Shown here in pieces: positions 1 to 64,000 of a DNA stretch of 64,000 nt (positions are counted from its first letter, which is position 1; each line of letters starts with the position of its first letter). Position numbers and translations under genes: made by a program. Source of the stretch: an uncultured Acidobacteriota bacterium. Its GTDB lineage: Bacteria > Acidobacteriota > Vicinamibacteria > Vicinamibacterales > UBA8438. The stretch is taken from the NCBI GenBank assembly GCA_913043225.1, contig CAJWLU010000011.1, positions 32,001-96,000 of the forward strand. Direction: 5' to 3'. The notes under the pieces were generated by a model. The model saw only the letters and a program-made list of their open reading frames with translations. It was not told the DNA's origin and made no database searches.

Positions 1-93
1 CAGCAACTCGACATCCCAGTCGTGGGAGTCTTTCATCTAATCGACGGCAAGATCGCTGAGTGGACCGACTTCGTCTTCGACATCGAGCTGTAA
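1..93 (+). CDS. 3' end of a SnoaL/limonene-1,2-epoxide hydrolase-like (NTF2-fold) protein, partial
   Basis: Frame 1 reads QQLDIPVVGVFHLIDGKIAEWTDFVFDIEL*, resembling the xPVxGVFxxxDGKIxxWxDY/F C-terminal pattern of this family; truncated by the window edge. Confidence 0.6.
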   Translation, partial: QQLDIPVVGVFHLIDGKIAEWTDFVFDIEL

Positions 94-128
94 TGCGGTT
101 TCTCCGCTAGGAGACAGGAGACAGAGCC

Positions 129-923
129 ATGCGCTACCTGCCAGCGCGAATCGCCCTACTAGCCGTGGTCGTGTCTGGCACCTCGCCCTTCACGGCAACG
201 GCGCAAGACTCCGAGACGAACCCCTACACCAGCCGGATCGACCTGCGGATGGGTCGCCGGGTCTTTCAGGCGCAATGCGCCAGCTGTCATGGGCTGAATG
301 CGCGGGGTGGCAACGAAAGCGTGGGCCCCGACCTAACGACTGGTCGATTCCAGCGAGCCGAATCCGACGGCGAACTCTACCGGGTCATCCGGGATGGAGT
401 GCAAGGCACGGCCATGGTCGGCACCGGCACCGATGCGCCAGAGCAAGAACTGTGGCAGATGGTCACCTACCTCCGCTCGCTCACTGAGGTGGCTGATGCC
501 CCACCAGGCTCCTCGGCCACCGGCCAGCAGCTCTTCACCGGAACCGGCAGCTGCGCCGACTGTCACATGGTGAACGGCGATGGCGGCCGGCGTGGCCCGG
601 ACCTGTCGAATATCGGCGACGACCGTACGCCTGATGACTTGCGCACTTCACTCACCGACCCCGACGCCGAAGTGCACCCCCGCTGGTGGACCATGCGGGC
701 GACCAACGGAAGCCAGGCCCACGAGGGGCTGCGCATGGGCGAGGACTCCTTCAGCTTCCGGATCATGGACGAGAACGAGCAGCTGCGGTCGTTCTCGAAA
801 TATGGCGACTGGACCTGGGAACGGAGCGAGCGCTCGACGATGCCAGCCTACGGCGACCAGCTGTCGACCCGGCAACTCGACGACCTCGTGGCGTATCTCT
901 TTTCTCTCCGGAGCGACCCCTAA
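129..923 (+). CDS. Exported diheme c-type cytochrome (putative partner of the downstream quinoprotein)
   Basis: Signal peptide; two CxxCH motifs (CASCH, CADCH); GPDL motifs; candidate distal Met ligands (TAMV, STMP); SD-like AGGAG upstream; stop overlaps the next start (TAATG). Confidence 0.9.
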   Translation: MRYLPARIALLAVVVSGTSPFTATAQDSETNPYTSRIDLRMGRRVFQAQCASCHGLNARGGNESVGPDLTTGRFQRAESDGELYRVIRDGVQGTAMVGTGTDAPEQELWQMVTYLRSLTEVADAPPGSSATGQQLFTGTGSCADCHMVNGDGGRRGPDLSNIGDDRTPDDLRTSLTDPDAEVHPRWWTMRATNGSQAHEGLRMGEDSFSFRIMDENEQLRSFSKYGDWTWERSERSTMPAYGDQLSTRQLDDLVAYLFSLRSDP

Positions 924-2557
924 TGACGATCCGCACGCTCGCCAGATACGTCACCTTGCTTGCCGTTCTCCCGTTCGCCGCACCGGCGGCGGCGCAGTCC
1001 GACGGCGAGGCCATCTTCTCCCCGGTCACCTGGGAACGTCTCCTCAACGCCGCAGACGAGCCGCACAACTGGCTCATGTACAACGGCACACTGGACAGCC
1101 AGCGGTTCAGCGGACTGGATCAAATCAACCGCGAGACCGTCACCGGGCTCACGTTGAAGTGGACCCATCAGATCCGACAGCTCGACCGGAACGAGACCAC
1201 CCCACTAGTGGTAGACGGAGTGATGTTCATCACCGAGTCGCCGAGCAACTTAGTGGCGGTGGATGCCGTGAACGGCCAGCCGTTCTGGCGCTACGACCAT
1301 CCCCTGCCAGGCGACCTGCGCATCTGCTGCGGCCGAAACAACCGCGGTGTGGCCATCCTCGATGAAACGCTCTACATGAGCACGCTCGATGCCCATCTGG
1401 TGGCCATCGACGGCCGTTCGGGGAGCCTGCTGTGGAACCGCGAAGTCGCCAACCATGAGAGCGGCTACAGCAAGACCGCAGCACCGCTCATCGTCAAGAA
1501 CCAAGTGGTCACCGGGATCGCCGGAGGTGAGTACGGTGTCCGGGGTTTCCTCGACTCGTACGACCCCGCCTCGGGTGAGCTCAAGTGGCGCACCTACACG
1601 ATTCCTGGCCCCGACCATCCAGACAATCAATCGTGGGCCGGAGACTCATGGCGCACGGGCGGATCTCCGACCTGGCTCACCGGCTCCTACGACCCGGAGC
1701 TTAACCTCGTCTACTGGGGCACCGGCAACCCTGGACCTGACTGGAATGGCGACGTCCGGATGGGTGACAACCTCTACTCGGACTCGGTGCTGGCGCTCAA
1801 CGGCGACACCGGTGAAATGTCCTGGCACTTCCAGTTCACGCCGCACGACGAGCACGACTGGGACGCCATCCAGATTCCCGTGCTCGCCGACATCGAGGTC
1901 GACGGCGAGGCCCGCAAGGCGATGCTCTGGGCGAACCGGAACGCGTTCTACTACACCCTCGATCGAGAAACCGGTGAGTTCCTTCTCGGGAAAGAATTCG
2001 CGCATCAGACGTGGGCCGAGGGGCTCGACGCCAATGGGCGGCCGATCCGGCGCCCGGGAACCAAGCCCAGCACAGAAGGGACACTCGTCGCACCGATCGC
2101 CGGAGGCGGCACCAACTGGTGGTCGCCCGCATACAGTCCGCGAACAGGTCTGCTGTACGTGAACGCATTCGATGGCGAGGCTCTCTTCTTCAACCGTGAG
2201 GAAGAATACAGCGAGGGCGACACCTTCCTGGGTGGCGGCACCGAAACGCCACTGCCGATCGACAACTATCACAGCGCCATCCGGGCCATCGACCCGACGA
2301 CCGGGGACATCAAATGGGAGTTCCCGATCACTCCGCGGAGCCGCTCGGGTGTATTAGCCACCGCGGGCGACCTGGTCTTCGCAGCCGGGGCCGAAGGTAT
2401 CCTCTTTGCGCTGGACGCAGAGACCGGCGAGCCGGTCTGGCACATCCCGCTCGGTGGACCAGTGAACGCCCAGCCGATGACTTACGCCGTCAGCGGCCAG
2501 CAATATGTAACGATGCCGGTAGGCAACGTGGTCTACACGTTCGGCCTGGGCAACTAG
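923..2557 (+). CDS. PQQ-dependent dehydrogenase, methanol/ethanol family beta-propeller
   Basis: Start reassigned to ATG 923 (signal peptide MTIRTLARYVTLLAV...); vicinal Cys (ICCGRNNRG), GGEYG, WGTGNPGP and HDEHDWDA motifs; Trp-docking repeats. Confidence 0.92.
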   Translation: MTIRTLARYVTLLAVLPFAAPAAAQSDGEAIFSPVTWERLLNAADEPHNWLMYNGTLDSQRFSGLDQINRETVTGLTLKWTHQIRQLDRNETTPLVVDGVMFITESPSNLVAVDAVNGQPFWRYDHPLPGDLRICCGRNNRGVAILDETLYMSTLDAHLVAIDGRSGSLLWNREVANHESGYSKTAAPLIVKNQVVTGIAGGEYGVRGFLDSYDPASGELKWRTYTIPGPDHPDNQSWAGDSWRTGGSPTWLTGSYDPELNLVYWGTGNPGPDWNGDVRMGDNLYSDSVLALNGDTGEMSWHFQFTPHDEHDWDAIQIPVLADIEVDGEARKAMLWANRNAFYYTLDRETGEFLLGKEFAHQTWAEGLDANGRPIRRPGTKPSTEGTLVAPIAGGGTNWWSPAYSPRTGLLYVNAFDGEALFFNREEEYSEGDTFLGGGTETPLPIDNYHSAIRAIDPTTGDIKWEFPITPRSRSGVLATAGDLVFAAGAEGILFALDAETGEPVWHIPLGGPVNAQPMTYAVSGQQYVTMPVGNVVYTFGLGN

Positions 2558-3333
2558 GTACACCAGCGCGCGATGCGGGCGAGGACGTCTTCGGTGACGG
2601 CGGCCTCCCCCGCCGCCACCGCTTTCAAGAGCGACGCCTTGGGCGCCTTCAGCGTGGTCGTATCGTCGAGGTGCGGCCGGAGGTAGATCAACCGATCGGT
2701 CTCCGCAAGTGGCGCGCCGCGGCTGCGGCAATCGGAGGCGATGAGATGGGTCGCCGCCAGAGGCGGCATCGTGGCAAACCCCACCGGCAGCGAATCACTA
2801 ACGCCTCCGTCGGTAAACTCGCTCACCTCGCCACGATAGCGGATCGGCTGGGCCGCGAACATGTCGGGCACCGCCGCGCTCGTCGCCACCGCGTCATAGA
2901 GCCGGACGCCGCCGTCGTCGCCGGTGGCTAGGTAACGGGGACGATCGTGGGTCAGGTCGTGGCACACGACGCCGATGGCCGATACACCATGATGCAAACG
3001 ATCGAAGCGACTCGCCTCGAGTTGGCCAAGGCGGGACGGAATGATCCCGGCAAACGGGTCGACCAGTGGCCGGCACCAAGCGGGCACCCGCACGGCAAAG
3101 CTGTGCGCCACCAGGTGCCGCCCCTTAAACACGGCGGCGTCAGCCAGCATCTCGTCGACCGTCAACCCGACGGCCGCATAGTAGCCGGCAATGACGGCGC
3201 CGGCGCTCACCCCCACCATCACATCGACCGAGACGCCCTCGGCCGCCAACCGGCGTACGACACCGAGATGGGCGGCACCGCGCAGGCCGCCAGCCGACAG
3301 CACCAGCCCAATACGAGAGCATTCGTCGGTCAC
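2554..3333 (-). CDS. Patatin-like phospholipase
   Basis: GGLRG oxyanion motif, GVSAG nucleophile elbow and DGG catalytic Asp motif. Confidence 0.9.
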   Translation of the reverse strand: MTDECSRIGLVLSAGGLRGAAHLGVVRRLAAEGVSVDVMVGVSAGAVIAGYYAAVGLTVDEMLADAAVFKGRHLVAHSFAVRVPAWCRPLVDPFAGIIPSRLGQLEASRFDRLHHGVSAIGVVCHDLTHDRPRYLATGDDGGVRLYDAVATSAAVPDMFAAQPIRYRGEVSEFTDGGVSDSLPVGFATMPPLAATHLIASDCRSRGAPLAETDRLIYLRPHLDDTTTLKAPKASLLKAVAAGEAAVTEDVLARIARWCT

Positions 3334-3561
3334 GTTCGCCGATTATCGCTGAGCCGTGTAACGTTTGGCGGCCGCCCTGTCTTGCTCCGCAAAGGCACGA
3401 GTAGGAATGACACCGCCACTCGATCAGGCCAGACGGGTCGATCATCAGCCCACTCGCTGACTCCACGACCGGTTAATGATCCGGTATTGCGTCGGCACGG
3501 CTGGTGCGCGATCATGGGCAAACAAGAGTATCGCGCTTCACCACGCACCTAGGAGGGTCCG

Positions 3562-4611
3562 ATGCGCCACCGGCACTTCGCGGCGTCGACTATCACGGTC
3601 GTGCTTCTCGGCTGGCTTTCGCCGGCCTCCGCGTGGGCGCAGGGCCCGGCGACAGTGCCGGTGGCAGACGATTCGGCCCCCCGGATGGCTGACGGCCGTC
3701 CCGACCTGACGGGGTACTGGACAACCCAGACCTTCACGCCGATGGAGCGTCCGGATTATCTGGGCAACCAGGCGTTCTACACAGAAGAAGAGTTCGAATT
3801 GCTGCAGCGGCAGCTCACTGTGGACGGTGCGGACCCGCTGGCCCGTTTCGTCATCAACATCGGCGATGCCGAGGAACGTAAGCGCGTCCTGAACCAGACA
3901 CACCGGGATGAGGATTACGTCCACTACGACAACGCGATCTGGCTCGCCACCCGGGTACCGAAGGGGCTGTCCACCCGCCGGACCTCGCTGGTCAGCGACC
4001 CGCCAAACGGCAAGATCCCACCGCGCAACGCCGAGGCGCAGGCGCGCGCGGCCGAGCGTCGGGCAGCACGGGCAGGCCTGGATCTGTTCTCCGACCACCT
4101 GCTTCGCCCGCTAAGTGAGCGGTGCATTTACTACGGCTACAACGGGCCTCCGCTCCAGCCGCCGTCCTACAACGACGTGCACCAGATTTTTCAGACCGCC
4201 GACCACGTGGTGATCTTCACCGAGCAGAACAACAATCCGCCGCGCATCATCCCGCTCGACGGTCGCCCGCCGATCTCTAACAAGATCCGGCTGTATCCTG
4301 GCGATTCTCGCGGCCACTGGGAGGGCGATACGCTGGTGGTCGACACCACGCACTTCAATGACGTGACCGCCTGGCAAGGATCGAGCCGCCACATGCAGGT
4401 CCAAGAACGGTTCACTCGAACCAGCGCTGACAGCATCCACTATGAGTTCACGGTCGAAGACCCTCACACCTGGAATGTCCCGTGGAGCGCAGAGATTCCG
4501 ATGGTGACCACCGACGGTCCCGTCTACGAATATGGCTGTCATGAAGGGAACCACGACCTACGCCACATCCTCGAGGTGTATCGCAACCTCGAGAAGCAGA
4601 ACGCCAGATAG
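3562..4611 (+). CDS. Exported protein of unknown function (family common in Acidobacteria)
   Basis: AGGAGG SD; signal peptide ending AWA-Q; motifs PDLTGYW, GDSRGHWEGDTLVVDT and EYGCHEGN. Confidence 0.8.
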   Translation: MRHRHFAASTITVVLLGWLSPASAWAQGPATVPVADDSAPRMADGRPDLTGYWTTQTFTPMERPDYLGNQAFYTEEEFELLQRQLTVDGADPLARFVINIGDAEERKRVLNQTHRDEDYVHYDNAIWLATRVPKGLSTRRTSLVSDPPNGKIPPRNAEAQARAAERRAARAGLDLFSDHLLRPLSERCIYYGYNGPPLQPPSYNDVHQIFQTADHVVIFTEQNNNPPRIIPLDGRPPISNKIRLYPGDSRGHWEGDTLVVDTTHFNDVTAWQGSSRHMQVQERFTRTSADSIHYEFTVEDPHTWNVPWSAEIPMVTTDGPVYEYGCHEGNHDLRHILEVYRNLEKQNAR

Positions 4612-4679
4612 GCGGGTAAATTGCCCTCCCCTCGCCACATAGATCCCACCAACGCGCCTGCGACGGCCGCTCAGCCGCT

Positions 4680-4849
4680 ATCGTGGGCAACTGGAAGGAC
4701 ACGCTGGAGGTACCGGGCGACCCGCACTACCCCTCGTCTCCCACATCACCGGCGCCGCGCCGGAATACTCCCTCATCGAGGGAACGATGGCTCGGCAGCT
4801 GCTTGAAACCGTAATCGGCTGGATCCTCGAACGCTTCTCTGTCCAGTAG
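4680..4849 (+). pseudogene. Remnant of an alpha/beta-hydrolase C-terminus
   Basis: Two frames give IVGNWKDTLEVP and TGAAPEYSLIEGTMARQLLETVIGWILERF*, resembling the GxKDxQVP...TGxPxEYxxIEETxAPxxLxxIxxWI tail of exported alpha/beta hydrolases; no start, frameshifted. Confidence 0.5.
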
Positions 4850-4923
4850 TCCCTCCTCTATCTGGATTCGCGTCGACGTTCGACACTGCCGACAGACCCA
4901 GGCATCATGGTGACGTCGGAATC

Positions 4924-5715
4924 GTGCCCAACCGAACTTTTTTCCGTGAGTGGAGCCGTCGATGGATGGCCGCCATCCTCCTAGGCGTGGTGTGCGTGGT
5001 CGGCGTCTCGGCACAATTCGGCTACCGAGGATGGGGTCGGCGGGAGCTCACCTACGACGGGCGCTTCACCTTCGTCCGATTGCGGTGGACGCGAGGCACG
5101 TTCGGCTCGATGCCGCTCGGACGCGGCATCAACATGTGGCTCCACGAGTTCCCCAGCGCCGAAGCGAATCTGATGTCAGTGCTCGGCGAGTACACGGCGG
5201 TCAACGCCCGTACCGACACCAGTCTTATCCTGAGTCTCGATGACGACGAGCTCTTCCGCTACCCGGCGGCGATGATGTGGGAACCAGGATTCTGGGTAAT
5301 GACCGACGAGCAGGCGGGCCGACTGAGGGACTACATGCACAAGGGCGGATTCCTCATCTTCAACGACTTCGAGGGCCAGCAGTGGGAAAACTTCGAGGCC
5401 CAGCTCAAGCGCGTCCTGCCGGACGCCCAGCTGATGGAGCTCGACGGTACTCACCCGGTCTTCAACCTCCTGTTCGAGGTGGGCAAGGTCGACATACCCA
5501 ATCCACCCAATCACCACCTAGGCGGACTGGTCCCGAAGTTCTTCGGGGTGTTCGAGGAAAACGACCCAAGCGGACGGATGCTGGCCCTCGTGAACTACGA
5601 TACGAATCTCGGAGAATACTGGCAGCTTGCTGGCACGGGTCTACTGCCGTTCGAGGCCGAGAACCACGGCTTCCAGCTCGGCATCAACTACATGCTGTAC
5701 GGGATGACCCACTGA
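4924..5715 (+). CDS. DUF4159-domain protein
   Basis: Signal-like N-terminus; FTFVRLRW, LRDYMHKGGFLIFNDF, HPVF and LGINYMLYGMTH C-terminus typical of DUF4159; start may be ATG ~4963-4966. Confidence 0.8.
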   Translation: MPNRTFFREWSRRWMAAILLGVVCVVGVSAQFGYRGWGRRELTYDGRFTFVRLRWTRGTFGSMPLGRGINMWLHEFPSAEANLMSVLGEYTAVNARTDTSLILSLDDDELFRYPAAMMWEPGFWVMTDEQAGRLRDYMHKGGFLIFNDFEGQQWENFEAQLKRVLPDAQLMELDGTHPVFNLLFEVGKVDIPNPPNHHLGGLVPKFFGVFEENDPSGRMLALVNYDTNLGEYWQLAGTGLLPFEAENHGFQLGINYMLYGMTH

Positions 5716-5811
5716 CACCCCAGTCCACTGGCGGCTCATCATTCGCACGGTCGCGTTCATTAAGATAGGGGCAGGCTTTGTAGTCTCTGGCGACCGCCGC
5801 CACCCACGACG

Positions 5812-7260
5812 ATGTCACACGCGCCATATCTCCGGGGCTCGACGAATGCCGCCACCCGATGCGGCCTAGGAGCGATAGTGATGGGCGTCATCGGGGCAAC
5901 TCTGCTCTCGCTCGAAGCGGCCCCACAACCCCCGATCATCCCGCTCCCCTCGAACCCGTCCAACTGGCCCGGGTGGGCTCTTGTCTACGAGGAGGACTTT
6001 TCCACCCCGACCAACGCTGAGCTCACATCGTGGCTCCCGGATGAGACGTTCGCTCCCTTCGACACGATTCTCGATGACCGCGGGGTCTGGTATCAGAATG
6101 ACTACGGTCCGGCCTGGCAGACGGCGTTCGATTCGTTCGACACCTATCGGCGGGAGTTCACGGTAGGCCAGGACGGCTGGCTGACCGTATCGCTCTCAGC
6201 TCGGGACTGGAACCGTGACGGCGTGATCGAATCGCCGCCGTCGTTCCAAACAGCACCCCTCGGCGACGATCACGTCGCCGTCCTCGACGTGCCAGACCAT
6301 ACGGGCGGGGTCATCATCCGGTCGACCGATCCGCTCCCCCCCTACTACCGCGTCCAGTACTCCCTCCGCACACTCGACTTCGGGGGACAGCGAGCAGGCA
6401 GTATCGAATACGACGGACGGCTTAACGGCTACGCTCGCGACGACTGCAAAACCCAGCACCCGTGGGGAGAGGGGTCGCGCACGCCCGGCTGGAGCGGCGA
6501 CGCCTCGGCACCCCTCTGTGATTGGCAGAGTGTCCGCGAAGGCCCCTACGCCTACAATGGTTTTCACTTCCTCGCGATCGTCGACGTACTCGACCCGGCG
6601 CCTCGCAACAACCACTTTTGGCACCTGCGGCGCAAGGTCTTGATGGATGCGTTCTCGCAACATCCGGACCGGGTGGGCGATGGCACCGGGGGCCGGGTAT
6701 GCAACGCAGCGACCGGCACCTACTACGATTACCGGGACAGCAGTTTCAATACGCTGAATATGTGGATCAACGGACTCCCAGACTGGACACCAGCCCCGGG
6801 CGGGCTGCCCGCCAACAGTCAGTGGTTCATGACCCCCTGCTCCAACGGGGTCGCCGAACCAGTCCTGTCGTCGGCCGCTGAGCTTCTGCCGGAGTTGATG
6901 CCTGGGGAGTCGTACCGGTTCGCGATCGAACGGACGGAGACCGGCTACACACTGGAGGCCACCGGCAACTTCGCCCGGGTCGGCCGACGATCTATCCGCC
7001 TGCATCGGCCCTTCGTCGTCGACGAGGTCCCGATCTGGCACTACAACGTTGAGGCGACCCAGTATGACGGACGTTTCGACGGGACCCTGATGCAACAGGA
7101 TACTTTCGGCTCGGCACGCTGGGAGCACTTGTGGCCGGCGGGATCCGCATACCCCGAGCACTTCATCATCGGCGATCCCTACACCAACGCCTACGAAGGT
7201 CGAGCCAGCCTAACCGACATCCGGCTCTATATCCGCACGCCCGCCACCACACGTGACTAA
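5812..7260 (+). CDS. Exported hypothetical protein, possibly a beta-sandwich (ConA/GH16-like) carbohydrate-active fold
   Basis: 482-aa ORF with good codon bias; hydrophobic leader; LVYEEDF start and xDIRLY end as in jelly-roll domains; Trp/Tyr rich. Confidence 0.65.
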   Translation: MSHAPYLRGSTNAATRCGLGAIVMGVIGATLLSLEAAPQPPIIPLPSNPSNWPGWALVYEEDFSTPTNAELTSWLPDETFAPFDTILDDRGVWYQNDYGPAWQTAFDSFDTYRREFTVGQDGWLTVSLSARDWNRDGVIESPPSFQTAPLGDDHVAVLDVPDHTGGVIIRSTDPLPPYYRVQYSLRTLDFGGQRAGSIEYDGRLNGYARDDCKTQHPWGEGSRTPGWSGDASAPLCDWQSVREGPYAYNGFHFLAIVDVLDPAPRNNHFWHLRRKVLMDAFSQHPDRVGDGTGGRVCNAATGTYYDYRDSSFNTLNMWINGLPDWTPAPGGLPANSQWFMTPCSNGVAEPVLSSAAELLPELMPGESYRFAIERTETGYTLEATGNFARVGRRSIRLHRPFVVDEVPIWHYNVEATQYDGRFDGTLMQQDTFGSARWEHLWPAGSAYPEHFIIGDPYTNAYEGRASLTDIRLYIRTPATTRD

Positions 7261-7970
7261 TCGGACGTCTGAGGCCTCTCCCCAGCGAGGGTCAGACGAT
7301 GGCCGAAGTGAGTACGAAGCCGCAACCACCCGAGGCCCGCACACTCAATGAGCGGTGTCAGTTCGTCAACGCGGAACGCCCGGCGCACCGATAGCGGTCC
7401 GTCATGTCGCAGCACCTCGTTGAACGGGCGGGTAAACAGCCAGCTCCAGATGAGGTGTCGGCGGCGACGGATAAGGTCGTTCACCACAATGCCACGCCGG
7501 GCTAGCCGATCGAAGACCTGGAGCGTCGACACCACCTGGTCATCGGTGAGGTGATGAAGAAAGAGCGAGCAGGTGACGTAGTCGAACGTGTGATCCAGGC
7601 AGGGCGCCGCGTGGAAGTCGGCGCGTACGAACCGCAGACACGGATCGACAGAATCCCGGCGCCGAGCACAGTCGAGGGCCGTCGGGCTGAGATCGAGACC
7701 GGTGACCCGCAGGTCGAACCCCTGTCGGCGGCCCCAGTCGATCAGCGCGCGCGCTAGATCGCCGCCCCCGCACGCAACTTCGAGCACCTCTATCCGCTGC
7801 CCCGGTCGCCAGGACTGGCTGAGCTCAGCGAATCGGGTGAGCGTAGCGTGCGTCCCGCCCAGCCACCGGCCGATAGCGCCCAGAAACCGGTAGACCTCGT
7901 CGACAACCGGTTGCGGATACTCCCGGTCGTCCATCAGCTCCCGGGCACGCGACCGAGTGGCCAGCGACAT
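7257..7970 (-). CDS. Class I SAM-dependent methyltransferase (type III PKS-associated)
   Basis: Start at ATG 7970 overlapping the upstream stop; ELMDD, VLEVACGGGD, CSLFLHH, NDLIR and HDGPLSVRRAF motifs. Confidence 0.9.
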   Translation of the reverse strand: MSLATRSRARELMDDREYPQPVVDEVYRFLGAIGRWLGGTHATLTRFAELSQSWRPGQRIEVLEVACGGGDLARALIDWGRRQGFDLRVTGLDLSPTALDCARRRDSVDPCLRFVRADFHAAPCLDHTFDYVTCSLFLHHLTDDQVVSTLQVFDRLARRGIVVNDLIRRRRHLIWSWLFTRPFNEVLRHDGPLSVRRAFRVDELTPLIECAGLGWLRLRTHFGHRLTLAGERPQTSD

Positions 7971-9001
7971 CACTTCGCTCGGAGAGGGTCGGCCCCCGGC
8001 TCGAGAGCAACTTCGAGCAGCAAGGGGACCACGCCAGAGAAATCTCGCAGAAACCAGGCGGCGCGTCGCTCGGTTCGCGACAGCCACAGCATGAGACGTC
8101 CAAGACGCCGGGCTCGGCGGCCGCGGGCGAGTCTCCGACTCTGATACTGTCCGAGGCGGCCCGTTAGGATGGCGTCGGCGGCGAGCTCGGTCGAGGAAAG
8201 CGCGAGGGCCATCCCATCACCCGTAATCGGGTCGGGACAGCCGGCCGCATCGCCGGCCAGTAGCAATTGACGCTCGTGGTCGACAATTCGTGGCACCCGT
8301 AGCCCGAGCGGCGCCGAGGCAAGCATGGGCGTCGTCTGCTCAAATCCCTCCACCCGATCGCGCAACCCGGGCAAGGTGCCGAGCAGGTGCCTGAGGCCAT
8401 CGCGCCGAAAGTGTCGGTAGTCGAAGAGTCCGGCAACCAACGTCTCACCATCGCCCGCCGGCGCCACATAGATCTCCCCGTGGTCGTGAAAGAAGACCTC
8501 GACGCGGTCTTTGACCCCAGCAATCCCGCGCACGTGAGTCGACAGCCCGACCCGGCGAGGTCGATCCGGAATGGCAGGAAGCAGACGATGAAACCGGGAC
8601 CGCGTCCCGTCGGCCCCCACGAGCACCCGACCGCGTTCGCCGCAAAACTCGGTGCCTACGCGAACGTCCACGCCGGCCGTCTCTCTTGCCTGGGTGAAGA
8701 GCCATGTATCCAGCCGGTCACGTCGCACGACCAGACCAGTCCCGGCCGGGAAGTCGACGTCCACCGTCTCCCCACCGGCCGAGAACCGCAGCCCGCGGAC
8801 CCGCGGCGCGTCGGGTACCCCAATCAGCCGTTCGAGGGCAGCGACTCCATGGGGCAACAGTCCCTCGCCACACGGCTTCAAACGCGGAAACGTCGCCTTT
8901 TCGTACAGCACGACACGCGCGCCCGCTCGGCCGAGCGCGATCGCCAACGAACTGCCGGCCGGACCGCCGCCCACGATAGTGACGTCAGGTTGTCTGGTCA
9001 C
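7970..9001 (-). CDS. FAD-dependent oxidoreductase/monooxygenase (geranylgeranyl reductase-like)
   Basis: IVGGGPAG dinucleotide fold, KPCGEG, GADG and GDAAGCPDPITGDGM motifs. Confidence 0.9.
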   Translation of the reverse strand: MTRQPDVTIVGGGPAGSSLAIALGRAGARVVLYEKATFPRLKPCGEGLLPHGVAALERLIGVPDAPRVRGLRFSAGGETVDVDFPAGTGLVVRRDRLDTWLFTQARETAGVDVRVGTEFCGERGRVLVGADGTRSRFHRLLPAIPDRPRRVGLSTHVRGIAGVKDRVEVFFHDHGEIYVAPAGDGETLVAGLFDYRHFRRDGLRHLLGTLPGLRDRVEGFEQTTPMLASAPLGLRVPRIVDHERQLLLAGDAAGCPDPITGDGMALALSSTELAADAILTGRLGQYQSRRLARGRRARRLGRLMLWLSRTERRAAWFLRDFSGVVPLLLEVALEPGADPLRAK

Positions 9002-10047
9002 CAGCGCAACGTCAACATCTCGGCAGCGAACCCGGGTCCGAGCGCAATCATGAATCCCAGCTCATCCGCGACCGGACGACCGGACCGCACCAGATCGTTG
9101 AGCATAAAGAGCACAGACGCGCTCGACTGGTTCCCGTATTCGCGCATAGCGGCCCGGGCGCCGTCGACGGCCTCATTGTCGAATCCCAGCGCCGATCGGT
9201 AGGTGGCCATCACCTTGGCTCCGCCCGGATGCAGCAGGTGGTGATGTAGGTCAGACAAGCCCAGCCCCTGCGCCTCAAGGAAGCGCTCGACGGCCGGCTT
9301 CACACCAGTCGCCACAAAGGCCGGCACGTCGCGCGACAAGATCAACCGCATCCCGTCACCCGTGAACCGCCATCCCATCAGATGTGGTACCTCTCCAAAC
9401 AGATAAGTCTGTGTGGCGATCACCTGCGGACCGTCCTGCGTAACCTCATCGCCAGTGAGCAGCACCGCGGCGGCGCCATCACCGAACAGCGCCACACCGA
9501 CCAGATCGATGACGCTCTCGGCCGAGGGAGAGAACACCAGACTGCAAAGCTCGACCGACAAGACGAGAGCGCGCCCCTGCGGCGTCGCCCGCAACGCGTC
9601 GGTCGCCCGGATCAGCGCGCCGGCCCCGCCGGCGCAACCGAGCCCGAACAGCGGGAGACGGCGCACGTCGGGACGCATACCGAGGAAGGGGACCAGCCGA
9701 GCGTCTACGCTTGGCGTCGTCAGGCCGGTAGTGGTGACGAAGAAAAAGTGATCCACCTCGTCGGGTGAAACGCCGGCCTCCTCTAGGCAGGCGCTGACCG
9801 CCTGACCGCCCAGCTCGACGGCGCACTCGGCATAGACCTGATTTCGCTCCTCAAACGACGGTCCCCTCGCATACCAGTCGAGCGGGCGAACGAAGTAACG
9901 GCTGTCGACGCCCGTTCGGTCGAAGACCGGCAGCAGGCGCTCAAGACTGCGATTGCCCCGGCAGACGCCGGCCATCGCTTCACGGATCTCGGTTTGAGCG
10001 AAACGTTGCGGAGGGAGGACGGTGGCGACGGACGCGATGTGAGGCAT
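8998..10047 (-). CDS. Type III polyketide synthase (chalcone/stilbene synthase-like)
   Basis: Cys-His-Asn triad in GLGCAGG, HPGG and YGNQSSAS; LFGDGAAA; GPGF; start reassigned to ATG 10047 (MPHIASVAT). Confidence 0.93.
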   Translation of the reverse strand: MPHIASVATVLPPQRFAQTEIREAMAGVCRGNRSLERLLPVFDRTGVDSRYFVRPLDWYARGPSFEERNQVYAECAVELGGQAVSACLEEAGVSPDEVDHFFFVTTTGLTTPSVDARLVPFLGMRPDVRRLPLFGLGCAGGAGALIRATDALRATPQGRALVLSVELCSLVFSPSAESVIDLVGVALFGDGAAAVLLTGDEVTQDGPQVIATQTYLFGEVPHLMGWRFTGDGMRLILSRDVPAFVATGVKPAVERFLEAQGLGLSDLHHHLLHPGGAKVMATYRSALGFDNEAVDGARAAMREYGNQSSASVLFMLNDLVRSGRPVADELGFMIALGPGFAAEMLTLRW

Positions 10048-10262
10048 GTCCCAGAGCTCGGTGACTTCGCTGCCTGATGATACATGCCGGGGACGGAAAC
10101 GAAACGGTGACTGCGGGATGCCGAAGAGCTGGCAGGAACTCGGCGGGATTCTGTGGGATAATCCCTGATCAGTTAGGGCACGCTTGCGCCGATCCGCCCC
10201 GGCGGCTTCGGCTTCATCTGCAGCATCCGGCTTCGCCTTCGGGCAGAGCCAGGAGGAGCACA

Positions 10263-11573
10263 GTGAGAACTTTGCAGTCGATCGTCGCCATCGCGCTCTT
10301 CGCGCTCGTTGCGTTCCCCGCCGGCGCAGCCGCGCAGGTTCCGGAAAATCCGACCTTCGCCGACGATATCGCCCCAATCTTCTATGAGAGCTGTGTGAAC
10401 TGTCATCGACCGGGCGAAATCGCACCAATGTCGCTCATCAGCTACCAGGATGCACGCCCTTGGGCACGGTCGATCCGGAACAAAGTCGAGACCCGCGCGA
10501 TGCCCCCATGGCATCTGGACCAGGACATTGGCGTCCAAGATTTTCTGAACGACCCTTCGCTCAGTGACGACCAGATCGCCACGATCGTGAAGTGGGTCGA
10601 CACCGGCGCGCCGCAGGGCAATCCGGCCAACACGCCGAAGCCGCCGGAGTTCGCTCCAGCCGATGCCTGGCAGATTGGCGAGCCCGACCTGGTCGTGCAG
10701 TTCCCCACCCACACGGTGCCGGCCGCCGGCCCCGACCTATTTGGCGACCTGTTTACCGACTTCGGGCTGAGTCAGGACCGCTACATCACGGCCATCCAGA
10801 CCAAGCCGGTCGGCGACAAGGCGCGCCAAGTGGTGCACCACGCGCTCTCCTATGCCGTCGAGCAGGACGAGGATGGCGAGCGGATGGGCGGCGGCCAGTT
10901 CCTGGTCGAATACGCCTCAGGCAAGCAGGCCGAGATCTACCCGGAGGGCACCGGTCTTATGCTACCGGCCGACAGCGAGGCGCGGCTCAGCTATCACCTC
11001 CACTCGATAGGTGAGGACATCGACGCCGTGGTCGAACTCGGCATCAACTTCCTCCCCGAGGGCGAAGAGCCGGAGCACATCCGCTACTCGAAGCAGCTGG
11101 CTGGTTCGCACGGCCGGACCATCGGCGTGCTCGACATCCCTTCGGGCGAGGTGTCCAGATCTGATGGCTACGCTCGCTTCAACAAGGCGGCCAAGATCAC
11201 CATGTTCCAGCCGCACATGCACATGCTGGGTGTCTACCAGTGCATCGAGTTCATCTACCCAACACAGCCGGTGCGCGCCGAGACGGTGAACTGCGCGCGG
11301 TTCGACTACAACTGGCACATGAACTACAACTACTCTGAGGATTCGATGCCGCTCATCCCGGCCGGCACCATCCTCCACACCACTACGTGGTTCGACAACT
11401 CGTCGGGCAACCGTGGCAACGTCGACCCGAACAACTGGGTGGGCGCCGGTCAGCGCACGGTGGACGAGATGGGCTTCGCCTGGATAGGCTGGTATGACCT
11501 GACCGACGAAGAGTACGAGGCCGAGGTTGCGGCCCGGCAGGAGGCCCGGGAACGCACCGACGACGACAATTAG
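10263..11573 (+). CDS. Exported cytochrome c / copper type II (PHM/DBH-like) monooxygenase-fold fusion protein
   Basis: AGGAGGAG SD before GTG 10263; signal peptide; CVNCH plus MPPW heme domain; VVHHAL, LSYHLH, PHMHM and DEMG copper-ligand pattern. Confidence 0.82.
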   Translation: MRTLQSIVAIALFALVAFPAGAAAQVPENPTFADDIAPIFYESCVNCHRPGEIAPMSLISYQDARPWARSIRNKVETRAMPPWHLDQDIGVQDFLNDPSLSDDQIATIVKWVDTGAPQGNPANTPKPPEFAPADAWQIGEPDLVVQFPTHTVPAAGPDLFGDLFTDFGLSQDRYITAIQTKPVGDKARQVVHHALSYAVEQDEDGERMGGGQFLVEYASGKQAEIYPEGTGLMLPADSEARLSYHLHSIGEDIDAVVELGINFLPEGEEPEHIRYSKQLAGSHGRTIGVLDIPSGEVSRSDGYARFNKAAKITMFQPHMHMLGVYQCIEFIYPTQPVRAETVNCARFDYNWHMNYNYSEDSMPLIPAGTILHTTTWFDNSSGNRGNVDPNNWVGAGQRTVDEMGFAWIGWYDLTDEEYEAEVAARQEARERTDDDN

Positions 11574-11599
11574 CGGCGTACTTTCGCCGCCACACCTCG

Positions 11600-11634
11600 G
11601 ACGCGGGATCCGGCCTGGGGTCGGATCCCGCGTC
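11600..11634 (+). repeat. Intergenic 16-bp GC-rich inverted repeat (stem-loop without a U-tract)
   Basis: GACGCGGGATCCGGCC-TGG-GGTCGGATCCCGCGTC, with one G-U pair. Confidence 0.8.
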
Positions 11635-11659
11635 GTACCAGCCTCCAGACAACCGACTC

Positions 11660-12529
11660 ATGGATCGATATTTCACGATCTCGGCGCTCGTGCTGACGGT
11701 GGCACTCTCGACGGCCACGCTCGCCACTGGGCAAGCCTCGTCGACCCACTTCCGGTTCAACTCCGGGCAGTCGATCCAGCCGTTCTTTGACGGCTGGACC
11801 CATAACGACGATGGGTCGTTCGAGTTTCACTTTGCCTACCTGAACCGGAACTACGTGGAGGAGCTTCACATTCCGGCCGGACCGAACAACTACGTCTCGC
11901 CAGGAAGGCTTGACCAGGGCCAACCGACCTACTTTTACCCACGCCAGCATTCAAAGATGTTCAGCGTGACGGTCCCCGCAGACTTCGGCGACGGCGAGGT
12001 GGTATGGGAAGTCACGGTGCATGGAGAGACCTACCGCGCGGTGGGCTGGCTCCTACCAGAATGGGAGATCGACCCGAACCCTGGCGACAACCGGACTCCG
12101 CCAGACGTACTTGCCGCGAACCAGGCTCCGAATCTCTCGGTCGCCTCAACGGCCAGCGGCTCGACGGACAACCAGGTAACCATCGAGGCTAGCGTCAGCG
12201 ATGACGGCATTCCTGAGCCTCGGCAATTCCGTGGCGGCAGCGGGAACGTCACTCCGACCTTCGCGCCCGTGGACGACAGTCCGACGCTTCCGAACAACGT
12301 GCCACAACTCCAGAACCAGAACCGCCATCGACCAACCAGAAGCCGGATCGACGGCGTAAACGTCACCTGGACGCAGCTACGTGGACCGGTCGGTGCGCGC
12401 CTCGAAAGCAGCGAGAATGTCGCCTCGGTCGTCGCGACCTTCGACACTCCAGGCGCCTATCTGTTTCGCGTACAGGCCTCGGACGGCCCTGCAACCGTGG
12501 TCGAAATGGTTGAGATTACGGTTCGCTAG
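11660..12529 (+). CDS. Exported hypothetical protein with a C-terminal PKD/Ig-like segment
   Basis: Signal peptide; GQSIQPFFDGW, FAYLNRNY and QPTYFYPR; C-terminal WTQLRGP...FDTPGAYLFRVQASDG. Confidence 0.75.
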   Translation: MDRYFTISALVLTVALSTATLATGQASSTHFRFNSGQSIQPFFDGWTHNDDGSFEFHFAYLNRNYVEELHIPAGPNNYVSPGRLDQGQPTYFYPRQHSKMFSVTVPADFGDGEVVWEVTVHGETYRAVGWLLPEWEIDPNPGDNRTPPDVLAANQAPNLSVASTASGSTDNQVTIEASVSDDGIPEPRQFRGGSGNVTPTFAPVDDSPTLPNNVPQLQNQNRHRPTRSRIDGVNVTWTQLRGPVGARLESSENVASVVATFDTPGAYLFRVQASDGPATVVEMVEITVR

Positions 12530-12623
12530 CGCGCTGGTCGCTGACATGCCGGCGGTCCAGCGACCTTGAAGAGTTTGCCGACACGAGAGCCTATTCGCCC
12601 AACTCTGACCCAAAGCTCACTTA

Positions 12624-12668
12624 CAAGAAAAGGCCCGGCCGGTAACGACCCGGTCGGGCCTTTTCTTG
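12624..12668. terminator. Bidirectional intrinsic terminator
   Basis: CAAGAAAAGGCCCGGCCGG-loop-CCGGTCGGGCCTTTTCTTG between convergent genes, with A/T tracts on both sides. Confidence 0.9.
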
Positions 12669-12687
12669 CGTCTGCAGTGGCTCTACT

Positions 12688-13701
12688 TTACGACAGCAAA
12701 CGCTGGATATGCGGTCGTAGTTCTTCGTAGGGCATGTCGCCGGGGTTGTAGAGGCGCACGACACCTTCGAGGTCGATGACCACCAGCGTCGGGGTGGTGC
12801 TCACCCCGAAGTCCACGAAGTTCTGCTGGCTGACCGGGACGCTCATGAACGACGGAATCGGAAAACGTTCCTGGTAGGCCCCTCGGAGATACGCCAGTTC
12901 CTGCTCGGGCGTCGCATCCTGTCCGCGGGAGGTATAGCCGTAGAGCTGGGTCGGACCAAGGATGGCGATCCGGTCGCCATACTCTTCGTGCAACTGTTCG
13001 AGCACCGGAACCTGACGCTTGCAGTCGGGACACCAGTGGGCCCAGAAGAACGCCACCACCACCTTGCCTTCGAGGCTCTCCCCGGTGGGCAGCGGTTCGC
13101 CGACATACTCCTGCACGTCGAGCGTCGGGAACGGCTGCCCTTCTAGACTGAGCAGCATAACGTTCTTCTGGATCCGGGTCTCAACCGGCGTATCGCGGTA
13201 GGCCTCTCGTTGCGCGATCAGAAACGTCACCGCCTCGTCACGGTCGCCCCCCGAGTTCATTGCCTGCCCCAGCACTTCGATGCCAGCCCCCAGCGCGAGT
13301 TCGAGCGAGCGATTGTCTACAAGGTCGTGGGCATCGAGCACCGCCACGCTACCCTCGAACGCCTCGCGAGCGTACTGCGCAGCGACGACCCATCGGCCCT
13401 CGAAGCTTGCACCGCGCCCCAGCCAGGAGACGGCCAGCAGCCATTCGGGCGAAGCTGTGTCGTGCCGGGCCCGCTGCGACTCGATGAGCATCTGTGCCTG
13501 GTCGACCTCTCCGGCCCAGGCGAGGTCACTCATTTGCGCTACCAGCTCAACCGGCGCCAGTAGCACTCCGTCGGCCACGGGTGCAGCCACTTCGGCCACA
13601 GGGAGCACATCCGCTGTCTCCCGTCCCGGCTGGGCGCCGCAAGCCACCAAAAGCAGATACGGGACTATCAACAAACACTCGGCGGCGGGTTTGACTGTCA
13701 T
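12688..13701 (-). CDS. TlpA-like thiol-disulfide oxidoreductase lipoprotein with an N-terminal helical domain
   Basis: Lipobox LVAC; FFWAHWCPDC active site; cis-Pro motif FGVSTTPT; AGGAG SD. Confidence 0.88.
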   Translation of the reverse strand: MTVKPAAECLLIVPYLLLVACGAQPGRETADVLPVAEVAAPVADGVLLAPVELVAQMSDLAWAGEVDQAQMLIESQRARHDTASPEWLLAVSWLGRGASFEGRWVVAAQYAREAFEGSVAVLDAHDLVDNRSLELALGAGIEVLGQAMNSGGDRDEAVTFLIAQREAYRDTPVETRIQKNVMLLSLEGQPFPTLDVQEYVGEPLPTGESLEGKVVVAFFWAHWCPDCKRQVPVLEQLHEEYGDRIAILGPTQLYGYTSRGQDATPEQELAYLRGAYQERFPIPSFMSVPVSQQNFVDFGVSTTPTLVVIDLEGVVRLYNPGDMPYEELRPHIQRLLS

Positions 13702-13832
13702 GACTCTCCTTCCGAGCTAGAACTGTCTCTCGACGATTCTACCCCGCTCTCCAGAACGCCCGCGGAACGCGCCGACCTTCCGAGCCAGACGCTCAACACG
13801 TTCAGCATCCCACACCGACCTATAATCCCCAG

Positions 13833-14327
13833 ATGATCGGCCAGCCGGCTCGAGTCTCGCTCGTGCTCTTCGGGCTCGCCCTGGCGGTCGCCTGTGCACC
13901 GGCGCCGGCGGTTGAGCCAGAGCCCGCTGCGAACTCGGAACCAGTGGCGGCGGCGGCGCCATCCACGGCCTTCATCAATCTGCTGCCATGGGGAAAGGTC
14001 GATTTCTCACGAGGCGAGTTCCCGTCGCTTGGAACCTGCAACGGCTGGGTCCGGGCACTGCCGACCTATTCCTTCTACACCACGCCGGAGCGCTGTGAAC
14101 CGCTCGAGGACCCACTCTACTGCACGCGCTGGCAAGATCCAGACGGACCAGCCGAGATCGACTGCTTCAAGGGACGGGGCGGCTGCGAAGTCGAGTTGCC
14201 GCGACACGAGATGCGGGCCGAGAACAGCGGGCGTGTCATCGCGGGTCGGTGTGAACCGACGCCGCTGGCGCAAGCCTGGAGCGAATATCAGGCCTTCCAC
14301 CCCAAACTCGAACCGGCTGGGCCCTAA
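13833..14327 (+). CDS. Cys-rich hypothetical lipoprotein
   Basis: Lipobox AVAC; six further Cys; TATAAT ends 6 nt before the ATG. Confidence 0.7.
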   Translation: MIGQPARVSLVLFGLALAVACAPAPAVEPEPAANSEPVAAAAPSTAFINLLPWGKVDFSRGEFPSLGTCNGWVRALPTYSFYTTPERCEPLEDPLYCTRWQDPDGPAEIDCFKGRGGCEVELPRHEMRAENSGRVIAGRCEPTPLAQAWSEYQAFHPKLEPAGP

Positions 14328-14392
14328 ACCCTCGCCCAGTTCACCGGAGCGAGTTATACAGCCCAGCCGTTCTTGAAGCCGCCCGCCCCGGC

Positions 14393-14686
14393 TCAAACCG
14401 TGTCATAGGGATAGCCGATGAAATCGTCCGCACCCTCCGATCGCAGAAGCAGGCACGTCCGACCAAAGCTCAGCGTGTAATGGCCCTCCAGCTAGAGTTC
14501 TCCCCGCACCGGCTGGCGGGTAGCCACCAGCCACTCGATGCCCACATCGATGAAGAAGGGATAGCGTAAATCGCTCTCCAGGTGCGCCGCTGCGCCTGGC
14601 GCAGGCCTGGTCGCCTGGGTCAGTCTGATTCCGGAGCGTGCGTATTCAGCCCGGAGATCGTCTGGTCGCCCAGACGCGCCACGAGC
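14393..14686 (-). pseudogene. Possible decayed gene of unknown family
   Basis: 98-codon frame with host-like codon usage (DDLRAEYARSGIRLTQ...LRYPFFIDVGIEWL...*LEGHYTLSFGRTC...) broken by one TAG at 14492-14494; no convincing start. Confidence 0.3.
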
Positions 14687-14781
14687 TTAAAGCGAACATT
14701 GTTTTTAGTGCCGACCCCTCGCACTTCTACCGGAGGGTCGTACACATTCCAGCAGAACCGCAACAGGATGATGACACTGAG

Positions 14782-15762
14782 TCAGAAATCGCAGCGGACA
14801 CGATGCAGGCCGCCGCGACGGCGACCGGGCGACTCGCTGGTTAAGACGAGCCACCCGTCGTCTTCTGCCCCGATCGCCTCGCCTTGCGGATCCAGCTGAC
14901 CGAGAAAACAGGGTTCCGCGAGCGGTTGCGCATCAGGCTCAAGTGGCCAGGTAAAAACGAATAGCTCGCGATAGGTGCGTATCACGAGCCGGTCGCCCGG
15001 CAGGGTAAAGGTGGCTCCAGTGGCGTAGCGCCTGATCTCTCGGTCTGGCACGATCGGCAGTGGGCGGCCGGCAGCCGGCGTGAGCGTGGCGCCAGACTCA
15101 AGCGCCGCCCGAACCTGGTCGGCAGGAAGCGTGAAGACCAGGGTGGACCTTACCTGCTCCTTGGTCACGATCACTAGATCGCCGGCCGGAGTAACCGCAA
15201 TCCCCTCGGCATCATGCGGGCCATCCGGATATGTAATAGTCAGGGAAGCGACAGCCGCAACGACGATATCGCCGTCGGCCGGGTCCGGCTCTTCGATGAC
15301 ATGGATCTCGACCTGCTCGCGACGTGCCCGGTTATCTCCGATGTCGGCGGCGTAGAGGCAAGACCGCTCGGACTCGTGCGGACAGCGGCCGAGAGTCATC
15401 GCCTCCCAATCCCTTGCTTCCACCCCGTCGACCGCCACGGTCGCCACCAGCATCGCTCGCTCGTCCAGCGCGTAGACCCGAGCCTCGTCGCCCGAGTCGT
15501 TGTGCGTCCAGAACACACCGGGATGCTCCTGGCTCACTCCGAGCCCGGAGGATTCGTTTAGCTCAGCCGGTATGAGCCCCAGCTGGACGATCTCGATCGG
15601 GGCAAACGGCTGCCGACGTGCAACCTCCAACAGCTGCGCCCGGTCGACCTGCTCGCGCGTGACACTAACGTAGGACAAACCGGCCAGACCACCGAGCGCG
15701 AGTCCGAGTAACACCACAGTACGCCCGCCGGGGAACCACCTGGAAACTCGTTTTGTCGCCAT
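14782..15762 (-). CDS. Membrane-anchored beta-propeller protein (SdiA-regulated / esterase-like phytase type)
   Basis: N-terminal TM segment; NESSGL, WTHNDSG, DWEAM, ADIGDN, DAEG and QGEAI motifs. Confidence 0.75.
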   Translation of the reverse strand: MATKRVSRWFPGGRTVVLLGLALGGLAGLSYVSVTREQVDRAQLLEVARRQPFAPIEIVQLGLIPAELNESSGLGVSQEHPGVFWTHNDSGDEARVYALDERAMLVATVAVDGVEARDWEAMTLGRCPHESERSCLYAADIGDNRARREQVEIHVIEEPDPADGDIVVAAVASLTITYPDGPHDAEGIAVTPAGDLVIVTKEQVRSTLVFTLPADQVRAALESGATLTPAAGRPLPIVPDREIRRYATGATFTLPGDRLVIRTYRELFVFTWPLEPDAQPLAEPCFLGQLDPQGEAIGAEDDGWLVLTSESPGRRRGGLHRVRCDF

Positions 15763-15792
15763 CACTGACCTTACACAGGGTAACCCCGGGAG

Positions 15793-15873
15793 GGCACGGC
15801 CGCCCCGCTGGCATGGCCCGACCCGTCCTACGCTCTCACCGATCAGATCATCAAGTGATTGGATACCGAGTAG
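15793..15873 (+). pseudogene. Possible Skp/OmpH C-terminal remnant
   Basis: GTAAPLAWPDPSYALTDQIIK*LDTE* resembles the OmpH tail (xxWADPxxDLTxxIIKxLD); very short match. Confidence 0.35.
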
Positions 15874-16016
15874 ACCGCGCCTCGCCAGACTCTCCCACGG
15901 CTATTTCAGGCGCGAGTGACGTTTATCCGTATGGCGTTCACCGTGTATCCCCGATCAGGCGCTGGTGGTACGATGGACTTGGGACACAGGTGTCGCCAGG
16001 TAGTTGGAGCTGATTC

Positions 16017-16574
16017 ATGGATCGACAGATTCGACGACTAGGGCTCGGGTTGTGCGCCATACTCGCGTTCGTCCACCACGCCAACGCGCAAGTGATCCCC
16101 TTGAGTTTTTCCGAGCTCGTCGACGGGGCCGATTCGATCGTGGTCGCCGAGGCGATCGACTCCCGGTCTGAATGGGTCAACGGCGCCTCATCGCGCCACA
16201 TCGTGACCCGCATGACCTTCCGAGTCGAGGACACCGTGAAGGGGTTGAACCGGGTGCTGCTACCGCTCGAGTTCCTCGGCGGCCAGGTGGGCAACATGCG
16301 CCAGGAGGTGTCTGGAGTTCCCCAGATCAACATCGGCGACCGCGCGGTGCTCTTCATCTCGGCCGACCGCGCCGCCAGCCCGATCGTCGGGCTCATGCAG
16401 GGACACTTTCCGATCAATCGGGCTCCTGACGGTACCGACTTCGTCGCCCTGCACAATCGACGTGCTTTCTCGGCGGTCGCCCAAATCGGAAATCCCGTCC
16501 TAGTCAGCCCGGTCGCGCTGCCCACGATGACACTCAACGCCTTCCGCAATGAAATCGGCCAACTGGTGCGCTGA
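16017..16574 (+). CDS. Exported protein resembling the pro-domain-like module that precedes acidobacterial matrixins
   Basis: Signal peptide; LSFSELVDGADSIV, FLGGQVG, SGVPQINIGDRAVLF and VGLMQGHF. Confidence 0.7.
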   Translation: MDRQIRRLGLGLCAILAFVHHANAQVIPLSFSELVDGADSIVVAEAIDSRSEWVNGASSRHIVTRMTFRVEDTVKGLNRVLLPLEFLGGQVGNMRQEVSGVPQINIGDRAVLFISADRAASPIVGLMQGHFPINRAPDGTDFVALHNRRAFSAVAQIGNPVLVSPVALPTMTLNAFRNEIGQLVR

Positions 16575-16597
16575 GGCGTGTCGAAGTAAAGCTACAC

Positions 16598-17743
16598 ATG
16601 TCTCAGTTCAAACGCGCCGCCATCGCCCTGGCGCTCATTGCACTGACCACGAGCGCGTACTCGGTCTTAAGCTTCGCGCTCATGAACAACCGCTGGGACG
16701 CCGGCGCCATCAACATGGAGCTACAACTGGGCGATGCACCCGGCGGACTCATCGACGGGTCAACCGACTGGAACGCCTGCGCGAAAGACGCGCTCACCGC
16801 GTGGAACAACATCCTTGGTCCCACCGGCCGCAGCTTTAACGCGATCATGGGCTCAACGCGCACGCCAGACGAACCGGATGAAGTCAATAGTGTATTCTTC
16901 TCGGACAACATCTTCGGGATGCCGTTCGGCGAGAGCACCCTGGCGATCGCCAGCACCTGGATCATCGTCCAGGACGGCATCGACCGACGGGTCGAGTCGG
17001 ACATCGTCTTCAATAACGCCCAGAGCTTCAACTGCTACCGCGGAGCGTTGCGCAGTCTCGGCTCGACGCCGGAGGGCGCGGGCGTCGATCTGCAGCGAGT
17101 GGCGGCCCACGAATTCGGACACACGCTCGGCCTGCTGCACCCCGACGAGAACGGACAGCAGGTCACGGCACTGATGAACGCCTTTATCAGCGATGTGGAC
17201 ACCATCCAGACCGACGACATCAACGGCGCGCTAACACTCTACGGTGTAGCCGTCATCGGCATCCCGTTCCCGCCGCGCAATGAGGTTCTCGACTACTTCC
17301 TCACCCTGGAGAACGAGTACCGGGATACCCTGGGTCGCGAGCAGACCAATCAGGGATTCGTCGACGCGGAGGGTTCGGCGGTCTGGTTCCCTGAGTGGCT
17401 CCGCTACGTGTTGAACGGCTGCACGTCGGCTGAAGCCACCAACCGGGTCCTGCTGCAAATTCGCGGTCACGGTATTCAGCCGGTCTGCGGCGTGGCGGCG
17501 GAAGGAACTATCAACTTCCCGCCCCGGAACGAGTCTCTCGACTTCCTAGAGGCGCTCGACACCTTCTACCGCGACGAACTGAGTCGTGAGGTTATCCTCA
17601 GCTTCGTCAATCTGGAAGGCAAGGCGGTCTGGCTGCAGGAATATCTGCGCTACCGAGTCAACGGCTGCAACAACCAGCAGGCCGCCGACCGGGTATTCCA
17701 GCAGATCCGGGGCGGCGGAAGCGCGCCCATCTGCGCCACCTAG
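16598..17743 (+). CDS. Matrixin (M10/metzincin) metalloprotease with a duplicated C-terminal domain
   Basis: Signal peptide; HEFGHTLGLLH zinc motif; Met-turn ALMN; DDING; two ~74-aa C-terminal repeats. Confidence 0.9.
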   Translation: MSQFKRAAIALALIALTTSAYSVLSFALMNNRWDAGAINMELQLGDAPGGLIDGSTDWNACAKDALTAWNNILGPTGRSFNAIMGSTRTPDEPDEVNSVFFSDNIFGMPFGESTLAIASTWIIVQDGIDRRVESDIVFNNAQSFNCYRGALRSLGSTPEGAGVDLQRVAAHEFGHTLGLLHPDENGQQVTALMNAFISDVDTIQTDDINGALTLYGVAVIGIPFPPRNEVLDYFLTLENEYRDTLGREQTNQGFVDAEGSAVWFPEWLRYVLNGCTSAEATNRVLLQIRGHGIQPVCGVAAEGTINFPPRNESLDFLEALDTFYRDELSREVILSFVNLEGKAVWLQEYLRYRVNGCNNQQAADRVFQQIRGGGSAPICAT

Positions 17744-17748
17744 CCACA

Positions 17749-17782
17749 CGTCGCAGGCCTGGCCCAGGTCCGGCCTGCGACG
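17749..17782 (+). terminator. Stem-loop after the matrixin gene (possible terminator or stabiliser)
   Basis: CGTCGCAGGCC...GGCCTGCGACG 11-bp perfect stem; weak U-tract. Confidence 0.55.
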
Positions 17783-17804
17783 AAATTCCCTTTAGCTTGG
17801 ACCC

Positions 17805-18545
17805 ATGCCGAAGAGTACCTTCTACAAACTGGGCCGCCTCACCGGCGGCAAGGTCCGTAAGGCCAAGTGGATGTGGCACTCGCTCGCCGGCGATGAGCCG
17901 GAAGCGATTGAAGCCGAGTACGGCGTGGGCCGTGACATGGCTGCCGTGGTCCGTGAGCGGAGCGGCGTCGACGACCCGGCGCTGATCACTCTGCTCGACG
18001 ACACTCTCGGCCACCTGACTCCGGTGGTGCGAAACAAACTGCACCGTTTCCATGTGGGCCTAGTCGACGAGCCGGAACCAACCGCTTACGCGCTGCCTGG
18101 CGGATTCATCTTCGTTACCAGCTCGCTGACCAACCTGTGCGAGCGGAACCACGACGAACTGGCGTTCGTGGTGGCCCACGAGATGTCGCACGTCATCCGT
18201 CGGCATGCCATCAACCGCGTCTTGCGCCAGACCGCCTATGCGGCCGCCTCGGTCCTTACCCCTGGACGGGGCGCCATCGGCCCCTGGCTGCGCAAGGCGG
18301 GACTCGAGTGGCTGGAGCGGGCCTACTCGCAGGATCAGGAGTTCGAGGCGGACGCGCTTGGGGGGCTAATGATGCGTGCCGCCGGCTACGACCCGGAAGG
18401 GGCGATCCGCCTGTTCCAGCGGTTTCGCGCCTTGGGTCCACTCGGAGGCGACGAGGACACCCTCGGCACGTATCTCTCGACCCACCCACCCGTGGACGAA
18501 CGGATTGCTCGCTTGCGGAAACGTCTGGCCAAGAAAACGACCTAG
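17805..18545 (+). CDS. M48 family metallopeptidase
   Basis: AYALPGG, AHEMSH, YSQDQEFEAD and LSTHP motifs. Confidence 0.92.
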   Translation: MPKSTFYKLGRLTGGKVRKAKWMWHSLAGDEPEAIEAEYGVGRDMAAVVRERSGVDDPALITLLDDTLGHLTPVVRNKLHRFHVGLVDEPEPTAYALPGGFIFVTSSLTNLCERNHDELAFVVAHEMSHVIRRHAINRVLRQTAYAAASVLTPGRGAIGPWLRKAGLEWLERAYSQDQEFEADALGGLMMRAAGYDPEGAIRLFQRFRALGPLGGDEDTLGTYLSTHPPVDERIARLRKRLAKKTT

Positions 18546-18549
18546 GGAG

Positions 18550-18861
18550 TCAGTCTTCCGCGTCGGTGTCCTCGAAGAGGGCAGCGCCCAATTCGCTCAG
18601 GGCGGCGCGCTGCGCCTTGTATTCACGGAGGATGTGGCCTGCGTCGTTCCCTATTTGCGTCAGCTCGGTGTTCTGGAACCAATCGCCCGCCTTGGTGCGC
18701 GCAGCAATGTCAGTGGCGATCAGGGTCTGCTCGATCACCACCGAAGTGTCTCGCTCAACCAGCGCGATCACCTCCCGCACGGCCTCCCGTACGGCCGGGT
18801 CGTCGACCCGTTCTACGAGCATACGCAGTGCTGACAGCGGATCGGTTTCAGCGTCAGTCAT
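18550..18861 (-). CDS. Small helical hypothetical protein
   Basis: 103-aa ORF with host-like codon usage and an acidic helical sequence. Confidence 0.65.
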   Translation of the reverse strand: MTDAETDPLSALRMLVERVDDPAVREAVREVIALVERDTSVVIEQTLIATDIAARTKAGDWFQNTELTQIGNDAGHILREYKAQRAALSELGAALFEDTDAED

Positions 18862-19100
18862 GGTGCGTGATACGTGAGTTCAGATGAACGACTGGTCGGG
18901 CTCGAAAACGGGCACTGGGCCGCGTCCATGTGATTCGCTCCTTTGATGTGCCACCAGACGCTGACAATCACAGAGAAAGCATATCCGCGCACGCCGATCC
19001 AGGCATCGTCACATGTATCACAACGGTACGAGAAACCGCCGATACTTCGAACTGCCTCTTGCGAGACCCATCTACCGCAACAGATGCAGGTAGTCTTCAT
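18858..19100 (-). CDS. Possible small zinc-ribbon-like protein
   Basis: CICC...CDTC pairs; ATGA overlap with the downstream gene; atypical codon usage. Confidence 0.3.
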   Translation of the reverse strand: MKTTCICCGRWVSQEAVRSIGGFSYRCDTCDDAWIGVRGYAFSVIVSVWWHIKGANHMDAAQCPFSSPTSRSSELTYHAP

Positions 19101-19538
19101 GACCGTGCGTCCACAACTCGTTCTCGGCGCATAGATGCCGACGCGCGCCAGCCGGTTCTCCCAAGCCCGTGTTCCCTCGAGACCTCACCGACAAAGCCAC
19201 ATGAAATGATACGCCTTTTGAGCTGGGCAATAAACCCATTATTTCCAGCATCTTCCGTCGATCTAAGCAGCCCAGAACCATCGCGCAAACGTTGCCGTTT
19301 GACGTCCAACGCAGACCAACGCGCGGTCTTAGGCAGAGAAGCCCGCTGCACGCGAAGAGAAGGCCGGCTCCGTTCCAGCGGCCTTCGTACCCACAGTGCC
19401 AGGAACGACGCTCGAACAAGGAATCGACGGATTTCCGTCGACGAGACACGGGTTAAGGAAACACACCAATGACACATCCGGAATCGGCAGACTCGACGGA
19501 GAGAGACACATCAATGCCAGACTTATAATGTCCAGACA

Positions 19539-20018
19539 ATGCGCCACACTCTGTTGACGTGCCTGTGTCTCTCGCTGACCGCGAGTGGATGCGGCGGGGC
19601 CCAGGGCGGAGCCGACGCCAGCGCCGGCGAACCGGTGGCGCTGTCGGTCGACCCACAATCCAGGTGGCGTGGGCTCCGGATCGAAGGAGCCACGGATCTG
19701 CCAGATGGCGCCGTCGTCTCCTATCGGGTAACGCACTCGGTTGCTAACGAGCTACCGCCTAGCGAATGGCCAGCCACCAACCTGATCGACGATGGCACGG
19801 CCGTGGTCCAGGACGGCGTGTACTGGGCCGAACTCAACACCACCTACTGGCCGTCCGGGCAGGTGGACGTGCGAGTGCAGTTTCCCGTGGCACCACAACC
19901 GGACGACGTGCGCGCACGCTACGGCGACTTCGGCGAACAATTAATTGGCGAAAACGTCCAATCGCTGGGCGGCTCGAACGTGGTGGTGACCGAGCAGACT
20001 CTCGAGTGGACACGATAG
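19539..20018 (+). CDS. Hypothetical lipoprotein
   Basis: Lipobox ASGC; TATAAT upstream; stop overlaps the hisC start. Confidence 0.75.
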   Translation: MRHTLLTCLCLSLTASGCGGAQGGADASAGEPVALSVDPQSRWRGLRIEGATDLPDGAVVSYRVTHSVANELPPSEWPATNLIDDGTAVVQDGVYWAELNTTYWPSGQVDVRVQFPVAPQPDDVRARYGDFGEQLIGENVQSLGGSNVVVTEQTLEWTR

Positions 20019-21088
20019 TGGCTACCAGCCGCTTCTTTCGCCCCGCCGTCGCCCGGCTTGAGCCCTACACGCCGGGGCGGCAACCAGCCCCTGACGCCCG
20101 AGTAGTAAAACTCAATACCAACGAAAATCCCTACCCGCCTAGCCCTGCGGCCCAGGCGGCGCTTGCCTCCCTCGACGTCGATGGTCTACGCCGCTATCCG
20201 GACCCGATGGCGGCGACCTTCCAGCAGGCGGTAGCTGAGACACTCGGCGTGGCTGCAGACTGGGTACTGGCCGGTAACGGCAGCGACGACCTGCTCACGA
20301 TGCTGTTCCGAGCGGTGGCCGGCCCCGGTCGGGCGGTTGCCTACCCCAACCCCACCTACGTGCTGTATCGCACCCTGTCCGCCATGCAGGAAGCGCCGGT
20401 CATCGAAGCGCCGTTCGACTCCGACTACCGGCTCCCGGTCGACGCCCTGATCACGGCGGGCGCGCCGTTGACGCTGGTCGCCAATCCGAACAGCCCGTCC
20501 GGCACACTGGTTCAACTCGACGATCTCGACCGGCTGGCCGCCGGCCTAGACGGGCTGCTGGTCGTCGACGAAGCGTACGTCGCCTTCGCCAGTAGCGACG
20601 CGCTGCCGCTGATCCGATCCCATGACAACGTGCTGGTCCTACGCACCTTGTCGAAGAGCCACGGTCTGGCCGGACTGCGTCTCGGGTTCGCCGTGGGACA
20701 ACCGGACGTACTCGCGGGCCTGACCAAAGTGAAGGACAGCTACAACGTCGATGCGGTCGCCATGAAGATAGGCGCCTCGGCACTGCGCGACACTACTTAC
20801 ACGGCGGAGGTAGTTGCCAGGATCATCGCCACCCGTACCCGCCTGGTCACCGCGCTCGAACAACGTGGCTTCCGGGTGTGGCCAAGCCAGGCCAATTTCG
20901 TGCTGGCCCGCCCCGTCGATGGTGATGCGCGGCGACTGCACGCGGGTCTTGATGCTCGCGGCGTGCTCGTGCGCTATTTCGACGAGCCTGGCCTGGATGA
21001 CTGCCTGCGCATCACGGTGGGCACCGACGAGGAACAAGCCCGGCTGCTCGACGCCCTATCGGAGCTACAACCGCCGGCGAACGCCTGA
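20018..21088 (+). CDS. hisC: Histidinol-phosphate aminotransferase
   Basis: KLNTNENPY, GNGSDD, NPNSPSG, VDEAY and RTLSKSHGLAGLRLG (PLP lysine); start reassigned to GTG 20018. Confidence 0.93.
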   Translation: MATSRFFRPAVARLEPYTPGRQPAPDARVVKLNTNENPYPPSPAAQAALASLDVDGLRRYPDPMAATFQQAVAETLGVAADWVLAGNGSDDLLTMLFRAVAGPGRAVAYPNPTYVLYRTLSAMQEAPVIEAPFDSDYRLPVDALITAGAPLTLVANPNSPSGTLVQLDDLDRLAAGLDGLLVVDEAYVAFASSDALPLIRSHDNVLVLRTLSKSHGLAGLRLGFAVGQPDVLAGLTKVKDSYNVDAVAMKIGASALRDTTYTAEVVARIIATRTRLVTALEQRGFRVWPSQANFVLARPVDGDARRLHAGLDARGVLVRYFDEPGLDDCLRITVGTDEEQARLLDALSELQPPANA

Positions 21089-21331
21089 ACACGCTATCCC
21101 GGTGCCTGCTGATCGTGCGCCGGGACGACGTCGATCGCCGCTGGTGGCATCGTCACGCCACCTAGCCCAACCGCTTTCCGATGGCCGTCGAACGAGCCAA
21201 GCGTTTCCCCCAGTATGCGATCATCGACCTCTGGCACACCGAAGAGCAAGCTCACGTTCGCCTTATCGGAAACGTTCCGACTGCCGCCTCCGCCGGCTTC
21301 CGCCGACGACCCGGTATAATGTGCCACTTTG

Positions 21332-22288
21332 ATGGTTAGACCTGCGGTCCCCGGCAAGGACTCCCTTCGAAAACGGCACGCACACGCGTTTCCTCCCATC
21401 CTGCATGTGGAGTTGACCAACGAGTGCAACCTCGAGTGTCCGATGTGCGCCCGCACCACCAGCATGACCCGACCGGTGCAGCACATGAACACGGATCTGT
21501 TCCGACGCATCATCGATGACGTGGCGGGACGCGGGGTGCAGAAGCTCTGGCTGCACCACTTCGGCGAGTCGCTTCTCCATCCCCAAGCGTACGAGCTGAT
21601 TGAGTACGCGGCACGGAAGAAAGACCTCGGACTGGTGGCCCTCTCGACCAACGCCACCACCCTGAACGAGAAGAACGCGCGCAGACTGATCAAGACTAGG
21701 CTGCACCATCTCATTCTCTCGGTCGACGCCCACTCGGACGACGTCTACACTGTCGTGCGCGGCTTCGACTTCGAGCGGGTGCTGGCCAACGTTCGCGGCT
21801 TCCTCGCCCTGCACAAGGAGACGGAGTCGAAGATGAGCGTGGCGCTGCTGTTCATCAATATGGGCATCAAGCGTCACGAACTCGAGGCGTTCAAAGAGGC
21901 CTGGGCACCCTACGAAACCAAGCGGGTCAAGGTGGTCATCAAGAAGATGACCAACTACGGTGGCGTAATCGACACCTCCCAATTCGCCGGCGGGCAGTCC
22001 GACACCGAGGTCTACGACCGGTCGCGACGCCGCAGCTGCCCCAAGCTGTGGGACAGCCTGACTATCCAATCGAACGGGCAGGTGGTGGCCTGTGGCTACG
22101 ACGTGAACGGCACTATGCCCTACGGCAATGCGAGCGACATGACGCTGCTCGATGCCTGGAACGGCGACGCGATCGAGGAACTCCGACAGCGGCACGTCGA
22201 GCTGAACTTCAACGATCTCCCGCTGTGTGACGGATGCGATAAGACGTTCAAGAAACGCCGGACTGCACCCGACGACGACCTCATCTAG
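21332..22288 (+). CDS. Radical SAM protein with a SPASM/twitch domain
   Basis: CNLECPMC cluster motif; GESLLHP; STNA; C-terminal CPKLW...GQVVACGYD...YGN...CDGC. Confidence 0.92.
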   Translation: MVRPAVPGKDSLRKRHAHAFPPILHVELTNECNLECPMCARTTSMTRPVQHMNTDLFRRIIDDVAGRGVQKLWLHHFGESLLHPQAYELIEYAARKKDLGLVALSTNATTLNEKNARRLIKTRLHHLILSVDAHSDDVYTVVRGFDFERVLANVRGFLALHKETESKMSVALLFINMGIKRHELEAFKEAWAPYETKRVKVVIKKMTNYGGVIDTSQFAGGQSDTEVYDRSRRRSCPKLWDSLTIQSNGQVVACGYDVNGTMPYGNASDMTLLDAWNGDAIEELRQRHVELNFNDLPLCDGCDKTFKKRRTAPDDDLI

Positions 22289-22333
22289 GCCCCTCGCTAT
22301 CCCGGCAGCCTCTTCCGACCGATAACGGGAGAC

Positions 22334-22588
22334 ATGGTACGCTTCTCTCACCCGACTCGTGCGGTCGACGATCAAATCACCATCTGGTGCGAGCGCCTGG
22401 ACGAGGGGTTCCGTCTCGTACATCGGCTGCCTAGCGGCAGCCTGTCAGCCGAGCGCTTCGGCGACCGGATGACGCTATTCGACGCCACGGTGCGCCTGCA
22501 GACGCAACTGACGGGCGCCGGCTGGCGGCCCGCTCCGATTACAAGTGCCAGTTCGCGCGCGGCGCGCGCCGGCCACTTTCGTCGCTGA
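22334..22588 (+). CDS. Small hypothetical protein
   Basis: GGGAG SD; 84-aa ORF ending in an LxxAGW motif. Confidence 0.55.
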   Translation: MVRFSHPTRAVDDQITIWCERLDEGFRLVHRLPSGSLSAERFGDRMTLFDATVRLQTQLTGAGWRPAPITSASSRAARAGHFRR

Positions 22589-22604
22589 CGCCCAAGAGCG
22601 GCCG

Positions 22605-23189
22605 ATGACCGTTGCCATCGATGTGGCACTACTGCTTGGCACCAAGGCCAAAGCTCTAGCGACCAGCCTGAACAAGCGGACCGTCCCAGCGGGGCCGGAC
22701 GGCTTCAGGTTCGACGCCCATCACCTTCCACACGTCACACTCGGTCAACACTTCGTCAAGGAGTCCGCGCTGGACGCGATCGGCGCGGCGCTCGCGGCGC
22801 TGGCCGGGACAGCCTCGAAGGTGGCGCTCCACGTCACTGGTATCGAACGCGGCCGGACCGCGCAGGTGCTGACCATCGCCTCGACCGCTCCGCTCGACGC
22901 GTTACACACTGCAGTAATGGAGGTTATGCATCCGTTCGAGGTGAACGAAGGCGACGCCGCCGCCTTCGCTACCGGCCCAGCTGCCAGACCGGCCGATGTC
23001 GCCTGGGTCCGCGACTTCCGCACCGCGGCCGCTTACGAACGGTTCCATCCCCACATCACCATCGGCATCGGCGGCCCACCCCTAGCGGCGGTTCCCTTTC
23101 GCGCCCACCCTGACCGGATGGGCGTCTGCCGGCTGGGACGGTTCTGCACCTGCGGCAAACCGATCGCGGCATGGACGCTGGGCACATAG
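22605..23189 (+). CDS. 2H phosphoesterase (2'-5' RNA ligase-like) family protein
   Basis: Two HxT motifs (PHVTL, PHITI); start ATG 22605. Confidence 0.85.
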   Translation: MTVAIDVALLLGTKAKALATSLNKRTVPAGPDGFRFDAHHLPHVTLGQHFVKESALDAIGAALAALAGTASKVALHVTGIERGRTAQVLTIASTAPLDALHTAVMEVMHPFEVNEGDAAAFATGPAARPADVAWVRDFRTAAAYERFHPHITIGIGGPPLAAVPFRAHPDRMGVCRLGRFCTCGKPIAAWTLGT

Positions 23190-23344
23190 CGCTTCCATGG
23201 AGCTTCGCCTCAAAGTCCGTGCTGAGCTAGTAGGCCCGACCACGCCGCCCCGCTTGGCTCGCTGCGGCGCCCGGCAGGCTCGTTCTTCACCAGCCTACTG
23301 GGGTTCGCAACGGCTGAGGTAGGATCCGGCCGAGGAGTGTGCCC

Positions 23345-24106
23345 ATGACCATGCGTGCCGGACTGCTTGTCGTCCTGCTATCGTCGATCGGTTGCTCGAC
23401 ATCGGTTACCGTCGAACCCGAGGCAGCCGAAACCTCACGTCAGAGCGCCGCCACCGAGACGTCGTTTACGCCCCGAACCGTAACCGAAGCTGACATCCCG
23501 GCCGACATCGACCACGGGTCGTGGGCGCGGCTCCCCACCATTCAGCGTGAGAACCTCGACGCCGACGGCCAGCGAGTATTCGACCTCATCGTGAACCCAG
23601 GCAGCCGTTACTCAAGCGGTCTTCGGGGCCCAATCGGAATGTGGATGTACAGTCCGCCGATGGCCGAACATCTGTTCCCCGCCAGCACTTATCTGCGTTT
23701 CGGCCACGATAACGAACGCGACCAGCGCCTAGTCGAGTTGGCCATCCTCGCAGCGGCCCGGGCACTGAACAGCCAGTACGAATGGTCAGCCCATGAAGGG
23801 CTCGGACGCAGCGCTGGTTTGGAGGAAGGGATCATCGACCTGGTACGGCATGGCCGGTCGGTGGACGTCGAAGGCCTTCCTGGGTTCGGGGAGGTCGAGC
23901 GCACCATCGTATCCCTCGTGCGACAGTTGATCCTCGAACCGAAGGTCGATGTGGAAACCTTTGCCACCGCCCGGCGGCTGTTCAGCGAGCAGGGCCTGAT
24001 GGACCTCGCCGGGCTGGTCGGCCACTACACCACGGTCAACTACACACTCAAGACCTTCGACGTGCAGCGCTCGCCTGGCCAGGAACTCGGCCTACCGCTC
24101 CCCTGA
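23345..24106 (+). CDS. Carboxymuconolactone decarboxylase/AhpD-like lipoprotein
   Basis: Lipobox-like SIGC; ELAILAAAR, QYEWSAH and DLAGLVGHY motifs. Confidence 0.8.
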   Translation: MTMRAGLLVVLLSSIGCSTSVTVEPEAAETSRQSAATETSFTPRTVTEADIPADIDHGSWARLPTIQRENLDADGQRVFDLIVNPGSRYSSGLRGPIGMWMYSPPMAEHLFPASTYLRFGHDNERDQRLVELAILAAARALNSQYEWSAHEGLGRSAGLEEGIIDLVRHGRSVDVEGLPGFGEVERTIVSLVRQLILEPKVDVETFATARRLFSEQGLMDLAGLVGHYTTVNYTLKTFDVQRSPGQELGLPLP

Positions 24107-24298
24107 CCTGCGCTTAGGTGAGACGGAAGGTCAACCCACCGATGGTGCGCCAGAAATTCGGTGCAGCGTCAATGTGTACGAATCGTGAGTCAAGGTCAGC
24201 GCCAGCACCTGGCCCATCCAGACCTGTGCCTCTGCTCCCAACTAGAACGCGGGCTGAACCTCGACCCAGCCAGCCGGCGCCACAGCCCCTCCCAGAGG

Positions 24299-24757
24299 AT
24301 GAAGGCCTCCAAGACCACGCGTACCCCCTCTATACTGGCGCCAGCGATGGTGTGGGGTGTAGTCGGCCTCTCGGCACTCGGCTTCGTCATCTCGAGCTAT
24401 GTGACCGGGGTAGCGTTCCATTGGGTCCGTCCAGATACGCGGTGGGTCCCTCCGGTATGCCGGATGGAAGAGGAAACCTGCGCCCTGGTGGTGTTCACCC
24501 CACAGGCGCGGCTGTTCGGCCCCCCGAACTCACTGCTTGGACAGGTCTTCTACATGGCGTTGCCACTGGCGGCGCTGGCGGGCGCGCTCGATCTAGACTG
24601 GGCGCGTCTCGCCATCCAGACAATCAGCCTGGCCACGGTCATCCTCGGACTGTATCTGACCTACGCGCTACTCTTCATCAACCGCGTGCACTGCGTGCTG
24701 TGCTACATCTCGCACGTCATCAACACGGCACTATTCGTGCTGTTGCTGATGACCTGA
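24299..24757 (+). CDS. Vitamin K epoxide reductase (VKOR) family protein
   Basis: Loop Cys pair CRMEEETC; ARLFGPPNSLLG; CVLC active site; four TM segments; start uncertain. Confidence 0.88.
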   Translation: MKASKTTRTPSILAPAMVWGVVGLSALGFVISSYVTGVAFHWVRPDTRWVPPVCRMEEETCALVVFTPQARLFGPPNSLLGQVFYMALPLAALAGALDLDWARLAIQTISLATVILGLYLTYALLFINRVHCVLCYISHVINTALFVLLLMT

Positions 24758-25612
24758 GCGGCCTGTCTTAGCGTCGTCGATCGGAACGAGGCGTCGGCGC
24801 TCGTCCAGGATCAGCCGATACTCAGACGCGCGCTTCCATACCCGGTTGGCCATCTCGGTGAGGTGAACTGCCTTCAGCCCAAAGTAGAGGAATAAGGCGC
24901 CGGTGGCGCCCACTACGGCGGCCTGCAAGCCGGAAATAGCGACGCCACCGACCTGTGGCGCCAGCCGGCCCAGCCCCTGATACACCAGAAACCCAAGGAC
25001 GGCCAGCATCGGCCCGGTAACGGTACGGACGCTCCACGACGCCACGCGCGACTGCTTCTCCATCAACGCACCAACCGTGCGCAGCCGGTCGAGCGACACC
25101 TCGAGCTGGTCGAAATCATTGCCCGACAGTACCTCGCGCAGCGGCACCTGCGCCCGGCAGGCTCTGGCGACCCGCCGGTCACCACGCACCCAGGACAACC
25201 CGTTCACCGACAACGTCCAATCGGGAAACTGATCACGCAGTCGACCAAGCAACCGCTCTCGCCCCTCAGAGCTATGTTCGTGCACCGTTGAAGCGGTATC
25301 GATCTCGACCCGACGCCGCGAAGGAATCAGCACGATCTCGTGCAGTTCACCATCGTCGTGCGTCTCGACATAGGCGGCGGCGTGTGGAGCGATACCTTCG
25401 TGCAACATCGCCTCGTGATCGAGACACGGCAACCCGGGCACCGGCGGATCAAGCGGCACCTCGAGGCGATACAGCTTGATGGCTCTTAGATCGGCGAATA
25501 CCCGGACGGCCTCGAACACATCGGCACAGGCCTGACAGTCAGCCATCGACAACGACTCGTCTGGCCGGCGCGTGTCGGACGACGAAGCGGTCGTAGTAGA
25601 GGCGTCGTGCAT
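24731..25612 (-). CDS. Hypothetical protein with two C-terminal TM helices
   Basis: 3' part of the 518-aa track ORF (the 5' part is the antisense shadow of the next gene); start at 25612 or 25546. Confidence 0.65.
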   Translation of the reverse strand: MHDASTTTASSSDTRRPDESLSMADCQACADVFEAVRVFADLRAIKLYRLEVPLDPPVPGLPCLDHEAMLHEGIAPHAAAYVETHDDGELHEIVLIPSRRRVEIDTASTVHEHSSEGRERLLGRLRDQFPDWTLSVNGLSWVRGDRRVARACRAQVPLREVLSGNDFDQLEVSLDRLRTVGALMEKQSRVASWSVRTVTGPMLAVLGFLVYQGLGRLAPQVGGVAISGLQAAVVGATGALFLYFGLKAVHLTEMANRVWKRASEYRLILDERRRLVPIDDAKTGRSGHQQQHE

Positions 25613-25766
25613 CGCTCTAATGCCCAGCGCGCGAAGCCCTCGCGCACGGTCCGGCCACCATATCACGGCCGTCTCGAACCAACCGCACCCCTCCCGCAGC
25701 GTGCCCTCGACCCTCGCAATATAATCCAGCACACACGGCGCCAGACGCGCCGGCGAGGAGGACTCG

Positions 25767-26792
25767 ATGTCGGACCAGCAGTGGTACATGGCAAAGCACG
25801 GGCACCAGATCGGCCCCATGTCGGAAGCCGAGCTCATCGGCAATATCCAGAACGGTAGCGCCGAGGCCAAGACACTGGTGTTCACCTCCGGCATGACCAA
25901 CTGGACGCCACTGGGTAAGGTGCCGCAGCTGGCCGCCCGGCTAAGCGGCGGACAGGACGTGCCCACACCTCCGATGCCACCGGGACGGACCGCCCACGAG
26001 ATCGACTTTGCGGTCGAAGGCACCGAGATGCAATACGTCGAGGTGGAGCTCGACCCGGGCGAGAGCGCTGTAGCCGAAGCAGGCGCGATGATGTATATGA
26101 CCCAAGGCATCAGCATGGAGACCGTCTTCGGAGATGCCAGCCACCAGCAGGAACAGTCGGGACTTATGGACAAGCTGCTGGGCGCAGGCAAGCGGCTGCT
26201 CACGGGTGAGAGCCTCTTCATGACGGTGTTCACCAACAGCGGCTCTGGCAAGCAGCAGGTCGCCTTCGCCGCCCCATACGCCGGCAAGATCCTGTCGATG
26301 GATCTATCGGAGCTCGGGGGCGAGCTGATCTGTCAGAAAGACTCGTTCCTGTGCGCAGCCAAAGGGGTGAGCATCGGTATCGCTTTTCAGAAGAAGATCG
26401 GCGTCGGGCTGTTCGGCGGCGAGGGGTTCATCATGCAACGGCTCCAGGGCGACGGACTGTCGTTCCTGCACGCCGGCGGCACGGTACACCTGGTGCACCT
26501 GAAGCCGGGCGAGACCCTGCGAGTGGACACCGGTTGCCTGGTGGCGCTGCAGCCGAGCGTGGACTACGACATCCAGTTCGTGGGCGGCATCAAAACGGCC
26601 CTGTTTGGCGGCGAGGGGCTGTTCTTTGCCCAGCTCCGTGGTCCGGGGCGGGTCTGGCTGCAGTCTCTGCCGCTAAGCCGGCTAGCCGACCGCATTTACA
26701 AGGCAGCCCCGCAGACCGGCGGTCGACGCCAGGGCGAGGGCTCGATTCTGGACAACATCGGAGGCTTAGGTAACCTCATAGATGGTAAGTAA
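25767..26792 (+). CDS. TIGR00266/AIM24-family protein with an N-terminal GYF_2 domain
   Basis: WY...QIGP...LVF..GM.NW (GYF_2); AEAGAMMYM, GESLFMT, FGGEGF and WLQSLP; GAGGAGG SD. Confidence 0.92.
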   Translation: MSDQQWYMAKHGHQIGPMSEAELIGNIQNGSAEAKTLVFTSGMTNWTPLGKVPQLAARLSGGQDVPTPPMPPGRTAHEIDFAVEGTEMQYVEVELDPGESAVAEAGAMMYMTQGISMETVFGDASHQQEQSGLMDKLLGAGKRLLTGESLFMTVFTNSGSGKQQVAFAAPYAGKILSMDLSELGGELICQKDSFLCAAKGVSIGIAFQKKIGVGLFGGEGFIMQRLQGDGLSFLHAGGTVHLVHLKPGETLRVDTGCLVALQPSVDYDIQFVGGIKTALFGGEGLFFAQLRGPGRVWLQSLPLSRLADRIYKAAPQTGGRRQGEGSILDNIGGLGNLIDGK

Positions 26793-26937
26793 GGACTTGC
26801 TCATTCATATGCCCGGGTCGACAGTGATATAATCCACCCGGCGTAGGAAGAGGTAGTTTCGTCCCTGCGCACCGCTCAAATCGGCATCTTGCACTGGGCG
26901 CCTCGGGTGCCCAAGATCGCCCCTTAGCACACGAGGT

Positions 26938-27417
26938 ATGAGGACTATGCGGAACCCGTCTGCAGACAAGAGCCGCCGTCGAGTGGCAGCTATTTTCGTC
27001 GCGGCGCTATGCGCCGTTGTGGCCATGTTCGCTGGCGCCCCGGGCCTTTCGACCGTGGCCGCACAGGAAGCCACCATCTGGGACGGTGTCTACACCGAAG
27101 AGCAGGCCGAGCGCGGCATGAAGGTCTACGAGCAGGAATGCGCGGCATGCCACCTGGACGATCTAATGGGCGACGGCATCGCGCCGGCCCTGGTGGGATC
27201 GTCGTTCTTCTTCCGGTGGAGCGACCTCTCGGTTGGTGACATGTATGCCGCCATCCGCACCACCATGCCGCAGGGCGCACCGGCCAGCTTGAGTCCGGCG
27301 GGCTACGCTGAGATTTCGGCCTACATGCTGCAGAAGAACAACGTACCGGCTGGTGATACCGAGTTGTCGTCGGACATGGACGACCTCGAGGTCATCACCA
27401 TCACCGATTCGCAGTAG
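26938..27417 (+). CDS. Exported monoheme cytochrome c
   Basis: Signal peptide; WDGVYTEEQAERG; CAACH; TMP distal Met; start 26938 or 26947. Confidence 0.9.
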   Translation: MRTMRNPSADKSRRRVAAIFVAALCAVVAMFAGAPGLSTVAAQEATIWDGVYTEEQAERGMKVYEQECAACHLDDLMGDGIAPALVGSSFFFRWSDLSVGDMYAAIRTTMPQGAPASLSPAGYAEISAYMLQKNNVPAGDTELSSDMDDLEVITITDSQ

Positions 27418-27546
27418 CACCCTACGCCCTGGCGCCGCTCCGCGGCGCCGGGGCGCTCCTCCCTTCCCCGCCAAGACGTCCGGCGTGGGCTCCTTCCCTC
27501 GACACCAATTGGACTCGGGATTGGTGGGTTCCGTGCCGCCGGCCTT

Positions 27547-29010
27547 TCAGCTGCTGGCTGGTTCCGACGTCGATGTCGTCGTCGAAGTGGTAAGCCCCAT
27601 CCGTTGCGCCGCCCGCTCGGCCTCTTCGCGACCCGGATAGCTGATGCCGCGACGGTGCAGCTTAAGCGTGTAGATGGAGAAGGGCGACAACCGGTGCGAC
27701 AGATACACGCTCCCCACCGTGGCCGCCATCAACGGCAGCATAATGCGGTAGTCATTGGTCATCTCGAACAGGATCAGGATTGAGGTGGTGGGCGCTTTGG
27801 CCGCAGCGGCGAAGAAGGCCGCCATCCCGACCATGGCATAGGCGCCAGACGTCGCCGTCCAGTCCGGGAAGACGAAGTGCACCAGCGAGCCAAAGGCGCC
27901 GCCGAGCATCGCCCCCATGTAGAGACTGGGCGCGAACACGCCGCCCGAACCGCCCGAACCCAGCGTAAAGCAATTGGCCACCATCTCGGCCACGAACAGG
28001 CCCACCAGCAGCTCCCACGGGAATCGCACCCAGAGCGCCGACTCGACGGCTGGGAGGCCTGCGCCATAGATATCCGGGAAATAGCGGAGTACCAGGCCTG
28101 CTAGCAGGCCGCCCACCGCCGGCTTCAGATAGTCGGGGAACTTCCAGGCACCAAACAGGTCCTCGGCCTTGTAGAGAGCGCGCACATAAAGGATGGCTGC
28201 CCAGCCAAGAATTAGCCCCATCGCGAAGTAGAGGGGCAGCTCACGACCGCTCACCAGGTCGTAGGCGGGCGCAGTGAACGCCGGATAATTGCCCAGATAC
28301 GAGCGCGCCACCATGCAGGAGCTGAGCGAGGTGAGCAGCACCAGCAGAAAGTCGGTTTGCAGCCGCCCGATGAGCACTTCCATCGAGAAGATGGCGCCAG
28401 CAATCGGCGCATTGAAGGTGGCAGCCACTCCGCCGGCAGCGCCGCAAGTAACCAACGTGCGGACGCGATGTGGCGTCAGCTTGGTCCATTGTCCCACCGC
28501 CGAGCCGATAGCTGAGCCGATCTGCACCATCGGTCCTTCGCGGCCGGCCGTGCCGCCAAAGCCGATAGTGAGCGACGAAGTGATGACCTTGATAGTGGCA
28601 ACGCGCTTACGGATACGACCGCCGCGACTGGCTAGTGCCGTCATCACTTCGGGCACGCCGTGTCCACGGGCTTCCTTCGCGAACTTGTGGATGAGCGGGC
28701 CCGCAATCAGGCCGCCGATGGCTGGCAACAGTACCAAGTTGGCGGGTCCGAAGATCTCGAGCGCGTGCGCCACCTCGCCCCGAGCAAACTCGGCCAGCCA
28801 TTCCAGCACGAAGATAAAGCCCACCGACCCGTAGCCTGTAAGCACCCCGACCACCACCGCAAGGATGATGAGATAGTTCTGTTCTGGGAGGAACGAGGCC
28901 TTGGAGAAGACCTTGGGCCAGCGGCCCATCGCCGCCCGCCACGTACGCGGCGGGGACGACGACGGCGCGGGCTCGACCGGTTCGTGGATGTCGTCTTCGG
29001 CGGAGGTCAT
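27547..29010 (-). CDS. CLC-family chloride channel/transporter without CBS domains
   Basis: [26 protein letters not shown] and SIY motifs; many TM helices. Confidence 0.93.
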
Positions 29011-30551
29011 TGCGCGTCCGGCAACAACGCGACGATACGGACGCGGTCGACCCGTCGCAGAGTAAGCAGGGCCGGCTCGACACGTCGCTCGAGCCGTTCG
29101 AAGCTGGCGCGCGAGTCCACGTCATCGGTGGCTCGCCCGTCGATCGTCAAGACCAGGTCGCCCAGTTCGAGACCAGCGGCAGCGGCAGCGCCGTCTGGTC
29201 GAGTGGCCACCACGCGCCACCCCTCGACACCATCAGCGCCAACATCCCACCGCAGGGCCACGCCCAGTCCAAGCAGCCGCACCGGCGGCTCGACGGGCGG
29301 CGCGCAGTCGACGCCTGGTAGGACCGTACCGCCGCTCAGTCGGCGGCGGCCGCGCAAGACCCGATAGCGCGTCAGGGTGCCCGCCTCGATAGCGTCCGAG
29401 CGGACGTTGAACGCGTCGACCGATTCGACCGGCTCACCGTCCCACTCCAGGATGATGTCGCCCGGGCGCAGCGACGGTTCGGGTACAAACGCCTCGGCTC
29501 GCAGCCGCTCCACCAGCAAGCCCTGCTCGATGTCGAGGAGCGCGATCACCTCGGGCGACAGCGCCGCAACAGAGATGGCGCGACACCGATCTACGCGCTG
29601 CAATTCGACCACGGACCGGCGCACGGCACTCGACGACAGCAACCGCGTACGTTCGCCCAACACCGAACCGCCCAGTGCCACGCCGACCAGTTCGCCATCC
29701 AAGTCGACGACAGCCGAGGCGCCGGTGCTCGACAGCGGCACCGATACTTCGAGAGAGGCGTCACCCGTGTCCTCGCCGCGCGCCGCTACCAGGTGCCCGG
29801 GCGTGATCGACGAACGACCGGAGCGGTCTCTGGTCACCGCACCCACGTAGGCTCCCGAGGGCACCGCCGCTGGCAGAACCAGACTGAACGATGGCACCCG
29901 CTCTATATCTACTTCGAAGAGCGCCAATCCCTGCTCGCTGTCGACGGCCACCAACCCATGCGGACGTGCGGGAGGTTCCTCAACCATAGGCTCAGGCTTG
30001 CCATCCGGATCGTCCACGGCAGCGTCGTCAGTCTCGGTCGCTTCGGCCAACTCAGCATCGACTTCGCCACCGCCAACCTCTGCGTCATCCCCCTCTCGCT
30101 CGTCTGGACGCAACAGCGCCTCGCGATCGAGCTCGGCCAGCACAGCTTCGCCGGCTGCCGCGGTGGTCAGAGCCAAGCCCGGCATCACCACCACGGCCGG
30201 TACGCTATTGGGCCCCACCAGCACCACGCGGTCTTCCACTCGCTCGCGCAGCTGGCCCCAGTAGTCGTCGAAGTAGGTCAGCGGCGTCTTTTCGAGATCG
30301 GGCCGACGCGGAGGATCTGGGGGAAGCGGCAGCGGCTCAGGCGCCGCCGTCGGCACGCCGTCGGCGTCAGCCGCCTCCACCGCGCGACCGGCCTCGAGCG
30401 CGCCCTGCACCAGCACGCCGGCGACGATCAGAATGATCACCACCGGGAACAAGAGCTGCCGTTCGTGCAGCGTACGGATAAAGGGAATGCGAAGGAGGCT
30501 ACCCACAGAAAGCGCCCATCGTTCGAGGAGGCCTAGCTCCCCCATAAGCAT
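29007..30551 (-). CDS. Membrane-anchored PDZ-domain protein with a degenerate trypsin-like region
   Basis: N-terminal TM; VVDLDGELVGV; two PDZ-like segments (LRPGDIILEWDG, GLELGDLVLTIDG); start uncertain. Confidence 0.75.
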   Translation of the reverse strand: MLMGELGLLERWALSVGSLLRIPFIRTLHERQLLFPVVIILIVAGVLVQGALEAGRAVEAADADGVPTAAPEPLPLPPDPPRRPDLEKTPLTYFDDYWGQLRERVEDRVVLVGPNSVPAVVVMPGLALTTAAAGEAVLAELDREALLRPDEREGDDAEVGGGEVDAELAEATETDDAAVDDPDGKPEPMVEEPPARPHGLVAVDSEQGLALFEVDIERVPSFSLVLPAAVPSGAYVGAVTRDRSGRSSITPGHLVAARGEDTGDASLEVSVPLSSTGASAVVDLDGELVGVALGGSVLGERTRLLSSSAVRRSVVELQRVDRCRAISVAALSPEVIALLDIEQGLLVERLRAEAFVPEPSLRPGDIILEWDGEPVESVDAFNVRSDAIEAGTLTRYRVLRGRRRLSGGTVLPGVDCAPPVEPPVRLLGLGVALRWDVGADGVEGWRVVATRPDGAAAAAGLELGDLVLTIDGRATDDVDSRASFERLERRVEPALLTLRRVDRVRIVALLPDAQ

Positions 30552-30731
30552 TGTAGTACGCGCCACTCGCACCCGCAACCAAGGCAGGCGCGCCAGGACA
30601 AAGAACTCTCCCCACCACTGATGGTGACGGAGTGATAGGAGGTGTCAGCGAGTGCCGAGGACACTTACTGCTGATCGAGCAATTGCTACATCATCGCTAG
30701 ACCGGCCTCCACTACTGATTGCTCTGACGAT

Positions 30732-30759
30732 AAAGGGCGACCTGCCAGGCCGTCCCTTT
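30732..30759 (-). terminator. Probable intrinsic terminator of the DASS gene
   Basis: AAAGGG(A)CGGCCTG-G-CAGGTCGCCCTTT hairpin just after the stop codon. Confidence 0.55.
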
Positions 30760-30768
30760 CGCTTGTAA

Positions 30769-32301
30769 TCACCCGAGGATGAAGGGCACGAGCAACAACG
30801 CGAGCGCCGGCACCACCGTGACCGCGATGAGATCCATCAGCACCCCGTAGCGGATCATGTCCGTGATCTTCACGCGCCCCGAGGCATAGACGATGGCGTT
30901 AGGCGGTGTCGACACCGGGAGCGCGTCGGCCACCGAAGCCGAGAGCGCGGCGGCCACGGACGGAACGATCGGATTGACGCCAGACGCCATAGCGATCGAT
31001 ATGACAATCGGGATGGCGATGTTCGTGGCCGCCGTGTTCGACATGGTCTCGGACAGGATGACCGTGAAGAGCGCCGCCGCGAAGGTCAACGTGACCATCT
31101 CGTCGGTCGGCACCAGCCCGGTGATGCCCTCGGCTACGACCAGAGCCAACCCGGAGGACGCAGCCATGGCGCCAAGCGACAGCCCTCCGCCGAAAAGCAG
31201 GATAGTGCCCCAGTCGATCTGGGCCGCCTGCTTCCAGGTGATGGTGCTCCGCTCGGTCTTGCTGTTGGGGAGGAGGAAGAGGAGCACGACGCCGATCAGT
31301 GCTGCCACCGCCTCCGGCACACTGGCCAGCACCGAGGCTGCCACCGGGTGCTCGCGCCCCAGAATCAGCGCCATAATACCTGGGCCTACCCACAACACCA
31401 CCGTGACGCTAAACGCGATCAGCGCGTTGATCTCGCCACGGCGCCAGGGACCGAGCGCCGCCCGACGTTTTGCGATGATCTTGTCGAGACCGGGAATCTC
31501 GCTGACCCCTGTCTTTCCCACCCAGTTCAGGTAGACGAAGACGATGGCCATTAGCACCAGCACGATGGGCATCGAGAACAGCATCCACTGCACGAAGGTG
31601 ATACGGAAATCGAGTTGCTCGCCAAGCATCCCTACTGCGATGAGATTGGGAGGTGTCCCTACCGGTGTCGCCATGCCACCCCGCGAACAGCAATAGGTAG
31701 TCATCAGCATCAACGCAGTACCGTACTTCTTCGGGATATCGGCTTCCGCCTCCATGAAACGGATAAGCGAGAGCCCGAGCGGAACGAGCATCGCCGCAGT
31801 CGCCGTGTTGCTCATCCAAGCCGAGAGCACCGCCGCGAGCACGCCGTAGGCAAAGAGGATCCTCCCAGGTCTGGCACCGACGATCTTGAGCGAGAGCACG
31901 CCGAAGGCCACCCTCTCATTGACCCGGTGCACGAACAACGCGTGCGCAAGGATAAAGCTGCCAATGAACAGGAAAATAGTAGTACTGGCGAAGGGCCTAA
32001 ACGCTTCGCCCGCTGGAGCCACCTGCAACACGATGGCCAGCGCCGGACCCAGCAGCGACGTGACCGCGAGCGGCAACGCCTCGGTAATCCAGAACACGAT
32101 CACCAGCGCCATGACGGCGGCCATCCGATGGCCTTCGGGCGTCAGCAACTCGAACGGCCAGGCCAGCGTGAGCAGGAAGACCAGCGGACCGACCACAAGC
32201 CCGATGCGGCGCCGTTTCTCGTCAAATTCGATCTCGGTCTGGGTCTTGGACGCGACGGGCAAAGGCGCGCCGCTCCCCGGTTGAGGCTGTTCTGCAGACA
32301 T
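30769..32301 (-). CDS. SLC13/DASS family Na+-dependent dicarboxylate/anion symporter
   Basis: WITEALPL; two SNTA motifs; GTPPN; STPPNAIVY; many TM helices. Confidence 0.93.
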   Translation of the reverse strand: MSAEQPQPGSGAPLPVASKTQTEIEFDEKRRRIGLVVGPLVFLLTLAWPFELLTPEGHRMAAVMALVIVFWITEALPLAVTSLLGPALAIVLQVAPAGEAFRPFASTTIFLFIGSFILAHALFVHRVNERVAFGVLSLKIVGARPGRILFAYGVLAAVLSAWMSNTATAAMLVPLGLSLIRFMEAEADIPKKYGTALMLMTTYCCSRGGMATPVGTPPNLIAVGMLGEQLDFRITFVQWMLFSMPIVLVLMAIVFVYLNWVGKTGVSEIPGLDKIIAKRRAALGPWRRGEINALIAFSVTVVLWVGPGIMALILGREHPVAASVLASVPEAVAALIGVVLLFLLPNSKTERSTITWKQAAQIDWGTILLFGGGLSLGAMAASSGLALVVAEGITGLVPTDEMVTLTFAAALFTVILSETMSNTAATNIAIPIVISIAMASGVNPIVPSVAAALSASVADALPVSTPPNAIVYASGRVKITDMIRYGVLMDLIAVTVVPALALLLVPFILG

Positions 32302-32432
32302 TGGTTGCCCGGTGTATCACATTTCGGGTCAGCCTGGCCAACAAGGAAACAACCTGGTGGGCACTTCCTCCCAGCAGATCGGTCCTAAGGAGATAGGCCG
32401 CCAGGCCGAGACGGGTGCGATACCATGCCTGG

Positions 32433-32673
32433 ATATCCGGCGGCCTGCCCCACGCGACACACCATCCCCACGACCGGCAGCATCGTCCAGCACTACGAGA
32501 CCGGCGGTGCATCCGGCTCACCAATTCGTTCAGTAAGAAGCTGGAAATCCACGCGCGCTCGGCACGCTGCACTTCCTGCACTACAGTCTTCGTGAAGATC
32601 CACTCGTCCCTGCAGACAACGCCGGCTTAGGCTGAGACTGTGGGAGCTCTCGGATCTCGTCGAATGGCTCGAA
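32433..32673 (+). mobile_element. Degraded IS1-family transposase C-terminal remnant
   Basis: Frames give RRCIRLTNSFSKKLEIH / LHFLHY / FVKIHSSLQTTPA* / LWELSDLVEWLE, matching the RRFTRLTNAFSKK..NH...LHF.HYNF.RIH.TL..TPAM...W....LV pattern; frameshifts and a stop. Confidence 0.75.
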
Positions 32674-32984
32674 TCAGCGGAGGGACAATCACCATGTGGG
32701 CTAGAACCACTGCTCTGGAACGGTTGTGGCTATTCGGATCGCTGCTCACTGGAACCACCTTTTCGGTCGTTCTGGGGACCGACCTCAGAACCAGCCTCGT
32801 TGACGGGTTGTAGATGGGGGGCGAAGTCCATCTCGGCATTGCCGTGCTTCGCGCAAGCGCCTGGACAGTACGAACTCTCAGCTGCACAAATTAAGCCACT
32901 ACCAAGGGGTGGCTGAACCGGCGTCGCCATACGGCGTGGTATCCTTGAGGACTAGGTTCGAAGGCGGAACGTAAGGAGGACGCT

Positions 32985-33140
32985 ATGGGTCCGATAGGTC
33001 TCCCCGAGCTGGTCATCATCCTGTTGATTCTGTTGCTCATCTTCGGCGCCAACCGTCTGTCCGGCCTCGGCCGCGGAGTGGGTCAGGCGATCCGCGGCTT
33101 CAAGGACGAAATGGGTAACAAGGACGACAAGGACGAATAA
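32985..33140 (+). CDS. tatA: Twin-arginine translocase subunit TatA/E (absent from the ORF track; 51 aa)
   Basis: MGPIGLPELVIILLILLLIFGANRLSGLGRGVGQAIRGFKDEMGNKDDKDE; AAGGAGG SD. Confidence 0.93.
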   Translation: MGPIGLPELVIILLILLLIFGANRLSGLGRGVGQAIRGFKDEMGNKDDKDE

Positions 33141-33240
33141 CCCGCGGCATGCCCGCCGCAGTTCACCGTACATGACAAGGACCGACGCCCACGCTTACGC
33201 GTGGAGGTCGGTCCTTATTTTCTTGCGCGCCAGCCGACGA

Positions 33241-33774
33241 CTAGTTGGCCAGCCCGAGGTCTTGCATGTGGGCGACGAGATCCCCGCCGGCGGTCGACGG
33301 GTTCACTTCTTTGTCGATCCGCAGGATCTTGCCATCGCCGCCGATGATAAACGTCCACCGGAACGGGAACGCGCGCTCGGCAGTGACCACGCCATAGGCC
33401 TCAGCCACTTCCTTGGTCGGATTACTCAGTAGAGGAAAATCGGAGTCTAGCGACTCGGCAAATTCCTTGTTGGTCTGAGGGTCATCGACACTGATCATGA
33501 AATAAGCCATATCGATGGCCTGCAACTCGTCGCTGGATTCACGCAGCGACTTGCACTGAGCCGTTCAACCACCGGTAAACGCCTTGGGGAACCAGGCCAG
33601 CACCACCACCGTGCCCGAATAGTCAGACAGGCTGTGGGTTTTGCCGTCAGACCCTGGCAGACTGAAGGCTGGCGCCATATCGCCAACCTCGAGCCCCTGA
33701 GCCTGGGCTCCGCCGACGCCTACCGCAGCCACGGCCACGAAGACCATGACGCCGAGGGCGACGAACATCTTCAT
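33241..33774 (-). CDS. Exported selenocysteine-containing peroxiredoxin (BCP/PrxQ-like, AhpC/TSA family)
   Basis: Track ORFs 33565-33774 and 33241-33525 are one frame: ...WFPKAFTGG[TGA]TAQCKSLR...ISVD...FPLLS...AYGV...RWTFII; the TGA (33565-33567) occupies the peroxidatic Cys site of PxxxTxxC. Confidence 0.88.
33521..33555 (-). promoter_or_regulatory. Bacterial SECIS-like stem-loop
   Basis: Begins after a 9-nt spacer 3' of the UGA: UGCAA-GUCGCUG-[CGUGAAUC]-CAGCGAC-GAG-UUGCA (7-bp upper stem, bulge, 5-bp lower stem). Confidence 0.7.
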
Positions 33775-34049
33775 TACTCCACTCCTTGAGTGTAAGGACC
33801 GCCGAAAGACCGATTCACCCTACCAGACTGCATGGAGCGCCGTCTACTGAAACAGCGCGGTCTCGGAGAACTGTGCGAACCGGCCGAACCAGAACGTCCG
33901 GTGCTCCGACAGCCGCGGGAGCCTGGCGCCGGCCCCACTCCGGCCACGAGCCTAGGCAGCACCCGCCATGCCTATCCGACGGTCCCAGTTCGCATGCGCG
34001 TGTTTCTCAGACACCCCGCCGGCAGGGAATGGTTCGTAACGACAGCGCC

Positions 34050-34586
34050 CTACGTATCCTGGTCGAGGACGGCCACGTACGGCAGCTCCCGGTAGCGCTC
34101 ATCCAAATCAAGCCCGTACCCCACGACGAATCGGTCCCCGATCGTGAAGCCCACATGCTCAAGAGCCACCGCGGTCTGCCGCCGGGTCGGCTTGTCGAGC
34201 AGCGCGACCGACCGGAGCGACCGTGGGCGCCGACCCTTAAGCGTGGACCGCAGCCACGCCAATGTGCATCCGCTGTCAACGATGTCCTCGACAATCAGCA
34301 CGTCCCGCCCGGCGGGATCCTCCTGGAGATCCTTGAGCACCCTCACCACGCCCGTTGACCGGGTCCCCGCGTCATAGCTCGACAGCGTAATGAGGTCCAT
34401 GGTGAGCGGTCGTCCCAGGGCTCTCATGAAGTCGGCGAGAAACACCACGCTCCCCTTTAGGACCGCCACCAAATGAGGGTCTCGACCAGGGGGATAGTGA
34501 CGGTTGACCTCGACGGCCAGCTCATCGATCCGCCGGTCAATTTCGCTGGCCGTCAACAACACAGACAGACCGGGAGAGCCCATCAT
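34050..34586 (-). CDS. hpt: Hypoxanthine phosphoribosyltransferase
   Basis: VLKGSVVFLAD; VLIVEDIVDSG PRPP-binding motif; LLDKP; FVVGYGLD; YRELP. Confidence 0.95.
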   Translation of the reverse strand: MMGSPGLSVLLTASEIDRRIDELAVEVNRHYPPGRDPHLVAVLKGSVVFLADFMRALGRPLTMDLITLSSYDAGTRSTGVVRVLKDLQEDPAGRDVLIVEDIVDSGCTLAWLRSTLKGRRPRSLRSVALLDKPTRRQTAVALEHVGFTIGDRFVVGYGLDLDERYRELPYVAVLDQDT

Positions 34587-34644
34587 CTATGGCGATGGTA
34601 GCAGAGGGTCGATGAAACCGGGCTCGGACGGTGGAGTAGGAAGA

Positions 34645-34719
34645 TGGTGGGCGCTAGTGGATTCGAACCACTGACCCCCGCCGTGTGAAGGCGATGCTCT
34701 ACCACTGAGCCAAGCGCCC
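34645..34719 (-). tRNA. tRNA-Val (anticodon CAC)
   Basis: GGGCGCTTGGCTCAGTGGTAGAGCATCGCCTTCACACGGCGGGGGTCAGTGGTTCGAATCCACTAGCGCCCACCA forms a cloverleaf with GTTCGA T-loop and encoded CCA. Confidence 0.96.
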
Positions 34720-34767
34720 ACGCCGAGCAACTAGAAAGCCAGTTTACCTCAACCGGAGACGACCGCC

Positions 34768-35232
34768 CTACCCGACGAACAGCGACTCGTCCTTGTCTCG
34801 GCTGGGCTTGGGTGCCGCGGGTGGGTCCGGCGCCTGGGTTGGCGAACGGGTTGGCGGCTCGGCCGACGGCTCGTTTCGTCTGGCAAGGGCGGCGCGGATG
34901 CCATCGATGAGCGCAAACGCCTCACGCACGGGCGTGATGATGACCTGCTGCGCCGCGTCGAGGGTCTCTTCAGCCTGCTGCGATAGGCGCGAGGTTAACT
35001 GATCCGCTCGCTCGAACTGGGCCGACGCCAACTTGGCAGCGTGCGACGCCTGGTCGCCCATTTCGTGCACCTTGGCCATAAACGGGTCGATCTCCCGTTC
35101 CACCCGATCGGCAAGTCGATTCACCCGCCGCGCCAGGACGGCGCCGAAGATCAGGACCCCGATCTGGATAAACGCCATCAGCGCGGTGGAGACCGCGATG
35201 ACAATTAGGGCCAGGGTCGAAAAGTCGCTCAC
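34768..35232 (-). CDS. DUF948/YoxC-like membrane-anchored coiled-coil protein
   Basis: N-terminal TM plus heptad region; coupled to the upstream YtxH gene. Confidence 0.65.
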   Translation of the reverse strand: MSDFSTLALIVIAVSTALMAFIQIGVLIFGAVLARRVNRLADRVEREIDPFMAKVHEMGDQASHAAKLASAQFERADQLTSRLSQQAEETLDAAQQVIITPVREAFALIDGIRAALARRNEPSAEPPTRSPTQAPDPPAAPKPSRDKDESLFVG

Positions 35233-35525
35233 GCCGGCGCCTCGGACGCGTCCGAAGCGTCCTGCTTGGTCTGCGCCCGCTGATAGGCTTCGCGACCGCG
35301 GTCGATCGCCGACGTCAGGTTCTCTCGTTGCCTGGTCACAAACTCGCCCCCGCGTCGCGCGGCGTCCGAAGCCCTCTCCCGCCCCTCTTGCGCCTTCTCG
35401 TTCAATCGCCGACGAGTCTCCTCACCAGCGCTGGGCGCCCACAACAGCGCCACGGCGGCGCCGCTCACGGCTCCCAGCACGAACGCCATCAACACCGCTC
35501 CCGCATGTCCATCCTCTCGTGCCAT
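35229..35525 (-). CDS. YtxH-domain protein
   Basis: FVLGAVSGAAVALLWAPSAGEETR motif; GAGGAG SD before ATG 35525. Confidence 0.9.
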   Translation of the reverse strand: MAREDGHAGAVLMAFVLGAVSGAAVALLWAPSAGEETRRRLNEKAQEGRERASDAARRGGEFVTRQRENLTSAIDRGREAYQRAQTKQDASDASEAPA

Positions 35526-35602
35526 GCTCGTTCTCCTCGCTAGGTCTTCTCGTCCCAATCATCTCATATTCGAGCCAGGCTTCCCGGCACGGACGAACGG
35601 CG

Positions 35603-37606
35603 TCACGTGAACGCTTGACCCGGACTCTTCAACGTCGCAATCTTGTCCCGCAACGCCGCCGCTCGCTCGAACTCGAGGTTCGCAGCCGCCTCCCGCATCT
35701 CGGCGTCGAGCTGGCTTAGATGCTCGTCTAGCTCGGCCCGGCTGCCGAACTCTTCGGCTCGCTCCTTCGCCACCGGTACCGTGACATAGTCCTGCTCGTA
35801 GACGCTCAACAGCACGTCGTCGATCTCCTTGACGATCGACGCAGGCGTGATGCCGTTCTCGGTGTTGAACGCTTCTTGTAGAGTCCGCCGGCGCGTCATC
35901 TCATCCAGCGCGGCCTTCATCGAGTTTGTCACCACGTCCGCATACATGATCACCTGCCCCTTGACATTGCGAGCGGCTCGACCCGCGGTCTGAATCAACG
36001 CCCCCGAAGAACGTAGAAAACCCTCTTTGTCAGCATCCAGAATGGCCACGAGCGAAACCTCCGGGAGGTCGAGGCCTTCTCGGAGCAAATTGATCCCCAC
36101 CAAAACGTCGAACGAACCACGTCGCAGATCGCGCAGGATCTGGACCCGCTCCAGCGTCTCGACCTCCGAATGCAGGTAGCGTACCCGGACTCCGAGCTCC
36201 TGATAGAACTGCGTCAGGTCCTCGGCCATCCGCTTGGTCAGGGTGGTCACCAACACCCGCTCCCCGCATTTGGCGCGCTCGCGAATCTGGTGCAGGAGAT
36301 CGTCGACCTGCCCTTTGACCGGTCTGACGTCAACCTCTGGGTCGACGAGGCCTGTCGGTCGAATGATCTGCTCGACCACGACGCCATGGCTCCGATCGAG
36401 CTCGTAGGGCCCTGGAGTGGCCGAGACACAGACCACCTGCCCCACCCGACTCTCCCATTCGGCGAAATTCAGCGGACGGTTGTCAAGCGCCGACGGCAGG
36501 CGGAACCCGAACTCGACGAGCACTTCCTTCCGAGACCGGTCGCCGTGATACATGCCACGAACCTGCGGCACAGTCTGGTGGCTCTCGTCAACGATGGTCA
36601 GCGCGTCGGGCGGCAGGTAGTCCAGGAGCGTGGGCGGCGGTTCGCCCTCGGCTCGCCCAGAAAGGTGGCGCGCGTAGTTCTCGACGCCGTGACAGTAGCC
36701 GATCTCGCGCATCATCTCGATGTCGAACATGGTCCGCTGATGGAGCCGTTGGGCCTCAAGCACTTTCCCTAAAGACTCGAGCTGCCCCCGTCGTTCCTCC
36801 AGCTCGGCCTTAATCGACTCGGCCGCCTGTAGCGTACGCTCGCGGGGCGTGACAAAGTGCGACTTCGGATACACGGCGACCTTGTCGTGATGTCTGAGGG
36901 TATGCCCGGTGAGGGGATCGAAGGTGACCAGCTCGTCGACCTCGTCGCCAAACAGCCCGATCCGTAGCGCCGCGTTCTCGTAGGAAGGGAAAACCTCAAC
37001 AACATCGCCACGCACCCTGAACGTGCCACGGGCGAAGTCGTGGTCATTCCGCTCGTACTGAATCTCAACCAGCTTCCGCAGCACCCATTCCCGCTCGAGG
37101 CGTTGACCTCGCTCGAGTGGCAACATCATGCCGTAATAGGCCTCTGGTGATCCGAGACCGTAGATGCAAGAAACGCTCGCCACGATCAGCACATCACGTC
37201 GCTCGAAGAGCGAGCGCGTGGCCGACAGCCGCATCCGATCGATCTCGTCGTTGATGGTAGCTTCCTTCTCGATATATGAGTCGGTCGTCGGGACGTAGGC
37301 CTCCGGTTGGTAGTAGTCGTAGTAGCTGACGAAGTACTCGACCGCATTGTCTGGGAAGAACCGTTTGAACTCGAGGAAGAGCTGGGCGGCCAGTGTCTTG
37401 TTGTGGACCATCACCAGAGTGGGCCGGTTCAATCGTGCGACGACCTGCGCCATGGTGAATGTCTTCCCCGAACCGGTCACCCCCAGCAAGACCTGGTGTG
37501 GATCACCACGTTCGAGGCCATCGGTCAGCTCCTTGACGGCGCGCGGCTGATCACCACGCAGCTCGAAGTCGGTGACAAGCGAGAAACGGTCGTCGGAGGA
37601 GGACAT
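35603..37606 (-). CDS. uvrB: Excinuclease ABC subunit B
   Basis: [36 protein letters not shown] and the C-terminal UVR domain; start reassigned to ATG 37606. Confidence 0.97.
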
Positions 37607-37659
37607 CTTGTGGCCGGTCGCCTCATGGCGACCGGCGAGGGCTTTGAGGCTTTGGGTTG

Positions 37660-37983
37660 TCACCGACCGTCTTCGTCGTGCTCGATCCAGGGGACAAAGT
37701 AGCCCTCGCGAGCTCGGATGCGGGGGTCTGAAAGCTCCGGGGAGGCGAGGGTAACTTCTACCCGCCGCCAACTTCCGTCGGTGATCGGATCAGACGAGCC
37801 GTGACCGAGCGCATAACGGTCGGCAAGTTCCACCCCGACCTTGTCGTAGATTTCTTCTAGGTCGTCGGCGGTGTCCGTGAAGCAGATGCGGCCGACGGTC
37901 CGAAACAGAGACTGGGCGACGGCGGCGCAGGCTACCGCAAGTGCGGCGAAACAGAGGGCGATCCGGCTTGGCAGCGACAGCAT
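37660..37983 (-). pseudogene. Internally deleted acidobacterial VWA-domain (VWFA-related) protein
   Basis: Signal peptide and AQSLFRT joined directly to the C-terminal block (GRICF...DDLEEIYDKVGVELADRYALG...DGSWRRVEV...IRAREGYF); the MIDAS core is missing. Confidence 0.7.
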
Positions 37984-38167
37984 AGACCGCTGGCATCTTA
38001 CCCGATCGACGGCGAGACCCTAGCGACGACAATCGCTACTACGCCCTTGAGGACAGGGCGTATAATCTGGCACTTGGTGGACTTTCGAAAAGTGCAACTG
38101 TCGCGGCTGGTCGGCACCTGTCTCTGGTGCCGAATCCGGAGCTAAGACGAAAGGCTACGACTACGTC

Positions 38168-39637
38168 ATGAAGTGCGTCGCGGTGTGCCAGGACGAGACG
38201 GTTGTCCGGATCCTGGCCAAAGCACTTCCCTCCTCCTTCGAGACAGAGTTCATCGTCGAGGACCGTCTGCTCGCCCGACGGCTCAGCGAATGCGACATCA
38301 CCGTCCGTGTGGGGGACTCGCGGAAGGTGGACACTTTCCTGAAGGCCAAGGTCGACCCCAGCACCTGTGTGTTGGTGGAAGATACCGGACGCCGGAGCCC
38401 ACACCGAACGATCGAGACCATCCGAGACGCAGGTGGCACCTTGATTTACCTGCTCGACGTCGGGCATCCGCTGAGTCCGAAGCGCCGGCGGGAAGCGAAG
38501 CCACACGAAGCCGATGTCGGCCACCTGGCGCTCGCCGACCTGCTTGTAGGCGAGCTCGGCGTCCGGCTGGAACGCTCGATGACCCGAGCTCGGGTCGAGC
38601 AGTATCAACGCTATCTCGCCGACGCCGACCGAGTGCTCATCCTCCTGCACAATGATCCTGACCCCGATGCCATAGCCAGCGGATTGGCGATGCGAAACCT
38701 GCTGCACCGTACCAAGACCACGGCAATCATCGGGACATTCCAGGGGATGACGAGGCCAGAGAACCTACGGATGGCCAACCTGTTGGACATCCGCGTGGAG
38801 CTGTTAGAGCGGCAATCGCTCGGCAGCTTCGACCGGATTGTCACGGTGGACGTCCAGCCGCACTACTTCGGCGGACTGATCGACAAGGTCGATCTGGTGA
38901 TCGACCATCATCCTGAGCGAACTGGGTACAACTCAGCCTTCAAGGACATCCGTCCCGATTACGGCTCAACCTGCACGATTCTCACCGAGCACCTGCGCGC
39001 CATCGACGTAAACATCTCCGAGCGGACCGCCACGGCGATGCTTTACGCAATCAAGTCCGACACCTTGTTTCTGTCACGGCAGACCCACGAACCGGACCTC
39101 GACGCGTTCAGATTCCTGTATCCGCTCGCAAACGCAGCGCTCGTGCGGAAGATGGAGGGGGCCGAGACGACCATCGAGCGACTAAACTGCATCGCCGATG
39201 CCGTGCACCAGGGCGCGGCTGGGCAGACGCTCTACACGACGCACCTGGGCGAAGTGGCTCGGGAGGATCTCGTCGCCTATGTGGCCGACTTCCTGCTACA
39301 GGTCGAGGAGATCAAGTGGTCGATCGTTTCCGGGATCGTCCACAGTGACGTCGTGATCTCGGTCCGAAACCTGGGAAGTTCCCGGCACGCCGGTGAGTTC
39401 GTGAAACAAAACTTCGGCGACGTCGGGAGTGCGGGAGGCCACCGCGCAATGGCCAAGGCGGTGGTGCCAGTGGTCCGCTTCACAGAGAAGTTCGGTACGA
39501 CCGCACCCAAGCGGATCATCGAGATTCTCGACCATCTAGGTCGCAACTTCGTGGGATCACCCGCTCCGCCAGATCAGGCTGCAGCGACGCCGATTACGGC
39601 CGGGACGTCGCCGCCGACTCGATCCGCTCTCCGCTAG
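38168..39637 (+). CDS. DHH-family phosphoesterase with an N-terminal TrkA_N/RCK-like domain
   Basis: HNDPDPDA, VD, IDHH, IKSDT and SAGGH motifs; N-terminal GDSRKVDTFLKA. Confidence 0.88.
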   Translation: MKCVAVCQDETVVRILAKALPSSFETEFIVEDRLLARRLSECDITVRVGDSRKVDTFLKAKVDPSTCVLVEDTGRRSPHRTIETIRDAGGTLIYLLDVGHPLSPKRRREAKPHEADVGHLALADLLVGELGVRLERSMTRARVEQYQRYLADADRVLILLHNDPDPDAIASGLAMRNLLHRTKTTAIIGTFQGMTRPENLRMANLLDIRVELLERQSLGSFDRIVTVDVQPHYFGGLIDKVDLVIDHHPERTGYNSAFKDIRPDYGSTCTILTEHLRAIDVNISERTATAMLYAIKSDTLFLSRQTHEPDLDAFRFLYPLANAALVRKMEGAETTIERLNCIADAVHQGAAGQTLYTTHLGEVAREDLVAYVADFLLQVEEIKWSIVSGIVHSDVVISVRNLGSSRHAGEFVKQNFGDVGSAGGHRAMAKAVVPVVRFTEKFGTTAPKRIIEILDHLGRNFVGSPAPPDQAAATPITAGTSPPTRSALR

Positions 39638-41033
39638 CCCCTACCACCGGCCCGACGAACTGTTGGTGCCCGTCATCGTAGCCGCGCTCCTGCAATTCGG
39701 CCAGAGTGTGCATACGGTCGGATCGCGGGTCGTAGCAGCCGCCGAAGTCGAACGGACCGACAGGGTTATGGACGGGACGAATCTCGAAGGCGGCCTTAAA
39801 GTGTGACCTCCGAGCAAGCAGGGCGTCCCGCTCGGCCGTCGCTTCGAGCGTCGCCAGCGCCTCTCCCAACCGTCCTCTCCCGTCTCGACGGGTTGGTGCC
39901 AACTGGCGGGGGCCGGCGGGCGGCGCCAACGCGGACACGAAGATCACCTGCTCGGCACCGGCCCGAGCCACCTCCTCCAGCACGCGACCGATACTCCCGG
40001 GCCGATCGCACAACCGATGAGTCTCGCCACGCCATACGGTCCGCGATCCAAAGCGGACCGGCCAGGGTTCGGTCAGCGCCGGCAGACTGAGGGCGGCCGC
40101 AAGGGCATCGAACCCGTGCCGCTGAGCTTCGCCGGCCAGGTCGATCCGCTCGAGCACACGATCCTCTGGCTCGGCGCCTGGACGGTCGTATCCGGCCCCA
40201 AGCAACGAAAAGACCAGGTCGCGTCTAGCGTCGAGATCGTGGGTTACCACAAGCAGCTCTCGGAATCCTGGCTGGCCGAGGTTCTCCTTCAACAAATCGG
40301 TGAATCGCTGTCCAAGATCGGTCGGCCCTGGACGCGCGATGGACGCGGCTCCACGCATCAGCTGCCACAAGCCGTCGGCCAGCCAGCCCCGTGCGGTCAG
40401 CACATCGAGCGGCGTACCCGCCAGCGCCCACCAGAACCCGCTACGCGTGCGCCGACGCCGCCCCCCACGTATCCAGACCCGCACAGCGGCGGCCGCCAGC
40501 ACCCCGAGCAGCACGACAAGCCCCAACACAACCACCCGAGGGAGCCAGGTAGGTAGAATCATCGGCGAGAACACCCATTCAACGAACTGGCCAAACCCCA
40601 TGGTGAGCCACACGTCCCCGCCGACACCAAGGACACGCAGCAGGTAGGCGACCGGGTAAACCGCGGCCGCGACCACCACACCGACCATCGGCAACAACAC
40701 CACGGTCAGCGTCACCGCGAGTACCCACGCCGCCATCCGCAGCGCGGTACGCCAGCCATACAGGCGCCGCGCGCTCGAACCGCCCCAGAGCCCTCCGGAC
40801 GCCCAGAGACGCTCGGCACCGTCGACCGACATGAATGCCGCCCCCACCACGCCGATGCCACGACCGGCCACCAGGTCGACCTTCACGCCCGCTTCATGCA
40901 GGGCGCGGACCACGCCGGCGTGATAGGCGCCAGCCGTACCGGTCCCATTCAAAACCAGCGCGGTGCGTCGGTGAGGGGAATAGCCGGTTTCGACAGACGG
41001 TGTCGACGCGGGCGACATCGATTCGGCGGTCAC
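39594..41033 (-). CDS. Patatin-like membrane protein with degenerate catalytic motifs
   Basis: ALVLNGTGTAGAYHAGV glycine-rich motif; AGRGIG in place of GxSxG; internal TM helices. Confidence 0.75.
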   Translation of the reverse strand: MTAESMSPASTPSVETGYSPHRRTALVLNGTGTAGAYHAGVVRALHEAGVKVDLVAGRGIGVVGAAFMSVDGAERLWASGGLWGGSSARRLYGWRTALRMAAWVLAVTLTVVLLPMVGVVVAAAVYPVAYLLRVLGVGGDVWLTMGFGQFVEWVFSPMILPTWLPRVVVLGLVVLLGVLAAAAVRVWIRGGRRRRTRSGFWWALAGTPLDVLTARGWLADGLWQLMRGAASIARPGPTDLGQRFTDLLKENLGQPGFRELLVVTHDLDARRDLVFSLLGAGYDRPGAEPEDRVLERIDLAGEAQRHGFDALAAALSLPALTEPWPVRFGSRTVWRGETHRLCDRPGSIGRVLEEVARAGAEQVIFVSALAPPAGPRQLAPTRRDGRGRLGEALATLEATAERDALLARRSHFKAAFEIRPVHNPVGPFDFGGCYDPRSDRMHTLAELQERGYDDGHQQFVGPVVGASGERIESAATSRP

Positions 41034-41040
41034 CGGATGG

Positions 41041-41505
41041 TTACTCGCCGTGGATGGTCACGAGCTTCACGAGCTCGAATTCGCGCGTGCCGTTGGGCGT
41101 CGGCACCTCGACCTCGTCACCTTCTTCTTTCCCCACAAGGGCGCGGCCAATGGGAGACGCGGTGGAAATCCAGCCCTTCTCGGGGTCGGCGTCCTCTGGC
41201 ATCACGAGCTGGTAGACGACTTTGACGCCGCCAGCCTCCCGCAGGTGAACCTTCGAGCCGAATGCGACCTTATCGTTCGGGATCCGATCAAGATTCATAA
41301 GCGACAACTCAGCCACTCGCTTGTGCAGCATGGCAAGGCGTGCCTGAACAAACGACTGGCGCTCCTTGGCCGCCTGGTACTCGGCATTCTCCCGAAGGTC
41401 ACCGAGCTCACGCGCCCGCTTGATCTCCTTCGGCAGCTCGTTGTTGAGCTCCCGCTTCAGCTGGGAGATCTCGTCCTCGAACCGCTTGACTAATTCAGCC
41501 TTCAT
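41041..41505 (-). CDS. greA: Transcription elongation factor GreA
   Basis: ARELGDLRENAEYQAAK and ISTASPIGRALVGK; start reassigned to ATG 41505. Confidence 0.95.
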   Translation of the reverse strand: MKAELVKRFEDEISQLKRELNNELPKEIKRARELGDLRENAEYQAAKERQSFVQARLAMLHKRVAELSLMNLDRIPNDKVAFGSKVHLREAGGVKVVYQLVMPEDADPEKGWISTASPIGRALVGKEEGDEVEVPTPNGTREFELVKLVTIHGE

Positions 41506-41616
41506 TAGAGTTTCGCTGGTGTCCGCACAATGGCCGGACAAACCGTTACCATAGCACACTGCTCTGTCGCCGCTCGTCTTGCACCAGGTGCGGCCACACA
41601 CGCTCGAGACAATGCC

Positions 41617-42420
41617 TTGGAGATCATCACCAGTCGCCGTAACCCGATCGTAACCCGATGCCGCGACGCCGCCCGCACGAACGGGCCGGACGGTCCTATG
41701 CTGCTCGAAGGTCGGCATCTCGTCGATGAAGCGTTGGCCGCCGAGCTACCGCTCGAGCTCGTGCTCGTCACGGCTGAAACGACCAAGGACGCAGACAGCG
41801 CCGGACGGCTACAGCACCTCGAACGGGTCACCCGGGTGGTCCAGGTGCCAGTCCCCGTCATGGCAGCCGCTAGCCCGGCTGACAGCCCGAGCGGCCTGCT
41901 CGCGCTGGCGGACCGACCTGCGGTGACCCTTGAGATCGCCCTAGCGGGCGTCACGCCACTCGTCGTCGCGCTCGTCGGCGTCCAGGATCCCGGGAACACC
42001 GGCGCCGTGATTCGCGCCGTGGAAGCTGGCGGCGCTACCGGCGTGGTAACCGTCGGCGGAGCGGACCCGTTTGGGTGGAAGGCGTTGCGAGGAGCGATGG
42101 GCAGCACGCTACGGGTGCCGATCGCCCGCACCCGGGATATCGCGACGCTGTCGGTAGCCGCGAGCGCTAGACCACTCCGTACCCTGGCCGCGGTGCCGCG
42201 AGGCGGCACGCCGATCACCCAAGCCGACCTCGCGCGACCGACCCTGCTCTGTTTTGGCGGCGAGGGCGGGTTCGACCAGGACACCGTGGGAAAGGCGGAT
42301 GAACGGATCTCGATCCCTATGCGCCCACCGGTCGAATCACTGAACTTGGCGGTCGCCTCGGCGCTCGTGATCTACGAGGCAGCTCGACAGCGGAGCGCCA
42401 GACCGGTGGACACCCGATGA
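41617..42420 (+). CDS. TrmH/SpoU-family RNA methyltransferase
   Basis: ITSRRNP, QDPGNTGAVIR, RGAMGS, FGGEG and ESLNLAVA; probable TTG start at 41617. Confidence 0.92.
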   Translation: MEIITSRRNPIVTRCRDAARTNGPDGPMLLEGRHLVDEALAAELPLELVLVTAETTKDADSAGRLQHLERVTRVVQVPVPVMAAASPADSPSGLLALADRPAVTLEIALAGVTPLVVALVGVQDPGNTGAVIRAVEAGGATGVVTVGGADPFGWKALRGAMGSTLRVPIARTRDIATLSVAASARPLRTLAAVPRGGTPITQADLARPTLLCFGGEGGFDQDTVGKADERISIPMRPPVESLNLAVASALVIYEAARQRSARPVDTR

Positions 42421-43811
42421 GTGGCTCGCTCTTCGACGACCCGACCATGACCCGGCCACCCAGCGACGGTCCATTGGCGGACCGGATGCGCCCACGCCAC
42501 TTCGACGAGCTGGTCGGTCAAGAGCAACTCCTGGGCCCCGACCGCCCCCTACGGCAAGCCATCGAGCGAGATACGCTGCAGTCGATCATCCTGTGGGGAC
42601 CGCCAGGTAGCGGCAAGACGACGCTTGCCCGGCTAATCGCGGCGACGACCGCGTCCAAGTTCGTGGCGTTCAGCGCTGTCCTCTCCGGCATCAAGGAGAT
42701 CCGAGCGGTAATGGCCGAGGCCGAGCAGGCTCGCCACCTCGGCTCGCGACGAACCATTCTGTTTATCGACGAGATCCATCGCTTCAACAAGGCCCAACAG
42801 GACGCGTTCCTCCCGCGCGTCGAAGCAGGCGACATTGCCCTGGTGGGAGCCACTACCGAGAACCCCTCCTTCGAGGTGAACGCGGCGCTCCTCTCCCGGT
42901 CTCAGGTGTACGTCCTGGAGCCGCTGAACGCCGAGGCAGTCATCACGCTCCTCCGAAGGGCGCTAGCGGATGAGGAACGCGGCCTCGGAAAGGCACCACT
43001 CCGGGTCGACGAAGAGGCGCTCACAGCAATCGCGACACACGCCAATGGCGATGCTCGCGTCGCCCTCAACCTATTGGAGCTCGGCGCGTCTGCCGCGGCG
43101 GCCCCGCACCCGACCTCCGACCACGAGGCACACCTCGACCTAACACTCCTGTCCGAGGTCACACAGAGACGGGCGCTGCTGTATGACAAGACCGGGGAAG
43201 AGCACTACAACCTCATCTCGGCGCTCCACAAGTCGCTGCGCAACAGCGACCCCGACGCCGCCGTGTACTGGCTCGCTCGGATGGTGGAAGCAGGAGAAGA
43301 TCCGCTCTACATCGCTCGGCGGCTGGTCCGCTTCGCATCCGAGGATGTCGGTAACGCGGACCCCCAGGCCCTGACCGTGGCCGTGGCGGCAAAAGAGGCG
43401 GTACACTTCGTCGGCATGCCGGAGGGCAACACCGTGCTGGCGCAGGCGGCCATCTATCTGGCCTCTGCGCCCAAGAGCAACGCGGTCTACACTGCGTACA
43501 ACAAGGCTGCTACCGACGCCCATCGCGAGTCCGCGGACCCAGTGCCCCTCCACTTACGCAACGCGCCAACTCGACTAATGAAGCAGCTAGACTACGGGAA
43601 GGGCTACCGCTACGCCCACGACGAGCCGAATGCGGTCGCCCCCATGGACTGCCTCCCGCCGTCGGTCGCGGGCACCCGCTACTACACGCCGACGACCAGA
43701 GGCTTCGAACGGGAACTGGGACGACGACTCGACGCGTGGCGCGACCTCAAGGCGAAGCGGCGGACCGCAGGACAACGAGATATGCCGGACCCACAACCGT
43801 CGGATCCGTAG
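42417..43811 (+). CDS. rarA: Replication-associated recombination protein A (MgsA/RarA)
   Basis: [37 protein letters not shown] and ISALHKSLR. Confidence 0.96.
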
Positions 43812-43813
43812 GC

Positions 43814-43984
43814 ATGCCCGGAACGCTCTACTACGTCGGTCGCGGACTGCAGCTGCTGGGGATGGCGGCGCTTCTCGAGGCGATCCTGATCGCAGGGCCA
43901 ATGGGCCCCAGCCCGCGGATCTTTGGATTCGGGGTGGCCGTGTTCATCGTGGGGCACCTGATCGTCAAGCGCACGAGCGGCTAA
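43814..43984 (+). CDS. Small two-TM membrane protein
   Basis: 56-aa ORF (MPGTLYYVGRGLQLLGM...) directly after the rarA stop. Confidence 0.65.
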   Translation: MPGTLYYVGRGLQLLGMAALLEAILIAGPMGPSPRIFGFGVAVFIVGHLIVKRTSG

Positions 43985-44009
43985 CAAGACAGCGACCAAA
44001 CCGCGAGAC

Positions 44010-44288
44010 CTACTCGAGGCTCACCCTCACCACCTCGTAGTCCAGATCGATACCGACCACCGAGTCGCCGCCGAGTCGCATGGCTTCTTCCCTGAACTCG
44101 CCGAACGCGATCTGGCGGGCGCGTTGCGGTTCCGTTCCGTAGGCGCCCGACCTGTCCGCGACGATGCCGCGGATCTTCGCGAGGAGGTCCCTGAAGATGT
44201 TGGCACCAACGATCGCGTCGCCGGTGACGACACCGCGGCAGGTCCGGACCCTTCGGCCTGCGACTGATGGGGTGGCCGTCGGGACCAT
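44010..44288 (-). pseudogene. YbjQ/UPF0145 family gene, truncated and decaying
   Basis: GANIFRD and VVGIDLDYEV retained, but IVGGRS appears as IVADRS, and a TAG precedes the expected MLMVSASGTAV C-terminal strand. Confidence 0.7.
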
Positions 44289-44373
44289 GTGGCGTCCTTC
44301 TCGACCCATTAGCCATGCCCGGCCCCACCGGATCGGTCCAGGCTCCGTGCCCTAATACAGCCGGCAGCTACCC

Positions 44374-46166
44374 TCAAATCCGCTCGAAGCGGCGTTCAAT
44401 CTCTCGACGAGACAGACGGAGTACGACCGGTCGACCGTGCGGACACACCGACGAGTGGGCCGTCCTACGCAGTTCGTCGAGGATGTAGACCATTTTCTCT
44501 GGAGTGAGACGGTCGTGCGCCTTGACGGCCGCGTGACAGGCCGTGGTCGCCGCCACCTGACGGAGCGCCTGGTCCACGGGGCCGCCCTCTTCAAATCCGT
44601 CGAGGTCCAGGGCCAGCGCACGAATCGTCACTTCCGAAGCGGCGATCGGCACGAGCGCCGGCACCGCCGCCACGCACACACTGTCGCCGCCGAACTCCTC
44701 CACCTCGAACCCCAGACGCGTGAGCGCCACCTGGTGCTGCCCGAGCGCCTGTCGCTCGGCCGGGGACAACTCCAGCACCAGCGGCGTCAGCAACCGCTGG
44801 CTCTCCAGGGGACCGGCGGTCAAACGCTCCATCACCTGCTCGAACAACACCCGCTCGTGAGCGACGTGCTGGTCGATGATGGCAATCCCTTCGTCATCGA
44901 CCGCGATAATGAACGTGTCGCGGAACTGGCCGAGCGGTAACATCGATCGTCCGGTAGGCACCGGCGCCGGCGCCATAGCCGCCGGCCGCATGTCACGTAC
45001 CAGATCGGTGAGCGACTGGGGCGGTGCGAATCCAGTAGATCCCGGACCGTCGGTTGACGTCGCGGTGTCGGCCAGCACAGCGACAGGCTGCGTCCACGGC
45101 CCGGGCGACGCCTCCGCGGCCGGGCCCGGCGCCCTGGTGGGAGCGGCCTCCAGCGCAACCTCCGGAGCCGGGCTGTCGGCCAGGGCGTCGCCCAGTGCCC
45201 GGCGCAGTACCTCGTGCACGAGCGAGGGCTCCAGGAATCGAACCTCGGCCTTGGCCGGATGCACGTTCACGTCGACGCGATCAGGTGGCAGCTCAAAGAA
45301 CAGGTGCACCTCCGGACTCCGCTCCTTGATGGTGGCGGCGCTATAGGCGTGGGTGATAGCGTGCGCGATAGTCCGGTCCTTGACGGCGCGACCATTCACG
45401 AACAGATTCTGCGGTCCCCTGACCGGCCCGTGACCCTGCCCGGCCAACCCCGCCGCAAAGCCGCGCACCGACACACCCGCCGCGGTCTTCTGCACCTCGA
45501 CCAAATGGTCCCGCGATTTGTAGAGTTGAAAAAGCCGCTCATCAAGCTCGGTCGCCGACGGACACTGCAGCAAGCGGCGGCTTCCACTCGCGAGGGTGAA
45601 ACCGACCTCTGGGTAACCGAGCGCAAGCTGCGTCATCAGCCTGGAGATCTGGGTGGTTTCGGCCCCATCCGACTTAAGGAACTTCCGGCGGGCGGGGACG
45701 TTGCAGAAGAGGTCGATCACCTCGATCGTCGTCCCCTCCGATGCACCTACCTCACGGGTGGCCGTAGTCACTCCTGCCGAGACCCGGATCTCGACTCCTC
45801 TGTCGGCGCCGCGAGGGCGGGTGCGCAGAAGCAGATTCGACACCGAGGCGATGCTGGGGAGCGCCTCGCCCCGGAAGCCCAAGGTAGAGATGGCGGCCAA
45901 GTCTTCGAGCCGGCGGATCTTGCTCGTCGCGTGACGCTCGAGTGCGAGGGCCGCCTCCTCAGCGGTCATCCCCTCGCCGTCATCCTCCACCCGGATCAGC
46001 CGCTTGCCCCCTAGTTCGACGGCGACCGCGATGCGGCGCGCGCCGGCGTCGATAGCATTCTCGACGAGCTCCTTGACCACCGAGGCGGGCCGCTCCACGA
46101 CCTCCCCCGCCGCGATCTGGTTGGCGAGCTCTGTCGACAGTCGCGTGATCTTCGAAGGACGGTCGC

Positions 46167-46170
<4 letters not shown>
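44374..46170 (-). CDS. mutL: DNA mismatch repair endonuclease MutL
   Basis: IAAGEVVERP, KELVENAIDAG, GFRGEAL, DVNVHP, DQHVAHER and CPHGRP. Confidence 0.97.
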
Positions 46171-49022
<2,852 letters not shown>

Positions 49023-49061
49023 GTCTCTCTCACGCGCGTCGGGTGCTGCGTTCGGCGTCGA

Positions 49062-51290
49062 TTACTGCTCGGCCACGAGCTCGGAGACGTCGGCCAGCCG
49101 GAGCACCCGCTGTTCGAGTCGCTTCAAGAGAGCCAGGCGACGGCGCCGGAGGTAGGGATCGGGCGCCATCACCAGTACGTCAGTAAAAAAGCGGTCAACG
49201 GCCGGGCCGAAGCGGGCGGCCTCGGCGAACGCCTCACGATACGCATCGCCGCTCTCGACGGCCGCCACGATCTTCGGCCCGCGGCGGGCCAGCTCGCGCT
49301 CGAGCCGTTTCTCGGCCGGTTCCAGCGCTTCCTCGGACACCGCCACCGCGCCGCGCTCGATGTCGCCAAACTCCCCATCGGACAGCTCTCGGGCGATGTT
49401 ACGGACCCGTTTGAAGACGGTGGCCAATTGCTGGAAGTCTGCCGACCCGGTAAACTCGGGCAGCACCTCAAGCTTTCGCCGCGCGTCGAGCGGCCGCAGC
49501 TGAGCGACGTCGGCATCGTGGGTGACGGCACGCACATTGCGCACGTCGTAGCCTCGCTGCTCGAGCACGTAACGCAGCCGCTCGCGCAGGAAGTCGATCA
49601 GCCGACGGGCATTCTCCTCCGGTGCACCGCCGGCGTGCTCCCCACGCGCCATGTTCACCAGGGTGCCGACATCAGGACGGACCGAAGACCCGGTCAGTTC
49701 AGGCAGGTCTACGAGGATGCGGAACACCCCGTGGGCCTGGCGCCGTAGCGCGAACGGATCCCGCGATCCGGTCGGTCGCTCGCCACTGAGAAATAGTCCC
49801 ACCAGGGTGTCGAGCTTGTCCGCCAGCGCCACCGCAGCCCAACAGACGCCAGCAGGACCGAGGTCGCGTGGCTGGGGCGGGGCGTCAGCGGCCACGCCGA
49901 TCGGAAGGTAGTGGTGATAGATGGCGCGCCAGACTGCCTCAGACTCGCCATCCTCGCGGGCATAGATGCCGCCCATCTGCCCCTGCAGTTCGGGAAACTC
50001 GCCTACCATGTCCGTGGTCAGATCCGCCTTTGCCAGAAGCGCGGCCCGCGCGGCGTCCGCTCCCACGTCGCTCGCATCGAGAGCATCACTAGCGACCCGG
50101 GCCGCCAACCGTTCGATCCGGTGAGCCTTGGCAAGATAGCTACCCAGCTTGGCGTGAAACCGGAGAGTGTCGAGGCGTTCCAGATGAGTAGCGAGCGGCG
50201 CCCCTCGATCGGCTTCCCAGAAAAACCGCGCATCCCGCAGCCTGGCAATTAGGACGCGCTCGGAGTTGTGAGCAATGGCCCGGACGTTATCCCGGGGGGT
50301 GTTGGTGACGGCCAGGAAATGCTCGGTCAGCCGACCACGTTTTGTGACCACCGGAAAGTAGTGCTGGTGGTGAATCATCGTGGTCTTTAGCACCTCGTCC
50401 GGTAGCGCCAGGAACTCGCGGGGAAAGTGTCCAGTGACCACCGACGGATACTCCACCAAGTCCGGCACCTCGTCGAGGAGCGACGACTCTCCTCCCGCGC
50501 CCCCTACGACGCCTCCCGCCCGAGCGGCCTGCGTGGTCAGCTTCTTGTCGATCCTGGCCCGGCGCTCGTGGCGCGACAGCAGAACGTAGTTCCGCTTGAG
50601 TGTGCGCCGGTACTCGGCAAACGACCCTACCGCCTGCCGGCCACCAGGCTTGCCATCACGAGCAAAGAAGCGGTGGCCAAAGGTGACCGCACCAGCCCGG
50701 ATCGGGGCAACCCCGCGCGCTACCGCCCCAGGGGTCCGCTCGATAACGAAGGGCACGACCCGACCGCCGAACAAGAACAGGAGCCACCGGATGGGCCGCC
50801 CGAATAGCAGTTCGCCCCGGCCGTCATCGAGACGCGCATCCCAGTTCATCTGCTTCCGGAACTCGAGACTGCGGAGCGTCGCGGCCAGCACATCGCCAAG
50901 CACCGTCCGTGCCAGTGCGCCACGCTGCCGGTTGCGATGCGCCAGGTAGATGCCTTTCGGCATCTTCACTTGAATCAGCTGGTTCACCGGCACACCGTGC
51001 TTGCGTGCGAAGCCCTCCGCCGCCCGCGTCGGCTTGCCACCGGCATCGAACGCCGCTGCCAGTGCGGGTCCGGTCTGGGTCTCTTCTAGGTCTGTTTGGC
51101 GATCTTCCAGCTTGGCCACGCGTGCGACCAGCCGGCGCGGCGTCGCGAAGGCCTCTGGCTCGGTTCCGCAGGTCAGCCGGGCGTCGTCAAGTGCCGCACG
51201 TAGCTTGTTCTCCAGTTGAGTCGTCAGCGAGGGAAGCCAACTCGCCGGAATCTCCTCGCACCCGATCTCGATCAACAGCTCTCGATTCAT
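49062..51290 (-). CDS. glyS: Glycine-tRNA ligase beta subunit
   Basis: LLIEIGCEEIP, TPRRL, RPIRW, ARLRDARFF, EFPELQG and PTGSRDPFALRR; start ATG 51290. Confidence 0.96.
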   Translation of the reverse strand: MNRELLIEIGCEEIPASWLPSLTTQLENKLRAALDDARLTCGTEPEAFATPRRLVARVAKLEDRQTDLEETQTGPALAAAFDAGGKPTRAAEGFARKHGVPVNQLIQVKMPKGIYLAHRNRQRGALARTVLGDVLAATLRSLEFRKQMNWDARLDDGRGELLFGRPIRWLLFLFGGRVVPFVIERTPGAVARGVAPIRAGAVTFGHRFFARDGKPGGRQAVGSFAEYRRTLKRNYVLLSRHERRARIDKKLTTQAARAGGVVGGAGGESSLLDEVPDLVEYPSVVTGHFPREFLALPDEVLKTTMIHHQHYFPVVTKRGRLTEHFLAVTNTPRDNVRAIAHNSERVLIARLRDARFFWEADRGAPLATHLERLDTLRFHAKLGSYLAKAHRIERLAARVASDALDASDVGADAARAALLAKADLTTDMVGEFPELQGQMGGIYAREDGESEAVWRAIYHHYLPIGVAADAPPQPRDLGPAGVCWAAVALADKLDTLVGLFLSGERPTGSRDPFALRRQAHGVFRILVDLPELTGSSVRPDVGTLVNMARGEHAGGAPEENARRLIDFLRERLRYVLEQRGYDVRNVRAVTHDADVAQLRPLDARRKLEVLPEFTGSADFQQLATVFKRVRNIARELSDGEFGDIERGAVAVSEEALEPAEKRLERELARRGPKIVAAVESGDAYREAFAEAARFGPAVDRFFTDVLVMAPDPYLRRRRLALLKRLEQRVLRLADVSELVAEQ

Positions 51291-51303
51291 GGTGACGTTC
51301 CGC

Positions 51304-52182
51304 TTAGGCCTCGGCCGACTGCTCGTCGGTGGCCCCGACGTAGGCATGGGCAATGGCTACGGCCAGCTCGCGCACGCGCAGAATGTAGGCAGCCCGCTCA
51401 GTCACCCCAATGCCACCGCTCGCATCCAGGATGTTGAACGTGTGTGAACACTTGAGACACGCATCCAGCGCCGGCAACACAAGCCCCGACCGTAACAGCG
51501 TCTGGGTCATCTGCTCGTGGCGGTCGAACAGGTCGCGGTGGAAGGCAGCGAACTCACGCTCGGGCATATCCACCATCCCGAAGGCGTATTTGGTCTGCTC
51601 GACCTCTTCTTGGTGGCGAACATCACGATAGGGCACACCGGGTGCCCACTCGAGGTCGTACACGTCGTCCACGCCCTGCAGGTGCATGGCAATCCGCTCG
51701 AGGCCGTAGGTGAGCTCGACCGAGACGGGAGCCAGATCGATGCCACCCGCCTGCTGGAAGTACGTGAACTGGGTAATCTCCATGCCGTCGAGCAAAACCT
51801 GCCACCCGATGCCCCAGGCACCGAGGGTGGGCGACTCCCAGTTGTCCTCCTCAAAGCGGACATCGTGCCTGGCCGGGTCGATGCCACACGCGCACAAGCT
51901 CTCCAGATATTGCAGCTGGGCCGCATCCGGCGACGGCTTGAGAATCACCTGGAACTGATGGTGCTTGAAAAGACGGTTCGGGTTCTCACCGAACCGGCCG
52001 TCCGCCGGCCGGCGTGACGGCTGCACGTAGGCAACGTTCCAGTGCCTCGGCCCTAACACCCGGAGGAAGGTCTCAGGATGCATGGTACCCGCCCCGACCT
52101 CGATGTCGAGCGGTTGCTGGATAAGGCAGCCCCGCGACGCCCAGAACTTGGACAATGAGGCGATCAGATCCTGAAGGGTCAC
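51304..52182 (-). CDS. glyQ: Glycine-tRNA ligase alpha subunit
   Basis: [30 protein letters not shown] and ELTYGLER; start GTG 52182. Confidence 0.97.
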
Positions 52183-52214
52183 ATCTTTACTCCCAGGGCC
52201 ACAGTATTGCTTCC

Positions 52215-52958
52215 CTAGACTCGGCCCATAGCTCGAAGCACTTTCACCGAGCGAAGCTCCTTCTCCAAATGAACCGCCAACAGTCGTCGATGCGCCTGCT
52301 CGAGCTCTCGCCCGGCTAGCTCTGACAAGCCTATATCGGCGAGTCGACCGGGTGGGGTGCCGGCGACCCCTCTCAGAAACCCTACGGCATCGCCAGACAA
52401 CAACACTCCCTGCTGGCCGGCACACCCACGGCAGACCAAGCCATCGCCACCCGGGTCAAGACGTCCGCCGCCGCTTAGGTCGCCGCCACAAGCTCCACAG
52501 GCCAGGAGCGACGGATAGACCCCTTGCAGTCGGAGCACCCAATACTCGAAGTACCGGGCCAACGGCTCGACCGGGACATCGCCCCGCAACGACTCGACCA
52601 CTGCCGCACCCAGCCGATACAGCGTGTCGTTCGGTTCTGCTTCCGGCGCGCACTCGTCGAGCAACTCGGCGAAGTACGAGACGTACCCGAGACTCTCGCC
52701 ATCACGTGCGGCCAAAGGGGAACTGACCGGGTCGACATAGCTCAGTCGCACCAGATCCCGCCGCTCCCGCTCGTAGTACGCCAGCCGCGCCAAGGTCAGC
52801 GGCTCGAGACCGCCGCCAAACCGCGACTTGGTCCGGCGGGCCCCATTCGCCACACCGCGCTTCTTGCCCCGGTCGCGGGTCAGGAAGACGACGATACAGT
52901 CCGCCTCACCAAGCTGATAGGTGCGCAGAACGAGCGCGTCGGTCGTAAACAGTGGCAT
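52215..52958 (-). CDS. recO: DNA repair protein RecO
   Basis: LGEADCIV...[18 protein letters not shown]...CRGC zinc finger; adjacent to glyQ. Confidence 0.94.
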
Positions 52959-52995
52959 CGCGACCGCCGAACCGAAACGTCGTATTGTACAGCCG

Positions 52996-54360
52996 TTACG
53001 CTGCCTTGACGTACTGCAGGAAGACCGTTGCTAGGCCCAGGAAAGCAAAGAACCCGAAGACGTCGGTCAAGGTAGTGATGAACACGGCCGACGCCAGTGC
53101 CGGGTCGATCTTGAGCGCTCGCAGGATGATCGGGATGACGGTCGCAGCCACGGCGGCCACTAGCAGGTTGATCACCATCGCCAACCCCAGGATCAGCCCA
53201 AGGTACAGATTGCCTGACATCGACCAGGCGACTCCAGCCCCGATGGTGCCCAGCGCCAGCCCATTGCTCAAACCAACCAGCGCTTCCTTGAACACCGCCT
53301 TACGAGAGTTGCCCCAGGTGAGCTCTCCCAGCGCTATCCCGCGCACGATGACGGTGAGCGCCTGGGTGGCAGCGTTACCACCCATGCTCGCCACGATGGT
53401 CATAAAGACGGCCAGCACAACGACCTCATCGATCGTGGCCTGAAATGCCCGTACGACAAACGCCGCCATCGTGGCCGTGATCAGGTTCACGGCGAGCCAC
53501 GGCAGCCGCTTGCGCACCGACTCGCTGGCGGGCGAGAACACGTGCTCATCACCGCTGACACCAGCCAGTCGGTAAATATCCTCGGTGGCCTCGTCCTTAA
53601 TGATGTCGATCACATCGTCGACCGTGATGATCCCGGCCAACTTGTTCTCCTCGTCGACGACCGGAATAGCCAGCAGGTTGTAGTTCGCGACGTGCTGGGC
53701 AACCTCTTCCTGGTCGGTGTCGACCCTGGCGCTGATCAGGTCGGTGGTCATGATCCGCCGGAGCGGCGTCTCTGGCGAAACTAGCAACAGGCGTCGCAGA
53801 GACACGACGCCGACCAGATGCCGCCGCTCATCGACCACATAGAGATAAAAGACCATCTCCACCTCGCGCGACCCCTGGAGTGCCTGGATCGCCTCGCCCG
53901 CCGTCAGCTCCTCCGACAACGCGAACACCGTCGGATTCATGATCCGGCCGGCGGTCTGCTCGGCGTACTCGAGCAGGTTCTCGACCTCACCCGACGCTCG
54001 CATCTGTTCGAGCACGGCGTCCGAGATCTGCTCGGGAAATTCGTCGATCAGGGCCGCCGCATCGTCGGACGGCATCTCCTGCAGCCACTGGGCCAGCCTG
54101 CCCGGCGGATGCTCGGCAAGCAGGGTTGAGGCCGGCTCTGGTCCGTACTCGATCAGCGCCTCCATGGCGAGGCGGCTGTTGTGGCCGAGCAGCAGGTTGA
54201 GTGCGACCCGACAGTCTTTCTGGGAAAGCTCGCTGAAGAGCTCAGCGAGATCGGCCGGATGCTGCTTCTGCAGCAGGTTGACAAGGTTCACAGACGCACC
54301 AATCCGCTGCAGTCGCTTGACTGAATCGAGAACCACGTCGATTCGGCGGAGGGGTGGCAT
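52996..54360 (-). CDS. mgtE: Magnesium transporter MgtE
   Basis: HPADLAE; CBS pair; RLPWL, MGGNAATQ, IDPALAS and TTLTDV. Confidence 0.96.
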   Translation of the reverse strand: MPPLRRIDVVLDSVKRLQRIGASVNLVNLLQKQHPADLAELFSELSQKDCRVALNLLLGHNSRLAMEALIEYGPEPASTLLAEHPPGRLAQWLQEMPSDDAAALIDEFPEQISDAVLEQMRASGEVENLLEYAEQTAGRIMNPTVFALSEELTAGEAIQALQGSREVEMVFYLYVVDERRHLVGVVSLRRLLLVSPETPLRRIMTTDLISARVDTDQEEVAQHVANYNLLAIPVVDEENKLAGIITVDDVIDIIKDEATEDIYRLAGVSGDEHVFSPASESVRKRLPWLAVNLITATMAAFVVRAFQATIDEVVVLAVFMTIVASMGGNAATQALTVIVRGIALGELTWGNSRKAVFKEALVGLSNGLALGTIGAGVAWSMSGNLYLGLILGLAMVINLLVAAVAATVIPIILRALKIDPALASAVFITTLTDVFGFFAFLGLATVFLQYVKAA

Positions 54361-54532
54361 AGTCCCGTCGCTCGTGTCGAGCCGTTAACGTGTGCCGGAG
54401 GCGCGAGTCAGGTTCGTCTGGATGTCCCACAGTCGCTACCAAGAACTTCTCAGTGTAGCACTTTCGCGCCAATGGACCCCGCCGCCGCGCCCATTTTGGG
54501 ACTCAGGCAGAGCCATGCGAAGATGGGGCACG

Positions 54533-55765
54533 ATGCCGATTACGACCAGAGCGTCTGCCCTCCCGAGCGTGCGAATCCACGCGCTGGCCATCATTCTGGG
54601 TTTCGGGTTGTTGACCGCTGGTCTCCACGCTCAGCAGACGGCGTCCGAACAACGCACCCGCGCCGAGGCGGGGGATGCCACGGCCCAGTACGGCCTTGGC
54701 TACGCACACTGGATCGGTGAGAACGTCGGCCAGGACAATGCCGAGGCCGCTCGCTGGTTCCAGCTGGCGGCGGAGCAGGGGAATGCCGACGCCCAGTTCT
54801 ATCTGGGGGTACTGCACGCGGAAGGGAGCGGGGTTCCACGCAGCCGAGAGTCCGCGTCCGAGTGGTTCCGCCGAGCCGCCAAGCAAGGGCACGCGTCGGG
54901 CCAGTTCCGGTTCGCCAGAAACCTCGAGCGAGGCCGTGGGGTGGAGGCGAATGAAGCGGAGGCAATCGACTGGTTCCTGAAGGCTGCGGACCAGGGCCAC
55001 GTCGATGCGCAGTTCACGCTGGGCAGCCGGTATCTGTCGGCTGGGGGCAACAAACTCGCGGCCGAAGCGGCTCGGTTGTATCGGCTGGCCGCAGCTCAGG
55101 GCCATCTCGAAGCGCAGTACAACCTCGGCTACATGTTGTCCCAAGGCCACGGAGTGGAGCGCGACCCCGTAAGGGCAGCCCACTGGTACCGTCTAGCCGC
55201 AGACCAGGGGCACGCGGGTGCGCAGGTCAGCCTCGGATTCGTCGTTGCGGCCCAGGCGCTCGGGTTACGACGCACACCCCCGCCCGACACGGGGACGCCG
55301 CCGGACGAGGTCGCCCGTGACATCCGGCTGACCAAGGACCCGCGTCCGGAAGAAGCCCGGTTCACGCGCGGGCTGATGTACCGCTACCGGCTGGCGGCAA
55401 AACAGAGGCATGCTACCGCCCAGTTTCTGCTCGGCACTATCTACGAGCGGGGTAAGGAGATGCGGCAGGATCGCACCGAAGCGGCGCGGTGGATGCGGCT
55501 GGCCGCAAACCAGGGCTATCTGGAAGCTCAGATCGCGCTGGGCGAGATGCTGGCGAGCGAGCGGGATGGGATCGGCGACGAGGTGGAAGCCTACATGTGG
55601 CTTAATCTCGCCGCTCAATCTGCACGGACGCGCGACGACCGCACCCGGGCAGAGCAGGCTCGCGATCTCCTGGCGGCCCGCTTGAGTACTGATCAGGTCG
55701 AAGAGGCGCGGCGACTGGTGCGGCGCTGGCGACCCGGACCAGGCCACCCCCGACCAACACCCTGA
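54533..55765 (+). CDS. Exported Sel1-like repeat protein
   Basis: Signal peptide followed by about seven AQxxLG...W...AAxQG repeats; start uncertain (54515 or 54533). Confidence 0.88.
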   Translation: MPITTRASALPSVRIHALAIILGFGLLTAGLHAQQTASEQRTRAEAGDATAQYGLGYAHWIGENVGQDNAEAARWFQLAAEQGNADAQFYLGVLHAEGSGVPRSRESASEWFRRAAKQGHASGQFRFARNLERGRGVEANEAEAIDWFLKAADQGHVDAQFTLGSRYLSAGGNKLAAEAARLYRLAAAQGHLEAQYNLGYMLSQGHGVERDPVRAAHWYRLAADQGHAGAQVSLGFVVAAQALGLRRTPPPDTGTPPDEVARDIRLTKDPRPEEARFTRGLMYRYRLAAKQRHATAQFLLGTIYERGKEMRQDRTEAARWMRLAANQGYLEAQIALGEMLASERDGIGDEVEAYMWLNLAAQSARTRDDRTRAEQARDLLAARLSTDQVEEARRLVRRWRPGPGHPRPTP

Positions 55766-56671
55766 CTAACCGCGTGACCGCGGTGCGACGCCGGCCTGAT
55801 CGAGCCACCGATCATTTTCACGCCACTCGGCGCGCACCTTGACGTGCAGGTCGAGATAGACCCGGCACTCGAAGAAGCGCTCAAGATCCCGCCTGGCGGC
55901 CGACCCGATCTCCTTGATGCGAGCCCCCCTCGGACCAAGCACGATAGGCTTCTGCGACGGACGCTCCACCAGAATCGAACAATAGAGATGTAGCCGCCCT
56001 GGTTCTGATTCGTCGTCGAACCGATCGACCACCACCGCGGTCGTGAACGGCAACTCGGCATGCGTCAACCTAAGCAGCTGTTCCCTCACCATCTCCCCCG
56101 CCAGCAGTCGCTGAGGCTGGTCGGTGAGGTAGTCCTCCGGATAGAACGGTTCCCCCTCGGGGAGATGAGCGATGATCTCGCGCTCGAGAATGTCGACGCC
56201 GTCCCCCGTCTTGGCCGACACGGGCACGATGGCAGCGAACTCGCGCTGCTGGCGGTACCAGTCGATGATGGGGAGCAGCCTCGGCTTGGCCACTAGGTCC
56301 ACCTTGTTGAGGACCAGCACGACCGGCCCGGCCGCCTTCTCCAGTTGCCCAAGGACCCACTTGTCGCCAGCGCCGATCCCATCAGTGGCATCACGGACCA
56401 GGCCGATCACGTCGACATCAGAGATCGCCTCGTAGGCGATGTCGACCATCCGGACGTTCATCCGATGCAACGGTCGGTGGATACCCGGGGTGTCGACGAA
56501 AATCACCTGAGCCAGGTCGTCACCCGGGTAGTTCTGCACGCCAACGATACGGTTACGAGTAGTTTGCGGCTTGTCCGAGACGATCGCTAGCTTGACGCCG
56601 ACGACCTGATTCAGAAGGGTCGACTTCCCAGCGTTCGGCCGACCGACGAAGGAGACATATCCACAGCGCAT
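55766..56671 (-). CDS. era: GTPase Era
   Basis: GRPNAGKS, QTTR, DTPG, NKVD and a C-terminal KH domain. Confidence 0.97.
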   Translation of the reverse strand: MRCGYVSFVGRPNAGKSTLLNQVVGVKLAIVSDKPQTTRNRIVGVQNYPGDDLAQVIFVDTPGIHRPLHRMNVRMVDIAYEAISDVDVIGLVRDATDGIGAGDKWVLGQLEKAAGPVVLVLNKVDLVAKPRLLPIIDWYRQQREFAAIVPVSAKTGDGVDILEREIIAHLPEGEPFYPEDYLTDQPQRLLAGEMVREQLLRLTHAELPFTTAVVVDRFDDESEPGRLHLYCSILVERPSQKPIVLGPRGARIKEIGSAARRDLERFFECRVYLDLHVKVRAEWRENDRWLDQAGVAPRSRG

Positions 56672-56686
56672 CAGGATCTGGCCTGG

Positions 56687-57943
56687 CTACATCGCCTCCG
56701 GGTGCGCGGCGTCACGCCGCCACATCCTCACCTTGCGGATCCGGCGGCGTTCGGCCTCGAGCACTTCTACCCTGAAGTCATCCACTTCCACCGTTTCGCC
56801 GATCTCTGGAACCCGCCCGAGCCGCGTGAGGAGGTAGCCGCCGACCGTCTCGAATCCATCACGCTCGACGACCACGCCCAAATGCTCGCTCATGTCGGCA
56901 ACGCTAACCGTAGCCTGATAGATCCAAACCCCATCGCCTTCCCGCACTGCCGGCTCCGGCTCGTCATCGTCGTACTCGTCACGAATCTCGCCCACGATCT
57001 CTTCGAGCAGATCCTCGATGGTCACCAGCCCGGCCGTCGCCCCGTACTCGTCCACGACGATGGCGCTCTGTGCCTGCTTCAGCTGCAGCTCGCGCAGCAA
57101 CTCGGCCACCCGTTTGCCTTCGGGTACGACGTGCACCGGCCTGAGCAGCTGAGGCACGATCGGCATCTCGCCAGGCACCCCGTCGAGCGTCACGAGGTCT
57201 TTGGCAAAGACGAACCCGATTATGTTGTCGAGGTTGTCACGATAGACAGGAATCCTCGAGTACTCCTCGTCGGCGAACAACGCCCGGAAGGCGCTGACCG
57301 AAGCGTCGTGCTCGATCCCTACTATGTCGGGGCGCGGGGTCATGACCTCACGGACGAGCGTGCCGCCAAAGTCCACCACGGACTGCAGCAATCGGCGTTC
57401 CTCCTGTTCCTCTGCGTTCGCCTCGTCGCACTGGTCCACGGCTGGGGCCCCGGCCGATGTCACGATGGTCTCATCCCCGTCTCCGTTAGCGCGGACGTCG
57501 ATCCGTGGTCTCGCCGACCGCCACAGCCGCAAGAGCCAGAACTGCAAGGGCCGGAACACACGCATCGTCATGTCGAACGACGGGAGCAATAATTCCAGCA
57601 CACGGCCGGCACCGGCCCGCACGAGGAGCGACGGCACCACCTGCTCGACCACCAGCAAGAACCCGAAACCGGCCAGCAGGAGCCCGGCGACCTGCTGCAG
57701 GGTCTCCACCCCGACGAGGCGTGCCAACACCACCGCTGCCGCGGCGGTCAGTAACCCGCTGAGAAACCGGGTGCCAACGTAGAGCCGCTGCGGCGCGTCG
57801 AGATAGGTGGTGAGCGAGTCATGGCGGGCGTCCCGTTCAGCACTGAGCCGTTCCGACAAGCGAACGAGCGTGCCGAACGCCGCCTCGATCGTCGCGACCC
57901 AGGCTAGCGCGCACCCAATCAGGAAGAGGAGCAACGGTAGCAT
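56687..57943 (-). CDS. Hemolysin-family CNNM/CBS/CorC transporter-associated protein
   Basis: N-terminal TM domain; VREVMTPR, YSRIPVY, VVDEYG and EEIVGEIRDEYD. Confidence 0.92.
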   Translation of the reverse strand: MLPLLLFLIGCALAWVATIEAAFGTLVRLSERLSAERDARHDSLTTYLDAPQRLYVGTRFLSGLLTAAAAVVLARLVGVETLQQVAGLLLAGFGFLLVVEQVVPSLLVRAGAGRVLELLLPSFDMTMRVFRPLQFWLLRLWRSARPRIDVRANGDGDETIVTSAGAPAVDQCDEANAEEQEERRLLQSVVDFGGTLVREVMTPRPDIVGIEHDASVSAFRALFADEEYSRIPVYRDNLDNIIGFVFAKDLVTLDGVPGEMPIVPQLLRPVHVVPEGKRVAELLRELQLKQAQSAIVVDEYGATAGLVTIEDLLEEIVGEIRDEYDDDEPEPAVREGDGVWIYQATVSVADMSEHLGVVVERDGFETVGGYLLTRLGRVPEIGETVEVDDFRVEVLEAERRRIRKVRMWRRDAAHPEAM

Positions 57944-57948
57944 CACAC

Positions 57949-58410
57949 TTACTCCGGCGGGAGTCCACCGCGCCGGCGAAGCTGGCGCTCGAGGCGCTCC
58001 ATTTGTCCGTCATCACGCTCGTGGTCGTAGCCGAGCAGATGCAGGAGGCCATGCAAAGTCAACCGCTTCAACTCCTGCGCATTTGTCCACCCGGCGGCGC
58101 GGGCCTGGCGAGCAGCTAGACCAGTGGCGATTACGACATCACCCAGCAACCGGACGTCTCCAACCGCCGGCGCCCCCTGATCGGCGGGGAATGACAGCAC
58201 GTCGGTCACCCGCTTGATGCCGCGGAACCGATGATTGAGATCCCGCATCTTGCGATCCCCCACCAGGGCGATGGTGAGCTCCCCGCGGGCCGCGCGTGGA
58301 GCGACCCGGATCACCCATGGCACGAGGCCGCGCTCGGTTCTAGGACGGCCGCGGCCGTCGGTGACCGTGATGCGGAGTTTAGACGAAGGGTCGGGGTCGT
58401 CCGTGGTCAT
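57949..58410 (-). CDS. ybeY: rRNA maturation RNase YbeY
   Basis: TDVLSFP, LGDVVI and HGLLHLLGYDH. Confidence 0.96.
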   Translation of the reverse strand: MTTDDPDPSSKLRITVTDGRGRPRTERGLVPWVIRVAPRAARGELTIALVGDRKMRDLNHRFRGIKRVTDVLSFPADQGAPAVGDVRLLGDVVIATGLAARQARAAGWTNAQELKRLTLHGLLHLLGYDHERDDGQMERLERQLRRRGGLPPE

Positions 58411-59432
58411 GTCGAAGCGGAGGTCGGAGACTCTTCGGCGGCGCTGGCCTCGTAGGCCTGCACGATCTTCTGCACAAGCGGATGGCGGACCACGTCGCGG
58501 TCGCCGAAACGAACGAAGGCTACTCCCTCGACCTGACCGACGACCCGCATCGCCTCGATTAAGCCGGAGACCCGGCCCGAGGGCAGGTCGATCTGGGTAA
58601 TGTCTCCGGTGATGACCGCCTTGGACCCGAAACCGAGGCGGGTCAGAAACATCTTCATCTGTTCCGAGGTAGTGTTCTGAGCCTCATCCAGGACGACAAA
58701 CGCGTCGTTGAGCGTGCGGCCGCGCATGAACGCCAGCGGGGCGATCTCGATGGTGCCCCGTTCGAGCAAACGGTCGACACGTTCGAGATCGAGCATATCG
58801 TAGAGCGCATCGTAGAGCGGACGCAGGTACGGATTCACTTTCTCCTGCAGATCTCCCGGCAGGAACCCGAGTCGCTCACCGGCCTCGACCGCCGGTCGCG
58901 CCAGCACGATACGCGTCACCTTCTTTGCGGTGAGGCACGCGACCGCCTGCGCCATGGCGAGGTAGGTCTTGCCAGTCCCAGCAGGGCCGACTCCAAATAC
59001 GATGTCGTGGCGGTCAATCGCTTCGAGGTAGCGCCGCTGATTGAAACTCTTGGGCGCGACGTGCCGCTTGGCCGAGGCCTTAACCGTAGCTCGGACGAAG
59101 TAATCGCAGAGACGCGCGTCCGGATCATCCAGCAGGAGTTGGCCGGCGCGGCGGACGTCCTCTGCCGACAACTGGTACCCCTCGGCCACCAACGTGCCCA
59201 GTTGCGACACCACCCGTCCGAGGGTCTCGACCGCTTCAGCGTCACCTTCGGCTAGCAACGCCGTGCCGTCGGTGCGGATCTGCACTCCAAGCAGATCCTC
59301 GAACGTCCGCAAATTAGTATCGAAGGAACCGAACAAGAACTCTGCGCTCTCGTCGGGGATGGAAATCCGGGCGGAGGTCACCGTCCCGGCGTCATCTGGT
59401 TGGTGGGTCACGTAGTTTGTCGATGGTGGCAC
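58407..59432 (-). CDS. phoH: PhoH-family ATPase (YbeZ-like)
   Basis: GPAGTGKT, RPAVEAGERLGFLPG, MRGRT and DEAQN. Confidence 0.95.
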   Translation of the reverse strand: MPPSTNYVTHQPDDAGTVTSARISIPDESAEFLFGSFDTNLRTFEDLLGVQIRTDGTALLAEGDAEAVETLGRVVSQLGTLVAEGYQLSAEDVRRAGQLLLDDPDARLCDYFVRATVKASAKRHVAPKSFNQRRYLEAIDRHDIVFGVGPAGTGKTYLAMAQAVACLTAKKVTRIVLARPAVEAGERLGFLPGDLQEKVNPYLRPLYDALYDMLDLERVDRLLERGTIEIAPLAFMRGRTLNDAFVVLDEAQNTTSEQMKMFLTRLGFGSKAVITGDITQIDLPSGRVSGLIEAMRVVGQVEGVAFVRFGDRDVVRHPLVQKIVQAYEASAAEESPTSAST

Positions 59433-59460
59433 GAAGTGGCCGCTCTGGCAACCGGGTCCC

Positions 59461-61236
59461 TCAGCCTTGCGTCTTCAGATGAAGATCACGCAGCTGATGC
59501 GAACTGACGGTCGACGGAGCGCCGCTCATCAGATCGACGGCCGCCGCGGTCTTCGGGAACGCCATCACGTCCCTGATTGAGGCTTCCCCGGCCAACAAAG
59601 CGATGATGCGGTCGACACCCAGGGCGATGCCGCCGTGGGGCGGCGTGCCGTACTCCAGAGCGTCAAGGAAGAAGCCGAAGCGCGACCGCGCCTCCTCGTC
59701 GCTGATCCCCAGTAAACTGAAGATCTGCTGCTGGAGCCTCTGGTCGTGGATCCGGATGCTCCCACCGCCGATCTCGCTCCCGTTCAACACCAAGTCGTAC
59801 GCCTTCGCCTTCACCCCGCCGAGATCGGAACTCAACCGCTCCCGATCTTCATCGCGAGGCGAGGTGAACGGGTGATGCATCGACATGAAACGACCTTCGG
59901 TATCGCTCCACTCGAACATCGGGAAATCGACGATCCAGGTCAGCGCGCGCCGTGACTCATCAATAAGCCCCTCGCGCTTGGCGAGACGCAGACGGAACTG
60001 ACCGAGCAACCCCGACGCCTCGTCAGACACGCCGGCCGCTACCAGAACGAGATCGTCCGCCCCGGCCTGTACAGCATCGAGCAGCGTATTGAGGTCGTCG
60101 GGCCCTGCCGCCTTGAGGATCGAGCTCTGCACCTCTCCGTCCTGCCCACGACGCGCCCACACCATTCCCTGCGCACCAAGCTCGATTGCCTCATCAACCA
60201 GCTTGTCGACCTGGCTCCGGGAGTAGCCGCCCGCGGCTGGCACCACGAGAGCCCGGACTACACCGCCGCCCGCCACGAGCTCGCGGAACACCCGGAACTG
60301 CGAGTCGGCAAACACCGCCGATACGTCTGCGATCGGCATTTCGAAGCGAAGATCGGGCTTGTCCGAGCCGTACCTGGCCATCGCCTCGGCATACGGCATG
60401 CGGGGAAACGGCGTCTCGACCGTCTCGCCGTTAGCGGCAAAGATCGCCTGCATGAGTCGCTCAACAACGCCGAACACTAGGTCCTGGGTGGCGAACGATA
60501 TCTCGAGGTCGATCTGGGTAAACTCAGGTTGACGGTCGGCACGCAGGTCCTCGTCGCGAAAACAACGCGCGATCTGGAAGTAGCGGTCCATCCCGGAAAT
60601 CATCAGCAACTGCTTGAAGATCTGAGGCGACTGCGGGAGGGCGAAAAACTCGCCAGAGTGCACGCGACTCGGCACGAGATAGTCGCGAGCGCCCTCGGGC
60701 GTCGACTTGGCGAGTACCGGGGTCTCGATGTCGAGAAATCCATCCGCATCGAGCGACTGGCGTACCGCCATCAGCACCCGATGCCTCAGCTTGATGTTGC
60801 GCTGCATCCGCTCTCGACGCAGATCCAGGTAGCGGTAGGTCAGTCGGATATCCTCGGAAACTGGCGTCTCTTCGGCAATCTGGAACGGCGGCCGCTTCGA
60901 CTGGTTCAGCACTGTCAATTCACGAATCGCCAACTCGACCTCGCCGGTGTCGATCTTCGGATTGTAGGTGTCCTCGGACCGACGCTCGATCGGACCGCTG
61001 ACCGCGATGACATCCTCGGGGCGCAACCGTTTCACCCTCGCCAGCATCTCTTCGTCGTCGCGCGCCACCAATTGGGTCACCCCGTAGCGGTCGCGAACAT
61101 CCACGAAAATAAGCGAACCGAGATCGCGTACTCGATGGACCCAGCCCATGAGAGTCGCCTCTGACCCCATGTCCACGGCCCGAAGGGCGCCGCATGTGTG
61201 TGTTCGTTGTCGTTGTGGTTCAGCCACGTGTCTCAA
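59461..61236 (-). CDS. aspS: Aspartate-tRNA ligase
   Basis: RTHTCG, TPEGARDY, LPQSPQ, FRDEDLRADRQPEF and PPHGGIALG; exact start uncertain. Confidence 0.97.
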   Translation of the reverse strand: MRHVAEPQRQRTHTCGALRAVDMGSEATLMGWVHRVRDLGSLIFVDVRDRYGVTQLVARDDEEMLARVKRLRPEDVIAVSGPIERRSEDTYNPKIDTGEVELAIRELTVLNQSKRPPFQIAEETPVSEDIRLTYRYLDLRRERMQRNIKLRHRVLMAVRQSLDADGFLDIETPVLAKSTPEGARDYLVPSRVHSGEFFALPQSPQIFKQLLMISGMDRYFQIARCFRDEDLRADRQPEFTQIDLEISFATQDLVFGVVERLMQAIFAANGETVETPFPRMPYAEAMARYGSDKPDLRFEMPIADVSAVFADSQFRVFRELVAGGGVVRALVVPAAGGYSRSQVDKLVDEAIELGAQGMVWARRGQDGEVQSSILKAAGPDDLNTLLDAVQAGADDLVLVAAGVSDEASGLLGQFRLRLAKREGLIDESRRALTWIVDFPMFEWSDTEGRFMSMHHPFTSPRDEDRERLSSDLGGVKAKAYDLVLNGSEIGGGSIRIHDQRLQQQIFSLLGISDEEARSRFGFFLDALEYGTPPHGGIALGVDRIIALLAGEASIRDVMAFPKTAAAVDLMSGAPSTVSSHQLRDLHLKTQG

Positions 61237-62489
61237 TCCGTTCGTGCCACCTGCAGCAGCGTCGCGGTTACCTGGTCACGTGCCACCGTCTGTTGCTGTC
61301 CGGTCTCCATCTCCTTGACGGTGACCTGATTGTTGGCGAGTTCGTCCTCACCCAGCAGGAGCACCCGCCGCGCCCCACTCCGATTCGCACGCTTCATCTG
61401 CGACTTCGATGACCGGTCTTCGTAGTCGATAAGCACCCGGAGCCCGGCATGACGGAGGTCTCGAGCCAGAAGTCGGGCTGCCGGCCACGACGCATTCCCG
61501 AACGCCACCACGAAGGCATCCACCGGCGCCGTCCCGGCGGCCTCACCGGGCAGCGCCAAAGCAAGGCGCTCGAGCCCAGCCGCGAACCCAATCCCCGGCC
61601 GGTCCGGTCCGCCGAGCTGCTTCACGAGCTGGTCGTAGCGACCACCCCCCAGCATGGCGTTCTGTGTACCTAGTGCCGAGCCGAGTACCTCGAAGGTCGT
61701 GCGGGTGTAGTAGTCGAGCCCACGGACCAGTCGGTGTGACACTCGGTAGAGAAGCCCGTATGCATCCAAGTGTTGTTTGACCGCGTCGAAGTGAGTCCGG
61801 CACGGCTCGCAGAGATAGTCCTCTGTCCGCGGGAGCGCCTCGATGATCGGCTGGTCCGCCGGGACCTTGCAGTCGAAGATCCGGAGCGGGTTCGTCTTGG
61901 CGCGCCGTCGACAGTCTCCGCACAACGAGTCGACCTGCTCGCCGAGCGCTTCGAGGAGCGCAGCGCTGAAGCCGGGACGGCACTCGGCGCAGCCGACCGA
62001 ATTAATGACCAGCTCGACCGCCTCGATACCGAGCTCGGCCACGAACGTGGCCGCCATCTCGATCACTTCGCCGTCGAGGGCGGGGTCGGTTACACCGAAC
62101 GCTTCGACGTCCAACTGGTGGAACTGCCGGTAGCGCCCCTTCTGCGGTCGTTCATAGCGGAACATCGGCCCCAGGCTGTAGAGCTTGGCAAACGGCAGCT
62201 CCTGCTCGAGCGCGTGCTGCACAAAGGCACGCACCATACTTGGAGTTGCTTCCGGCCGCAGAGTGACCCTCTCGCCGCCCTTGTCGGTGAAGGCGTACAT
62301 CTCTTTCTGGACGATATCGGTGGTCTCCCCCGTCCCTTTAGCGAACAACTCCTCCCGCTCGATCACAGGGGTACGGATCTCTGCGTAACCGTAGCGCTCG
62401 CAAACCGACCGCGCCACGCGCTCGACCCGCTGCCACCGGCCCACGTCGGCGGGAAGGATGTCCTGCGTGCCTTTAATTGCCGTAATCAC
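61233..62489 (-). CDS. hisS: Histidine-tRNA ligase
   Basis: KEMY, LRPEAT, FRYERPQKGRYRQF, LVRGLDYY and GGGRYD. Confidence 0.97.
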   Translation of the reverse strand: MITAIKGTQDILPADVGRWQRVERVARSVCERYGYAEIRTPVIEREELFAKGTGETTDIVQKEMYAFTDKGGERVTLRPEATPSMVRAFVQHALEQELPFAKLYSLGPMFRYERPQKGRYRQFHQLDVEAFGVTDPALDGEVIEMAATFVAELGIEAVELVINSVGCAECRPGFSAALLEALGEQVDSLCGDCRRRAKTNPLRIFDCKVPADQPIIEALPRTEDYLCEPCRTHFDAVKQHLDAYGLLYRVSHRLVRGLDYYTRTTFEVLGSALGTQNAMLGGGRYDQLVKQLGGPDRPGIGFAAGLERLALALPGEAAGTAPVDAFVVAFGNASWPAARLLARDLRHAGLRVLIDYEDRSSKSQMKRANRSGARRVLLLGEDELANNQVTVKEMETGQQQTVARDQVTATLLQVARTD

Positions 62490-62576
62490 CGAAATGTGTC
62501 CTCGTAGCCGACCCGCTCGCCCGCGACCAAGCCGAGCGCCGACTGGTATCGCCGGCGGTGACCCGCGCGACGGAGC

Positions 62577-63083
62577 CTAGACCTGTATGTCACGCTTGTA
62601 GCCGATGTAGTTTTCGGCGTAGCGAAGAATGGACGCGTCTTCCTCGTTGGTCGTCTGACGACGCACCTTGCCGGGACTACCCATGACCAGCGACCGGGGC
62701 GGGATCTCGGTACCCTCGGCCACGAGCGTGCCAGCCGCGATGATCGAGCCACTGCCAACCACGGCGCCGTTCAGCACGATGGCGCCCATGCCGATCAGGC
62801 AGCGGTCCTCGATCCGGCAGCCATGCAGAATCGCCCCATGCCCCACCGTTACGTCGTCTCCGAGCTTGGTGAAATGAAGGTTCTTCATCCCGTGCAGCAC
62901 GCACCCGTCCTGGATGTTGGTACGGGCGCCAATCTTGATCCAGTGTACGTCGCCCCGCAGGACAACATTCATCCAGACACTACTCTCTGCGCCGATCTCG
63001 ACGTCTCCGATGACCTGGGCGCTCTCGTCCACGAAGGCCGACTCGGCGACCCGGGGCGTCCCGGCAGGGTGAGACCGTAACAT
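62577..63083 (-). CDS. Gamma-carbonic anhydrase family (YrdA/CaiE-like) hexapeptide-repeat protein
   Basis: IGDV, LRGDV, NIQDGCVLH and VGHGAILHGC (three His ligands); start ATG 63083. Confidence 0.93.
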   Translation of the reverse strand: MLRSHPAGTPRVAESAFVDESAQVIGDVEIGAESSVWMNVVLRGDVHWIKIGARTNIQDGCVLHGMKNLHFTKLGDDVTVGHGAILHGCRIEDRCLIGMGAIVLNGAVVGSGSIIAAGTLVAEGTEIPPRSLVMGSPGKVRRQTTNEEDASILRYAENYIGYKRDIQV

Positions 63084-63164
63084 CAACCGGAAATTATACG
63101 TGAAAGGACATTTGTCCCTGTTAGCACCGAGCGCCACGACAAGCGCCGGTGGCATAATGAAGCC

Positions 63165-64000
63165 ATGAGCGTCCTGGATCGCCGCGGACGGCCCCTGACC
63201 AGTTTGCGCGTATCGGTGACCGACCGCTGCAACCTCCGGTGTCAATACTGCATGCCGGAACAAGACTACGTCTGGCTACCCCGAAAGGACCTACTCAGCT
63301 TCGAGGAAATCTCAAGCCTGGTGGACATCTTCGCATCGGTGGGCACAGACCGCGTCCGGATCACGGGTGGTGAGCCGCTCCTCCGCAAGGACCTGCCCGA
63401 CCTGATTGCGCTGCTTACCCAGAAGCCGGTGCTTGCGGACCTGGCGCTCACTACCAACGGCATCCTACTCGGTGACCAGGTGGACGCGCTCCGGGCCGCC
63501 GGACTCCCGAGACTCACCGTCAGCCTCGACTCGTTAAACCCCGATCGGTTCGAGCGGCTCACCCGCTTCCGCAACCTTGACGCGGTGCTCGCCGGCCTAG
63601 CGCGGGCGGCTGGCGCCGGCTTCGATAGTCTGAAGATCGACACCGTGGTCATCCGAGGTGTCAACGACGACGAGCTTGTGGCCCTGATCGAGCACGGGCG
63701 CGGTGTGGGCGCCGAGGTGCGGTTCATTGAGTACATGGACGTGGGAGGTGCGACGCGGTGGTCGATCGCCGACGTGGTGCCCCGTCGGGAGATGCTGCAC
63801 CGGTTGGGCGAACACTACGGACCGATCACACCAGTCGCCGAGTCGACCTCGGCGCCGGCCGACCGCTTCACACTGCCTGACGGCACGACCTTCGGCATCA
63901 TCTCGTCGACAACCGAGCCGTTCTGCCGCCTGTGTGATCGGAGCCGGCTGACGGCCGACGGCATGTGGTATCGCTGCCTGTATGCGCAGGACGGTACCGA
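63165..64000 (+). CDS. moaA: GTP 3',8-cyclase MoaA, 3'-partial (absent from the ORF track)
   Basis: MSVLDRRGRPLTSLRVSVTDRCNLRCQYCMP, TGGEPLLR, TTNG, RFIEYM and FCRLCDRSRLTADG...CLY; runs off the window end. Confidence 0.95.
   Translation, partial: MSVLDRRGRPLTSLRVSVTDRCNLRCQYCMPEQDYVWLPRKDLLSFEEISSLVDIFASVGTDRVRITGGEPLLRKDLPDLIALLTQKPVLADLALTTNGILLGDQVDALRAAGLPRLTVSLDSLNPDRFERLTRFRNLDAVLAGLARAAGAGFDSLKIDTVVIRGVNDDELVALIEHGRGVGAEVRFIEYMDVGGATRWSIADVVPRREMLHRLGEHYGPITPVAESTSAPADRFTLPDGTTFGIISSTTEPFCRLCDRSRLTADGMWYRCLYAQDGT

What the first reader, a model, noticed from the sequence alone, without database searches (positions are those of the whole stretch)
33241..33774. Hidden selenoprotein: exported peroxiredoxin with UGA at the peroxidatic site and a SECIS-like hairpin
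Seen: two short minus-strand ORFs lie in one 178-codon frame broken only by TGA at 33565-33567, in [13 protein letters not shown] hairpin (UGCAA-GUCGCUG/CAGCGAC-GAG-UUGCA, 33555-33521) follows a 9-nt spacer. The protein has a classic signal peptide (…GGAQA-Q). Known: peroxiredoxins use PxxxTxxC, bacterial Sec insertion needs a stem-loop just 3' of the UGA, and Sec-peroxiredoxins have been reported from environmental sequence. Inferred: this organism decodes Sec and exports a seleno-peroxidase with a UxxxC centre, which standard gene callers would split or call a pseudogene.
Basis: partly seen in the sequence, partly recalled or inferred. Interest (0 to 1): 0.82.

Follow-up and report, generated by a model that had tools for sequence, protein, structure and literature searches.

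The report
Exported selenocysteine peroxiredoxin of marine Acidobacteria
The apparent stop codon inside this gene is kept in dozens of related bacteria together with an RNA hairpin and very likely encodes selenocysteine at the active site of a predicted exported peroxide-destroying enzyme; selenium peroxiredoxins are a known family, so this is a solid new member, not a new kind.

Summary
Confirmed. Window 33774-33241 (-) is one 177-residue frame broken only by TGA at the peroxidatic position of a BCP/PrxQ-fold peroxiredoxin (PKAFTGG-U; Arg139). The genome has selA, selB, selD and tRNA-Sec, and uses TGA as its commonest stop. Of 62 related loci from the same order, 51 have TGA at this codon, 10 have TGC and 1 was not parsed. 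All 49 genomes with TGA have selA or tRNA-Sec; none of 4 genomes lacking the machinery has TGA. A 7-bp hairpin with a G-U loop fits the published bacterial SECIS model. In a wider set it is found in 67 of 70 TGA copies and 0 of 8 Cys copies, with compensatory changes. The signal peptide and Cys74 are conserved; export, activity and the role of Cys74 are inferred. Sec-peroxiredoxins (COG1225, TxxU) were the second commonest selenoprotein family in the 2005 Sargasso survey, and exported peroxiredoxins (PprX) are known. This scan noted the same gene type on four other genomes. New member of a known kind.

The parts
33241..33774 (-). Single gene for a 177-aa peroxiredoxin precursor (BCP/PrxQ-like fold), read through one TGA as Sec70; ends in TAG
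   Evidence: Pfam AhpC-TSA E 1.2e-32 over residues 30-150, across the TGA; model pLDDT 89; fold matches to BCP, PrxQ and AhpE
33782..33787 (-). Shine-Dalgarno-like AAGGAG, 7 nt before the ATG
   Evidence: seen in the sequence; function inferred
33700..33774 (-). Predicted Sec-pathway signal peptide, residues 1-25, AQA|Q cleavage site
   Evidence: hydropathy 2.97, no RR or lipobox; hydrophobic N-terminus in 58 of 58 scored subfamily loci and 116 of 120 database homologues, absent from the 2 ordinary BCPs; a heuristic, not SignalP
33565..33588 (-). Peroxiredoxin active-site motif P63-x-x-x-T67-x-x-U70
   Evidence: P63 and T67 invariant in 114 aligned proteins
33565..33567 (-). In-frame TGA, predicted selenocysteine 70 at the peroxidatic position
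   Evidence: TGA in 51 of 62 related loci, TGC in 10, 1 not parsed; 70 TGA and 8 TGC among 78 parsed of 80 wider loci
33529..33550 (-). Conserved bacterial SECIS core: GUCGCUG (33550-33544), loop CGUGAAUC (33543-33536), CAGCGAC (33535-33529); the loop starts 21 nt after the UGA and has G-U at positions 2-3
   Evidence: criteria from PMC13188914
33521..33555 (-).
33553..33555 (-). Cys74, the only cysteine of the protein, four residues after Sec70 (UxxxC); candidate resolving residue
   Evidence: Cys at +4 in 120 of 120 database homologues, 78 of 78 parsed wider loci, 50 of 51 TGA loci; role untested
33358..33360 (-). Arg139, the conserved peroxiredoxin arginine
   Evidence: invariant in 114 aligned proteins; aligns with the Arg of 2ywn, 3drn and AhpE

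Best explanation
This is one intact gene whose conserved in-frame UGA is very likely decoded as selenocysteine by the genome's own SelA/SelB/SelD/tRNA-Sec system and the hairpin behind it, giving a peroxiredoxin that is predicted to be exported and would reduce peroxides in the cell envelope. Shown: the frame, the conserved TGA/TGC alternation at the peroxidatic codon, the covarying hairpin tied to TGA copies, the machinery and the predicted fold. Inferred from known biology: SelB-Sec-tRNA binds the G-U loop 21 nt downstream and inserts Sec70; the precursor crosses the inner membrane by the Sec translocon and is cut after Ala25; the selenolate, positioned by Pro63, Thr67 and Arg139, attacks the peroxide and becomes a selenenic acid. 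Least certain (about 0.55): Cys74 resolves it as an intramolecular selenenylsulfide after local unwinding of helix 68-79, and an exported thioredoxin-fold partner fed by the genome's single DsbD-type transporter re-reduces it, as ScsB-TlpA does for Caulobacter PprX.
For: SelA (440 bits), SelB (314 bits) and SelD (292 bits), each over its curated cut-off, and tRNA-Sec(TCA) (69.9 bits; ARAGORN agrees) in the own genome. TGA at the same codon in 51 of 62 loci from 49 of 61 genomes of the order, down to about 55% identity. All 49 have selA (48) or tRNA-Sec (45); the 4 genomes without selA, selB and tRNA-Sec have no TGA copy, and two of them have a TGC copy. Stem >=6 bp plus loop G in 67 of 70 TGA loci and 0 of 8 TGC loci. 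In 13 TGA copies from other families of the order: 95.6% of cells paired, 3 of 7 pairs change on both sides, covariation 0.245 against 0.087 shuffled (0 of 500); Cys copies 63-65% paired, no excess over shuffles. The commonest codon holds 0.90 of sequences on average at 7 degenerate positions in codons +1 to +12, against 0.64 at 26 such positions elsewhere (34 family sequences). Other TGA-broken genes of known selenoprotein families are in the genome (FdhA, UGSC, OsmC-like, rhodanese, two Prx-like). One DsbD-type gene.
Against: No protein-level evidence of Sec, export or activity. The hairpin alone is common by chance (4.7% of TGA triplets). In the own family the stem is so conserved that only 2 of 7 pairs change on both sides, in 3 cells. 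Relatives are not independent, and the shuffle controls ignore relatedness. Four Sec-capable genomes (G039, G045, G055, G057) carry only Cys copies, so Sec is not required for the family's function. Cys74 lies at +4; the aligned solved relative 2ywn has its second Cys at +5, so Cys74 may be a buried structural residue; one TGA copy (L054) has Gly there. NCBIfam's best model (PRK09437, 84.8 bits) is below its cut-off of 140. RNA runs are contigs of close strains and do not show transcription or strand.
Confidence: 0.93

Rival explanations
1. Pseudogene or sequencing error: a Cys codon mutated to a stop.
For: Table-11 gene calling gives two fragments; the 69-aa fragment is in the public protein set in a cluster of 13.
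Against: Same TGA in 51 loci of 49 genomes with intact frames on both sides and in 70 of 78 parsed wider loci; contigs of other runs keep it.
Confidence: 0.01
2. UGA is read as Trp, Gly or Cys through a changed genetic code or a suppressor tRNA, not as Sec.
For: 8 of 120 database homologues have W at this site (their DNA could not be checked, probably code-4 gene calls). ARAGORN found no tRNA-Cys among 39 tRNAs, so the tRNA set is incomplete.
Against: TGA ends 577 of 1,329 long coding frames, the commonest stop; the only TCA-anticodon tRNA found scores as tRNA-Sec; homologous DNA alternates with TGC only; TGA copies track the Sec machinery.
Confidence: 0.03
3. Sec is inserted, but the enzyme works as a 1-Sec peroxiredoxin (like AhpE) or stays anchored in the membrane; Cys74 is structural and the oxidised Sec is reduced directly by a partner thiol.
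For: AhpE (1-Cys) is tied with BCP and PrxQ in the fold comparison (Z 21.6 against 22.3, rmsd about 2 A); +4 lies inside helix 68-79 of the model; no paper on a CxxxC resolving pair in peroxiredoxins turned up (2 listings, not read).
Against: Cys at +4 is kept in 120 of 120 homologues and is the only other Cys in most, which is stricter than expected of a packing residue; AQA fits a cleavage site.
Confidence: 0.4

Closest known systems
Bacterial selenoprotein family 'Peroxiredoxin (Prx)', COG1225 (Bcp) / PF00578, motif TxxU (Sargasso Sea survey PMC1088965: 43 genes; PMC1794560: 12 genes; catalogues PMC9312934, PMC13188914)
   Same: PF00578 domain, PxxxTxxU with Sec at the peroxidatic site, in-frame UGA with a downstream SECIS, widespread Cys homologues, marine occurrence.
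   Different: In the passages I saw, none mentions a signal peptide or a UxxxC arrangement ('signal peptide': 0 occurrences in PMC13188914, PMC9312934, PMC1088965). I could not compare sequences with the catalogued members.
PrxU of Eubacterium acidaminophilum (Sohling et al. 2001, seen only as a reference entry; NCBIfam NF040737)
   Same: Experimentally shown Sec-peroxiredoxin.
   Different: Weak match only (49.4 bits, cut-off 270; model length 233): another subfamily.
PprX of Caulobacter crescentus, periplasmic BCP/PrxQ peroxiredoxin reduced by ScsB via TlpA (PMC3322552, passages)
   Same: Signal peptide, BCP/PrxQ type, PxxxTxxC plus Arg; model for export and recycling.
   Different: PprX uses Cys, and its two cysteines are far apart in sequence; here Sec and Cys are four residues apart. 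Sequence kinship with PprX was not tested.
Solved BCP/PrxQ/AhpE structures (2ywn, 3drn, 3ixr, 5epf, 1xxu)
   Same: Same predicted fold (Foldseek E 6e-16, TM 0.75; VIA Z 22, rmsd 2.0 A over about 150 residues).
   Different: 20-35% identity; none has Sec; the second Cys is at +5, elsewhere or absent.

Membership tests
Bacterial selenoprotein | In-frame UGA aligned to a catalytic Cys of homologues, conserved on both sides | tested here: met
Bacterial selenoprotein | selA, selB, selD and tRNA-Sec in the genome | tested here: met
Bacterial selenoprotein | bSECIS: 3-9-nt loop, 4-16-bp upper stem, G in the first two loop positions, 16-37 nt from UGA to loop, MFE <= -7.5 kcal/mol (PMC13188914) | tested here: met
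   8-nt loop, 7 bp, loop C-G-U, 21 nt, -14.3 kcal/mol; checked by hand, bSECISearch itself not run
Bacterial selenoprotein | Selenium in the protein | not testable with these tools
   needs 75Se labelling or mass spectrometry
Peroxiredoxin (Prx, TxxU) | PxxxTxxC/U motif and conserved Arg in a Prx fold | tested here: met
   P63, T67, U70, R139; fold
Peroxiredoxin (Prx, TxxU) | Thiol-dependent peroxidase activity | not testable with these tools
   needs an assay
BCP/PrxQ subfamily | Subfamily profile or active-site signature | tested here: inconclusive
   best NCBIfam hit PRK09437 is below cut-off; BCP, PrxQ and AhpE are tied in fold score; PREX profiling not available
BCP/PrxQ subfamily, alpha2 type | Resolving Cys five residues after the peroxidatic residue (CxxxxC; spacing recalled, seen in 2ywn and the genome's own BCP) | tested here: not met
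   Cys is at +4, Lys at +5
Prx-like thiol:disulfide oxidoreductase selenoproteins (UxxC) | UxxC motif in place of TxxU | tested here: not met
   motif is TGGU-TAQC; the genome's UxxC genes lie elsewhere
Envelope peroxiredoxin (PprX-like) | Cleavable signal peptide and periplasmic location | tested here: inconclusive
   hydrophobic N-terminus and AxA conserved by a heuristic; location not testable
Envelope peroxiredoxin (PprX-like) | DsbD/ScsB-type electron supply in the genome | tested here: met
   one gene with DsbD_N, DsbD_TM and thioredoxin domains; that it serves this protein is untested

The most novel reading that the evidence does not exclude
The signal-peptide GG(U/C)TxECK proteins are an uncharacterised peroxiredoxin subfamily that recycles through an i,i+4 selenenylsulfide, and in Vicinamibacterales they belong to a selenium-based periplasmic redox network: this genome also has two signal-peptide Prx-like UxxC selenoproteins fused to a DsbD N-terminal domain, a signal-peptide Sec-rhodanese and a Tat-type Sec formate dehydrogenase, beside one DsbD.
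Probability: 0.35. Interest if true: 0.48.

Novelty: new member of a known kind. Interest (0 to 1): 0.25.

Why it matters
Mostly as an annotation fix: a gene that is nearly universal in this acidobacterial family (35 of 36 sampled relatives) and common in other phyla is called as fragments, so these bacteria's envelope peroxide defence and selenium need are under-counted. The natural Sec/Cys pairs, with a SECIS that appears in two registers and decays in Cys copies, are a clean set for testing what Sec adds to a peroxiredoxin and whether a UxxxC pair can resolve. No new principle is needed.

Tried and rejected
Pseudogene/error and altered genetic code: rejected. The 12-bp hairpin as the SECIS: reduced to the upper 7 bp. 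A loose genome-wide motif-plus-hairpin scan gave 525 mostly spurious hits and was dropped; a coding-potential filter gave 95 candidates, of which I followed 7 loci by eye; one (L076) is two adjacent genes and was dropped. The survey is not a full selenoproteome. Direction of Sec/Cys change: the tree needs at least 4 changes (60 rows, L039 and L067 left out, many forks unresolved, midpoint root), so no direction is claimed. Promoter scan: 0 sites. RNA runs are contigs only, so expression is not shown; X16 does not cover the codon, 16 rows of other letters were not shown. tatA link: conserved neighbour but on the opposite strand, and the signal has no twin arginine, so Tat export was rejected. 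Literature: 10 searches gave no paper on an exported Sec-peroxiredoxin or on this subfamily; the library lacks most subscription papers. BSepDB screened Vicinamibacteria genomes (supplement table rows), but its entries could not be seen and may already hold this family. No complex prediction was run: an enzyme with its reductant is a poor case for it.

Full report
Observation. The minus-strand frame 33774-33241 has 178 codons and one internal stop, TGA at 33567-33565, in [15 protein letters not shown]. Table 11 splits it into 69-aa and 94-aa ORFs, and the 69-aa piece is in the public protein collection in a cluster of 13 such fragments. Read through, the protein matches Pfam AhpC-TSA over residues 30-150 (E 1.2e-32). 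The hairpin 33555-33521 folds as described (-14.3 kcal/mol, z -2.82), but wider windows are not exceptional (z -0.87 to -1.70), and 4.7% of the genome's 97,590 TGA triplets pass my simple SECIS-like test. Contigs from two further DNA runs and one RNA run cover the codon without a listed difference; a fourth run does not reach it. Run X2 holds the whole stretch unchanged but may be its source.

Organism. The best named relatives (82-86% identity) are Vicinamibacteria/Vicinamibacterales, Acidobacteriota; runs that hold the stretch are marine. The genome is 3.85 Mb, 96% complete, 64% G+C.

Machinery. SelA, SelB and SelD each score over their curated cut-offs and a tRNA-Sec with anticodon TCA is present. 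This SelD frame is open and fused to an N-terminal domain. TGA is the commonest stop of long coding frames (577 of 1,329), so the code is not 4 or 25. Other TGA-broken genes of known selenoprotein families were found by a coding-potential filter (95 candidates) and a motif scan; of 7 loci followed up, six gave FdhA, an OsmC-like protein, two AhpC-TSA/DsbD_N fusions with W-U-PYC, a rhodanese and a UGSC protein, and one was two ordinary genes.

Conservation of the codon. 56 of 61 genomes of the order (own included) have a match at E <= 1e-20. Of 62 loci fetched, 51 have TGA at this codon, 10 have TGC (8 of this subfamily, 2 ordinary BCPs) and one split second copy (L067) was not parsed. The 51 lie in 49 genomes; 48 of these have selA and 45 tRNA-Sec, and each has at least one. 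The four genomes with no selA, no selB over cut-off and no tRNA-Sec (G041, G042, G058, G060; 94-99% complete) have no TGA copy; two have a TGC copy. Against a strict link: four Sec-capable genomes have only Cys copies. Kin are not independent. In the 80 best loci of a partial scan of all species genomes (about 2,200 stretches estimated), 70 of 78 parsed have TGA and 8 TGC; the TGA rows include records named Planctomycetota, Verrucomicrobiota and Acidimicrobiia (some overlap the first set). Of 120 database proteins, 112 have C and 8 W at the site; Sec forms cannot appear whole in that collection. A tree of 60 rows needs at least 4 Sec/Cys changes; direction is not established.

SECIS. The upper stem GUCGCUG/CAGCGAC with loop CGUGAAUC meets the four criteria of the bacterial model in PMC13188914 (passages). 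In 13 TGA copies from other families the same 5' arm mostly pairs in a second register with a 5-nt loop: 95.6% paired, 3 pairs with double changes, covariation 0.245 against 0.087, 0 of 500 shuffles. I took both registers from these sequences, and the shuffles ignore relatedness. The 8 Cys copies (7 distinct) pair at 63-65% in either register, no better than shuffles. In the wider set 67 of 70 TGA loci and 0 of 8 TGC loci have both a >=6-bp stem and the loop G. Codon choice is tighter in codons +1 to +12 (0.90) than elsewhere (0.64).

Protein. The model (pLDDT 89; low only over the N-terminal 25 residues) has a peroxiredoxin fold, with residue 70 at the start of helix 68-79. The closest solved folds are BCP, PrxQ and AhpE, tied at Z 21-22. 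P63, T67, C74 and R139 are invariant in 114 aligned proteins (the 8 rows chosen against were 7 of the W-bearing hits plus none other of note: I gave the alignment P0001 and 113 of the 120 hits). Cys at +4 is in 120 of 120 homologues. A hydrophobic N-terminus is present in 58 of 58 scored subfamily loci and 116 of 120 homologues, and absent from the two ordinary BCPs; 113 of 120 lack an early RR and 117 a lipobox. One DsbD-type gene is in the genome.

Mechanism. Shown: gene, codon alternation, covarying hairpin, machinery, predicted fold. Inferred from known Sec decoding and peroxiredoxin chemistry: SelB-dependent insertion of Sec70, Sec-pathway export, attack of the selenolate on peroxides. 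Least certain: resolution by Cys74 and recycling from DsbD, by analogy with PprX (PMC3322552, passages). A 1-Sec mechanism remains a real rival.

Comparison and novelty. [quoted passage not shown] Exported BCP-type peroxiredoxins are known since PprX. I also saw passages of PMC1914089, PMC12013277, PMC13326102 (plus rows of its supplement table) and PMC10298544, none on this subfamily. Ten searches found no paper on the combination of signal peptide, Sec and UxxxC, but BSepDB's entries and subscription papers could not be seen. Four earlier notes of this scan describe the same gene type on other genomes with the same verdict; they are not independent support, and my reading was stated before I saw them. 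Verdict: real, well supported, a new member of a known kind; interest 0.25.

Noticed in passing
window 32985-33140 (+): tatA lies tail-to-tail with the peroxiredoxin gene here and in 30 of 30 closest loci (L008-L037), but was found in only 10 of 80 wider loci (L078-L157); conserved synteny, no shared transcript possible.
   Followed up: partly
window 33177-33216: Strong inverted repeat between the two convergent genes (AAGGACCGAC ... GTCGGTCCTT), seen by eye; may be a shared terminator. The scan listed another terminator-like site at 33161-33142.
   Followed up: no
L073:66-1334 (-) and L074:115-1266 (+) (G000 contigs C50, C1): Two signal-peptide-like AhpC-TSA proteins with W-U-PYC (UxxC), a hairpin 14 nt after the TGA, and a C-terminal DsbD_N domain (one over the Pfam cut-off, one below): candidate exported selenoproteins and possible redox partners.
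   Followed up: partly
L075:103-543 (+), L072:79-624 (+), L071:73-3084 (+), L077:5494-6051 (-): Further candidate selenoproteins: rhodanese with a signal-like N-terminus, OsmC-like protein, Tat-type FdhA, UGSC protein; a second UGSC-like frame on contig C28 was seen.
   Followed up: partly
L004 (G000:C10, about 20022-22240 +): SelD is a long open frame (788 aa) with an extra N-terminal domain that looks like a pyridine nucleotide-disulfide oxidoreductase (by eye) and no in-frame TGA.
   Followed up: no
P0002, P0004, P0005, P0039, P0062, P0093, P0095, P0096, P0132: Database homologues with W at the Sec position; probably TGA read under code 4 by gene callers, DNA not checked.
   Followed up: no
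L067 (G029:C50), L054 (G040): A second copy in G029 is split into two frames after the TGA; the G040 copy has Gly in place of the +4 Cys while keeping TGA and hairpin.
   Followed up: no
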